Source: Iphione sp. A-MEVVRFRX5 (lineage: Eukaryota). From it: 64,000 bases of DNA. The DNA lies in NCBI GenBank assembly GCA_976226885.1, contig OZ320314.1:72478001-72542000 (forward strand), written 5' to 3'. Under the pieces are notes generated by a model that was given only the letters and a program-made list of their open reading frames with translations, ran no database searches and had not been told where the DNA came from. Both the position numbers and the translations under genes were made by a program. Of this stretch, positions 1-64,000 are shown one piece after another (within the stretch, counting starts at the first letter, position 1; each line of letters starts with the position of its first letter).

Positions 1-3000
1 ATAGTCGAACCAGGAGAAATAACGAATTGTTCTTTGTACATACGGTCATGTCGTATTTATGTGTGTAAAGACATTCGGTGTTGATATCTGAACGGACTGT
101 CAAGTTATTAAATATATATTACAAGCCACCGCCCTAATCTGCCGTAAAAAGAACCCACAAAAATAAGCACATAAACAGTAGGAGAAGAGGCGATCGTGAG
201 AATTATTGCAATAAGAAAAAAGGGGTGGTGGGCGGAGAAAATTTGGCAGGAGTAAATAACGTGCGCTCTTAAGAAGCAGATAACTTTACCAAGGGAGCGA
301 GAGGGAATAGGACGACAGCTGCAATACTGATCTGAAGGGGTGCCTTTAAGAAATTGCACCGATACCTGCTTCCATTGAAGATAACGTGATTGAAAGTGAT
401 ACGTGGTGAGAGGTATGCAAGGTAGCTACCCTTTGTCTACAATTCGAACAGGAGACCTATGTGTGTTTGGCGGGGGGGGGGTTGTTAAATGAATTTCAAT
501 GAAGTTCAGTGAAGGTCTCCGTACTATTTCGTTAGTTAAAAATAATAAGGAATTCAACCAGCCACTGAAACGGTCTGAGCGCAATTTGACGGAAGCCATT
601 TGGTGGAAGCCACTCGCTCAAAAGCAACAGTACTAGTTGATGGCCTACCGCTCAGCAAGGCCGGCACGCCCACATAGATACACGCGTGAGCTTGACATTG
701 CAATCAGCTGCGGTTCTTCTAGTGACAAACCTCCCAAGGGCGCAACGCGTAACGGACACTGTTAGAAGTCGAATTTGAACTGATGTCGAGAACCAATGAA
801 TCTGCGCTGCCAACAATTCTTAAGTAGCAGCTTCTCCAAGCCTAAGGACTAGCGCCCTTGTCTTTACCTACCCTTATGGATGTTTTCATGGATTTACTTG
901 AATAAGGTTGTCCTAGGCAATAAGACTGAAGTATTCATCGAAATTTCTCATTTCGCAATTTAAAAAACAGTACATGCACTACTAAAACAGCCAATAATGT
1001 AAGTTTTACCTAGACACAATTATTATGACTGTCATTCTCAAAGGGCTTTTGTCGTTCTATTCTATACATATGTATTTAGACATTATCCATCGAATACCTG
1101 AAAAAAGTCCCTTCCATGAACTCTGCTAACTCTGCTATCGATTGCTATCTTTGTATGCCAGCCCCTTAATGAGGCCCCAGGAAACAGCCTGGCTTAAGTG
1201 ATGTTTGATTCAACGAAAGAGTATGGCAGATAAGGACTCTTTACACCAGGATCAAATCAAGGGGTTAAAGGACCGTGTGTTTGTGGCTGACCTTCCATCA
1301 AACTACATGGCACTTTCTGAAGTATCAACAAGTGTCTGCGATAACTGGCGACACAAACCAACTAAAGATAGCCCGCGCATCTGTGTGTCATTCAATATTC
1401 ATGATAATTCAAATGTCAGACACCGGTCTGAATGCCACACTGTTATAGCAGTGGGAGCCGCCGCGGTGCTTTCTCGATGCAGTTTGCTGGACATGTCTAC
1501 CCGATAATCCTCAGTTTGTCCAAAAATATCGCAGGAGTTTTAGTTCCGACGATTTTATGAATTTAGTCATTTTCATTTCGTATGAGCAACTGAGACTAGG
1601 TTATACCTTAGTCAACGATGCTCCTTAACTTTGACCTATGCGAAACGGTTGGCAGTAAAGATATTTTTTAAATGTATGTGCTCAACAATATGATTTGCAT
1701 TGGAAATACATGTATACATATGTGTGTATCAAGTAAACTAATCATAAGCTTTTATTCACTTTTATTAACCATAATAATATACATGTACTTTGGATGACAC
1801 AGGGTTCTGACTAACGCTGTATTTGGCAGAAAGGAATTCTTTAATTACTTTGCCTTCGACGGTGACATTTTCAGTAACCTGTGAGTTCAATGCTTTCCCT
1901 TGGTAATCTTTCATGATGTTACCACTTTCAAGTCCGACAGACTCGGGAGTTTTTTTTCTGAAGTCGCGTGTGCCTTGTTCCTATGGGTCTGCAATATGTA
2001 GGGAGAACGGATACTGTTCGCAGTCTGTCTGCCGGCTCTCCCTCTCCATTTATCCCTCTCTCTGTCAGCCTCCGGAGTCGGCGCCAAACAGCCCAGTCAG
2101 GGCCGAGCGTGCTGGGCGCCCAGCACGCCGGAGCTGGGCCTGACACCTGAGCTAGGTGCCTGACAGCAGCAGGCAATGACAGTGTTCCCTCTCTCCAGGG
2201 TCTCTTCCTAACCTCACCTGACCACGAGAGAAAGGCCACCTTAGGCTACGGCGAGGTGACCCCCTCCACAGGCCCGTGCAGTCCAATTACTGGGATGAAA
2301 GGCACTGGAGAAAGGAACTCGATGAGGTGTTATCTTGTACCTTGCCATGAGCCCATGGGGTAATGACTGCAATTGCTTGAACTTAAACATATGGCTGTGT
2401 TTTGTACAAACTTTCATATTTAGGTACACCTAAGCAGACATACCGCAGTAAGAAAATACTTATTGGCAGAGACTCCGTCCCTGTCAGTACATCTAAATAA
2501 GTAAACCGATAAAGAGTGATGTGTACAAACGACTTTAAATGACATGAATTAAGTTTTCACGAGAATCTATGTTGAAACTTGTAAGCGCTAACACAAGAAG
2601 AAAATTAAATCATCAGGCACAGACATGCTCTTTAAGGGCGAGGGGCTAAAAAGGTAATGTTCACACAGTTCATCAACATTTACAAATTCATATGCTTTCT
2701 TTCTCTAAACAATGAAAGAAGGGATCGTGGTAACTGTTTTGCAAGTTTCTTTTGTTAAAATTTTCTTATTAAGTCATATAAACTGTTTCAATACCTACTC
2801 TGCTCCATGATGCTGTTTACAAGCAACCTAGGGAATGTCCTGAGCTATAATTAGCATAGGGTGACGTAGGGTTTAGCCTTTTTACTATATTGAAGTATCT
2901 ATCATTCGTCGCTATAGGGTTAAAGAGGCATATCGAGACCAACTGCAGAAGGGTTTGCTTCTTGCCACGGTTATCTTTAAGAGGTGGCTGCCGTTGGAAA

Positions 3001-6000
3001 TCTACAAAAAAAATAGCATGTAATTTTGTGGATGGGAAAGAGACTTAATTGTCAATTCTAAAAGTACTAAATAAATTTCCTACTTCTGGGCGCGGTATAT
3101 TACCGCCATACATATCACAAAACATGCATGTATTGACACCACGGCCAACCGGACCAACGCTAATTCGAATCCTCTGCCGTCGATATCGCATTCACAGAGA
3201 AATCACACGTGAATTCATCTCCTGTAAACATCCGCATTGAAAACGTCCGTTTTGGATCTATCGCTCAGGTGCACTGTTCAAGGGTGGCTGGTGGGAGGTG
3301 GTGGGAAGTGGGACTGGGTGGGGGGGGCCTTCAACCACCTACCTACCTGTGAGGATCAACCTGGAGTAGCGGCCTGATAACACTGTCACTGCCTGTCGAC
3401 CCATTCAGCCGGCCCCGGGCGACCATGGAGGGCCCTTGAGCGGGGTCGGCTGGGCGTCCTTCACGCAGCTATGGGGTCGGGGGCTGAGGGGGCCGCATGC
3501 AATATACGTCGATAGGGATACTAACGGTACCGACCTGTCAGATTAAGGAGACCTCTCAGTAACGAGTCAAAGGCATCGACACGCTATAATTATCCGCTAA
3601 CACATGCTCCAAGTGGCGCTGTCTGTGGCAATAGACAGCCTCTATGTCGAGGGGTTTCCATGATTAACGCCCAAAGGTACAGTTTGTCGTCTGACAAACA
3701 CTCGCGCTCTCCTCCTGACGGTGAAAGGCCATCCCCCCTTAAAAAAATGTGCTCCTCAAATAGAAGTGTGATAGGAGCGAACAAAAGGGACATACTGGAC
3801 AGCACCTAGCGTGTGCTCACATACGTGTACACATGTATATATATATATATATATCATCATCACTGTGTAAATATGGGCAGATTTTTTAAAAGTCTGCAAT
3901 GAACGAATAGTAGTAGAAATAGTACACTCATCATTTTACGCATGGGAATACACGCGAATCAAATTCGTCTCATGACTACATTATGCGTGTACATTATGTG
4001 CATTTGACGTGCCCAGGAAAGTCAAAACAACATTCACATATATAAGCCTCCTTTGTGATAACTCTGTTTATTATGTTTACCTTCAGAAGACAATGAAAGG
4101 GACTTTGCACAGAAGGTTTCACATATGGTCGGTAAGAGGATTAGACAGACCGGGGCCACGTGAGCGGTATTTGATGTGTCAATGACCAGGTACAGTATGC
4201 ATTCATGGTCGCGACAGACGTGACAGGGTTACGTAGTATCTGATGGGGGTAACATATGTGCAGTGGTCGCTGTGATAACGAAAACATCCTGCTGGTTATG
4301 GGGACGGTCACCCGCCGTCGACCAGCGAGCCAACACTCTCCAAATGCCTGCATTCTCACCTCGAGCACGACAGTCGTCCATTGAACAACGTCATCCCAAG
4401 TGGGCCCCGTCGGAACGCCGCTAAGTAGACCCATCCAGACAATGACCCCCCCCCCCCCCGCCGCCCGTCGCGCCACTCGTCCTTCCGCCTGTGTAACCCC
4501 CAAGCACCTCAGCTGCATTGTTCTAAAAGCCTAAAACAGACGCCCTAATCCGCTCTCAAACCCCATCCAACACCGTTCCATTATGGACACCGGTTCAAGC
4601 TTCGACGTATTCATTAGTTATAGGGACATGCCAGCAGTACTTTAACAGTGATTAATCTCCTGAAGACTATATGACTTCGACATCATCAAGAAAGTCATCG
4701 TGGTATATAATATAGTAAGATCAAAATAGTGGCAGGTAGATTTGTCATTCACTTTTTCATCGCGCCTCTCCTCCAACAGACGCCGCATGCAGCAACGCGG
4801 CGAGACCTCGCCATGGTTATTCTGTTTCATGTGACAATGCGCAAAATTCCAAAGACTAAATATGACTGATGTGTCATAATCGTGTGCCTTTTGCTATTGT
4901 ACCGAATGCTTGCATTGTTCAACAATGACACAACAAAGCCTGGCTCCTATTACTTTCATATCACACACGCCTTATCTCGCCGTATGTCCTATTTGTGGGG
5001 AATGCGTGTAGCACTGTTGCTAACGTCGTTATCGCAGAAAGCTGCAAACAACGGTGATGTTTATACCTACACTCTATCAACCGGTCTGATCCAGTAATGC
5101 ACGAGGCATTCCGTACTCTATGGGTATTTTAAAACAGAATGCGTGCCATGTGACGGCGGCACTTTCTCACAAGTCTTTTTTTCTTGGCCAGGGTTATTTG
5201 CTGTTTTTGCTTTACTCAAGCGAAAGAGGTGAGAGGCTAACACGACCCATATGGTGCCGTCAGCGTCGTTGACAAATTGATTGTGCAGATGATAGCTTCA
5301 TCGTTTGACCTGTGAGTCGCTCGCGGCTGACCGAGCTGCTCGGTGCCGCGGCCCCGCCGGTCGCCGGTACCACTGAGCGCGGCGACCCCCGGCCGCTGGC
5401 GACCATGGACCCCCACCACCACAACCCCTCCAGGTCCATACACATGGATTAACACCGCCTCAGCCGGCGGGCTGTCTTAATCTGGCTGCACATTTAGGAC
5501 GGATTCGCCCTGATGTAACCGCCAATTTGATGCACCAGTCCCGGCGACGCGTCTTACATGCGACCTACGTACCAACATCTTCCAATAGCTCCACCGATTT
5601 CCTCCACTAGTGTCTGTCCGCCTCGTTCTGGAACCCCACCTTGTGATCTATGTGCCACCTTTCGGCAACAAATAAACCGACATGTTGAGAGTCCCCACGG
5701 GGCCCCCTCTTCAACACGCCACAAGGTATCCAAGGCCACCGCCTGGGTCATATATGTGGCCTCTTCTAAATACCTTATGCTTGGCCCGAAGGAGTTTCCA
5801 ATACGGGTTGAAGCATCTCTTGCTGATGGAGGGCGAGGCCTGTTGGGTGCTGCCGACCTGCCGTGGAGTCGTTGGGTTGCTGAGTGGTAGATCAGTTCGT
5901 TTCGTGCAGATAGCACTTCAGAGGAGCTACAGGCGAAGAGTGTTGGTGTGAGCATGAACCCAGTCTCTTTACGCAAACCTCCAATGGCCGTCCTAGACAA

Positions 6001-7604
6001 CTCTGGCAATCGATCGCCCACTACCTCGCGGTTTCCATCTTACACCATTTCCCTTCGCATTTATTCCTCTGTCGCCATCGCCGATAAGGTCGCCCCTTCC
6101 AGGACGCGCTGTTTACGAGGCGAGCGTAATAACGAACAAACACGTCCCTTCATCCATGCAAGTGCGTTATCAGATAGACAAGGGTTTTTTTTCTCTCTCT
6201 CTTACACACTGTATCCTATACAGCATCAGTGATCAATACCTTGGATATGTAGGTCTACCAGGACAGTCTGTACGCAGTATGAGGTAAATATCGACTATTC
6301 TGCTTGCAAGGTATTCCAGGTCTAAAACGCAGAATCAAGACGTCGAGACTCCGCAATCACAAATGGTCATGTTTGCCATGACGGCACGTTAGTATGAGCT
6401 GTGTAGAATGCAAGGGGAAAATGACTATGAAAGAGTATGTAAGCACAATACGCCCTACACTATTCTTCCGTGCCGTTACATCTTCCCACGCTCATCCCCT
6501 TAGAGCTCGGAACGCCTGAAGCAAATCGACGCATAATGAAGAACCAGTCCGTTCATGACGTTCTTTCTCTCCACTCTACATCTCCCCCGCCTATTTGCGC
6601 CGCGCATTGGTTTTTCTCCCATCTCCCCCTTGCCTTTAAAACGTTAAAGTGTGTATTGTACCTTAATACGTTGGAATGAGAGGCAAATCCCTTGGTGCGT
6701 TAAACTACGTGATTTCAACCGTGTGCCACAAACCGAGCGGATGAACTAACCGATGGGGAAACAGACGTTTCTTTGCAAATGGTTCGAATTTACACGCTTT
6801 CATAATAGACTGCAGCCATCTGCACCGTTTCTATAGCAGTAAAAGCCTCTATAACAAAGCAGACTATACATATCAGCATGTTTATATACAAACATGTGTA
6901 TGTGCAATATATATTATATGCATACATAACCTGCGTATTCTGCTCAGTCGAGAAAATAAACTACCGAATTGACGACTGTATCTCTGCGTAGCTTTGGCAA
7001 CGACTTGTTAGACACAGTGGAACAATTGCAGCCACTAGCTGCTAAAGTTGGAATGCTCTAGTTAGAAAACCTAGAGGCCATAAAGGTCAACTCTGGGCGC
7101 ATGGTTTAGTATTACACTGGTCCTGCTACGACTCCAGTCAGGAGCCTCCAGCAGTTTGTCCACATTCATAGATAGTGTTACAAGGTAGACTTTGAGCGCC
7201 CCATGCTCACTAATGAGTGCAAATACGACTGTGTATATAGTACATGGTTTTCTAGAGCGCATACCGTTTAATACACACAGACATAAAACATATAGGTATG
7301 AACATTTGTATGCGTGTTGGTCTTCGTTGCCCTTGTACTTTTAACAATATCGATGATAACAGGTGCAAAACATAATTTATTTTAAGAACAGCTCCGTGAA
7401 AAAAGGGATGAGGGCACACCTGAAGGTGGTACAACTAAGTCTGACTCTAGGTAATGTTGAAAAAAAAATATTCAAGTAGAATTCTATGAAGCTACCGTGC
7501 GTCGACTTGGTGAGTGTAGTATATAGAATTAAGAATATATTCATCAAATTTATTCCTACCTTGGGCTCTACTGTTGGGTCTGTTATAATTTCATGTATAT
7601 CGGT

Positions 7605-7640
7605 ACATACCTGTAAAAAGAAACGACAACATTAGTCTAA
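7605..7640 (-). other. Candidate recursive (ratchet) splice site / zero-length exon
   Basis: The minus strand reads gttagaCTAATgttgtcgtttctttttacAG|GTATGT: a branch-point-like CTAAT, a polypyrimidine tract and AG, immediately followed by a strong 5' splice site. Junction between 7611 and 7610. Confidence 0.4.
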
Positions 7641-10600
7641 CATTTCAAATGGACACAGTACATGGAAAGATTTGTTTAAGGCACTATGAACACATCAAAA
7701 TTGGTTAATATTGCTTGTTTAGTTAATGTGCATAATTTCGCAAGTGATAGATATCACACGGCAACCTCCTAAAAACTGCAGATGAAAAAAATGTTGGAAT
7801 GAGTTTGCTAGCTGCTAGTTCGGCAAGGGAATCCCACCTCGATAAATCAACTCTCCGAGCAGAGTCATCTCGTACATCATCCTGAGGTCACTGGGTGCAA
7901 GGTCAAGGTGAGATCAAGGCCGGAAACCATGGATCTTTTCACCTGTGGCGCCTTTGTAGTGACTGCTGATTGGTGAGATCAAAGTGATGGGTGGCACTCG
8001 CTCCCACCTAACTCGCAAAGAAACACGCTCCTGGAGGTAGCTCTCTAATGCCATTTTCCGTATGTTCTATCGGTAAAGACTAGCAGGAAGGCGATGTTTT
8101 CCCGTCTGTTGGTTATGAGATGTGCATGTTCAATCCCATGGCGAACAACGTAGAGAATTTCAAAATCAGGAAACTCCAAAACGATACAAAATGTTTCGTT
8201 AATATACAAAAATACATTACTGCATATATAAATTATAGATGCTTATACATTTTAATATTTTGCTTTTGCTTACATTATTTTTTCATTTTACTGCAACGCC
8301 AGTGTCGTTTGCATAGTGGCATGCATTGACTGGCACGCAAGAGTCTCACTAGGCTGGCTGACTGAATGTGGAGACTCTCTATGCGCCAGGCGGCCGCCTC
8401 CGACATTGAGGTGGTCTTAAAAATACCTGTAGTGATTGAGCAGCGACGTGGATGCGGTGGTCGTGAGCGGCTGTGAGCAGCTCATGAGGCAGGGATGCCA
8501 CCCATGCCGAGCATGTCCAGCACGCTCTGGTCACAACTGACCCACTCAGACCCCGCTCTGCCACCCGCCTCGGGCGCCTCCCGCCCTACAACCGCCAACC
8601 TCTCAATCTCCAACCCCCTTTCCCCACCCCCTCTTTTTCACCTTCATCCTTACTGAAAACCGACTACCAACCTCCTCTAGCCGCTATATACCAACGATGC
8701 CCACTCCCAGGCCTCCAGTTCTCTGCTTCCCTGCTGACCCAGTCAGGGTGTCTGTAGTGGCGAAAGAACCGTGCGCCTGCCTACGTAGCTGCTCCCTTTA
8801 CCAATACAGCTGCTAATGCATGCGCTACTACTGCTGTTGGTTCAATCTATACACCCACTTGCACAAGGCTCCACCACACAGTGTCTCCCATGAAGGTGGT
8901 CACTCATTACCAGAACAACTGTAACACTGCAAGGTCACAATTTCCCCGTTCCTTTCAGTAGTGGAGAATGGCCTCACCATGATCATATGCAAATTTACAC
9001 GAGTTCAGCTCGCAAAATAAAACAGAGTTTATGTATACATGTATAATGGTATGTTGGCATTATGCTTTTCTGACATACCAACGCTTTGAGACAAGGCATA
9101 GTTACAGTGGCCCTCGGATCTGTCCGTATATAGCTTAGTCTCTAGATGCCCTAGTAGTATATTCCGCGAGATCCATCCATCTCTATTCCGCTGATGGACC
9201 CCCATCAACTGTCCAATAAACACTTCACGTGCATCGCCGACAGGCTGACGGCCGGACCGTCCGATTCAATAGAATCACTGGCCACCGCGAGGAGAAGTTG
9301 ATATTGATAGCATAACCCGTCCTTCGGGGTGGGCGGAGGCCGGCGGGCTGGGGGCAACGTGATCTATCAGGCGTGGCTCGCCTGGTGTCAGCCGTCGCCA
9401 GACTTCCGTGTGGATAATCCTGACGATGCGATACCAGGCACAAATCAGTTCGAGTAGAATGTGCTGCATGGGGAACGAGTGGTAAGGTGTGTGTTGGGGG
9501 GGGGGAGAGGAGGAGGGGGAGTCGTTGATTGTCTGAGGCTGTGTGGGATCAGTCGTAGCAGTAGGTTACCATCTTTTGACGTTCATGTGGCACATATATG
9601 ATTCATTTGCTCATTAATCAGTGCACACATGGGAGCCCCTTGCTTCCTTTTCTAGCTGTGGAGACATAAACCTGTTTGTTCTCTTCTACCCCCCCCTCCC
9701 CCCGTATGCCAAGCTGTGCTATCCTCCTTCCCCCACCCCTACCATATTTATTATTCTCAGTCTCTTTCCCCTAAGCTTATCTGTCCCTATGGCTCCTGTT
9801 TATCTGGCTATATGCCTATGACCATTAAGCCTTTGGCAAACAAAATGTCGCACAATAATCTGCGACTGCGTCCACAGACGCAGAGAGAGAAAGGAATGAT
9901 CCAACGCCCATGCATCGGGAGGTTTATTCCAATACTGCAGGCCTTTATGTTCGCCTAGCGGCTTGGGCGAAATATTAGATTACTGATTAGATGACCTGCG
10001 GATGGCCGGAGAGGCTGCTGTTGTGGCTCAATGGGCAGTTGTAACAGGCGGGAGAAGACGGGGGTGAGATTTGTCTTGTCATCGGCAGCTGTAGGCCATG
10101 CTGCCGCCGCTCATGTGTCGATGGCCATGTCCGTCTGTCACCGGGTGTGTACGACTGTACGTTCGCCAGTGTAATTGTGCCGTGTGAGGGTTCCCACTGG
10201 TGACCTTAATTCGAGCCGAGTGGCGCACGGAGCGGCCTCTATCGACATGGAGTGGCCCGAATCAGAACAGTTCCGGCACGCAGCGACCAGCGTCTGTGCG
10301 TTAATCAGAGGCCAAGTGTGAGTCTTCACGCCCAACAGACAGAATATTATGGAGGAAGGAACAGGGTATCTCATCTTGAGTGGCCAATCTATTGGTACTT
10401 TGTACAAATATTTCTGGACACAGGAGAAGTGGTCATTTTTTCGACAATATTACTTTATGACGATCCAAATAGGGGTTGGATCAATGTGAGAACGATGAGC
10501 GAATAGTTTGCCCACATGCACTGCTTATCGTTTTTAAATGACATATTCCTCATTTATAGTATTATCATATGATATATATTTGATGGGCGAAGTGTATTCT

Positions 10601-11063
10601 ACTTTATTATTACCATAGTTTTGGCTTGAATATTTCTCCGCGCGGTGCAAGATATTTTATAATGCCGAACAGGTCCTTGTTCGTTCTTCTATACCACAAG
10701 GCTTTCCGTCCTGCCACTCTCGATTCAATCATACCATAAGGAGGTCAGCTTAAACTTGAATATATTAAATGCATTTAGCACTGGGCGACTGGATAATCTA
10801 ACCACTTAAATAATGGTATCAGTGTCATGTTGTGTCTGGAATATTATGATATAAACAATTGTCCCGATAAAGTTTACCGACTTCTCTCCCGCCCCTGACA
10901 CAATATTAGTACCGTCATGGCTGACTACCATTCTAGCATGATGAATGTGCCTTGTCGAGTCATCCGCCAGAGGTCAGTCTGGTTTTATTAATGCTAAACA
11001 GCTCTATGCTACCACTGAAGACATGTGGTGGTGGGGGAAAAGCAGAGATCGGAACAACACTGC

Positions 11064-11087
11064 CACACACACACACACACACACACA

Positions 11088-11125
<38 letters not shown>

Positions 11126-11141
11126 CTCTCTCTCTCTCTCT
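11064..11141. repeat. Compound microsatellite (CA)n-(TC)n
   Basis: CA run at 11064-11090 directly abutting a TC run at 11091-11141 with one interruption. Confidence 0.97.
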
Positions 11142-14100
11142 GTAAGTAAGGAGCAAGCATCCACCACACAAGCTGGCGTGGTACCCTGAAACCAGTCCCA
11201 GCGTGCCAGCCAGCAATATGACACAACCTTTCATCGATACGATTATGGCATTGCCTGGCGCCTGGTCTGCACGATCGATATCTGTATCGGGGTCAAACTT
11301 TAGCAGACCCATTACGTATTCTCCGGGACAATAGTTCATCGATGATTACTCCTATAATGTGTGCCAATAAAATCCAGGTCAAGCTGAAGGATGGTGAGGT
11401 TGGGTGCCCGCTGGATGTCATCACTCCCAGAGTGCAATCCTTAGTTTATATATTTGCCGCTAGGCCGGAGCCTCTACGCATGTCGATACGGATTTGCAGC
11501 AATCCATTCTTAACTCTTCGCTATAAAACACTTTTTCCGTCTTATACCGTTCGGGCAGTTGTCTCCTACTCATTGTGGAAGTCACAATTTAGCCTTTTAT
11601 CTGACACATTTTTATTACAAAGTTTGCGTTTCGATTAAAATCATGACAGTAATCTCATATCCTTAAAGCCAACCCTACCAGCAAGCTTTGTTTGCAAAAC
11701 GTTTTTTTAACAGACGATCAGGGTCGCGTGTTCTGACTGGCAGGCCAAGGGCAAATCAGCCATTTATCTTGTGATACACGACGACCATTGGTGTGTAGAT
11801 GAGCCGAATGGGGTTCTGTTGTCTCTAGCCGGGTAGAGAGACACAGAGGTGGGGGCGGGGGGCTGGGGCAGGTTAGATATGCAATAAGCGACTCAGCATT
11901 AATCAGCGCCGAACGGCGGAGATGGAAGCAATAAGGTTGGGCGTCCCCTCAGAGGGCTATCAGAAGGGAAGCGACCACGCCCATTTTCTGACTCAGCCGC
12001 GCCCGATCGTCCATTATCACACGGGCGCAGGCGGCCGATGGGCCAGGACCTGCGTGTCGCAATCGCCGACACACAGCCTCCGGTCTGCCTGCTCACATGA
12101 TGATGTGATGTGATACCCCCGTAGCATCTACCCTCCAACCCCCACACCGCCTACACATACACCCACACTCTCTCACTCACTCAGTCGCTCGCTCATTCGC
12201 TTACATACCGACGTTGCAGACCCGCTTGCAGACATCTCACCCGAAACCACTTCAACTACCTGCGATATCAGCTTGTCCTCCCGGACATCCTCATGTAGCT
12301 TCACAATGATTACCGTCACCATGGTCACAATATCTGGGCGGTGGCCGTTTACCTGGATCCGCTGCTTGATGGGATCAAAGGCAGAGCGACGTCATCCGGA
12401 CCCAGAGAGGCAGGAGGGTCTAATCACCGCCAAAGACACATGCTGCCACGGGAAATGTAGATTAGACAGGCAGGACTAGGCACTTCTTCCACACAGTCTG
12501 TGGGAAGCTTGTTTGCTGCCAGCTGCTTATCTCGCCGCCTTTCTATCGGACATTTTAGCTACATATTTGTCTGTCGACATGTATCTCTCATTGTGTGCCA
12601 TCTTTTTTTCTGTCGATATTTCCCTCTCATGTTAAGTCCTCTTCTTTGAGAGTAATCTACATTCTTTCCCCTTCCGCAATATCTGTGTGCTGTCTCAGTG
12701 TCTTTTTGATTACCTATTTATCAATGTTTAATTATCCAATATTTGGCTTCCATAGAATATGAAAAAGTTTTTAGAAGCTACTACTTATATATTCCGTCTA
12801 TATTCTAAGGCCCTCTTGTGTCTCAATTTCTTTACGTATGTACAGTTGGTTTCTTTTGACTGCACAATCTTCTTTATTTGACATTCTTTACTTTTTGGAC
12901 AAATGTGCTCGGCTCTCCTGGCTGTCTCATGTCCCCAATCTCTGTGATGAAAGCAAATAAATAATTGCTTAAGACAGAAGAGCAAAGAAAATACTCGGCG
13001 AACAGCACGAACAACTGAGAAAGTAAATACATCAAAGATCCAGAATAAAAATACTGGCTCTCTTCATAAACCGCATAAACTATCCCTGTGTGGATTGAAT
13101 CTCTCAGCAAACACTTTTTGGGATCTAATATAAACATGTGGTGTTTAGACAGGGATCGCTCATGCTAACATCTTTTCACAGTTGATGTTTTCTTATGCGA
13201 AAAGTCAATGCGAGGCTCATGAGGGGCTTCTGTAATGCTCCTTAATAATTTAAACAACCCGAACGCCTTCATATCAGGATCCATGGAGCATTCCTCCAGG
13301 GCCAACGACGGTTCCTTTACAGAAGGCAGCTTTTATTTCAGCGAGGACGGGAAAACGTCTGCAGTAATCAATATTTCCGCCGCTGTCCCCAGTGGCGGGC
13401 GACAAGAAACCTGCAGTGTCAATGCTTCTCCCTCCAAGCCCAGCGCCACCGCCGGATTCTCGAGGCACAGGCTAGATGGGCGAACAAGGCAGATGTTATC
13501 GCCCATTTGCCGGATCAAGTACGAGTGAAATCATTCATATAAATCTATCCACAGGCGGAGCTCGCGCCCACCCATAACGCCGAGGACTCTGAAGATCGTG
13601 GGGGAGGAAGCGAGGCTGCCTGCTAAGAGGTTGTGTGGTGTGGGTGGGCAGGGGGCCGCCAACTCTCAGCTGGAAGTGATACCAACGAGCCGACCATGAA
13701 CATGTTATCCACGAGTCAACACCATCGGCGGTGATATCGGCCGATAGGTGGCAGCCACTGCTGTGTTAGGGGGGCACTTAGCGGCGGAGCTGTAGTCTTT
13801 TAACAGCGCGCGATTTACCACAACTTGATAGCTTTCATCTCTGCACGTGGCTGTCTTTTTCTGGTATCACTTCCACCGTGGAGCAGTGATATTCCCATCA
13901 CATGGCCGTAGTATTGCCCTCGCGTAGAGGCAAGGGTTTGTTATATGTTATGTGAGCGGGGCTACAACCCTTTTTCCCCCCATCTACAAATCCGCCCAAG
14001 GTATGTAGTTCCCCTTTCAGTACTACCATTTATTTTCCTTGATTTACAGGGAGAAGCTACACAACCTTACCATCCTGAAGAGATTGCGGTTGGAAGTACC

Positions 14101-16692
14101 TCGAAATGAGACACCCCAAAGCTTCGTCTGTATCTGGCAGCAAGTCAGGACTACATCTTCTCCAATACCGATGACCTGTAAGAGGTTTTAGAATGTCTTC
14201 AATGAGAAGGCGGGTGGTATCGCTCTCCCTGCGCTCGTTCCCTTGACACCGTAAGCGCCATCGGTTTAGAAGTAAAAACGGCCAGTCATCGACGGCGTAT
14301 GATCGATCCTATATGCTGGTCGGGTCGAGTCTGGTTTTCATCAGCCTAGCAGATTGAGACGTGTGACTGGAGCGGAGGTGGGTGTGGGAGCGACGGCCCC
14401 CGGATCGGAATAAAATGAACGCGGCAGCAAGCGGCCGTCGCACGCTCCCCGGATCAGTGTGTATCGTCACCACTGTCAGCCTCCAGTCGCAACTGGTCAG
14501 CTTGAGCTGCCACCTGGTGGACGGCTGGCAAGCAGCACCTTCTGGTAGTAAAGGGCCGGAGTGAAGGGCAGATAAATGGAGATGACACTTGCCACTGCCT
14601 TTCACCACCTGTAACACCCCGGGATCGCCACCAAGCGACTGTAGTCTCTAAGGTGTGCGAGGCGAAAGTGTGTGCATGTGAAAGACAGTCAGCGGCGGCT
14701 GCAGAGTGTGCCCGGGGGTTATCGGCGAAGGGTGGGTGGGGGAATGCATTGGCTCACGGCGAATAGAAAAGCTCTCTTTCCAGCTGTTACTGTAGTATAT
14801 CATGTCTTATCCTAAACACCCACTTACTGCATTCCTGCCAGCTCCTTCATCCATGTGCCATTTTCACCAGCCTTGGGCGCTACCTGCTAAAGGCTGCAGC
14901 ACTCAGGTCGGCCGCCGACCCAGCTTAGCCTGTTCGGGCGGGGCCAGGCCCGCCCCAGGAGATGTATACCCCGAAGTGAAACACCCTCACCCTCTCGGGC
15001 TTCACCTAGCACACGATCCAAATCGATCATTTTCGAAGCGAACAAAGTCAGGTCGGCTGTGGGTGACAGATCTGGGTCTAGACTGACTGTAATTGGATGG
15101 GCACGGCAGCATGGCTGAAGACTAGCCTCGTGCAAATTAGAACCCTTTATCGAAACACTGTACAACCTGTGCCAGAATGAGCCGGCCGGACGTAACATGG
15201 TCCCTATCGTAGATAGGGGTGGAACAGTGCCTCCCCTCGAGCTGACTGCCTCTCAACACTTGTGTGTATCTAATTTCTTACCCCAACTATTTCGGTCGAA
15301 ACCACCTCTAATTAGAAAGTCTAACGAGCGCAAAAGGTACCCTTTTATTACCCACCAACCGACAAAGGCTATATGTAATATCTAAGATATTATGGTATGA
15401 AACAAGAATATCATAATATGTTTGTACATGCATGTATACAGAGGGAGACTTATGTGGACAGTTCCAGGACAAAAGAATGTGAATGCTCATAGTCAAATTA
15501 CTTCAAGAATGAGACAGAGAGAAGAGTAAAGTATATCATGGGAGAACTTCCTGTACACCCTACTCTGTACGAAAGAAGTGCAATAAAATATTTTCAATTT
15601 CAATTTCCATCTTGTTGTGACTGGACAGCATCCTTCCAGTCTGCATTTCAACTGTAACTACAAAGTGTACACACACTGGTAGGTTTGATAGATACATTTT
15701 ATTCTTCACAGCCTACAGCACATCTTCAGCATCAGCACAGGTGAGTCCAACGAGAGCATCAGTGCAGCTCTCTTATATATTCAAGACCCTATGACAAGCA
15801 CTGCGCACCAACATTCTATGATCTGGAAAGAGTCATTAATTCAAGGTAGTTTGAACAATAGTTGTCAAATATTTTACAAGAGTGACATTACAACGCTAAG
15901 TAGCCAGGGTACCTCATAAGATGGTAAGATGATAAGAGCTACCTTGTTCATATGCAACTCTGTAAACAGTCATTACTCTGTTCAACAAGAATGGTTTCTA
16001 ATGAGAGCTGATTCTGAGCCTACGAGTATTAAAAATTTTGTTTGCGCACTTAGGAACTACTTCAAACAAGGCTTTACTTAACAATATATAACTGCACACT
16101 CTACATTACATCAGTACTTTGAGAACATTATTTCTAACAATGCATTCTCTATACTGTATTGCAAAACCCTCCCATGATTCTGCAGACAGGGACAGTCCCA
16201 ACAATAAAATACCAGTTCTGACTGAAAAAATTTTGATTTGACTTCAAAGTATACCGTATTTTGGGCCTCATTCCTTACAAACATTTATAAATATTACAGA
16301 CAAGAAGTATATATGCTTACTATTTTGATATGTACATATAAATATGTTGGTGGATGCCGAAATTGTATACAATGTACAGGCATGGGACGGTATGTAGCAT
16401 TTTATGTCTTCCATTGAACATCATTTTTCTCGATACATGGTAGAAACCTGGAAAGGCAACCAATCTAGTTTGGTCTCATTGGGGGTTATCTATATAGATA
16501 TTGAAGCCTAACTGGGACTTTAAAATCTTGGTCTCTTTCCCAAATTGGTCCCCCCATGATCTGGACTTGTACCAAGTCTTCACGGTTCATCTAAATGTGC
16601 TTGAGTTAAGGAAACAAATATGTATATATCTTTATTACATCGTAAACATAACCTTTTTGATCACAATGAATATACCGTCAAATGTGTTGTAA

Positions 16693-17044
16693 GGCCCCCC
16701 AAAAATAGGTGTCTTTCAGGTAACCCACCCCTACCTAGTAAAACCTAACCCTACCTAAAACTTTTTTGGTCCCAAAGAGTTTCCAAGGCTGAATTTCCTT
16801 AGATATGTGTTTTCATGACACATGTTTTGGGTAAATTCAGCAGAAAAACAACAAAATCCATGGAAATTCACCAAAAAACTGTAAAACTCATACAGATTGG
16901 TCAAATTTCTTGATATGCTCTTTATTATTGAAAACCAGAGGAAGAAACTGGAAAAAAAAATCTAAAGAAAAAAAAAAGATACCACCCCTCCCTACCTAGG
17001 TTTTTGGCTGGTCGTTACCAGAAACATACCTATTCTTTTGGGCC
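16693..17044. mobile_element. MITE, PIF/Harbinger-like (352 bp)
   Basis: Imperfect TIRs GGCCCCCCAAAAATAGGTGTCTTTCAGGTAAC versus reverse complement GGCCCAAAAGAATAGGTATGTTTCTGGTAAC. TAA on both flanks (16690-92, 17045-47). GGC(C) termini with a 3-bp TWA target duplication are typical of PIF/Harbinger. Confidence 0.75.
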
Positions 17045-20000
17045 TAATCACCTTGCTGGGAGACTTACTCTTAGTACAAAGGAAAGTGGGAACCTTTTCA
17101 GTATACATTTAATAATACTTGTGGAAAAATAAATGTAAAGGTAGTACAACTTCGCCTTTAGTAACTAAGAAAATAAGTGATTCAAATTAAACTGGCTGTA
17201 GCCCATCCAGGTAAGGACTAAGAATGCATTAAATGTTGACCTTTACAGAAAAACGTAACCTCCCCAAGAGAAATATTTCCAAACAAAACGCTAGTAAAAT
17301 TCATTAAACTGGAAAATTATAAAAAAGATAGTTTTGATGAAAGTGTTTGACTCTCAGTACCAGTATTTTTAACAATTTAAGTTCATATAATTTGACCTTT
17401 TTTAAAATGAAGACCAGATGTGTTAATTGGCTGAGAAAGACAAACAAATGATTTATGGCACACTCACTAAGATCACATTCCATTAAAGGCAAAGGGGCAG
17501 AGGGCTGCGATGGGATGACCTTTACAAATGGATCTCGGAAAGGAGGATGAATCTACTGGAGAACGTTCGGATACAAAGCATCGCTCATAGAGGTCGTGTG
17601 GGGGCTTGTCACCACTACTTGCGGGCCGAGCGTGGCTCTCGTCAGGCCAGCAAACGGCCACACAGGGACCCTTTCATTGTGGCGGATTAACCCCCACGCC
17701 TGTGTCTTCTCTCTACGCCCCTAGCTGATGGCGTCGCCGCCAACCTGCTTCTGCCTCCTCCCCCTAACTCCCACCCCTCCTCCCCAGCCCACCAGCCGGG
17801 GACTACTAGACGTCATCGGACATTGATGGCTTGTCGAAGGACCGACTGTTCCTAACGGGTCAGGTCCTGTGGTTGTCCCTCTACCGGCGGTTTATAGACC
17901 CAGCCTCATAGACATCTCCAATCTATGTCCTTCTAACAGTTCGGCGTCTTCAGGACTTCCTGTGTCGGGTTATTAGAGATGGCTGTATGCCCATCATGTA
18001 TAAATCATGAAACAGAAAGGTAACCAAACCTCTCTTCTAGTATGCACAGCCAAAGTAATATCTGTATACATGTCTATATGTACAACCTATATACATCGGT
18101 CTAGGAGGCATTTTGCATCCAGTAAAACTAGTCGTTACGTGGTTGTTTAATGTTTATAAAATTGGTCTGGATTCGAATAAATGCACGCCCTGCACAGCTA
18201 GGTCTCTCTTGTGATATTGACCAAGGGTCAGAAGTATCGACACAGGAGGGCGTGCTGAGCATGTTAATCGTTTCCCTTCAGCTTCCTCCAAACGGCTTAG
18301 GATATGCAATATGCTTTACCATTCATCCTCTGCGCTTCTATTTTCCCAACTTTCACCCCGTTCCATATTAGCCAACCGCACAGAGGTAATTCACATTTCA
18401 TCGCTCTCTTTTACATTGATTACAATTTATCTCACATATATATCCACAGGAAACGTATAATTCCGTATAAACGATAACGGTACCAACTAGGAGTAAGAAT
18501 ATACAGATTCTGTGGAGACAGACGTCTCTCTGCTTTGAGAGAAACCTTATGTTTGAAAATGATCTATCCAACAAAGGCTTACGGACATGATTGTACCAAT
18601 AGGCCTCTACGAACCAACACCATACTGTATTCTCGCTGGGGAAGGGAGTGGGAGGGGAGGGGGGGTACTGCGGAGAATCGAAGCACCCCAATTCCCCAAC
18701 TGACGTGATCCTGTGTACATTATACCAATCAATAGCATCCAGGGACAGCACCCCTTCACCATTACTCTCCCCCCAGGCTTTCTGTCCCTCCAGACGCAAG
18801 CCTACGCAACCCCTCGAACCTGGCTATGGTGTGAGGCGAGACCAATGGGGAAGCCACATGGGAAGCCATTGGCCAATCGTCGCCATTGTAATCTGTCATT
18901 TGCTATTTGTTCTGGAGGTTCGCGTACCAGAGGTTTTTCAAGCAATGGCGAGCCAGGTTCCAGAGACCAGATAGACATCGTATCGACAAACAACAACCCA
19001 TCTCGACATCAAATACTCCCATTGACAGGAAGCCGTTACATTCGGTGGCCACTGGAAATGGGGTCCTGAAGCAATACTCCAGCTCCAGCGACTCCACGCT
19101 GACACCACGTTAAGCGAGTAACCATTTATAGGTGTCCGTTAGACAGGCTTCACGTCTGCCATTCGTCTAAAGGCTGTGACAGCAGCAAGCGTCCTCCCCG
19201 CCAGCTGAAGATGAATCAGCGGTCGATAGGCAACAGCTGGGCCATGCCCCTTGCTTTATGCCGGAATAATAGCAATTTATTGCGATTTAAAACCACTGTA
19301 TCGCCCTCTCTTTCTGCCCGCACTACCTGCCAGTTGGACGTCAGTGCGCTCTGCTGGCAAATATTTACCGATTCTGGGGGGATAGCGAGGTAGCAGGCCA
19401 GGGGGTGGCGGGAGGCTAGGTTTACCGGTCCCTCAAGGGGGATGCTGATATGGCGGTCGTATTTGCTCGTACATGGACCATTTTAGAAGGGTCTGTCCTC
19501 TGAAGTGAAGGCCAGCGTACCCGCTCCACTGCCTCTGCTACTCTATGATAAAGCGCCCTGACTGGCCCCAAGGGGACGACGTTGTTCCTTACGTGGAATG
19601 GGTTCAGAGGAAGGCTGCGCTGGCTGTACTTGTTTCGCACGCGGCCCTGCTAGACCCTGCCTCCGGGCAACGTCACTGAACGAGCTAAGACAAGCCAATA
19701 ATTAGCTATCTTTGGAGAAAATGAAGATAGGGGATTTGGCCAAAACGTGGTGGTGCCAAGCATTCTAGTGTCCTACTGAGTCTGTAAGAATGTGCGAACT
19801 CATGCTGGTCACCTTTCACCAAGCAGATATCAAGCTCCGTCGGAGTCGAAGGCTTAGGGGTCTATTTTTGTTTCATAGCTATTTTCTCACGCCAAGAGGA
19901 CAGTGGGCAAATTTTTGAAAGATGAACAAGCAAGGGTCACGTTAACGGTGTCAGCCCGGTGTAAATACAGGTTATAACAACACTGTCTGCGTCGCTGCTT

Positions 20001-23000
20001 GAGTTCTCCGTGAAGAGCTGTTAGATTTTAATCTATGAACACTGTGGTAACCGGCCAAGTAGAGAAGAGATACACTAGAAAATCACAGCACTCATCCATA
20101 ATTTTAAAGTCTGTTCAAGATTCCCCCAAACTACTGACAGTGTTGGTACGTCTAAACGTACGGACAAAATTGAGCTGTGGCTTTCTCCAGTGGCGGGCGC
20201 AAACACTTGATTTTTTGTGAAAGAAGCGTTCATGTAGTTCTTGACCCCGTCCTGCACAGTGTTTATCCATGTCGGTTTTCCTTAGACAGAGCACTCTTGC
20301 TTCGATCGTGCTTGCACTTGAAATTCGTGTTGACACTCAGCAAATTATTTCACCAACCTAAACAAATTATGTTAATGATGCTTTCCATTTGGCATGTAAT
20401 CACATCAAAGGTTCCTCGATTTCAAGCGTAAAGGTTTGTAATTAGAATAAACCCAGTAAGAAGCGCACCACAAGAATAGCTCAAAACATTTGACGGCAAT
20501 ATAGAAAACAAATTTAGCTGATATCGTTGGCGAAGCACACAGTAGAAAATATTCAATCTGCACGAGAGTCCATAGCCGCCGCTCCCAAATGTGGAACCAA
20601 TTTAGCGACATCTTCCGGCACAATCCACAGTTCTCCGCGCCCAGCCTCACGTGTTTGACAGCAGACGGGACCAGTGCCTGTGCCTGGGTGAGTGGGAATG
20701 GGTTTTAAATGGAATTGTGCACCGGAGAGAAAGGTTGAACCTTTTGGACCTCTGCCACGGGTCGGATTGAACCTCCCCCGTTTATCTCTATGTAGGGAGG
20801 CTGTAATCGCCGCTTGGGGGCAGATCACTCGCGAGTCACGCGGTTTCTCGCCCGGCACGGGAACCCTACGAAAGTAATTGAATAGGTAGCAATCAAAGCC
20901 ACAAACGTGATGAAGCCCTCGCAAGTAGGACGCATTACATCGCACTACTATGGGGGATCGAAAGAGTCGTAATTGACAGTATCCTTCAAACGGGAAAGGC
21001 CACAGCTTATAAAAGAAATGTGTCATTCTTGAGTTGATTTTGAAAATAAAAATATTCAATAACAGGACAAGGTATATACACTTCATATGAGTGTTACATG
21101 ATTAAATTTAGTAGAGATGATAATACAGTCTCAAATAGTATACTTTACTCTGTTAAGCTGAAATTACCTAGGAGACATAAACGGAGGCCAATAAAGTCTC
21201 TACGTTTTTTTCACTCTACGGCCTATGCTTGCTGACGCAGGCTTTCTCGCAGAAGTTTGGAACGTTATCGTTTATCGAGCAAGAGGGTCGATGGTCCGCG
21301 GATAACGCTGGATTTAATCATTGCCTGCTGATAGTCCGCGCAGCCGACAGAGGACGCGTACGTCACCAAGGATTCAAACCCAGCCTCGTGACGCTAATAG
21401 ACCCTGATAGTCTTGGCTCTTAGGGAGCATAGCAATAGGTCACATCGCGAGGTATTCACGTCACCTGTACCAGCTAGGAAAGAAAGAACCATAGATTACT
21501 GAACTCAATGTGCAACTGGATGAAGCTAGTGGCAACTTTTAACTTAGTTTATTCGGCATAGCCTCTGGCATTCTACGAGGGGATACTTGCTGTGGAACCA
21601 ACACCACAGGACCACAATTCACTGTAGATGGTCAAGCTCCGGTGTACTCGACCCCTCCTCCAAAGCTCAATGCCCTGACAAGCAATGGCCAGTTAAGACG
21701 TGGTGTGGCTAGTGTATGATCCACTGGCAGAGCGAGACAGCCCTGACAGGTGTGAAGCAGGCAGACGGAGCCCTCGTTTGCCAGCCGCCGCAAGGTGTGG
21801 AGAGGCATTCAGCACACCTGAGCCCTCACCGACCCTACCTACCGCCCTGCCAGGTCTAGCCGTCTAGCCGAGAAGACGGCAATTAGTATCCCGCGCGTGT
21901 TGGTCTTTGTAGGTTAACTAAGCGGCCATTTGCAGTGCTGTGCTTTGTAGGGACCAAATAATACTGTGAAATATTGAACGGCGGTGGCTAGCAGGCATTG
22001 CAAGCAGTAATGCACTATTGATGCGAGCGCCTCTGTGCCTGATGGATTGCAGTAAGGTACTTGTGAGACATGTCGCCCCATGACGGACACGAGATGCATA
22101 CAGTGGCCCTCAGGGTCTGTGCGCTCCGCCGTCGACGTGACCCAATCACTAGAACACTACCTGACAGGGGTCGTGTGGGTAGCCAGCTATTGATGACTGC
22201 TACATGAAGAAGGCATAAGATTTGCAGACACTGCTGCTGCTGTAACTCAGCCGAACGACAAGACGAAAGCAAGAAATTTTGTGGTTTGGTGATTAGTTAT
22301 CGGCATGCTTAGTTGTCACAGATAATATGGGAAGGCCGGCCGTGGAGAGAAATAGAAACGTGTATGGACTTCTGGTGAACGGGTGGTAAGGCAGACTGCT
22401 ATTGTCTACCGGTTTTTCAAAGCAGACACTCTCAGAACAATGCAGCCCACAGCCGTTCGTCGGTGACATAAGAATGACCTGGATCGTGGGAGACAACCTG
22501 AGGACAGCTGCCCCCTCCCACCTACCAGGCATCGCCTTCTCCTTCGAGGCCTATTCATCTGAAGCGCATCCATTCTCATCCCTCAAGGACGACGGTAGCA
22601 GCGGCGGGGCTAGCCAAACCCGCACACTAGAGGGCGAAGTGGGCTGCCCACTACAGGGCCCGCCGAACACCGTGGGCACCCTGCGGTAGGACATAACGGG
22701 GGCCTGCCACTAGGGAGTAGCTCGCTGTAGCAAATGGTGCTCAAATAGCGACTTATCTCTTCCTGGCTATTATTCAATGAGCATATCGATACAAGGAAAA
22801 AATACCCTACATGAACAGATAGAGTCCTTTGTTGACGACACGCAGTTAGCTACAATGTTTCCAGCAAGAAATAATTGGGCATCCATGGCAAATACTGGAA
22901 TCCTAGTGCTTTTTGCGATAAGCTCCTCAGTGAAGACGAAAGGGACTGACGCCTTCATGTACTTAATGAACCACAAAAAGAAATATCACGAGCCGTTTGC

Positions 23001-26000
23001 ATTGTTAAGTACGCCCTGGGAGTAGACACTACTGTTAGTGTTTATTCAGTAGAAAGGAAAGCACAGACAGAGATGCATGATGTGCTGAACGACCGCAAGA
23101 GGGAGTTGTTGCAATGCGTGGCAGGCTCTTGCAGCCGTCGTCCCCAGCGCCTTTCAGATATCCATTACACGTCCATGGCCGAACCAGCTGAAGGGCTTAA
23201 CCCACCTGGCTTGGCGTGATACTCCACCGATACCATACTGACACTCAGAGATGAATGGGCATTAGTCTAATAGAAATGGTTCTAGATCTCATTAGCCACT
23301 TCCCCGCAGTCCACGTATGCGCACACGAAGCTACTACAGAAGAGGGTTTACCCGTCTTGCCTCTTACAATCCAACCTCTGTATGCGATAGCTGAAGTAAC
23401 AGTACCAAAGGGCAGTAAAGCACTGGTTTGTTAGAAAGAGTATAGAGGTGAAAATGAATGAATAAATGAATGAAGACAGTGGAGATGAGTCTAGTGCGAA
23501 AATTATTATTAGATAATATACATACATGGGTGCCATGTGTCGAGAACTGGACATCTGCAAAGCTAGTCGCTTGATGTCCGGCATTGCAAAAAAAGATAGA
23601 GATGTAGATGAATAAAACGACTGATACCCACGGAAGATATTAAGAGAAAGGCAGATTGAGATGAAAGGGTAAAAGCATATTCACCCAACATAGATACATT
23701 TAAGGTTTAAAAAACTCCAAAAGGCATCTTGAAGCCATTTTAAATATCATTTCATACTGGTTTCAACTGTAATACGTTGCAGTTCTCTTCTCTGGTTTTA
23801 AGATGGAATAAGTGTGCTAATGGCCTGTCAGAAAAAGAAACGTCAGTCTAAAAAAGTGTCTCTACAACATCCGTCTCAGCTGGCTTGAGACACGACTACA
23901 GTCACAGGAAGCTAACAGTCTATTCAGGTGATGCCTGAGGTCTGAGAAGATAGTAGGAGTAGGTCTAGGCTGCCTCGCTCACTTTAGTCACCACGGACTG
24001 CTATTGAGGCGTTACAGCCAACCGCAGTTCAAGGGATGGTAGCCTGAGATAGGGTGCTGATGAAACAGCACTATGGCTCGAGGTGAGCCGTGCCAGCAGC
24101 ACACATGTACGAAGACCCTCTGTCAGTATCAGGATGCGTTGTCATCGTCCAGGTAGCAGACTTATTCAGATCAAGAGATTTATATGCCCAGATACCAATG
24201 TAATGGACATATATTTACATGGTGGCACTTGTATATATAGGTATGGAATTATTTAGTACTCTCAAATATCAACCTTAACGGATGGCACTGAATAGAGCAA
24301 TGCCTCTCAATCAATGGCTTCTTTGTGCCTGTTTTATTCCCTTCTCCTTTGCCTCCCACATGCTGAGGCATGCACTTCCTTCTTCTTCGTCCGTCTTACA
24401 GTTCTTCATTTCTTCTTGTAGTATTTCATTCCCTCTGTCTCTCTTTCTTTCTTTCTTTCTTCCACGGCTCTCTCGCTATTCATTCGGCCAGAGTTAGCGT
24501 ATGAGTATTCCCGAGAAGATGATAAACGATGGAGCTAACATGCTGCCACCAACCAGTAATCATACGGGATATTAGCTGCGGGGCACTGCCGAAGAAGAGG
24601 AACGTGTCGCGTGTCCCGCAAAGCCCACCCACCCTCTCTGCCCCCCCCCCCCCACCCCTCAACACCCATCCACCCAACCTCGGGGCCCATCGCGCGACTA
24701 AATATAGACGCGTGCATCGGAGGTGATGAATGGAGCCATGATGAATGTTAAAGACCCAGATGGCCAGAGAAGGCATGACAGTGGGCGGCGGCGGAAAACG
24801 TTGATCGTAGGTGTGTCAGGGACCTGAGCCCTCCTCCACTGTGTGCCACCAACACCACGACCACCCATCCGCCAATACTATTGCCCGCCCTACCACCATC
24901 TGTTCGGGGAAGGTCCTTGCCTGTTGCCGTAGACAGATCGATGGAACAGCGGTGATCACAGATCACGATCAATGGGCTGTAATTCACACTACCTACTGTT
25001 GTAAACGTAGGGTCCTTTTCTTCATTATTACTTAAAAGATAAAACTCGAGAATCGTAGAGTTGATACTGAGATTGCTACCTCACAGAATAATGCCTACAA
25101 AATTAAAATGCACTTATTTCTTGATTACTAATCAAGAAACTACTGTCTATGCCAGGTAGTTGCTTAGCCCCAAATATGGTTTGAGTAATAATGCCTAGTC
25201 TAGACCATGTCCCATTGCGTGACCAGATCAGTTCCGACGCTCTCTTTTTCGAAACAAAGTATAATTTGGGTAAGAACAACACATTCTTTTTTAAAGCTCC
25301 ACGCCAGTAAACGAGGGCACTGTCGAAATGTTCGCTCACAAAATACAATAGTTCCGGTGAATTAGGATAAAAATATTTTAATTGTTCGTGGATTATTCTT
25401 GCTGACCAGCTATTTCGCTTTCGATTCAATTCGAGGAAAAATCTCCAAAATTTTCCCGTCGGCAATTGAGTGGCTCCCTGCCAGTTAGCCCGGAATAAAT
25501 GAGGGACGAACCAATTACATGCTGAGAAAATTGTAATCACCGCCGCCATTTGTCGACTGGCAGCCGCTGGATGGCGTGGACTGTGTTGACATCAGTGGCT
25601 GATCCCATGTGGCGATTCGGAGATGAGGTCCCAGCTTGTTGAGTGCATGCTACTCGCCAAGTCCCACAGTTACCTTAATCAACGCAGGGACCCAAAATAT
25701 TTAATTCTCATTGCCAGTGCATAAAAAGAGGTTCTTCCCGAAGCAAATCGGGAGGCGCCGGTCAGAGTAATCAGAATAATGAGACTGGATAAAACATATC
25801 GAACTGGGATGGGCTGGCTCAGAGGGTTCAAGCTGCCTGCAGTGCTAGTAGAGCAGGTAGCACAGAACAGCTCATTTAATAGGAAGGTATTACGCCCGCA
25901 AACAATGCCTCTTTTCACATACTTCTCACGTTCACTCAAGCTCGACGCCTAACCTGCCCACTCATCTCCAAGAGTTCCTCGCTGAACCTAGCACTGTGAT

Positions 26001-28682
26001 TTGACTTTCCTGATATTAACTAATAAAAACTTTCCGAATGGAATTTCGATATGGGGAAATTCTTTGTCAGAGCTGTACGCGAAAGCCTGTTCCATGTTAA
26101 TGTAGATTGCCGCGGTATTTTCTTTTTTTTTTACACTGTTTGCGATACTGCAATGGGACAGATCGTAGGCATGGAGAGGCACAGTGCACTTTCCTGTCAC
26201 ATTGAATCATATTTCAAAATTCGTGATAAGTGATGTTTATTTCGGCTCATGCATTTTTTTCAGAAATGACAGAAGCTGAACTGCCGTACATACATCACAG
26301 CATCCTGTTTACCTCATATATGTGCAAGTTCAAATTTATTCTACAGTAGAGGCTCGTCCATTTCAGAACATAGGAATGTATCCCAGTCAAAATGTGTACT
26401 AGGCATGCAAAGCACCGATGTATATATATCACCGGTATATCTCTACATGTATAGGTGAAAGTGGTCGCTGGACTAACACGCAAACATGGTCTTTCAGCGA
26501 ATATCTCCCCTTTCGTAGCTCTGAATACCAAGGGTTATCTGTTAGAGTGCGGCGAGAACTGTGATTTTTCCACGATGTACTTCTCGTGTTGTCTACCAGT
26601 CGGATTGATTGCCCACCTTCCCGAGGGTTGCACGTGGAGGTCGGCAGAGGGCGGGCGTGTTTACATTCCGTCGCCCTGTTTAATGCGTCGCGCCCCGTCC
26701 AATGTACACGGATTAAAGTGACTCACACATTGAAGGCAATCAGTTCTGGCCGCCCGGGCGACGACTCGGTCAATGTTGCGGCCTTAAACAGATCTGCTAA
26801 ATAGAGCACGTGGGTCGGCCCCATGCTCTCCCATTGCATGCTTCCTCCTCTCCTTAACACCCTCCCTCGAAACTCTCCGGTCCTGGTCGGCGTATCAAAA
26901 CAACGCGGGGCGGGCAAAGTCTTTCGGTCAACGCGATCTTAAATGGTAATTAGCGCCACATAGGCTGTGTAATGAGGCGGATAAACAAACCATTGAGAGT
27001 GAGTCTATAAGTGCGGTGCCTCTATTGGCCAAGGGATTGGCATTAGCTTGTCGACACACAAGGCCTGACGGACGCTGACCAGAGCGTTGCGAAACCTAGT
27101 GGTTAGAAATGTCGGCCATGGCTGTTCAAACCCTTGACCGCCGAGAACGAGCGCCACGGGGCAAAGTATATATTTAAAGCACGAGACAGGTACATGCTTC
27201 GTGGAAAGCGCATTGCAACCGTAGCCGGAGCAAGACATAGCAAATGTATGGTACCGGAGTCATTCGGGCTTAAGGGCTCGCGGTCGGCTTTATAGAGGGC
27301 GAACCGTTCATTCCGCTGATTCCTACCAGGATCATGTAGATGGCGAAGGAATCGACGCACATAAATGGTAAACGTTCTCGAGGGCCCCATTGGCTCAACC
27401 GTAAACAATTACTTTCCCTGCTCACATGCCTGCTGTTGATAAGTATCCACGATCCCAACTGACTGTGAATAGCTCCTTTCCACAAAAAAGGGGAGAGAAA
27501 ATGCCAAAATAGAGCTCGTTTAAATGCCAAGGGGTTTAGTGGAACAGAATACTGAGAATGTCCATATATCTACCTGCTTAAAAGCGTGTAATTTTCCAGT
27601 ATTAAGTCATTTCTGTTTGGTAAGTGTACGTGGACGATTAAAACGACACTCAAACTCAATTCATCAGTGCATTCTACGATCTCGAGGCTTTAACTGTCAT
27701 ATTCTAATGTAAATATGCGGAGTTTTTAAAACACTGCACAATGTTTGACAGACATACAACCTCCTCCACACTACACACACCCACAGATTTTTATAATAAG
27801 CATCAGTAGTAAGGAAGTGGGCGGTTTCCTTCTTTTGAGCAACATCACGTTCGTATAAGTGGGAAGTCATGGCTATTTTTCATCTGCTGGCGTTACTCTC
27901 CCATTCAACCACGTGGTATATGGTAAGCGTAAAAATGAGTGGAATTTTTTTGACCATGTTCACGTGTACCTGCTCTATCACGAGAGTTCCCGGTGCTCTT
28001 TGATTGGATGTAGGCACGGGGTGAAGTGAGTGGTGTGGGTGTGTAGGTGTAATAATGTGAGAGTAAGAGTTTGTGTGTGTGTGTGTGATTAGGGGGGTAG
28101 GGATGTGTAATCATCCACCGATCCATACATCACCTTGGTTGGCCGTACATACATCTAATGCTTGCAATATCTGGCCCGTAAGTAGCCCGCCGGGGCGCCG
28201 GGAATAATGATGGGAGGTGAGCGCAGCCTTTTTAGCCTGCAATGTGTAGAATGCTGCCAAGAGCCTATGGACGCCGCTGGACCCACTGCACCCCCATCCC
28301 CACCACCACCACCACCCCCACCATCAGCACCCCCAACATCAGCACCATTCCAGCCCCCTCTCCTCCATACCGGCCGACCGCCAGTGCGCACCTCACATTA
28401 TCCCCCACTGTGGTCTGGCTGGCTGTAGCTATAGCTTGGCACGGGGCTGCACCAGTGGGCACACCCAATGAATTGGCATTAGGTTTCCATCCCCACCATA
28501 GACTGCCTCTGGCAACGGATCCCTGGGAAACAGCGGACGGAAGGGACAGTGAGCCTTCAAAGACCGCCGACCGTATGTGTGTACTTAAGTATATGAGTAG
28601 TCACCGAGTACACCCGCACATGCTTTTGTGTGTAGTGGGGGTGGGGGGGTGAGCCTGTACTTCAGAGGATTTTGTATGCCTG

Positions 28683-28728
28683 TGTCCAAAACGCATGTAT
28701 TTGTTTGTCCAAAACGCATGTATTTGTT
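28683..28728. repeat. Perfect 23-bp tandem duplication
   Basis: TGTCCAAAACGCATGTATTTGTT x2. Confidence 0.95.
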
Positions 28729-31700
28729 TAGTTTATGTATTAAAGAGGAAAATACTATATCAGTGGATTTCAACTATGTATTGTGTCCCTCTCCCGGTAT
28801 ACACGTAGGCATGACGACGAAATATAGCCTTACCGTACAGCAGATAGCTTGCCCTCCAACTCATACAAGAGTTTAAATTATTTACAATGTACATGGTAAC
28901 CAGGCGTCTACTCACGCAGGTCGTTGCAGGGGATACCTTATTATCTGTGGGACCAGGGGTCGAGTCTAAGCGCCTCGACGGCCCGGCTTTATCACGTAAT
29001 GTTTCCCTGGATCGAGCGGAAGGCTGGTTTAGATAGGCGCTCTGGGAGGCGAGGTGTGTGGGCGGAACCCGCCACAGTTGGTCTGCCCCCGTCCCGGAGA
29101 GGGGTCGGGCGCCCGGGCGGGGAGGCACCGCTCACCTGACTCGGGCAGGTGAAAACCAAGCCGTTCCCGCCGCCGTTGCTGCCTGCCAGCTTCCATGCCT
29201 CTGTCCGGATGGGACAGACGTCATGCCGACTTTCCCAGATTATATGTATGCGCCTCTATCTCACGTGCATTTGATGGATGGCGACTGCCGCGCCGACTGC
29301 AGTGCCACTTACACCAGCAATATTTATCACAAGCATTTGCAAATGGGAAGGAGTTCCTTGTTAACTTTCTTTTAACAGGCACATTTTTACCGTTAAAATG
29401 ATTCACTCAAAGGAGCTCTAGAGGGGAGCTCATCAGCACTAGTTATGGCCGCCCGGAACACAGGGTAATTTCTTAATTACAGATACTACATAAATATCCA
29501 TTTAGACCATGAAGGCCGGGGCCGAACGGATGTGTCTATCATTCACATATGGCAGCTAGCCCATGAAAACAGTTTCTAAACAACGGTTGGAAGAAAATTG
29601 CCATGGGTTATGGATTGTTTAGATGACTCACATATCGTACCCTTCAATTATAAATGAAACTAGATTGGGAACTGTAATGGCTTTATTGATTAGTCTCCGT
29701 TCACATTATTGGTAGCCTTGTCATGAGACAACGGCGCGGTTGTATTCACACCAGGTAAAGGTAACTGGGGGGACTTAACGATAGAACTGTTAGATTAATC
29801 TTTAATGCTCATTCTCTTTTGCAAAGAGGTAGTGTTCAGGTGATACGATCAAAAGCAACGTACATAAGGGGATTTGCATCCTTTATGATGTTTACTTCAA
29901 TTAAACACATAACTAGTCTATGTCGAGTTTCATGTGATACGTTTTGTGTGGCCAGGTGTTTCTGCACTTTTACCCTAAAGTCATTTTCTCGTCTACACAC
30001 AAGTTACACAGAGCGATGCCGAGAACATTAAAGGCAGGCAAAGTAGAGGAAAGAGCACTACGTGAATGATTCATTTAATGAGGAAGGACGGGTTAAATTA
30101 TCTATGTTTACACACTTGGCATCCAATTTCCTCCCCCTCCTTCTCAAAAGTAAAATTCGTGCTTCTCGTCCATGATATACATTGTACATGTTATAAGTGC
30201 TTTTTTTGTGTTACGTTCAAATGTTCTACAAGCTTCAAGATGAATAATGCACAGCTATATCTCGCACAAATTTATTCCTCGTTTCACGCATCCGACACGT
30301 GAACATATTGTTAGCAGTTCACCTGGGGCTACATTACAGCCCTGCGAGCTTTAAGATGGATGATCCGAAATCAAGCTTGTACGCTGTGAAGTGGATGCAT
30401 GACTAAGATTTATTTTTCCGGGCGATTGAGGTAACAAAGCGATGAGCTTTCACTGACATCCAACGGTGGGTATGGTGGCTGATCGAGGACACCCAGATGG
30501 GCCTTGGCAGTGCCTGACAGGGTAGATCGCCGGCTGCTGTGGCGATGGTTTGTAGGTTTGGCGGTGGGAGGAAGGGGGGCGGGGGGCGTGCCAAGGATGG
30601 GGAGGAGGTTGAGTTAGGAGCTGAGGTGTTGAGCGCTAACCGCCAGCTGGCCAGGTGGGCGAAATGTCAGGCGGGCGGACTGGGTAAAGGGGCTGCCCTG
30701 GCCGGGTCGCGGTGACTTGAGCCCGTGCCACCGGTGGAGCAGTCACATCACCAGCTCCGAGCAGCTCCCCGCCCGACATACCACATGTCAGAGCAAACCA
30801 GCATGTGCATTATTCTTCAAGTTGTCTCACTTTTCCACCTGAGCCCTCCCTCCCCTCACAGCGAGTGCTAATCTCCATCCAGAACTCATAAAGCGATACA
30901 AACATAGGCACACCAAGTAGACAAGAGCACAAACACCCTCAGTCAGGCCCTGAAGGGGCCGCATCTGGGAGTATATCTTCTCGCCGTATGGTGCATGCGT
31001 CCACTCGGCTTGACGTCGGCCCCACTGGCGCCCAGACCAAGTAGACCCTCGAAGTACATTGAGCCGACACCTACACCCGGGATATGTTTGTTGTTTCTGT
31101 ATAGGAATCCCCATTTCTGTTGAGGTGGCAGTTTACAAGCTGAACCAGAGCCGATCTTCACTCTCCTCCCCTCAACCACTACCATCTTCACTAAAACGCC
31201 TCTTGCCAGTTCCCCCCATTTGTTGAGCAACAATCATAACCGCTCTTCAAAAACACACCGCAGTTATTCTAGAGGAGATAGGATCTGCAGCTGGTGCATT
31301 TTTCTCCTTTAATCTCACACCTAGTGGTGGAGTGGAATGGGTGGGATAGGATCTCACTGGAATACCACGGAACTAGGCTATGGGCAAAAATGTCGAGGTG
31401 GTGGCGGCGGTGGGGTGTATGGGCGGAAGCAGCAGGGACGTCCCAGGTAAACCAACAAGGATCAACAAACTTGGTCGGCCATCAACCGTCTGGCCGTGTT
31501 TATTGGTGTACCATTGTTGGTGTTTACCGAACTGCGCGCGCCCTTGTCGCTGTTTAGCAGGGGCGGTAAGTATGTGCACACATTTATCCTCATGCCGTAC
31601 CTTTTGCCTGGGGCCTGGGGCCCATCTGCCACGAGGAGTCTACCTGGTTCCTACCACTCCGCACCCCACCATCTAGCGGTAAAGGTGTGAGCACACCTAC

Positions 31701-33959
31701 TTACTACAACAGACGGCCATATTGCTGAGCCGTGAAATATTACATATACGTATGCTGTCTTAGGGTGTAGCCCTCACTGCCCTAGGTGGGCAGGACACCT
31801 CATAAATTTCACCTTGCCCAGTCATCTTTACCCGTGAACGCGCTTCCGCTTCAGAAAACGTTACCCAATCATTCGGTGCGCCTTGGAGTCTCCTATGCGA
31901 AGACAGAACTGGTCCTGTGCTGTCAACTTCGTTTCATTATTGATCAAAAGCCATGGCCCCTCTGCAGTCATCACGCTTTCCGACAGCACTGAATCTGCGG
32001 CACAGTTGGATGAGTGGTGTATAGTTGGATGTGCGGAGGTGCCAGACTCACTTATCGGCGATAACTGAGCCAGGGAACGCAGGTGCAGATGTCTAAAATC
32101 AACTCCAGCTGATATCGAGGATAATAAACAGTGTGCTTTTTGTTATGCGTGCTAAAATATTATGACAGCTTTGGAATTGGAAGTGGTTAAGTTGTCAAAT
32201 TTAATCTCCTGCACTGTAAGGGTCCTTTCTTACTGAAATTACAGCAAACCTTTGTATTTTTTGAGAAACTGTTTGGAAAAGAATACATGTACATTGTACA
32301 TGCAGCACACGTTCAACCCTGTTACATTTCCTTGTTTCTCCGACTAGCCCTTGGTATGGAATGTACTTATCATCGTGTGATTAAATGTCAATACCAAAAC
32401 GTTATAATAATTTTAGAAATGCCTCTGACGTTATTACAAATAAATCACTTATATTCTTTTCTTTTATCTGGATTTTAGTAACGTACATAATTTATGTTCC
32501 ATATTGTACACCGCGACCTATGCAATTGCTTTTGCTTGTGTTCACACAAGAAAACTAATCCTAATAAAGTGAGTACATCGATCTTATTCACGACCAAAAA
32601 CACGCTTTATAATGTGCGCAAACTAGCTAATCTGTCCACGGTAGAAATCTAGATGATATACGCTTTTCCCATACATATGCTGGAAGTTCCTTTTACTGTC
32701 CGTAGGATCTGATATGTTTCAATCGATGTGAAAGCAATTAGGTCGCCCAACACCTCAGTGTAAACATGCTATAATCATTTCTCAGTTTGACATGGAAAAA
32801 AAGAACCGAAGCTGACAGCGAGGTAACGCTGTGGGCCCCGCCAGGGGGCAGTGGCCAGCCCATCGCTGAGTGCCAGCTACCTGGAGACGGCTGCTAGCTG
32901 GCGATGGCCGACGACGGCGAGAGACCAACGCGGCACACCTAGTGAAAGCTGCCCCTCTCAGGAGGGGGGCCATCTCCCGCCTGGTCAAACCCATGACAAC
33001 CCACAAGGCAAAGACGCCGCACTGGTGACCTGCTGGAGGAGGAGGAAGAGGAGGAGGTGGAGGTGGGTCCTGCTGAAGTGGGGGGGGGGCATTGCTTGAA
33101 GAAACCAGAGAGTGAGAGAGAGGGGGGTGGAGAGAGGAGAGAGAGTGAGTGTGTTCAATCCACTGGGTCACGGGCCGCTCTGCTGCACGGGCGGGGGAGT
33201 ACTAAAAGGAGGGAGTTGTTGGTATAGGCCCAGTCAAACATTTTTATAATCCTCATGTCGGTGAGGTCGCCTACAGTGAGGTAGTCTGATTTATACACAC
33301 TAAAAGCGTCACCTAACAGAAACTATAAGCATTCCAAACATCTTAACTAAGCGACTGAAAAATGACTCCAAAATAACATTTGAAAAGCCTGTTGGGAAAT
33401 ATCTTTTCGGAACTTCGTAACATACGTATCCAGAAACGTATACGTGCAATAAAGACGTAAATGATGTAAGTTAATTACCTGCTTAACGCCATACACATTG
33501 TTAATGATACGCTAGGCACCTATGAATAAAGACTTGTGCTCTTACTTTGAATAAGTAGCAATTAAGCACACATTTGCGTGCATGTATATCAAACCACAAG
33601 GCATATACAAAAAAGGAAGAAACCTTTGTCAGTGATCCAATCAGCGTGTAGTTGATATGCAATGTTTACTCAATTAACATCCCAACTGCAACGGATAAAG
33701 CATCCTCCCTCCTAACTATTTGCCTTACATGAATGCTTTGTTAATCTAATATACAAAGCTGCCTCGTGCCACGCGGTAGTATGACTCAGAATCCTTCGAA
33801 CCATATTACCACGGTGGTGTCACACCACGCCTGGACTATTTCCGTAGATGCGACATGGTTGATAAGGTTAAGCAAGTGAAGAAGAAACTTAATTCCAAGA
33901 AGAAGAAAAAAATATATCGTAGATCATACACCAGTCTTAATATGAAGCGCATGAAGATG

Positions 33960-34290
33960 CAACATACCCTTAATAGTGTTGGGAAATAGTGTTCTGATAA
34001 TGGTCTTATCATGAATAAAGATAAATCCAAGATAATGAATTATGGCAAAACAAGGGAGTTTAAAGTGGACATAATGTTACAGGGTCTAATATTAGACCAA
34101 GTTAATAGTTTTAAATTTCTGGTGTTTGATATAGACTCAAGGTTAACATTTAAATGTATGATTGACTACAAAATATCAAGAATAAGGTCAGTAATGTACT
34201 TACTGCAGAAGGGAAGAAACTACTTAAAACATTGTTTACTGTTTTTGTTACTCCCCATATTGATTATGGACTGGCATTTTTGAGTGGAGC
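33960..34290 (+). pseudogene. Degenerate LINE (CR1/L2-like) reverse transcriptase C-terminal fragment
   Basis: Translation QHTLNSVGK*CSDNGLIMNKDKSKIM...LDQVNSFKFLVFDIDSRLTFKCMID, then after a frameshift VFVTPHIDYG. This follows the usual post-YADD LINE ORF2 pattern (W..N.L.LN..K; V..FK.LG..ID..L.F..H; PHLDY). Confidence 0.7.
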
Positions 34291-34596
34291 TAAGAGGAGA
34301 GACTTATGGCCGGGTGCTGATTCATCGGCCGCCGATCTCACCCTTCAGATAAGAGCGTCACCTTGGTTTTTGGCGTGCACATTGACATTTTCTTATCAGT
34401 GCAGATTATGTCACTGTCTTGGAATAAGACTGGGGGTGTGTTGGTTTCAACACAGTGAGGGATAAGACATGGTAATCCAAGATAGCTACCGAGGAGTCTT
34501 AGGGCATAGTATAGCACAGATATTCTTTGAATAAGGTGAAAATAGGTACATTACCATACATTACTACACATATCTGTGCATATCTGAACAATTCAG

Positions 34597-34862
34597 TCCA
34601 TTTTCATCATTGTTCCCATCATTTTGGTGGCTTTTAGCATCATACTCGTCCTTTTTCATCATTTTTCCCATCAGTTTCACAGCTTTTAGAATCATATTTA
34701 TCCTTTTTCATCATTTTTTTCATCATTTTCATAGCTTTTAGAATCATATTTATCCTTTTTCATCATCTTCTTCATCATTTTGACGGCTTTTAGAATCATA
34801 TTTATCAATTTCCATAATTTTTCCCATCATTTTCCCAGCTTTTAGCATCACATTTGTCCTTG
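34597..34862. repeat. 52-bp minisatellite, about 5 copies
   Basis: The anchor GCTTTTAG recurs at 34630, 34682, 34734, 34786 and 34838 (period exactly 52). Unit is approximately GCTTTTAGAATCATATTTATCCTTTTTCATCATTTTTTTCATCATTTTCATA. Confidence 0.92.
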
Positions 34863-37800
34863 TGATTGACATAAACGGGTTGAAAGCACCCTCACAACAT
34901 GCCAGCTCAGCCTTGGCCGAGGTGGCCTTCTCATAGATAAGATTTGCAACCAACACGCCATTTCAGGTGACGACTTTAGCCAAGGTCGCCAACCCAAAGA
35001 TAAGGTGCGGAAAACCAGCACCCAGCCATTAGACTTGCAAGTGCTTGGTATCAATCGTGTCATTTACTACTATGTAACAGATGGAGTAGAAATACCATAA
35101 AAGAGATGTTATGTAATGAAAATATTAGAGATATAGATGATAGACTATGTCACTCTACGTTGCTGTTGTTAACAGATCTTTACTTTTTGTTGTTCTGTAA
35201 GGTAAAGGAGAGTACATAGACTAGGCGAGGAAGGACAATACAACTAGAGACGACGAAGCCTGAGTTGAGAATTGTGTAGAACAGTTTTATATATAGAGGA
35301 ATCAAGACTTGGAATAACCTACCAGATATTATAATAAACATCCTTTATTAATCATGTGATATATAAGGAACAATAAATGGACTTGGGATGATCAGCCATA
35401 ATAAAGATTTGATCAAAGAAGGCTGAGTAAATAGTTGTAAGACACCTGTAAAAAGGCGGTGCTATTCTGCTCAATAAAAACAATTTGAACTTGAATTAGT
35501 ATCTCCGCCGTTTATACTATAAAGATTTGGGCCTACCAGCTTTAGGTGTAAAATGTATCAAACATAATTATTTGAATTTTTTAATGGTAAATTCAACAAA
35601 CACAGTGTCTACATGGAATCTGTAGCCAAATAAAGACCATGGCTTGAGCTGTTTCCGTATCAGGCGCACATGCTTTATTAAATGAATGTATAAGTCTACA
35701 CATATCATCGTATGGGTGGGTATTTTCTGATCACTCAGATTACCCTCAGCATACACCAAGACGCCATATTTTATATTTCAATTGAGCGTCTGACTCAAAA
35801 GGTGTCTAACCGCCGTCTTTTAGCGTTCACTGAAGTCGCCAAGACCGTCATTACCTCTTTACTCCATTTTTTTCTCTACAGGTAGCTACTATACCGGTAC
35901 CTAATAAGACAGAAAAAAATATACTCTCCACTTCAGCGTTCGTTCAGATTACTTTTCTCCCCAAACAAGCCACGTTGAATTTAGTGTCGACAGTCGTCCC
36001 GACTCTGCCCCTGGCAGGTCAGTCTGGATAAGCCTCGGTGGGTTTTCCACTCCAATTCACATGTGACTTCCGTGAAAAGCAAATAACAGCCACGCAAGTT
36101 AGGTGTGTTTTGTAGTATGTACAGGTGACTACGTGTATGTGTGTGTGTAACTGTGAAAGTGTGTGCGTTCGTTTTTCTACTACTGCTACTTTCAGACGGC
36201 TGTGTGAAAACTGCACCCAACTGGGTTGCTGCGCCGTTATTTCTATTGTTCAGATGTTTAAACAAGCCATAAAACACCGTCGATTCAGACACCGTGAAAC
36301 CGACGTCAGAATGACCTGAGTGGAGGAGAGGTTTTTCAAGAAAGTTTACGTGGGGTCACCATGACTACACGGTAATGTGCTGGAGCGAGAAAAAAAGCTT
36401 TCTTAACGTAACAACTTTAAATATAATAAACTATCAATATTTTGTGGTCATAAAACGAAATATGCACACATAATATACATGAATATGTAAAACCTCCTAT
36501 GGGGCCTTCCCAGAGCTACAAAGAATACTAAATGCATGTGTATAGATACATGTACGTGTATACATATGCGATTTACATGTGAATAAAAGGAAAATGAATT
36601 CACTCTGAAAATGCTTGCGACAATTTCTATGACAACATAATGAAACTCTCCTTGACCCAAATATCCAGGGCATCAGGCAAGATGTCCTCCACAAACCTGT
36701 TAAATGTGGTAATATTCTCACAGGCCCTGGGCTGGCCGTGACACGGAGCTACCGTAAAGATACATCGTCATAGTGGAGCGTCCATATTTTTTGTGTTAAT
36801 TTAGACTTAAAGGAGACCCGGAGAGGAAAGGCATATTTCAGAGAGGAAAGGGTGTCACGGCCACCCGCGGTCGGTAGTATGACAGTGACCACTGACAGCT
36901 AATCGGGCTTCGGACGACTAATTGATGGGACAAGCGGTGGCTGCCCCGAGCAGGGCCCAACTGTGTCTTGTTTGCCCCCAGGTACGCACCACAATTCCAC
37001 ACTAATGAAACCAATTTGAGGAGGCGGACGGCCGGGTATACAGGTATCGGTGTCAATCATACGCTAGTATCACGTTCTCACGACCGGGAGGAGCAGAGGT
37101 AAAGAGAGGCAGAAATCAATCATCCCCTCCCTCCATACGTCCAGACCCTCCTCCCACCCCCCGACCACCACCATCAGCCAAGAGATTTGATAGGTAGCCT
37201 GAAAAATACATGCATGTCGAAGTTGGACGGCGGGACCCGGATGGTGTGTCACAGGACACCGAAAACAGACACCCGTATGTACAAAACATCCAGCAGACCC
37301 GGTAGTGACAGGTAAAGAGAGGGAAGGGGATCTGCATGGTTGTTTTATCATTGCCTCCCTCCCCCCCCAAAAAAAGCCCTCACTTGTTTTGTGCTCTCCG
37401 TTCAAGTGCAACAATCCTCTCTACTAGCGGCGGGACGGGCACAGGCTGTGGGAACACCAGCTTGATTAACAAGTTCCCCTTTTGTGTGGACCCTACGCAA
37501 GCAGCTCCCATGGTTTGGCAAAAGGAGGTGCCCCCATCGTTCAGATTCCGTGATCACCAGGGCCCTCTTTGGCTACTCTTGGCTGGTTCGGCTAATGACA
37601 ACACGCAGGTGATAAAAGGGGATAGACCGGGATACACACGTTGGGTTGGGAGTTGTCGGGGGGGGGAGGTTGCTAGGCGAGATTTTTACCTCTCTCTCCC
37701 CTCCCTGGTTGATCCTTATTTCATCCTGAGTGAACGGGCAACACCTAACAAGATGGTAGGTCGACACGACCCGCGCCTATTACATAGATGTTTTACGGAG

Positions 37801-40800
37801 ATTTGTTCCCATTTGGAGAAAAAGACGTACAAGTATGTACAGAACATCTACTTCGTCAAACAAGGTGACTTGCTCCAACTCCAACGCGGTGTATACGTTC
37901 TTTAGCAGATAAAAAGTCTCCCTGTATTGTAATGCCAGAGGTTCACAGTTCCAGAACCTTATAATACCAAGTGCTTACGTCCCTGGAACCGCATACCACC
38001 TCTCGGCGTGGTCGGTGTCCGTAGCCAAGCTACCTGGCTGCCTACGTTTTACTTTCACTCTACGTGAGAGCAAAGCTTACAGGTAGGGTAGTATTGTTCT
38101 TGCACTGGAAGGGGGTCTGGCTCAGACCTTTCATTTGGGCTAGCCCTGAGTGACAGGCCGCCCGGCACACACAATGATAAGCGCACCCTGCAAGGCCCCG
38201 TACACAGACTCTACAAAGCCTCCCAGCTAGTATTGCGCTTAATTTAGGACTCTGCTATGGGAGATGTGCTCAGTCATGCTTAGTATAGTGTCGTTGAATG
38301 GTCTCCAACTCCCCTTCGCGGCCTCCACAACACCTCTGGCCCTCCTCCTCCCAACGCCTAAAAAGCCGAGGCCTTCGTTCGAACAAAAACACCACAGGTG
38401 TCTGGTCCAACTTCCTCATATAATGTAATCTGGGTGTACACGGACTGGAAATAGTAAGCGCTATACGAGACTAGATATTCAAGTCGGGCCGTATAGTCAC
38501 TATCCTGCTCTCATTTCATCACATTATTTTATGCACTACACTATGCGGTCTAATTACGTTTACTATTATGATAATTTGCCAATCTCAAGAGGCCATCAAC
38601 GAATTCTATATTCAGTCAGAGGAATAAGTCTTACACGTACACAGTTTGTTGTTGTACTATCTGGTTTTAAATTTCCCACAAAAGAATTTACGTGTGTCCA
38701 ATGTACACATAAAAATGCTTGTGTTTACATGTATTGATGTATAAGGAGATGTAAAACAGCGATTTTATATGGCAAGGCAAGTCTAGATGGCCTTAAAAAC
38801 ATGCATCAATCAGACCACATCTGCGTGTACGTGCGTATAAAAATACACGGATTCTTATTGACAGAATCTGTGTCGTGTCTTTGGTGTGCATGCTTCATAT
38901 ATTGAGGACCCCCCCTTACAACAACAGTAATACGTTTTGTTTCCAAGTACCTTTTCAGTGATTTTATGCCCATTTGTTCCCCCTCAAAGATAGGCACCCA
39001 TGCATATTTAGCCGCCCACCATTTGTTGCCTGTAAGGCCTAAGTATTGCAGGCGTGAGATTATTTAACTCAAACATGCACGGGCAGATTATGGTCTGGCG
39101 ATTAATCTCTAGAGTCTATACACCTCCACCGGAGATCCGTGCAGTCATAACATACAGCGAGTTGTGAAGGGACGACTATGCCCTTTCGGACCGATTGAGA
39201 ATATGTGGACCACTCGTTGAGAGACTGATCGGTGCGACTGTAAACCTTGACCAATGGATCCCGGAAATCCAGAGTTAATAGTTGCCTTGCAAAATATGCC
39301 CCGACTAAGCAGTATTTATTCTGCTTCGCTATACACCTGTGGCCTTAGATTCGAGCACACATGGCCGTGCTTAAAGAGCCGCCAGCAATGTAAACACACC
39401 GTGTCCCACTCCCTGAATGCTTCCACTGGCCAATCAGCTGATTCTGCCAATGCGTCGGCCACTTCGGCCAGCTAGTGACAGTTCTCTCCTGGAGCAACGT
39501 TTTTCTTCTATCATATGGGAGATAAAATGAGTTTTATAGCGCGTGGGTGGCCACGAGCAAAATAAACGATGTCTTTTTTCTCCTTGCATTCCCGTGCATA
39601 AGATAACGGGCAGGTGAAAGCATCCATACTTGAGAACAGCTGTCCTGGTTATGGGGAGAAATTGGCCGATTATCGGGGGATCAGCAGTTCATATGCATCA
39701 TCTTGGATGTTAGAGATTCGAGCCCTGATGCGCCATGGCGTGTCCATGTGGCGGGTACGGCGTATCAACTGAGTTATGAGCCCCGAAAACATGAATGATC
39801 CGTCTTCCTGTCGCTGCAGATCTGTGTTTTTTTCGGAAGATGCTTTACCTTAGGACGTCACCTGAACTTTAAATCAGAGCGCATAATCACTACAGGTGTG
39901 CAGGGTAAACGTTACATGGCTTCCCAACAAGCTGGACGACTTGTAATACAAATAACAGACATGTTACCGGGTCGATATGAGGAATATAATGAAAAAAGGA
40001 GGGGGAGGTGAGAGAGAAAAAGTTCAGTTTCTTATTCACTCACACGCAAGCACACATTTGAACATATGTTTAAAGGAAACTAGGGTGAAGCAGCAAGGCT
40101 ATCCTGCTTGCAGCATTCTATGCCATTCCACAAGTAACACCTGTCCTCCAGAAATCATTTTTACTAAGCAGAGAAACATCTCTATGGCAAAGCCAGGAAT
40201 CGTCCATGAAAATGTAGGCCGCGTGTCTGCATGCATGTGTTAAGGCGTGTGATAGTGCTAGCACATGTAGTGTGTATGTGTGTGCGGGTGTAAAGTGTGT
40301 CTGTGGTGCGTGTGTGTGTCGATAGTTGTGTTGCAGGGGCGTCTGTGTACACATGTATACATGTAGCATGCTTTCCAGGCTGAGTGAAAGCATTGGAGAG
40401 AAGTTAAATTGCTCATCCGATAAGTTTCAATTTAAACGTTAAGTCCGGGTAGTTCTAGATGCACTTGGTGTCCCTTCCTGCCCACAGGGAACGGTTTTAT
40501 TGATAGTCCCAAGCCGTCAACACTTGTCATAAAGCCTCGCGGTTCCTACATTATCGCCTAACTCCACACAGCAACTTATCACTGTCATCCCTCCCTCCCC
40601 CCTCAATACCATCTCCGCATTCTTTTCTGGCTCGTCGGCGTTTCATCTAATTGGTGGCTAAAGTTGAGGCTGCAGTGCACAAAACTCGCATGCCAACGAC
40701 AAATCTAGTATGCTTTTAATCTCCTTCTCGTGTTTCTTTTCCTGAAGCACATAATCAAATATTTTCTGTTGATTTCCCCCAGGACGTCGTGGGTATTCCT

Positions 40801-43800
40801 GCCTGCCAAATCAACATATGCCACGACTGAGGCCAGTAATTGCTTATTAATTATTAACCGATAAAATCCCTTTTGTAGGAGAAGCTGCAGCTTAAACCGG
40901 GACACAAACGCTCATATATTCTCTCTGTGCGGAACAATATAGATAGACTGATAAAAAGTCACTCGACGAAAACTATGAAATGCTCCACATTAAGGGTAAT
41001 TCTTATACTTTTACAGCAATCATGCGTACTGAATTTTTTCGACTTTTTTTCAGCAGGGTGTTGCATGCGTTATGGTACACTTTTTAAACTTTTCCTTCGC
41101 TCTGCATTTGAACAAAAACTCGTCCTACTTACTAGAAATGTACCCGACAAAAAATAACCAGTTCGGTAGTCTGTCTAGAGACATGTAGGGCCCAGGGGTA
41201 GACGAGTGGCCCGCGATGTATTGAGCCTCGGACGCATATAAAGCGGATGTTGAGACTCTACAGAGACCCTCTAGTGGACAGTGCAGGTTTGCCTGTCGTG
41301 GCCTTCCGACGCGACCGCTGATTCCATAATAATCAATTGATCTCGCTTCAGTGGTGCGGCCGTCGGGGGAGGCGATACCGTAAAATCTCATCTTTCTGGC
41401 AGTGTGTATCTGTGCATCTAATCGGTATGACCTTGTCCAATATGCCCGCCAGTAAGGAGCGAAGCCCTGGAATTAGGTATGAAATGTATGCTAAATACCG
41501 GCCTATACTACTGCACGTTAGAATCTCGCCCATTTTTCTTTATATATATATATTGGAGACGTTTGTCCTGATCTAAATAAACGTAATGGTTACATTCTAA
41601 TATTAGCGTTGTTACTTATCTCTTACTTCTGAGTCTCTATCAACTTACCCATCTACATTTTGTATTTATCACCCAATGATGCATTCTGACTTAAAAGAGC
41701 CCAGGTGATTTTCTACCTTATCGATGTCTGGTCACCTAGCTTATCTACGCACATATTTTCTTATCTAACTAATGAGTATCGAGGTTTGTAATGGAACTAT
41801 GCATATATTTACATGTGCCTGACTGAAGCATCCCCCTTTAGCAGAATGAGTGAAAATGGTTGTGAAAACCTGCCATGTAGACTGCAGCCGAATTAGAGAG
41901 CACGCCAAAAAAATATGGGCGCGCGAGAGGAAGGCTCACAATAGGTCCTATTCTGGCACCACTATGAAAGAAGTGCACTTGTGTTTTTTTGAAAGGGAAT
42001 GAAAGACAGAAGTGGTGGTGGTTGGGGAGTAGTAAAGAAGGATGTCCACAAGGCTGTCTGGCGGCTGTAGTCTGCTCCGATATAAGTACACAGAGGGAGA
42101 GGGGAGGGGCGGTGCATGGTAGTCCCCATTGGCTCACGGCTGTCAGCCTCTGAAGGCTACCATCAATGGTAGCACTGACGCATTTCCGATGTTCCCACTC
42201 ACTTTAGATGTGGCTGTTACTTGGTCTCAATCTAATCTATAACTAGAGTGTGATCACCGTGTGGCATACCTCTTGATGTTTGGGGGAAAATAGTGCACAT
42301 CATCCATCATTCTGCCCTCCCTGTAATCCACCTAAATGAGTAACAGAATCCAGCGGAAGCCTTCACGTCCGATTCCAAGTCCGTCCCCGACAAAATAGAG
42401 AAACAATGCTAATTCCGCCAAATCTAATTTACCCAAGACTCAATCCGCGCCGGAGGAGATATTCAATTTGAAACGGGGAAGGATCAGGTTTAGGTGGGGA
42501 ATATTTGCCGGCACCAAGGGCGGGATCAATGAAATCAGCCTGGTTCAACGGTCTGGTGCAATGGCGAGTGCAGTATAGATGGTGCAATGGCCAAGGTTGT
42601 CGCGAATAACCCCCAAGTTTGCAGTCCTCCGCCCCACACCAAAACCGAATATCGGGGTGCATGTGTTGGTGGTAACTTGATGTCATTATCACTCTGCCTT
42701 GGGTGGGCATCAGCGGTCAGTAGAAGTCGATACCAGGCAGAACTGCTGAAATATGTATGGGCGCGACCTCGGCTGTCACAATGGAGCATAGATAAACCCA
42801 GCGCCATCGTCTGACTAACCGAGGATTTGCTGTAAGAGCACTGAATAGTATTGCTTGGGCGGGTCCAAGGTTGAGCGGGCGAGAGCCCCAGTCTCCATCA
42901 GGTCCAATCGTAGACAGGCTGCCGATCGATAAACTCCCTGCTTGCCTCGATCGTCAGCAGAGCGAGGTGAGATCGTTTTTGTCATCCACTCGGCACGTTC
43001 GCACTCGACAATTTCGAGCACAAATACATGTACGTGGAACTGCCTAGCTGCGTTTCTGGTAGTGGTGAATGTTGCACCGTTGCAACGCCGTCGCTGACAA
43101 CGACGTCTTTTACTTTTGCTACAAATTGGCGGCCAGGATGATACATTGTAACATCACGTAACGTGCGGTTGGCGACGACACGGCCCCGCCCACTACGCTC
43201 GAGTTATTTACTGCCTGCAGCGTGCTGGGTCTTAAAGGTGAACCATCATCTGACAATAAAGTTGTTAAGGAGCTCCAAATTTTGAAGTGAACTGTTACAT
43301 CCTCCCCAAAACAATTCGTACGCATTTACAGCCCCGGCCTGCCGTAGGCCCTACCTTGCTGGATGATCTCTAACCTTTACCAAACAGGCCGCAATGACGG
43401 GGTGGGCCGGTATTGACTCAGTGAATGTACCCACTGTAGGCTGCTAATATTTGGACAAGGCGTTCTAAATAGCACCCAAAACGGTCAATCAGTACCCACG
43501 TAACAGACCCAGTTCCTATTCAGCCATTGAATGACCTGCCTATCAGTGGATAATTTAGGCAGTGTGCATACGTACCGCAACTGCTGTAGATGTATATCGA
43601 ATCTCTGCCTAACAGTAACACGTGGCAGTCGTCTCCTTAGTAAATCATCTTTTTTCACTTGACAAAAGAAGGACTGAAGAGGAGCGGCAACATGTCTCTT
43701 TTTTAATTAGGGGAAAGATTTTCTCCGCAGAATAGATTTGTAGTGATTTGCATAGCCTGTCATGGCAGTAATTGACAACCCCCCTCCTCCCCCTGTCACT

Positions 43801-44151
43801 AAATGAGAAACGACAGACTCTCGCATGCCTAGACAAACAGGGGGATGTCATATCGTAATGTATGCATCTAACACGAATTATCCATGATGTCATTGATAAC
43901 TTATCTCTCGGCTCGTCCTCTAGTATAGCCCTTGGAGTTTGCCCTATATGTATTGTCAAGCTACAAGGATCCCCGGTGTGGCAGTAACATGCGATTTTAC
44001 ACTAACGGTTGCTGGAAATTCAAAAAGAGATGTACATCTTGGCATTAACGTAATTGGCAACGTAAGCCACCCAGTTCAAGACCTAATCGTGTTGGGAAAA
44101 AAAGAACATACCATTCAGGAATTAACTGTTTGAAGAGGAAACGTCACTTAC

Positions 44152-44244
44152 CTCCTCCTCTGGTGTAGTGTTCACTGAATCCATGCTTTGACTTAATGTC
44201 ATAGCAGCTTCAGTAGTGAGTCCACTGTTATTATGTGTGGTCAT
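44152..44244 (-). CDS. Probable first coding exon (31 codons) of an unidentified minus-strand gene
   Basis: ataataATGA start context (A at -3), open frame MTTHNNSGLTTEAAMTLSQSMDSVNTTPEEE, ending in a consensus phase-0 donor GAG|GTAAGT (GT at 44151-44150). Preceded by about 450 nt of 5'UTR-like CpG-rich sequence. Product not recognised. Confidence 0.6.
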
Positions 44245-44830
44245 TATTATACCGATATGGGAGGAACCTGTTTGTCCGGGAATGGTTGACTGACGTACGG
44301 TTTCCACTAGGGAAAATTTCTCACACAAGCAAAAGGCTCCTACGGTGAAGACAGGTACAGTGGGCGGCACGGGCCGACAGTGACGGGCGAAGAGGGAAGG
44401 CCGGTGCGCTCAGCCAGCCGTGTAGACGTCGTGTGTGAAGTAGTAGACTCGTCCGTCGAACAAGCGTGGTCGGCAGGGGGGAGGGATTCGGCCTCCTTGC
44501 TACTAGCCTATCGGCGCTGTGATGGTGCGTGAAAGTTGCGGTGCCTGCAGGTCAGGTGCGAAGGCCAGCTTGATGTCAGTCGCAGAGATGCTACATACAG
44601 CCTGAAGACACGTGGGTGCGGGTACGACTGGGGACTGTTGTGGCCGGTCGCCTCTTTTACGCTCACTACTGCGGCGCTCGGCGCTCAGCAGTTTATTTTG
44701 TTATTCTAATATCGACACACTCTGCCGTGACGTCACCGCCCGCTGGTCTCCGTTCTATCGCGCGCAAACCGCGTTGCTCTTTCACCTCAGTTTGGTTCTC
44801 TGCAAGCAATTTTTAGCGAAATAAAACAGG
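44245..44830 (-). promoter_or_regulatory. CpG-rich promoter / 5'UTR of the minus-strand gene, with a full CRE palindrome
   Basis: Dense CpG, TGACGTCA at 44728-44735, directly upstream of the candidate first exon. Confidence 0.5.
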
Positions 44831-46675
44831 TCGTCTATATAGAGCATATGTCAGTTGTATACACAAACGGGTTAGTTTGTCCGAAGGCCCGATGGTTTTC
44901 TTGAACCAAGCAAGAGTATTACAGCGCAATTTGCAGCAATACCACACAGGCAGATTGGCGTTGTTCACCTGGCTATGTAGCCTAATACCTGGAGCGCCAA
45001 GATCGCTGCAAGTACCCGGTAGGGTGGGTGTAATGATCCATTCCGCCAGTCAGGGCACACATGACGGCGGCGTCTGTACGACAGAGTGTTGCAAAAGGAG
45101 ATCTTTCGCAACCAGTTAAAATATTTATATGTTAATGTGTATATACATGTACATACACTTACATGTACATGTATGCAGCATGGTTGTGTACTTCTAGTCC
45201 ACCTTAGAAGATGCCGTGAGGGTGATAATGACGACAGCGGTATCATACCGCTTACTCCGCCACTTTTTACGCGTGAGACTCAGGTGCTACATAGAATAAT
45301 ACACTAAATATGATGTCATGTCTACTTAATTGCCATATTCATTTCCTTTGGTTTAAAGGTTCAAAATGATAATAATTTCATTAGCATTTATTCAAATACA
45401 ACGATCCAGGGCAGAAAAAGACCAGGGTCATCAAAAAGTATAAATTTTTCGTTTTTAAAGCGTGACATCCAGCACGAAATAAACGTTGCATTATGAAAAA
45501 CTTGCAATAGCTCACTTAAGTTGATATGCAAATAAGATTTATTGTACATACTCCTATGTAGTGGCCACTTAGTCTACTGGATTTGTGGTGTATAATCAGG
45601 AATCAGGTTGTGGAGGATACCAGAATTAGGCTATATTTCCATGTGCCTGTGTTTGGCCGTGTTCTTCATGTTAGTTTCATGCCTTTCCATGTATTGAGGC
45701 TAGGGGAATACATGGAAGATATGCTTCAATGTAAACTGTATTTCCACATCTGTTTACGAGCTTCAGAGACACAGATACATGCAAGCAGTCGAATTGATAA
45801 ACATAGAGCCCAAAACAACCATGGCTGTAATAACATGGTCATATGAAAGCTAGGCTGCATAGATTAAGCTACGTAGATTATGAATAGCACTTTTCATAAG
45901 ATGTCAGCAGGGTTTGCATTGAAAATTAACCCACTGATCATTGGGAAACATATTTCTGCATGAGAGCTCCAATAAAATGCTAAGTGTATAGCTATATTAA
46001 TCCAATAATAATGATCCTTAGACTACAATGGTATGATAACTGAACAAACTGATTCAGAGTTAAATTCTTTACATCATCAGGAACGCAATCTCCCTTGGAC
46101 TTCTGGCAACATCTCCTGATAGACCTGAGCAGGACAAATTTCCCACCAAATCAGAATCGCTATTTATATCAGATTTACAAATAATAGTCAATAGAAATTA
46201 AGAATTTTAAAGGAAAACAACCAGTTATTGACATAAATCTGACTGATGGTCATAAGTTCTGCTTATATTCAATAACCAGCAGCTGCATAATAAAACAATA
46301 TGTGTGTCTGCTTGGATTTTGATTCTGTTTTGGTAAGTACTAAACAATTATTTTCTAAGGGATCGTGTTTTGCTTCTATGCCAGGTTTATCCAATGGTTT
46401 CATCCAATGTCTGTTATAAACACAACTTGAATACACGTAATGAATGATGTATATATGAGCTCTGTATAAACTCTGTTCATTTATTCATCTAGGTACATGT
46501 ACATTGCTTTGATTGTAGCATCTTCTATTGGGTAAAATGTTATGATGATATATTATAAAACATGATACAAATTAGGGATATATCAATATACCATATTCCC
46601 CGATAAAACCTTGACTTTGTTGACTGATTATTTATTTAATAATTCAATATCAATAATAGAAATAGTGAGCTTTCT

Positions 46676-47220
46676 GTGGGAGAGAGATAGAGACATGCAA
46701 GGAGTGAGCTAGATAAGGAAAGGGGGAGATGGAAGGGTACTTCCCTTACTGGTTGAAAAATAGGAGGGATAGGTTGCTGAAAGGAAGAGATTGATGGGAG
46801 AGAGGGATAGGCTGAGGCAAAAATGGTTGAGGAGAGAAATGAGTACGGGGACCGAGAGAAACTTTAAGGGAGGAGGTCGGATGGAGAAGAGGAGAGATTT
46901 GAAGGATGGTGAGAGGTTAAGAGAAGGAAGGAGAGGTTGAGGAGCAGGAAGATGTTTGTCAGAGGCGGAGATTAACTAGAGAGGAAGAGGTTAAGCTAAT
47001 GAAGGGAGAAGTTCAAGGGTTGGGGGGGAGAAGAGATAATAAGAGTGAGGTACAAATTGAAGAGAGAGAAGTGGGGGATAATTGGGGGGGGGGCAATAAT
47101 AGGGCAGATATCAAAGGGAGACAGGGAGAGTGAAAGAGGGATGAGAGCTAGAAAGAGAAACTTAAGGAGAGAAGAGGGAAGAATTGGTAAGAAGGATGGA
47201 GATGTTGAGGAAAAGTAGGT
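46676..47220 (+). repeat. About 550-bp purine-rich (GA) low-complexity tract
   Basis: The plus strand is overwhelmingly G/A with very few C and no clean periodicity. Confidence 0.75.
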
Positions 47221-47759
47221 TAGTTACGACTCAATACATGACCACATTTACTTTCAGAGGTACCTTTGACCTTGTAGAATGGGGAAAAACATATGTGTAA
47301 AATGTACATTGAAGTAATATACCGTCAGAGTAAGGGTGGTTGACAACTACGATTGGGAAAAATGGGTGCAGACAGTACTAAAATATCTAAATATCAAATT
47401 AAACCATGTATTAAACGTTTCACACATATTTCCCAGAACATGCAAAAAGCCGATGGAATCCAGAATTTAAAGAGTTAGAAATCTTTAAAACTGATCCGTT
47501 ATGCACTAAATTTTGCATGGAATCTGACTGTTAGAGGATTGGACGACAACACAAGAATGTTGATCTGTATGGCTACGGTTCGTTTCATCCTGTCAGGAAC
47601 GTATTTTCTATCAATATTGAAAACTCCTTTACATCCGAAGGTCAAATCTGGTGTCACTGTATTATTTTCAAAGAGCAATATCTACTAACATGTATATTTA
47701 CACAAACACTGTATGTTGCTTTATTCAGATACAGACAATTTTATAATCGTTTTCAATTT

Positions 47760-48100
47760 CATTTCATTTCATTGTATCTTTTACCAGGAATATATTCACC
47801 TATCATATGACAGGGATCTTCCATATCCTCCTGGGGTAGCATACTACCATCTATTGTTAAGAATTGAGAGACCAGAATACCCGGGGTTGCCCCCTACTCT
47901 TATTTCGAATAGGTTTCTGGGGTCTTTTTGTGCATAGGGGACAGAATCCTATACACCCACGGCCTTTTTACGAGTTGTGGACCACTCTGGGTTGGGGCTA
48001 CAGTAAATCTGTCTGGTCTTGATCAAAAGTCCCAGGCCTAGGATTGAACCTGTGACCTCTCAGTCAGTGGACCAGTGCTCTACCACTGAGCTAACTCCCC
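47760..48100 (-). mobile_element. tRNA-derived SINE
   Basis: Minus-strand head GGGGAGTTAGCTCAGTGGTAGAGCAC...GGTTCAATCCTAGGCCTGGGAC with A box (48093-48083) and B box (48050-48041). It runs into a non-tRNA body containing (plus strand) CCCTACTCTTATTTCGAATAG, which from memory resembles conserved central domains of marine-invertebrate SINEs. ATGAA-type repeats lie at the 3' end. Confidence 0.75.
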
Positions 48101-49050
48101 ACCAAGGTGCATTGTTTGTCTTTACGGTTGTGCATACCTTTATGTGGCAAATCTTGGTTTCGGAACACTGCGATCTCACTGGAAGGAATGTTCAAACATC
48201 ATCTTTTCCCTATTGTCAACAAAATTTAATCTACAGTACATGTACACGAGGAACTCTAGACCAAGAACAAAAGTACGGAAAATAGAAGCGTTTAACACTG
48301 TCGTTAAGATATGTGTAAAGATACATGTTAAGCACACCATTCGCCAAATGCTCATGTAATGCATATATCTTCTCTTACATGGGTTAGAGGTAAATCATTT
48401 ATCATAGAAAAGAGACAGATTCCAAACCTTAGTTTGTGTGACTGTCACAGTTGATTGCCTCTTATGTCACTATATAAAAACCGGTCTATTGCATAACTAT
48501 CACAGGGCACAATTACTAAAAAGGTGCGGTCTGTTAGCATAAAAAGACAGTTATATCTTTAATATACACTAGCTGTTTTTCTAAATTTCTTTCTGATATA
48601 ATGACACCGAATAACGACTGTGTTGGCATACTGAACGCAAAGTACAGACCGCAGTATGAAGTCATTCACTGACACTTCTCCTTATGATTCATATTTCCTG
48701 CATAGGGATTTTCAGCCAACTATCTACTATCACCAAGTATCGAATAACTTACTAGTGATCCTACATAAACTGACTGCGCACTGGCCCCTGGATATTGTAT
48801 TTGGGGGGGGGTGGTAACCAGTCGAATGCCGATTTCTGACCATACTATTTAGCAACCAAAACCTTAAATATGGACCATATGAGCTTGGAACAGATTGTTT
48901 TCCCTTTGCCAACATGTATACAGAGGTTACTCCAAATCTGAACACTCAAAAACCAAATTTCCCCATTTCTGAATGATATTTCTGGGAACCAAATGTTTTT
49001 CTCTATTTAGACACTCATATAACCGAACGTTTCTATCTGAAATCCGAATG

Positions 49051-49168
49051 ATTTCTGGACAAATTTGGCTGTGTTTTGCCAATTTGGGGGCAAATTTGGC
49101 TGAATATCACCAATTTTTGGACAAATTTGCCTGAACTTTGCCGATTTTTGGATGAATTTGCTGAATGC
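49051..49168. repeat. Degenerate 31-bp tandem array, about 4 copies
   Basis: CAAATTT core at 49060, 49091, 49122 and a variant at about 49153. Confidence 0.8.
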
Positions 49169-49509
49169 TCTGTTTGAATACTACTGTTTGATGAGCTTAC
49201 ACCTCGGCAAGCTATTGGCAAGCCCTGGTCACTCTCACCCAAGTTTGTTATAAATAAGAGGAATGCGACACCACAGTCCAGAATGACTACCAAAGGTTAA
49301 AAGTGAAAAACAGATGTGTGAAATGATTGCATATAGGGGCTGTGACCTCCTAAAGTAAGAGACAACACAGGCAAAGCACAGAGCATCTAGCAAAGGTTAA
49401 TACAGATGTGCGAAACAATTACATAACAGCAATATGAGGGTTGCAACCTCCTAAAGTAATAGACAACACAGGCAAATTTGATGTTTTTCATCACTTTCTC
49501 CCTGAAATT

Positions 49510-49627
49510 AGCAATTTTTCAGCACTTTCTCCATGGAATTTACCACAATCTCCATGAAATAGTCATTTTTCGTTACTTTCTCCATGGAATTTGCCACAAT
49601 CTCCATGAAATAGTCGTTTTTCAGCAC
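49510..49627. repeat. 51-bp tandem duplication
   Basis: ACTTTCTCCATGGAATTT.CCACAATCTCCATGAAATAGTC at 49524 and 49575. Confidence 0.9.
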
Positions 49628-49956
49628 ATTCCTAGGGCCCCACTTAACTGATTGCAAGTGACAGTGGCATTAAGCCACTATTCAAAGTCTGAATTTTCTG
49701 AAATCCAAACAATTTTGGTGGAAACAGCAATTGTTCAGATTTGGAATATCCTCTGTACATCAGAATATCACTATGTGACCAGACAGATTTGTGGCCAAAC
49801 CACCCTGCCACCACACATCATAGGATCATGTCTATTGGATTTGAGTATCAATTTATGGGCAGAGGTATTTGCAGACTGAAGGGTTAATCATTGTCAAATG
49901 TGTGACCTTGAAAGGTTTTTCATTGTCTAATAAGCAAGCAGAGGTGTTAGCTCATA

Positions 49957-50160
49957 GAAAATTTGCCACTTTAAGGGCTTTAAGTCGTCAAATTCGCTAC
50001 CTTTTTTACTTTTACTTATCAAATTTGCCACTTTTAGGACTTCACTCGTCAAATTCACTGTTTTTTGACTTTGACTCATGAAATTCACCACCATTAGGAG
50101 TTTCAGTCATCAAATTTACTGCTTTTCGGAGATTTACTTGCCAAAGTCAACACTTTTTGT
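49957..50160. repeat. Degenerate 30-31-bp tandem array, about 7 copies
   Basis: AAATT cores at 49959, 49990, 50021, 50051, 50081 and 50112, each followed by ACTTTT/GACT motifs. Confidence 0.85.
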
Positions 50161-50355
50161 AACAAATAAGCTCAGACCACGATGTGACCAACACCATTAA
50201 TGCAACCTCTTGAGCTCAGAATGGAGGGGTGGTCACAAAGCAGCATTTGACTGTATATGTACATATGTCCCCTCACAGACACGTCTGGGATGCGGATGCT
50301 TCTACAATGCAGACAATTTGAATAGGAACTGAAATGCTTCTATAGTTAAGCATTA

Positions 50356-50830
50356 TAGTGGAACATCTTGAATGCGGATGGCTAATTTTTTAGAGCGTCC
50401 CCCTGCGGACACCCTCAAAGGTGACCTCTCTTCATGGTCTAAACCCCCTATTTAGCAGTCTAAACCTGCCGATTAGTGGTATATACCCGCATCATTGACA
50501 ACCTCTCTGATGTATCTCATGCCTCTGTTAACAATTGAAAGAGTGGTCGGGGAGACCAGGGGCGTCAACAGCAACCTCTCTGATGTCACTCACACTTCAA
50601 AATCAACACTTTTTTGACTCTTATTTGTCAAATTCAGTACTTTTAGGACTCTTACTTGTCAAATTCTGCACTTTAATGACTCATACTCAGCAAATTCTGC
50701 ACTTTTCCGACTCTTTTTCATCAAATTCTGCACTTTTTCATCAAATTCTGTGATCTATAATCAGGACACTTCTGAAATGCGGATGATTTGAAGCAGAACC
50801 GAGGATGTCCTGAATCGGGATGTTCAACTG
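50356..50830. mobile_element. Possible old TA-flanked MITE (Tc1/mariner/pogo-like) containing a 31-bp array at 50600-50752
   Basis: Left end TA|TAGTGGAACATC and right end (reverse complement) TA|CAGTTGAACATC; short degenerate TIR. Internal AAATT cores at 50630, 50661, 50692 and 50723. Confidence 0.4.
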
Positions 50831-52819
50831 TATATCTTTTTCATAGCTACTTTTCTAAGGAACCCACGACACGCTCTGGTATGCGCCTGACTGTAACATT
50901 CAATTGGCCCATGACTTGGCAGAAAACAATAGTTATTGTTATATATATATCAACATTGGGAAATATACATATATGTAGATATGCACAGGACAGTTCATTA
51001 ACGAAACATTCATCTGCATGGCATAGGATAATTATTTGAGTCTTCGTCCAAAGTTAAATACACGGAATATTTACCCTCATACATATCTATTTTCTTGAGT
51101 TTGAATGACTGAGACCTCATCATTTTTATCTATCGTTTTTAATAGACACGCCACGTAAACCTTAGCTTCATAGTATGAAAATCTGTGTAATGGAACTCAT
51201 AACGACTTCATCCACCGTACAACAGAAAGATCAGTGCAAAATGGGCTGTTGAATAAATTGCTACCTAATGGATGACATATTGCGCGTGTTCCACCATAAT
51301 TTGATTTATCATTGTCATGCAGGCGTATCAACCAACATCTTTTCAACGTAATGTGGTATTACCTTAGGATTCTGTAACGGAAAATTACGACGAAATGAGC
51401 TATTACAATAAGAGGGGCAATCAGAGATTATATCTGGGATGTGCCTTAAATTTCAAATGGTAAAAAAATATGTGAATCAGACCGTAGCCTATAGTCATAC
51501 ATGGTTCCATTGTTTTTGACCTGGAGGGTTCATGTCCTTGGTTTCTGTAACTGCTAATGTACCTCTACACATAAAAGGCCTCCATGTTTTCATTGTAAGA
51601 GAGCTGGCCTTTAGCCCCGGAGAATGCCTCGTCTCTTTAGATAAATCACTAGTCTCTCTACTATAAGTAGAATGTGTCACTTTTCTCACCCCTTTATGTA
51701 GTTGCCAGGATTCTTCCCGCACGGTACCTGGACATAATGCTTTTGTTGAAAATATGCCTTTTTTGGGTTAGAGAAGTTTTCACGGCCCAAGCTGCGAACA
51801 CCTTACACCAGTGAAAGTCTAGGGGTAAACATGGGTTGGACTCTTGTTCACATATGAACAGCCGATGTTTCATATACCACAATCAAACAGACATCATATC
51901 AATCTCAAAACAACGTCCTTATCACTTATAGTTTTTCCACATAAGTAATGAACAATCCAACAGAATGAATCTGTCTGTTGCTTCAATTATAGTACAACAT
52001 ATCAAAATACATTAATATAGTGTTCTCGAAATAAATAAATATCTAATGTATGATTAAACATGTACGACCACTGGTCGGAAATAGAGACTCGACTATATGT
52101 AATTAACCTTGGCCAGACCGTGTCGATAGTGTTCAAGCAGCCTCTGTGATATTTCCCTCCTTTTCCACTACTTGGAGGCATTCAGACCACAAGTGCCTTC
52201 CTTTCTATATGAACAGTAAGCAGTGCTGGAAGGTTGGTCACCCTGACGTGCAAGGTTCTTAATACAACGGTGAAACCTCGTTCTGCTGCTTTTCGGAGGA
52301 GACTCCATCATAGGGTTCTGCTGCTGTAGTACCTAACACAGCCAATTTCTTTACTATATATTTATATTGATTCCAGTGTGGAGAAAGCTTACAGTATTGA
52401 ATAGAAAGGTCATTTGCAAAAATGTCCACTGAATCATGGGGACATTGCTTTGCCTCAAAATGACCAATAGCAGTGTTCCTGGAGGGCTATAACCATCTAA
52501 TGCTATACTGCAAATTTCTATGGTACCCATGCCGGGAGCTACTATTTCAGGTACGTGCGCTGACAAAAGTTAGGTCTAAATGACAAGGGCTATCGAAATG
52601 TGCCTCCTAAACCAAGGTGTAGGATCTCAACGCAATTCGCTTCTCAGTGCTGGAATGATCATCGGCAGGGTTAGTGGGCTTGAAGTGTGTAAAACCGTCA
52701 CTTCACTACCAATATAATCCAGCATTCCTCCATTGCTAATATTTCGACGTAGAGTGATTCAAATGAAGGGCAAATGAATTCTTTCTCAATGACCTGGTGT
52801 TAAACAAAAGGAACTAGAA

Positions 52820-52877
52820 ATATAGTTATCTATCTATAGTAATATAGTTATCTATCTATAGTAATAAAGTTATCTAA
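52820..52877. repeat. 22-bp tandem repeat, about 2.5 copies
   Basis: AATATAGTTATCTATCTATAGT repeated, directly abutting the piggyBac MITE. Confidence 0.85.
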
Positions 52878-52883
52878 ATTTAA

Positions 52884-53242
52884 CCCTCTGACGGCGGCTA
52901 GTGCATTCACGCATTCCCGTGGTCCCGGCGAGTAATGCGTCAACGCATTCCCGTCGGGACGGCGAGTAATGCATATAAGCATTAAATTTAACCCATATGA
53001 TTCAGAATGTATTTCTTGGTTAATTATTTCGAAATATCCCTTAGAATAATGCATCTATTTAGTTTTATAAATGTCTATTCCATAATATCCCTAAAACATA
53101 CGAAAACTCCATCCCGATTAACTACAATGACGTACATTATGCTATGACGCTGTATATGTCTTGCCCTCTATCGGATTACGTCTTTACTAAGGTAGCGCCG
53201 TGTGGTGGGTACGTGCGGTACTACCCCGCCGCCGTCAAAGGG
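52884..53242. mobile_element. Non-autonomous piggyBac element (MITE, 359 bp)
   Basis: TTAA on both flanks (52880-83, 53243-46). 15-bp TIRs CCCTCTGACGGCGGC / GCCGCCGTCAAAGGG (14/15 match). Subterminal direct repeats with 34-bp period at 52911-52938 and 52945-52972. Confidence 0.87.
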
Positions 53243-53530
53243 TTAAGCCTGTTACTGAAAGATAGTTTTTAGGCCTTAAGTGGTATCCCCATGTACGTGT
53301 ACCTCTCTATATCTGCCACTCTGTATGTGTCAACCAGAAGGACCGCTCCAAACAGTTAACATACAATTATCCTCATCTAGGTGTACCTTCTGTACCCACC
53401 ACCTGATGCAAGTGGGCTGATTGTTTGTGGTCCGGTCTGCCCGGACCTGCCACCTGATGCATTCTGGGAAAAATATATGAAAGTAATGTTCTTGCTTACA
53501 TTAGTTCTTAATTTGCATCTAATTTGCACA

Positions 53531-53608
53531 AAAAGCTGCAAATTTTCCACTGATATGGCTCACTTTCAACAAAAAGCTGCAAAATTTCCACTGATATGGC
53601 CCACTTTT
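53531..53608. repeat. 41-bp tandem duplication
   Basis: AAAAGCTGCAAA.TTTCCACTGATATGGC.CACTTT at 53531 and 53572. Confidence 0.9.
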
Positions 53609-53889
53609 AATCTATTCCAGGCAGCCCCCTATCATTGTAAGACGTAATGTCACAATGCACCCCTAATGCTGTTGCTTTCCTATTGAGGGCAGTACCCCTA
53701 CTTTACTGTTGCATCATGTGAGTAAGCGAGCATCACCATTAAGGATATTTATATAAAAATGGAACTATTCTGGATATGATATCTGTAGAAATTGTGGATT
53801 AATTAATCAGGAGGAATTACTTATTTCATCTTTGTATGGATATAGGTGGAATTATTCGTATTCTTCTTACATTCTGGATTATTGCTGAG

Positions 53890-55478
53890 TGGATAGTGTA
53901 TTATGTAATGCATTTAGCTTCATGATTACTAGAATAAACTGAATAAAATTTCTGGCTCTTTCTATCAAAACAATAATACTGAAACATTTGGTCAGCCAAA
54001 TCAACTGCTCCCATGTTCTTGGAATAATCTTTTATGGCAACAGGGCAGGGGACATCACTCTTTGGTAATGTCAGGTTGTTGCATCCCACGTTTTACTGTA
54101 GACATGACCTAGTGCCATGTATTGAGGATAACAGATGTACCAGTTTTCTATCTTTCCACACACACAGTATAAGCTGGCCACACTTAGAAAAAATATAATC
54201 CCCCTACATTTGAGTGAGGCATGTTCTTTTACCATAAGAGCTCTTGGCACTCCTAATCTGTTGAGACGAAGTGTTCCACAGCAAAATATCCCAAATGCAG
54301 CTAGTTTTTCGAACATGGATACTGACATGTAGTCGTTGTCCATGTACAGCCTGTGACATTTGCCTAGTACATCAGCACCACCTAGGAGTTTCATAACATG
54401 CTCATAGAGTGACTGGCCTCCTCGATCTTCTCTACTGAAATAGGGGTCCATGTGGAGAACATATCCTGTTTGAAAGAAAATGCATTTGGGCTTAGTGTTT
54501 GGAAAAATTAGACAAATATTGAAATGGTTTCAGAACTGATTTTACAAGTATAATGTCAATGCCCTTGACTCAACCATTATGAAATTAATTTATTACCAAA
54601 ATAAAGTATATTACTCACCACTTCTGCTTTCTGCTGAGAGCCAGCTCTTGAGGCCCAATTTTGGCAGTTTCTTCGGCATGTACTGATGGAATCTACAACA
54701 CCTTTTGTGTTTTACCATCGATTCATCTATTGCCAGGTCCTTGTGGGGTCTGTACACTAAAGTTGCTATTTTGTTGAATGATTCGAAAAGCCAACTGACT
54801 TTGTTCATTGGGCCTGTAGTCTTTTTGGGGGTGCATCTGTAGACGTCCTAGGTTGTTGTGGATCATTTTCATTGATTGACGCAGCAAAATTGATATAGCT
54901 GGAAAAATGAAAGACAAATGCAAAACTAATTCCATTCGAATATAAAGGTTTAAGAATAATACATTCAGAGCAATTGCATGAATTATCATTGTAGAAACAC
55001 ACAATAAGTTCATTTTCATTGGATGATTTTTTAATTACCATAGGATCTGAATGAATTGGTCTCTTGGAATATCTTTATTAAGAGAAAGGAGTGGCAAATT
55101 CTTCTATTGTTGTCCAATATCCCTTCAAGTCTGGCTTCCTTATGATGCCCATGATGAATGTGAGGCAAACAGCGAGTTAATTTTTCAGTTGTTGTCAGTT
55201 GCCATCTGCCTTTGTGTCCGGCAGGCTATGTGGTAGGTTGATGCTGAGCATATGTGTTAGTTCTGGTGACCTACTCTGTGTTGAATTGGATAGTGAAAAA
55301 TAGTCTAAAGAAATCAGATACAGACAGACAGTCTTTTCCTTGTCAACAATTGGTTGTATTCCACAGTTTTCTTTATCAAATTTCTTTAATTCTGGTGTTT
55401 TCTCGATGTTCCCATTCTTTGTCTGAATCAGAAAACTGGTCCGCCAGATGTATACGCAGAGAAACTGCCATTGTTTTT
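53890..55478 (-). pseudogene. piggyBac-family (PGBD-like DDD) transposase pseudogene interrupted by GT-AG introns
   Basis: Colinear piggyBac motifs across frames: SDFFRLFF..TNTYA, MGIIRKPDLKGYW, IPRDQFIQIL|CYINFA, LAIDESM..HQYMPKK..KLGLKSWLSAESRS|GYVL, LYMDNDYMS..CGTLRLNR, WKDRKLVHLLSSIH, PVAIKDYSKNMGAVDLADQ..YY..RKSQK. Introns at 55038-54899 and 54618-54466. Multiple frameshifts and in-frame stops. Confidence 0.92.
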
Positions 55479-55963
55479 CTGAAGAGTTAGAAATACATTG
55501 TACTGAGCTATACATATATAAATGCGCTAATAGATTTGATTTACGCATACACAGAGGTCTTGATATCTACATGTAATTGTGCATGACATTTGAAAAGAAA
55601 TATTATCATGATGTTTTACTTTGTGCGTGAAATTATCAGGAGGTGAATAGCCCTATGTAATATAGGATGACCCTACAGAAATGTTCCGTGAATCGTCTTG
55701 ATATAAATAATTTACATACAATATCACTTATGGTAGTAGATAGTTTGTGTTCGACACTTCGTTTATAATCTTTGTTTTAAAGTCCATGTATTCTCCTTTA
55801 TTCATTCCGCTCCACCTTGAATAATGTTTTATGTGATTAACAAGATAACTTGCATAGCAAAAACTCAGAACTGAGCATTTATTTGACTGGGCCCCTAAGG
55901 GGTATTTTAGCCGTTTATTTCAAACGATTAACGAGAAATCCTCGTATTACTTCTATGGGATAC

Positions 55964-56003
55964 CCCCTCCCTACCTAGGTTTTTGGCTGGCCGTTACCAG
56001 AAA
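55964..56003 (+). repeat. Fragment of the same MITE family as 16693-17044
   Basis: CCCCTCCCTACCTAGGTTTTTGGCTGG(C/T)CGTTACCAGAAA is nearly identical to about 16985-17024. Confidence 0.75.
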
Positions 56004-56199
56004 AACAACTAGGGGGGGGGGGCTAGTGTATAAAATAAGACATTTCACGAGGTATTACAACCATTCTGTTTACCTTTTTATGCTCCGAGAAATAATAACG
56101 CAAGCTGTTCATGTTATAAAAGTCTTCTATGAAGGGATACTAATATGAGCATTCTTGTTTGTTAAAATACATTAGACATCAAAAAGGCACGCGCCTGCA

Positions 56200-56660
56200 T
56201 GCATTTAGGCCCTCTGCCAGGTATCCTCCATCCTGTGCGTCCCACAGGGAGAGGCCGTCGACTTTCCACTTACCCACATAGTTGTGCGTGACGCATGCGC
56301 ACTGCTCCATAATGCACCCGTCAGAGCGTGCGCACGCACGTGCAGGGCGGACGCCGCTGGGCGCTTGCACCTCACAGGTAAAGAGTGACCCAAGTGCAGT
56401 CAAACAATGGCCAACTTAAAAGTCGGCTGGACGCCTCAGCGTTGGCCAGCGCAAGGCAAGGGTATCCGCACGCATCATGGCACTAACGTAACAGGCACGG
56501 CCAACGCTTTGGAAGCAATTTCTCCTTCGATTGCTGATAAGTCTATTAAAAATTAAAGTCATTCTGATCGATCGGCCAATTTTCTGCGGCCTCCCGTCCG
56601 CGTGTGCTCCCTGAAGCGTTCGAGGCTTGGCGCTATTCGCTTCTTTCTAAGGAATACTCT
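56200..56660. promoter_or_regulatory. CpG-rich promoter-like segment
   Basis: High CpG density, NRF1-like GACGCATGCGCA (56290-56301), E-box CACGTG (about 56337) and a minus-strand donor TGG|GTAAGT at 56273. Confidence 0.45.
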
Positions 56661-57247
56661 CTTTACGCCTGGAAAAAAGAAACTGGCGGCTGTGAAATTT
56701 TCACTAGTGCAAATCCATACAGGGCGAGTCCTCCTAGCTTAAGAAGAGAACATATATCATTTTCTCGTATATCTTTCGTTGGAAATGAGTACCTTTTATG
56801 ATATATCGGTATTGATCGAGAGATCTGACTAAAGTAAAGAGTATAGGTGTAGGGTGAATATCAGAGATGAAACACCATACATAATACGTGATTATGAGAC
56901 CAAGAACTTAGTTCTCTATTATTCTAGATAGTCCTTGGCTCCCACGCGCTGCCGCCTGGTGACAGGAAAATACGACACTGAGTCTCTGTTTCCATAACAA
57001 CGCGTCCATAGCAACACGCGCGCGCCACGTGGTGGTGCCTCGAAGAGCCATTGGAGCGATTGGGTGGTAACGTGCAGACGATGGATTGATGGTTGTGATA
57101 ATGATGCTGCTGCTGGTGTTAGTGACTGCCGGCCCTAGTCAATAATAGATCTTGATGAATGTGATGTCCGCATTGCTCTTGTGCACATTCATGTACTACA
57201 CCTGCCTTGAAAACAAACACAAAAGGGACCGGCTTTCCTCCTCTAAA

Positions 57248-57283
57248 GTATGTATGTATGTATGTATGTATGTATGTGTGTGT
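57248..57283. repeat. (GTAT)n microsatellite grading into (GT)n
   Basis: Direct reading of the sequence. Confidence 0.95.
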
Positions 57284-58087
57284 AAAGGGGGCAGGGTCTG
57301 TCTGTCTGCATGTAGATGTATTTCTTCCAAAATACCTCTCCTATCTTTCTTTTCTTGTTTGCTGTGAACCCTTCTGGCGAAGCGACATCATACTCTTTTC
57401 TCTTTTCTTAATGCTACATGTATAATGTGTGACCTTTCTGGATAACAGTGCAGGGTGGTTAGGTATGATTAGATGCCTGTTTTATTTCTCTTATTTTGAT
57501 CGTTTCAGTGTCTATCGGTTTGTTAATACTTAACAGGCTAGCTGTGTATTACGTGAGGACACCACAATTAGTGTGAACCTGAGAATATAAATTATTAAAA
57601 GGCACTTGAGGTTGTTATTGCTGATGCTCAAAAATACTATGCCAATGGAAACCATGGCCTTTTGTCTCCAGTGCACTGGTAGAAACAGGTTGCTGGTGAC
57701 AGCTGTGGCTGATCAGCCGGCGTCACCTTGGCTGGCACGTGATCAACACCAGCGTCCCTGAGAGGCCGGGTACCAGCTGAAAGACGCGGGAGATGAGCGA
57801 CCATCGGTGCATCGATCTAGGGAGCAGCGTGTGCTGTTGTTTCCATGTTGTGTCGCCCGGTAACAAGCGAACGTCGGCTTGAAGTGGACGGCCTCCGATA
57901 TCAAGATCGAAAATGTATTCAGGAAAGTAGCTAGGAAAGCAGCAACACACGGAGAACTGAATGCGAAGCTGAAGTAAACAATGAATGAGATGTAAAATTG
58001 GTGAATAATTTGTTGCAAGGACAACTGATCAGAGAACACGAAATCTACAAAGATGGCAATGAATAGTGCATAAATATTGACGTAAAC

Positions 58088-58200
58088 ATGACACATACGA
58101 AGGACAAGGAAACAGGGCGTGGTCCCGAAGTATATTTCAATCCAACAAAAGTCCGAATAGCAGCTTTCATCCACACCATGCTGGGGATGCAAGGATCAAG
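58088..58200 (+). CDS. Weak candidate first coding exon of a plus-strand gene
   Basis: aacATGA start, MTHTKDKETGRGPEVYFNPTKVRIAAFIHTMLGMQGS, preceded by 5'UTR-like sequence from about 57700. The donor AAG|GTTATA is weak and no homology was recognised. Confidence 0.25.
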
Positions 58201-58288
58201 GTTATATCTGTATTGACACCGGCAGGAAACTGAAGGGTATGAACCATGAGTACCGAGTTGTTATAGAGGATAATACACTCTATATTCA

Positions 58289-58571
58289 GGCCCGTAGCCA
58301 GGAGAATTTTTTGGCGAGGTGGAACTTCTGGTTAGAAAGGTGGAACTCTCATCAGAAGTTTACATATCAGTTTCTTTTTAATTCTCTGACAGATTCTCTT
58401 CAAACTTAGCAGACCTATAGATATGTTTGTTGGTTATACTCAGTAAAAAATGGTAATCATAGCCTTATGTCTGTGGGCAAGAGAAGTGATCAAGATGGCA
58501 ATTATGTGGGACTCCTGGCTTTTTGGGGGGTATCGGACGATACCCCCGATACCCCAATGGCTATGGGCCTG
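58289..58571. mobile_element. MITE with CAGG termini (hAT-like, 283 bp)
   Basis: TIRs CAGGCCCGTAGCCA / TGGCTATGGGCCTG (13/14 match); ATATT present on both flanks. Confidence 0.75.
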
Positions 58572-59649
58572 ATATTAAATGCCTAAAGGTGATATATAAA
58601 TACATGTATGTATGTATATATCAGGCGTTATATATGGATTGCCACAGGCATAAAAATACATGTACATGTATATGGCATAAGCAAAAATTCTACAATAAAC
58701 ATATCGGATAATACAGTCTTCATTGCGTTTAGAAGGGTGACGTTGAACATACGTATTCAGAGTTGTATACATTGATAAGAAATAGCAAGTCAGTTATAGG
58801 TCGCCGTACTAAACACGTTTCTTTTACGTTAACGTATCCGTGGAATTCTCGTGACAAAACCCATTAATATGATAGATGTGTTCAATGTCAAATACAAGAA
58901 ACTTCTACCGCAGCTATTCTCCTGCTCAATCCTGTCTGTCGTCCCTACACCGGCTGCTCTCACCTAGGTTTTTCTCCTGGTGCTTTCACCCGTTCTCACA
59001 GGGAACACTATCGCTGTGCGTTCTTTTCATTCTCTTGCCCCCATTCACTTTTTCCCCTTGAACGTAGCTTGTCTCCATGAATGTGCTCTCGGGGCCTCTT
59101 GGACTAACAAGGTTGGTTGTATGTGTGCACTAGCCTCTGATTTAGTGTGTATAGGCACGTGTATAGGCATATGTATTGTCAGCACTAAACACCCAAAATT
59201 TTCATAACTTCACACACATGTATGTCAAAAGGAAGGAGTCTTTTTAAGACTATAAAAATATCATTACATTTTATTTTCCACTCACTTAGTCACATTGGCC
59301 CACCTCGAGTAGAATGCATCACTGCTAAAACAGGTAATGCATATGAAGATGCAGAAAATGAAGGTGAGGAATATACATATGGGACATGAACATTAGCCAT
59401 TTCACTAGGAGAGTGTTTCTTAATAACACACCTGTAACTGGACAGAGAGTGGGATGTTTGCTTGAACTCCCTACACAGAGTATGGAGTTCCACATAGATG
59501 CCATCGCCCCGAATTATAAAATGACATTGGGTAGTTCTCGTGCTTCATGTCACACATGTTGACTTAGATAATAACAACACTTATCTTATCATTGAATAAT
59601 TCCGTTACTTTTACACAATAAATTTTATTCCCTGAAAGTTCCACTCCAG

Positions 59650-60700
59650 CCAAAAAGGACACATATACACCACAAATCAGAGGCTAGTGTACTCAGCGGT
59701 AGATGAGGGGAAATATATGGCAGCAGTCTTTTTCGATATGTCGAAAGAGTTCAACATGATTAATTATAAGCTCATCATTCATTTTATGAAGAAGGCTGGT
59801 ATGGAAGATGTTACACTACAACGGGTGACGTCCTACCGATGTGATTAGACACAGTATGTACAGGGTAACAACCTCAAGTCGTCCACAAAATCATGCAGTC
59901 AGTCAAGGGGTTGCACAAGGGAGCCTAATGGGCCCCTTTATATTCTCTATGGTAATCAATTCATTGCCCAAGTCACAGATAATAACAACATCTATTCTGT
60001 GCACAGACGACCTGACTGTGTACTGTGAAGCATCTAATGCATTTCCGTTAAGGTTAAAGCTTCAGCGTGGAATCAATAATGTTGTCACATGGACACAGGA
60101 TAATGGCTTGAATCTCACTGTGCACAAAACATTCTACATGTCCTTTGGTCAAGCGGTGTCCTTTGAGTTGGATTTGTCATTGATCGGCGAGAAGCTATTG
60201 AAAAAAGAACAGCTGCGGCTTCCTTGGGTACAAAATTGCCGAGAGGCTATCCTGGAAACCCATGGCGGTCCGAATGAAAGCCAGAGTGAGGCAAAGGGCA
60301 TATAGCCTAGCCAAGGTGACAAAGCTGGTTCTTTTTGAAGAGAGAGTGAAAATATTGAAGGCGTGCATCACTGGACTATGGTCTGCTATTTGTAGTAGCT
60401 AGCGGTAAAAATGAGCTTCGAATCGAGTACAACAGGGCAATAAGACTGGTAACATTGGTATCTCCCAAGGCTGTAAGGCTGGCAACCTCCCTAAGAAGGA
60501 TGGCAAATATAGCCACACTAAGTGTATGCCCTGATAAACAGCTTACCATGTTGATTTATAGACTGTAACTACTGAACAAGCACGATTTTAAGGAAAGTGC
60601 CAGCCATTTTGGCACAGGGGCACAGTAGCATGGAATGAGCTGAAAATTCCAACATAAAAGAAGCCTAGCCGTGAATACACTGAAGGGGTACATCAGTCCC
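59650..60700 (+). pseudogene. Degenerate, 5'-truncated LINE (CR1/L2-like) ORF2 reverse transcriptase
   Basis: QKGH...VDEGKYMAAVFFDMSKEF (the DxSKAFD box), QGVAQGSLMGP (GVPQGSxLGP), LCTDDLTVY (YADD box), TWTQDNGLNL, and HRGTVAWNEL near 60630. Stops and frameshifts present. Confidence 0.9.
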
Positions 60701-60908
60701 AATAACTCGCTCATGACCAGCACTATTATGATGTATCACTGTATTCTCACTTTACTGTATTCTCACTTTCAAGTGAACATAGAAACACAAAAAACTGAGA
60801 TTCACTGCTCAAGGAATTAATATGTAAACGCTTTCACAAACGTATGTGTCATTAGTCGTTACATATAGATTTTTCAATACCTAGCCAGCACTAAATTACA
60901 TTGCAGTA

Positions 60909-61077
60909 CAGCCGAAACTCTATTTAAGACTGCTCCTATTTGAGACCATTCTTGCTATTAAGACCACCTGAGATGGGAACCAAAGTATTTATCTCTATGA
61001 TTATTAATTATCAATTTCAGACCAAATTCCCTAATGTGACCACTTCAGTTAGGAGTCAACGGGTAGAGTTACGACTG
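60909..61077. mobile_element. TA-flanked MITE, Tc1/mariner (pogo/Tigger-like), 169 bp
   Basis: TA on both flanks (60907-08, 61078-79). TIRs CAGCCGAAACTCTA versus reverse complement CAGTCGTAACTCTA (12/14 match). Internal degenerate AGACCA repeats. Confidence 0.75.
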
Positions 61078-63812
61078 TATATTATTCATGCTCTACATTC
61101 TGTCATGCTACTGTACACCTTTCTTTATCTTCACTTACTTACTTGTATAATCTGCCACTATCTCTCTTACATACTTCTCTTATTTATTTTTATGTTCACT
61201 GAAAGATCTCATTGCATATTGTATCACATTATACTAGAGAAGTGAATAAAATTATATCCAATCGAATCCAAAAATAGTTGTGGGTCTGCACTATGGTAGT
61301 TTTTTTATCTACCAAACTGTTTCCATGTAAAAATGTTGCTTTTGCATAATCCTCAGGACAACGGAGGTCATTATGTTTCATATGACGACGTTCACTTGAA
61401 CTGCCGCGTCTTCTGTGCTGTCCATCAAGTGCATGGTCGATTGGATAAAGTCTTGTTGGGCGTGGCGTGCATTCCTTGCTAAGATGGCAACTTGCCACCG
61501 ATGCTCTTACCCTGTGGATAATCGTTTCATTCATCAGGCATACCGTCTCGACCAGCATAAGGAAACGTTTCTCGTCCACGCCAAATACACCTTTCAATTA
61601 ACCATCGACGATACATGTACATGTATAGAGGTTTCCCTGAAACGTAACATCGGCCATGTACGTAGAAACAAAACATATAGCCACGTATTAAAAGCAAGTG
61701 CCTTTCAGCACCTTTATCCTGAAAGGGCTGCGCTTTATTTCAGTGCCTTTTTTTGAAGCCCTTACAAAACCTTGCCATCGTTGCCAGTTCTTTGACAAGC
61801 GCTCTCTGCCACGGCCTGAGGACCCATCAGGGCCTGTAACTCGTTTACAGTAGCAGCAGATTTGGCCGGGGTAATACCTGCATGCTATTAATCATCCAAA
61901 TGACACTTGTCGGAAAACAAAAACACACGCTCGTTGGTGACAGTCCTGTTGATGCACGTCGTTACCAAGAGGAAGCAAAACGTCGCCAGGGAGTTAAGCG
62001 GAAGCAGCTCCTACCGCCGAGTGGCGGAGAAATAGGAATGGGATCAATGTTGGATGGGTGCTTTGTGCAGGTGCCATTAAGGAATACGCATACACATATA
62101 TATATATATATATGGGTCTTATTCTTCTAGGCGAATAAGCCGGTGGATATAATAATATATGCAACGAATTATTCCCGTTTTTAGGTATCCGCAAATCACT
62201 GCTTTCGCTTCAAGTCACCGAGGTGCTGCCTGTGGGGTCATGATGCTCGTCTCATACTACACCGTGCCAGAGAGTATCTAAAATGTAACTGACAATATGT
62301 ATGATAGGATATACAATTTAGAATAATAATTCCCTCCATAAAGAATTGCCTTTAGCTTTATGGCTCAGTAGGGATGAGGGGGAGGTTGTCCTGTTGAGAA
62401 CTGGCGTACGATACACTCTCATTAGTGACGCCAACATTGATCAGCACCATATTGTATGATGCAATACCATGAGAGGGGGTCATAAATACTTGTGCTTGAG
62501 TTACATATTTAAGTCCATGCATGTCTTCAGTTACGTGTGACGAAGATTGAGGAAACTAGTAAAAAATAGAGATCCGAATACTTTCTCTCTCCAGAAAAGA
62601 ATTATCATCTGATACTGAAAGAATTATCATCTGACTTTCAATTTTCTATTGAAAAATAATAGACACTTCACATTACCACATGCACTCTGCATACAGAATC
62701 TATACAGCCGGATATACTTACCAACCCTTAAATCTGGACAGAGACCAGACAGAACGGCATCTCCTAATTCAAACGTTGTCAGATTGCGAGTTGCCACAGG
62801 TGCATTGATACATAAGTTTCAACTCATTTTAGAACTTTATTTTTTGTGAGATTGGAACTAATTAATCAATGACTTTAAATCGTTTTTTTTGTGAAAGCAA
62901 ACCTTTCCTTCGGCAGAAAGCAGTCAAATGTCGTTAACGTAACATCAGCAAAGTGTTATCCCAATTTTACGTTTGATGTCTACTGATAGAATTTTAACAT
63001 ATGCTTGGCATATGCTTACATTATCTTTGCCTTGTCAGTCACTATTTTATCCATAACAAGATACACCAAGGGCAGTTTCATATGTGTCAACATAAAAGCA
63101 ACCTGAATTGAAAGATAAGCATGCAATAGATCACAGGTCTATTCTCTATCCAGCCGTCGTCGAGATATTTTGAAATTATCGAGGCGTCCAGCCATGTGGT
63201 CGAGCAATTATTTCACGACTTGATACATTAAGGTGGCAGTTTCGCAACTGAGTAACTAATATTCGAGGCATCAGCTTTCATTTAATAAACCAAACTGAGC
63301 AAGTAAATATCACACATTTGACATTGAAGTAACTCGAGATGTCTGTATAGATGAGGATGTTTGGAATTGACCTTTTCCCATTATGGCTGTTTTATTGGGA
63401 AAGAAGATTTTGGATATGGGAATATGTTGGTGGTGGTAACATTCCCTTACAAATTAATCAGATTCTCTCTGTCATTGTTGTGTAGATCATATGCCGAAAA
63501 TATTTGTATATATATATACATGGATATACAGTAAGCTTGAGCTGGCCGAACATTAAACATAAAAATTCTTTTCACATCCGAAAACCTTCGACAGGAGCCA
63601 ATCGGGTAATATTCACATACAGTCAAATGCTACCGTACTGGTAAACCATAAGGTGGATATAACCACATAGTGTATACATTTACCTCAGAACCAAATTAGA
63701 CTATATGAACCCTCACCATGCAACCACTTCGGTAATCTAGACACCTCGCTATTATAGCCCATGACCCTGACACCTCACCGTACGACCATATCCTCACGTC
63801 TCTCCTAGCGTC

Positions 63813-63845
63813 CTTCTTCTTCTTCTTCTTCTTCTTCTTCTTCTT
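63813..63845. repeat. (CTT)n trinucleotide repeat, about 11 units
   Basis: Direct reading of the sequence; explains the poly-K run in ORF 63696-63935. Confidence 0.95.
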
Positions 63846-64000
63846 GGTTTTGCTTCTTCTTGGGCAATTGAAGATGCCCTGTTCTCTAGAAACAACCATT
63901 CCAAGGAGTCTCTGATAGTTCCGCTCAGCCTGCAATCATATCCTCACACCTCTTCTTGCACCTTTTCCAGCAGCCTTCAGATGTCTGCAAACATCCCCTT

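Follow-up and report, generated by a model that had tools for sequence, protein, structure and literature searches.

A decayed copy of a two-intron piggyBac transposon family in the genome of Iphione sp.

The stretch of DNA analyzed here (the window; 64,000 nucleotides of contig OZ320314.1 from Iphione sp. A-MEVVRFRX5) contains, on the minus strand, the remains of a piggyBac-type transposase gene that appears to be split by two introns, which raises the question whether these remains derive from a transposon or from a host gene. According to surveys of the superfamily, mobile piggyBac elements carry a single ORF, and introns are a hallmark of domesticated genes, e.g., PGBD5 and the ciliate PiggyMacs (PMC3902484, PMC5381638, PMC10813416). 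An earlier note on this DNA proposed either an intron-bearing piggyBac lineage or a domesticated PGBD-type gene that later died, and added a possible leader exon spliced from a host-like promoter. The results described below indicate that the locus (53607-55480, minus strand) very probably represents a cut-and-paste DNA transposon from the piggyBac superfamily that inserted long ago and no longer functions, and whose DDD transposase would be produced only through a spliced mRNA.

The coding remnant is recognizable at the protein level. Two pieces of the window match the Pfam profile PF13843 (DDE_Tnp_1_7) with E-values of 3e-11 and 7e-11; positions 54614-54808 correspond to profile positions 106-167 and positions 54074-54466 to 167-248, and the profile is contiguous across the second intron. 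The three exons of an intact copy from the same genome (L002) match this profile with E-values of 2e-16, 4e-16 and 5e-32, with a coverage of 3-349 that is contiguous across both exon junctions (exon 1, 3-86; exon 2, 93-165; exon 3, 168-349). The codons for all three catalytic aspartates are indeed still present in the window, as had been observed previously, at 54727-54725 (IDE), 54340-54338 (MDN) and 54002-54000 (VDL), and the IDE, (V/M)DN and VDL motifs of the family align with D268, D346 and D447 of the Trichoplusia ni transposase (6X67) as well as with piggyBat (9C0F). The cysteine-rich domain PF13842 scores 19.6 bits in the family, below the cut-off of 24 bits; the tail of the family proteins aligns with the cysteine-rich tail of piggyBat. 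The closest entries in public protein databases share at most 55% identity and are mostly ORF calls limited to exon 3; a search by exon, under a length filter that excludes full-length proteins, revealed no annotated spliced model of the family.

The element in the window belongs to a family that is multi-copy in the source genome (1.18 Gb). A search of this genome yields 66 matches, about 20 of which are near full length. The many copies with terminal inverted repeats (TIRs) expected of a transposon family are present. Full-length members are about 2.9 kb long and are bounded by TTAA duplications and perfect 16-bp TIRs, CCCATTCCAGGCGGCC. In the 15 full-length copies examined, the element boundaries, with these TIRs and TTAA, are sharp, and TTAA is found on both sides in 13. 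Two of the copies (L006 and L007) are 99% identical and differ in their flanks; another two (L015 and L016) share 99.5% amino acid identity and likewise have sharp boundaries and different flanking sequences. Judging from these sequences, the family is mobile and recently active. The transposase gene of the family is divided by two short introns into three exons of 587, 281 and 917 nt and starts at an ATG of its own (corresponding to window position 55471); its spliced form is predicted to encode a protein of 592-594 amino acids whose C-terminus probably carries a cysteine-rich domain. By analogy with T. ni piggyBac and piggyBat, this transposase would bind the TIRs and the subterminal regions, and then excise the element and re-insert it at TTAA.

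Both introns of the window copy can be placed to the nucleotide, and at the coordinates originally proposed. Intron 1 (54899-55038, 140 nt, GTAATT...CCAG, phase 2) is orthologous to an intron of 132-158 nt that is present in every family copy, and its excision joins the sequence QIL-C-YINFA; intron 2 (54466-54618, 153 nt, GTGAGT...ACAG, phase 1) is orthologous to an intron of 129-169 nt in every family copy, and its excision joins ESRS-G-YVLH. On the PF13843 profile, the two introns fall at positions ~86/87 (phase 2) and ~166/167 (phase 1). The introns occupy the same two alignment columns in 15 of the 15 full-length copies and have GT-AG ends, although L018 has CT at the first donor. An intact spliced ORF of 592-594 amino acids exists in nine of these 15 copies (L018 among them), and only when both introns are removed; retention of either one leads to a stop codon within 2-3 codons. 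Between clades, the exons show 74-81% identity, and gaps in them are either absent or multiples of 3; the introns, in contrast, are only 46-56% identical, include 20-63 gap columns and can hardly be aligned. The dN/dS ratio of the exons among family copies is 0.05-0.15, with dS values reaching 1.4-2.0. In these comparisons, stops and substitution rates were counted in the joined spliced reading, and database searches were run exon by exon. Thus, the exons are under strong purifying selection, and the introns are relaxed.

The same boundaries extend beyond the close relatives: in an element located 100 kb upstream of the window (L048), the exon boundaries are found at the same two positions at an amino acid identity of 33-56%. 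Two homologous proteins, P0008 and P0002, read QILRYFH and ADSKNGY without interruption across the intron sites; their gene lengths, 1653 and 1332 nt, indicate continuous ORFs. These observations bear directly on the opposite reading, namely, that the 140-nt and 153-nt segments are copy-specific secondary insertions or coding sequence rather than introns. All that speaks for that reading is that introns are, a priori, rare in piggyBac transposases (PMC3902484, PMC5381638), and we give it virtually no credence: all full-length copies, as well as subfamilies of greater divergence, have the segments at the same positions; the segments have conserved GT and AG ends, contain in-frame stops, are of lengths not divisible by 3 and diverge fast; the ORF is restored only upon their removal; and the intronless homologs are contiguous at both sites. 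The alignments with homologs thus contradict both the coding and the unrelated-insertion alternatives, and both segments of the window are best regarded as real spliceosomal introns. A search for a tRNA-like Pol III cassette within intron 1 with ARAGORN, covering the window and six family copies, detected none, and an Rfam search of the window produced no match.

With the family as a reference, the window copy can be mapped from one end to the other (all features on the minus strand). At its 3' end, the TTAA target site is at 53607-53610, as in the family copies, all of which end in GGAATGGG followed by TTAA. Next to it, pattern search and alignment detect a remnant of the 3' TIR at 53611-53626 that retains 13 of the 16 bases of CCCATTCCAGGCGGCC, and the 3' untranslated and subterminal region (53627-53907) matches the terminal ~300 nt of the family copies at 75-80% identity, with blastn blocks at 53909-53607 against all full-length copies. 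The absence of a flanking TIR pair reported in the earlier note is therefore correct as far as the pair is concerned, but the 3' TIR remnant and the TTAA at 53607-53626 had been missed. The junction at 53905-53910, delineated by blastn blocks, alignment and the list of lesions, marks an internal deletion of ~497 nt, by which the final ~337 coding nucleotides, and with them the putative cysteine-rich domain at the C-terminus, were lost together with the start of the 3' untranslated region.

The exon 3 remnant (53908-54465) is supported by the Pfam match, the lesions and the alignments with PDB entries; it contains the second and third catalytic aspartates (54340 and 54002), and indels of -3, -1 (54204/03), +2 (54109-08), -8 (54070/69) and -11 (around 53948). 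Exon 2 (54619-54898) has lost 1 nt, at 54824/23, and measures 280 nt, compared to 281 nt in the family; it carries the first catalytic aspartate at 54727. The exon 1 remnant (55039-55471), identified through blastn blocks, alignment and lesions, begins at the family's own ATG (55471-55469). Following ATGGCAG, 24 nt have been inserted in frame; ~179 nt are deleted at about 55410; further indels are +2 (55330-29), -2 (55167/66) and +1 (55082), and the codons at 55273-71 and 55228-26 are TAG stops. The part 5' of 55410 was assigned from blastn blocks; a local alignment with lenient gaps gave fragmentary, spurious blocks there and was discarded. The final few bases of the family 5' untranslated region follow at 55472-55480, where family homology stops.

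The missing 5' end is not found elsewhere in the window. A pattern search of the whole window for the 5' TIR, allowing up to 3 mismatches, recovers the 3' TIR alone, and family positions 1-360 (the 5' untranslated region of ~350 nt and the 5' TIR) give only chance-level matches in a blastn search of the whole window with word size 7. Displacement of the 5' end by an insertion within the window was considered and rejected, the family 5' region being absent from the entire window.

The frameshifts and stops noticed previously are thus genuine, and the lesion list for the ORF comprises 2 stops, at least 9 frameshifting indels and the two large deletions of ~179 and ~497 nt. Of 23 ancestral CpG dinucleotides, 20 are lost in the window copy, and 16 of the 23 are now TG or CA. 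In the phylogenetic tree, the copy is sister to one of the family clades, with a terminal branch of 0.18 compared to 0.004-0.06 for the others. Its decay looks neutral. Given the loss of ~350 nt at the 5' end including the 5' TIR, the stops and frameshifts, and the two large deletions, this copy is incapable of producing transposase or of being mobilized in trans. The two-intron piggyBac family is represented in the window by a fossil that is both broken and truncated; as a dead copy, it adds little by itself.

Could the locus instead be a single-copy, intron-containing host gene of the PGBD type, similar to PGBD5, that was domesticated and later became a pseudogene? Introns within the transposase domain, as in PGBD5 (PMC3902484), the absence of the 5' TIR and the retention of all three catalytic aspartate codons are compatible with such an origin, which nevertheless appears exceedingly improbable because many mobile copies flanked by TTAA and TIRs have an identical intron-exon structure, the locus nests within the family tree, the 3' TIR remnant, the TTAA and 300 nt of the transposon 3' end are still in place, and the decay looks neutral, with 16 of the 23 ancestral CpGs turned into TG or CA. 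A domesticated gene is expected to be single-copy, free of transposon ends and endowed with an intact ORF under selection, and the window locus has none of these properties. Of the two origins initially envisaged, the domesticated gene that died is thus not supported, and an intron-bearing piggyBac lineage is supported strongly, with the same two introns in more than 20 copies flanked by TTAA and TIRs and the spliced ORF intact in nine of them.

A further proposal is that the truncated copy was captured by a host promoter, the donor at 56273 being spliced to the acceptor at 55479 to give a chimeric transcript, an exonization of the kind known from CSB-PGBD3. The motifs do exist on this strand: the candidate donor (GG/GTAAGT, 56267-56279) is located outside the element in a single-copy, GC- and CpG-rich segment (CpG observed/expected ~0.8-1.3), and the candidate acceptor (55479-55495; CTAACTCTTCAG directly before the cut), with CTAAC, a pyrimidine-rich tract and AG, is positioned exactly at the truncation breakpoint where family homology ends. 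However, donor motifs of this kind are as frequent as chance would have it, with 25 GTRAGT sequences on this strand across the window (~0.8 expected in 2 kb upstream); CTAAC..YAG also numbers 25 on it, and the acceptor is unsupported, without a counterpart in the family copies, which have their own 5' untranslated region and ATG. In addition, the 794-nt interval between the two sites includes part of an unrelated repeat of high copy number, and no transposase-like product would be possible because the frame is destroyed downstream by 2 stop codons and no fewer than 9 frameshifts. Capture by a host promoter is therefore very unlikely, and the claim of a leader exon is not sustained: the two sequences that resemble splice sites (donor, 56273; acceptor, 55479) most likely occur there by coincidence and have nothing to do with the element. 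The repeat upstream is limited to 55959-56034, a fragment of a high-copy element of ~340 nt, and the rest of 55481-56800 is single-copy; this composition neither favors nor rules out a host promoter.

Among the characterized systems, the closest solved relative of the family is piggyBat from Myotis lucifugus (9C0F; E-values of 7e-25 for exon 3 and 4e-12 for exon 1), which is likewise mobile, has TTAA and TIRs, and possesses an alignable cysteine-rich tail; however, its ORF is intronless, whereas that of the family is split by introns. The T. ni piggyBac element (IFP2; 6X67/6X68) shares with the family the PF13843 core, the DDD triad, TTAA duplication, TIRs of the form CCC...GGG, a length of ~594 amino acids and probably a cysteine-rich C-terminus, but the similarity is distant (E-value 6e-9, exon 3), the family TIRs, at 16 bp, differ in sequence, and the T. 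ni gene is one uninterrupted ORF, in contrast to the family gene, which is interrupted by one spliceosomal intron in phase 2 and another in phase 1. The chordate gene PGBD5, which is domesticated (PMC3902484), resembles the family in that spliceosomal introns interrupt the transposase domain; unlike the multi-copy, TIR- and TTAA-flanked family with its two short introns and intact DDD triad, it is single-copy and syntenic, lacks TIRs, contains 5-7 long introns and has lost most of the catalytic aspartates. CSB-PGBD3 (cited in PMC5381638), where splicing connects an upstream host exon with an acceptor immediately 5' of the piggyBac ORF, is the exon-trap model behind the leader exon idea. However, PGBD3 is a complete element with an intact ORF conserved for ~43 My, whereas in the window copy the ORF is destroyed and the 5' end is missing.

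The two introns of this mobile family are conserved over a synonymous divergence of more than 1.4 and are also present in another family that is only ~44% identical to it. It is conceivable, if rather unlikely, that these two ancient, conserved introns form a splicing gate similar to that of the P element, in which tissue- or stage-dependent splicing would select between active transposase and a truncated, possibly inhibitory protein; retention of intron 1 is predicted to end translation after a single intron codon and to give an N-terminal fragment of ~196 amino acids without the catalytic core, and with intron 2 retained the stop would come two codons in. Such a gate would have no part for the window copy itself. 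Because the family is mobile and flanked by TIRs and TTAA, and its introns are conserved, introns in a piggyBac-derived gene do not by themselves indicate domestication, and the introns of PGBD5-like genes could come from a transposon ancestor.

Pieces of a piggyBac transposase are recognisable on the minus strand of the window from 55471 to about 53908, and the observation made in the earlier note on the window sequence is confirmed. The boundaries of the two introns it described agree with the sequence: intron 1, at 55038-54899 (minus strand), is 140 nt long (GTAATT..CCAG, phase 2), and intron 2, at 54618-54466 (minus strand), is 153 nt long (GTGAGT..ACAG, phase 1). The Pfam profile PF13843 (DDE_Tnp_1_7) is matched by 54614-54808 (profile positions 106-167) and by 54074-54466 (positions 167-248), so that the profile is continuous across the 153-nt segment. 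When an intact relative is aligned with the solved transposases of T. ni (6X67) and piggyBat (9C0F), the counterparts of the three aspartate codons at 54727, 54340 and 54002 fall on the catalytic DDD triad.

A search of the same genome (1.18 Gb in 89 contigs) started with 53800-55600 identifies 66 matches, about 20 of which are near full length, with 72-78% identity. Comparison of the near-full-length loci with each other reveals an element of about 2.9 kb with sharp boundaries: all full-length copies start with TTAA|CCCATTCCAGGCGGCC and end with the reverse complement of CCCATTCCAGGCGGCC followed by TTAA, and their flanks are unrelated. Two of the copies, L006 and L007, are 99% identical, and the proteins of another pair, L015 and L016, share 99.5% identity. 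This is a canonical, recently mobile piggyBac family, and by the test that the earlier note itself proposed, the many TIR-flanked copies bear out the intron-bearing transposon lineage that was one of its two readings.

Across 15 full-length copies aligned with the window copy by MAFFT, GT..AG segments occupy the same two columns in every copy (132-158 nt for intron 1 and 129-169 nt for intron 2), separating exons of 587, 281 and 917 nt; donor 1 of the copy L018 is CT, not GT. Once both introns are removed, an uninterrupted ORF of 592-594 aa is present in 9 of the 15 copies, and if either intron is retained the frame runs into a stop within two or three codons. When the two main clades are compared, exons retain 74-81% identity, with gaps either absent or in multiples of three, and introns 46-56%, with dozens of gap columns. 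Database searches were run one exon at a time, and stops and substitution rates were computed on the joined spliced reading. For the spliced coding sequence, dN/dS values of 0.05-0.15 at dS up to 1.4-2.0 show strong purifying selection; the introns and exon structure have accordingly been retained while active lineages diverged over a long time. In the intact copy L002, the exons match PF13843 at positions 3-86, 93-165 and 168-349. Two intronless homologues, P0008 (550 aa, 1653-nt gene) and P0002 (443 aa, 1332-nt gene), continue through the two intron sites as QILRYFH and ADSKNGY. Because these homologues read straight across, the alternative that the 140- and 153-nt segments are coding or private insertions is ruled out, and both introns are real.

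Diverged subfamilies share the final ~300 nt of the element, with 75-87% identity at nine further loci of this genome, L037-L045 (e.g., G000:C11:71384936-71385046). Some of these loci contain little or no recognisable transposase-coding sequence and are possibly non-autonomous derivatives. Between clades this end is far better kept than the introns (73-86% versus 46-56% identity), which suggests a cis-acting subterminal sequence.

The window copy is sister to the L002-L011 clade in a maximum-likelihood tree; its terminal branch measures 0.18 substitutions per site, those of the other copies 0.004-0.06. Counted against L002, its exon 1 contains a 24-nt in-frame insertion directly after ATGGCAG, a ~179-nt deletion about 55410, two TAG stops in frame and smaller indels (+2, -2 and +1). 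Exon 2 is short by a single nucleotide, and exon 3 carries indels (-3, -1, +2, -8 and -11). The C-terminal cysteine-rich domain, together with part of the 3' UTR, is lost in a deletion of ~497 nt at 53907/08. The copy is altered at 8.9% of the sites that are invariant in all 15 other copies, and 20 of the 23 CpGs conserved in those copies are lost, 16 of them now being TG or CA. The window keeps the final ~300 nt of the element (75-80% identity), which end in a 3' TIR remnant at 53611-53626 (13 of 16 matches to the family TIR) flanked by TTAA at 53607-53610; this remnant and its TTAA had been overlooked. At the other side, the family's own ATG lies at 55471 and homology to the family goes on for a few bases 5' of it, to about 55480, and the family's ~350-nt 5' UTR and 5' TIR are absent from the whole window. 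The copy is a fossil, an ordinary dead member of the family, and by its sequence would be unable to encode a transposase or be mobilised in trans. The other reading in the earlier note, a domesticated PGBD-type gene that later died, is rejected for this locus given the membership in a mobile family, the retained transposon end sequences and the neutral, methylation-driven decay. A 41-nt unit present in exactly two tandem repeats (53528-53607, 94% match) directly adjoins the TTAA that closes the fossil's 3' end.

A leader exon had also been proposed, running from a host-like promoter and a donor GG|GTAAGT at 56273 to an acceptor at 55479. Both motifs are present in the window. Family copies possess their own 5' UTR and ATG and lack the acceptor-like CTAAC..CAG motif, which in the window sits in foreign sequence adjoining the truncation point. 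The minus strand of the window contains 25 instances of GTRAGT, a density that predicts about 0.8 for the 2 kb upstream, where there is exactly one; GGTAAGT, a stricter form, is found 4 times per 64 kb. The proposed leader exon is unsupported; a real donor at 56273 would more plausibly be that of a host gene carrying the fossil in an intron. The GC-rich segment 56200-57200 (GC 0.5-0.6, CpG o/e 0.8-1.3, CCAAT-like and GCGCATGCG motifs), in contrast to the sequence just beyond 57100 (CpG o/e about 0.3), could be a host promoter; no host gene was identified at 56200-57200. Between donor and acceptor, 55959-56034 is a piece of a high-copy repeat of ~340 nt that has short inverted ends and is probably a MITE-like element; over 50-76 nt the piece matches many loci with 83-98% identity (677 first-look candidates). 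The remainder of this interval and the GC-rich segment are single copy.

The neighbourhood of the fossil is rich in transposable elements. An ORF fragment at 59841-60302 (plus strand) matches reverse transcriptase PF00078 (E 6e-10) and is probably a decayed non-LTR retrotransposon. At 46001-48000, AT-rich sequence shows a strong positive GC skew (0.28 and 0.22), unlike the rest of the window.

Intron positions are the same as in the family in more diverged subfamilies of this genome, namely the L024 group (62-71% amino-acid identity) and L045 and L042 (about 50%). Situated 100 kb upstream of the window, L048:3972-5891 (G000:C2:72375971-72377890) is a two-intron piggyBac of a different family. 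Its DNA shows no similarity and its amino-acid identity is 33-56%, yet its exon boundaries coincide with those two positions, an agreement suggesting that the introns are old. In the relatives L046 and L047, from other public assemblies, exon 3 begins at the family's acceptor. The L046 exon 3 shows 52% amino-acid identity; exons 1-2 were not found within 2.5 kb upstream. A family-like end, ..CCTGGAATGGGTTAA, lies about 2.1 kb downstream of this exon (L046:5540-5575, ENA ERZ25767047 contig). Intron 2 is absent from the L040 lineage of the same genome (L040:144-470, G000:C10:36473943-36474269, ~46% amino-acid identity) and from P0002, from another assembly; both are continuous across the site, so that intron presence varies among related lineages.

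By sequence, the family has the hallmarks of the piggyBac superfamily, namely a PF13843 core, a DDD triad, TTAA and CCC..GGG TIRs. Its cysteine-rich tail scores under the Pfam cut-off but can be aligned with that of piggyBat. Some multi-exon piggyBacs from invertebrates are present in Repbase. Elements covered by the surveys PMC5381638 and PMC10813416 are described as single-ORF, and according to PMC3902484 introns in the transposase domain are confined, among piggyBac elements, to PGBD5 and the ciliate PiggyMacs. Whereas canonical piggyBac and piggyBat are likewise described as single-ORF elements, the family described here has two introns; it is an unusual form of piggyBac, not a separate kind.
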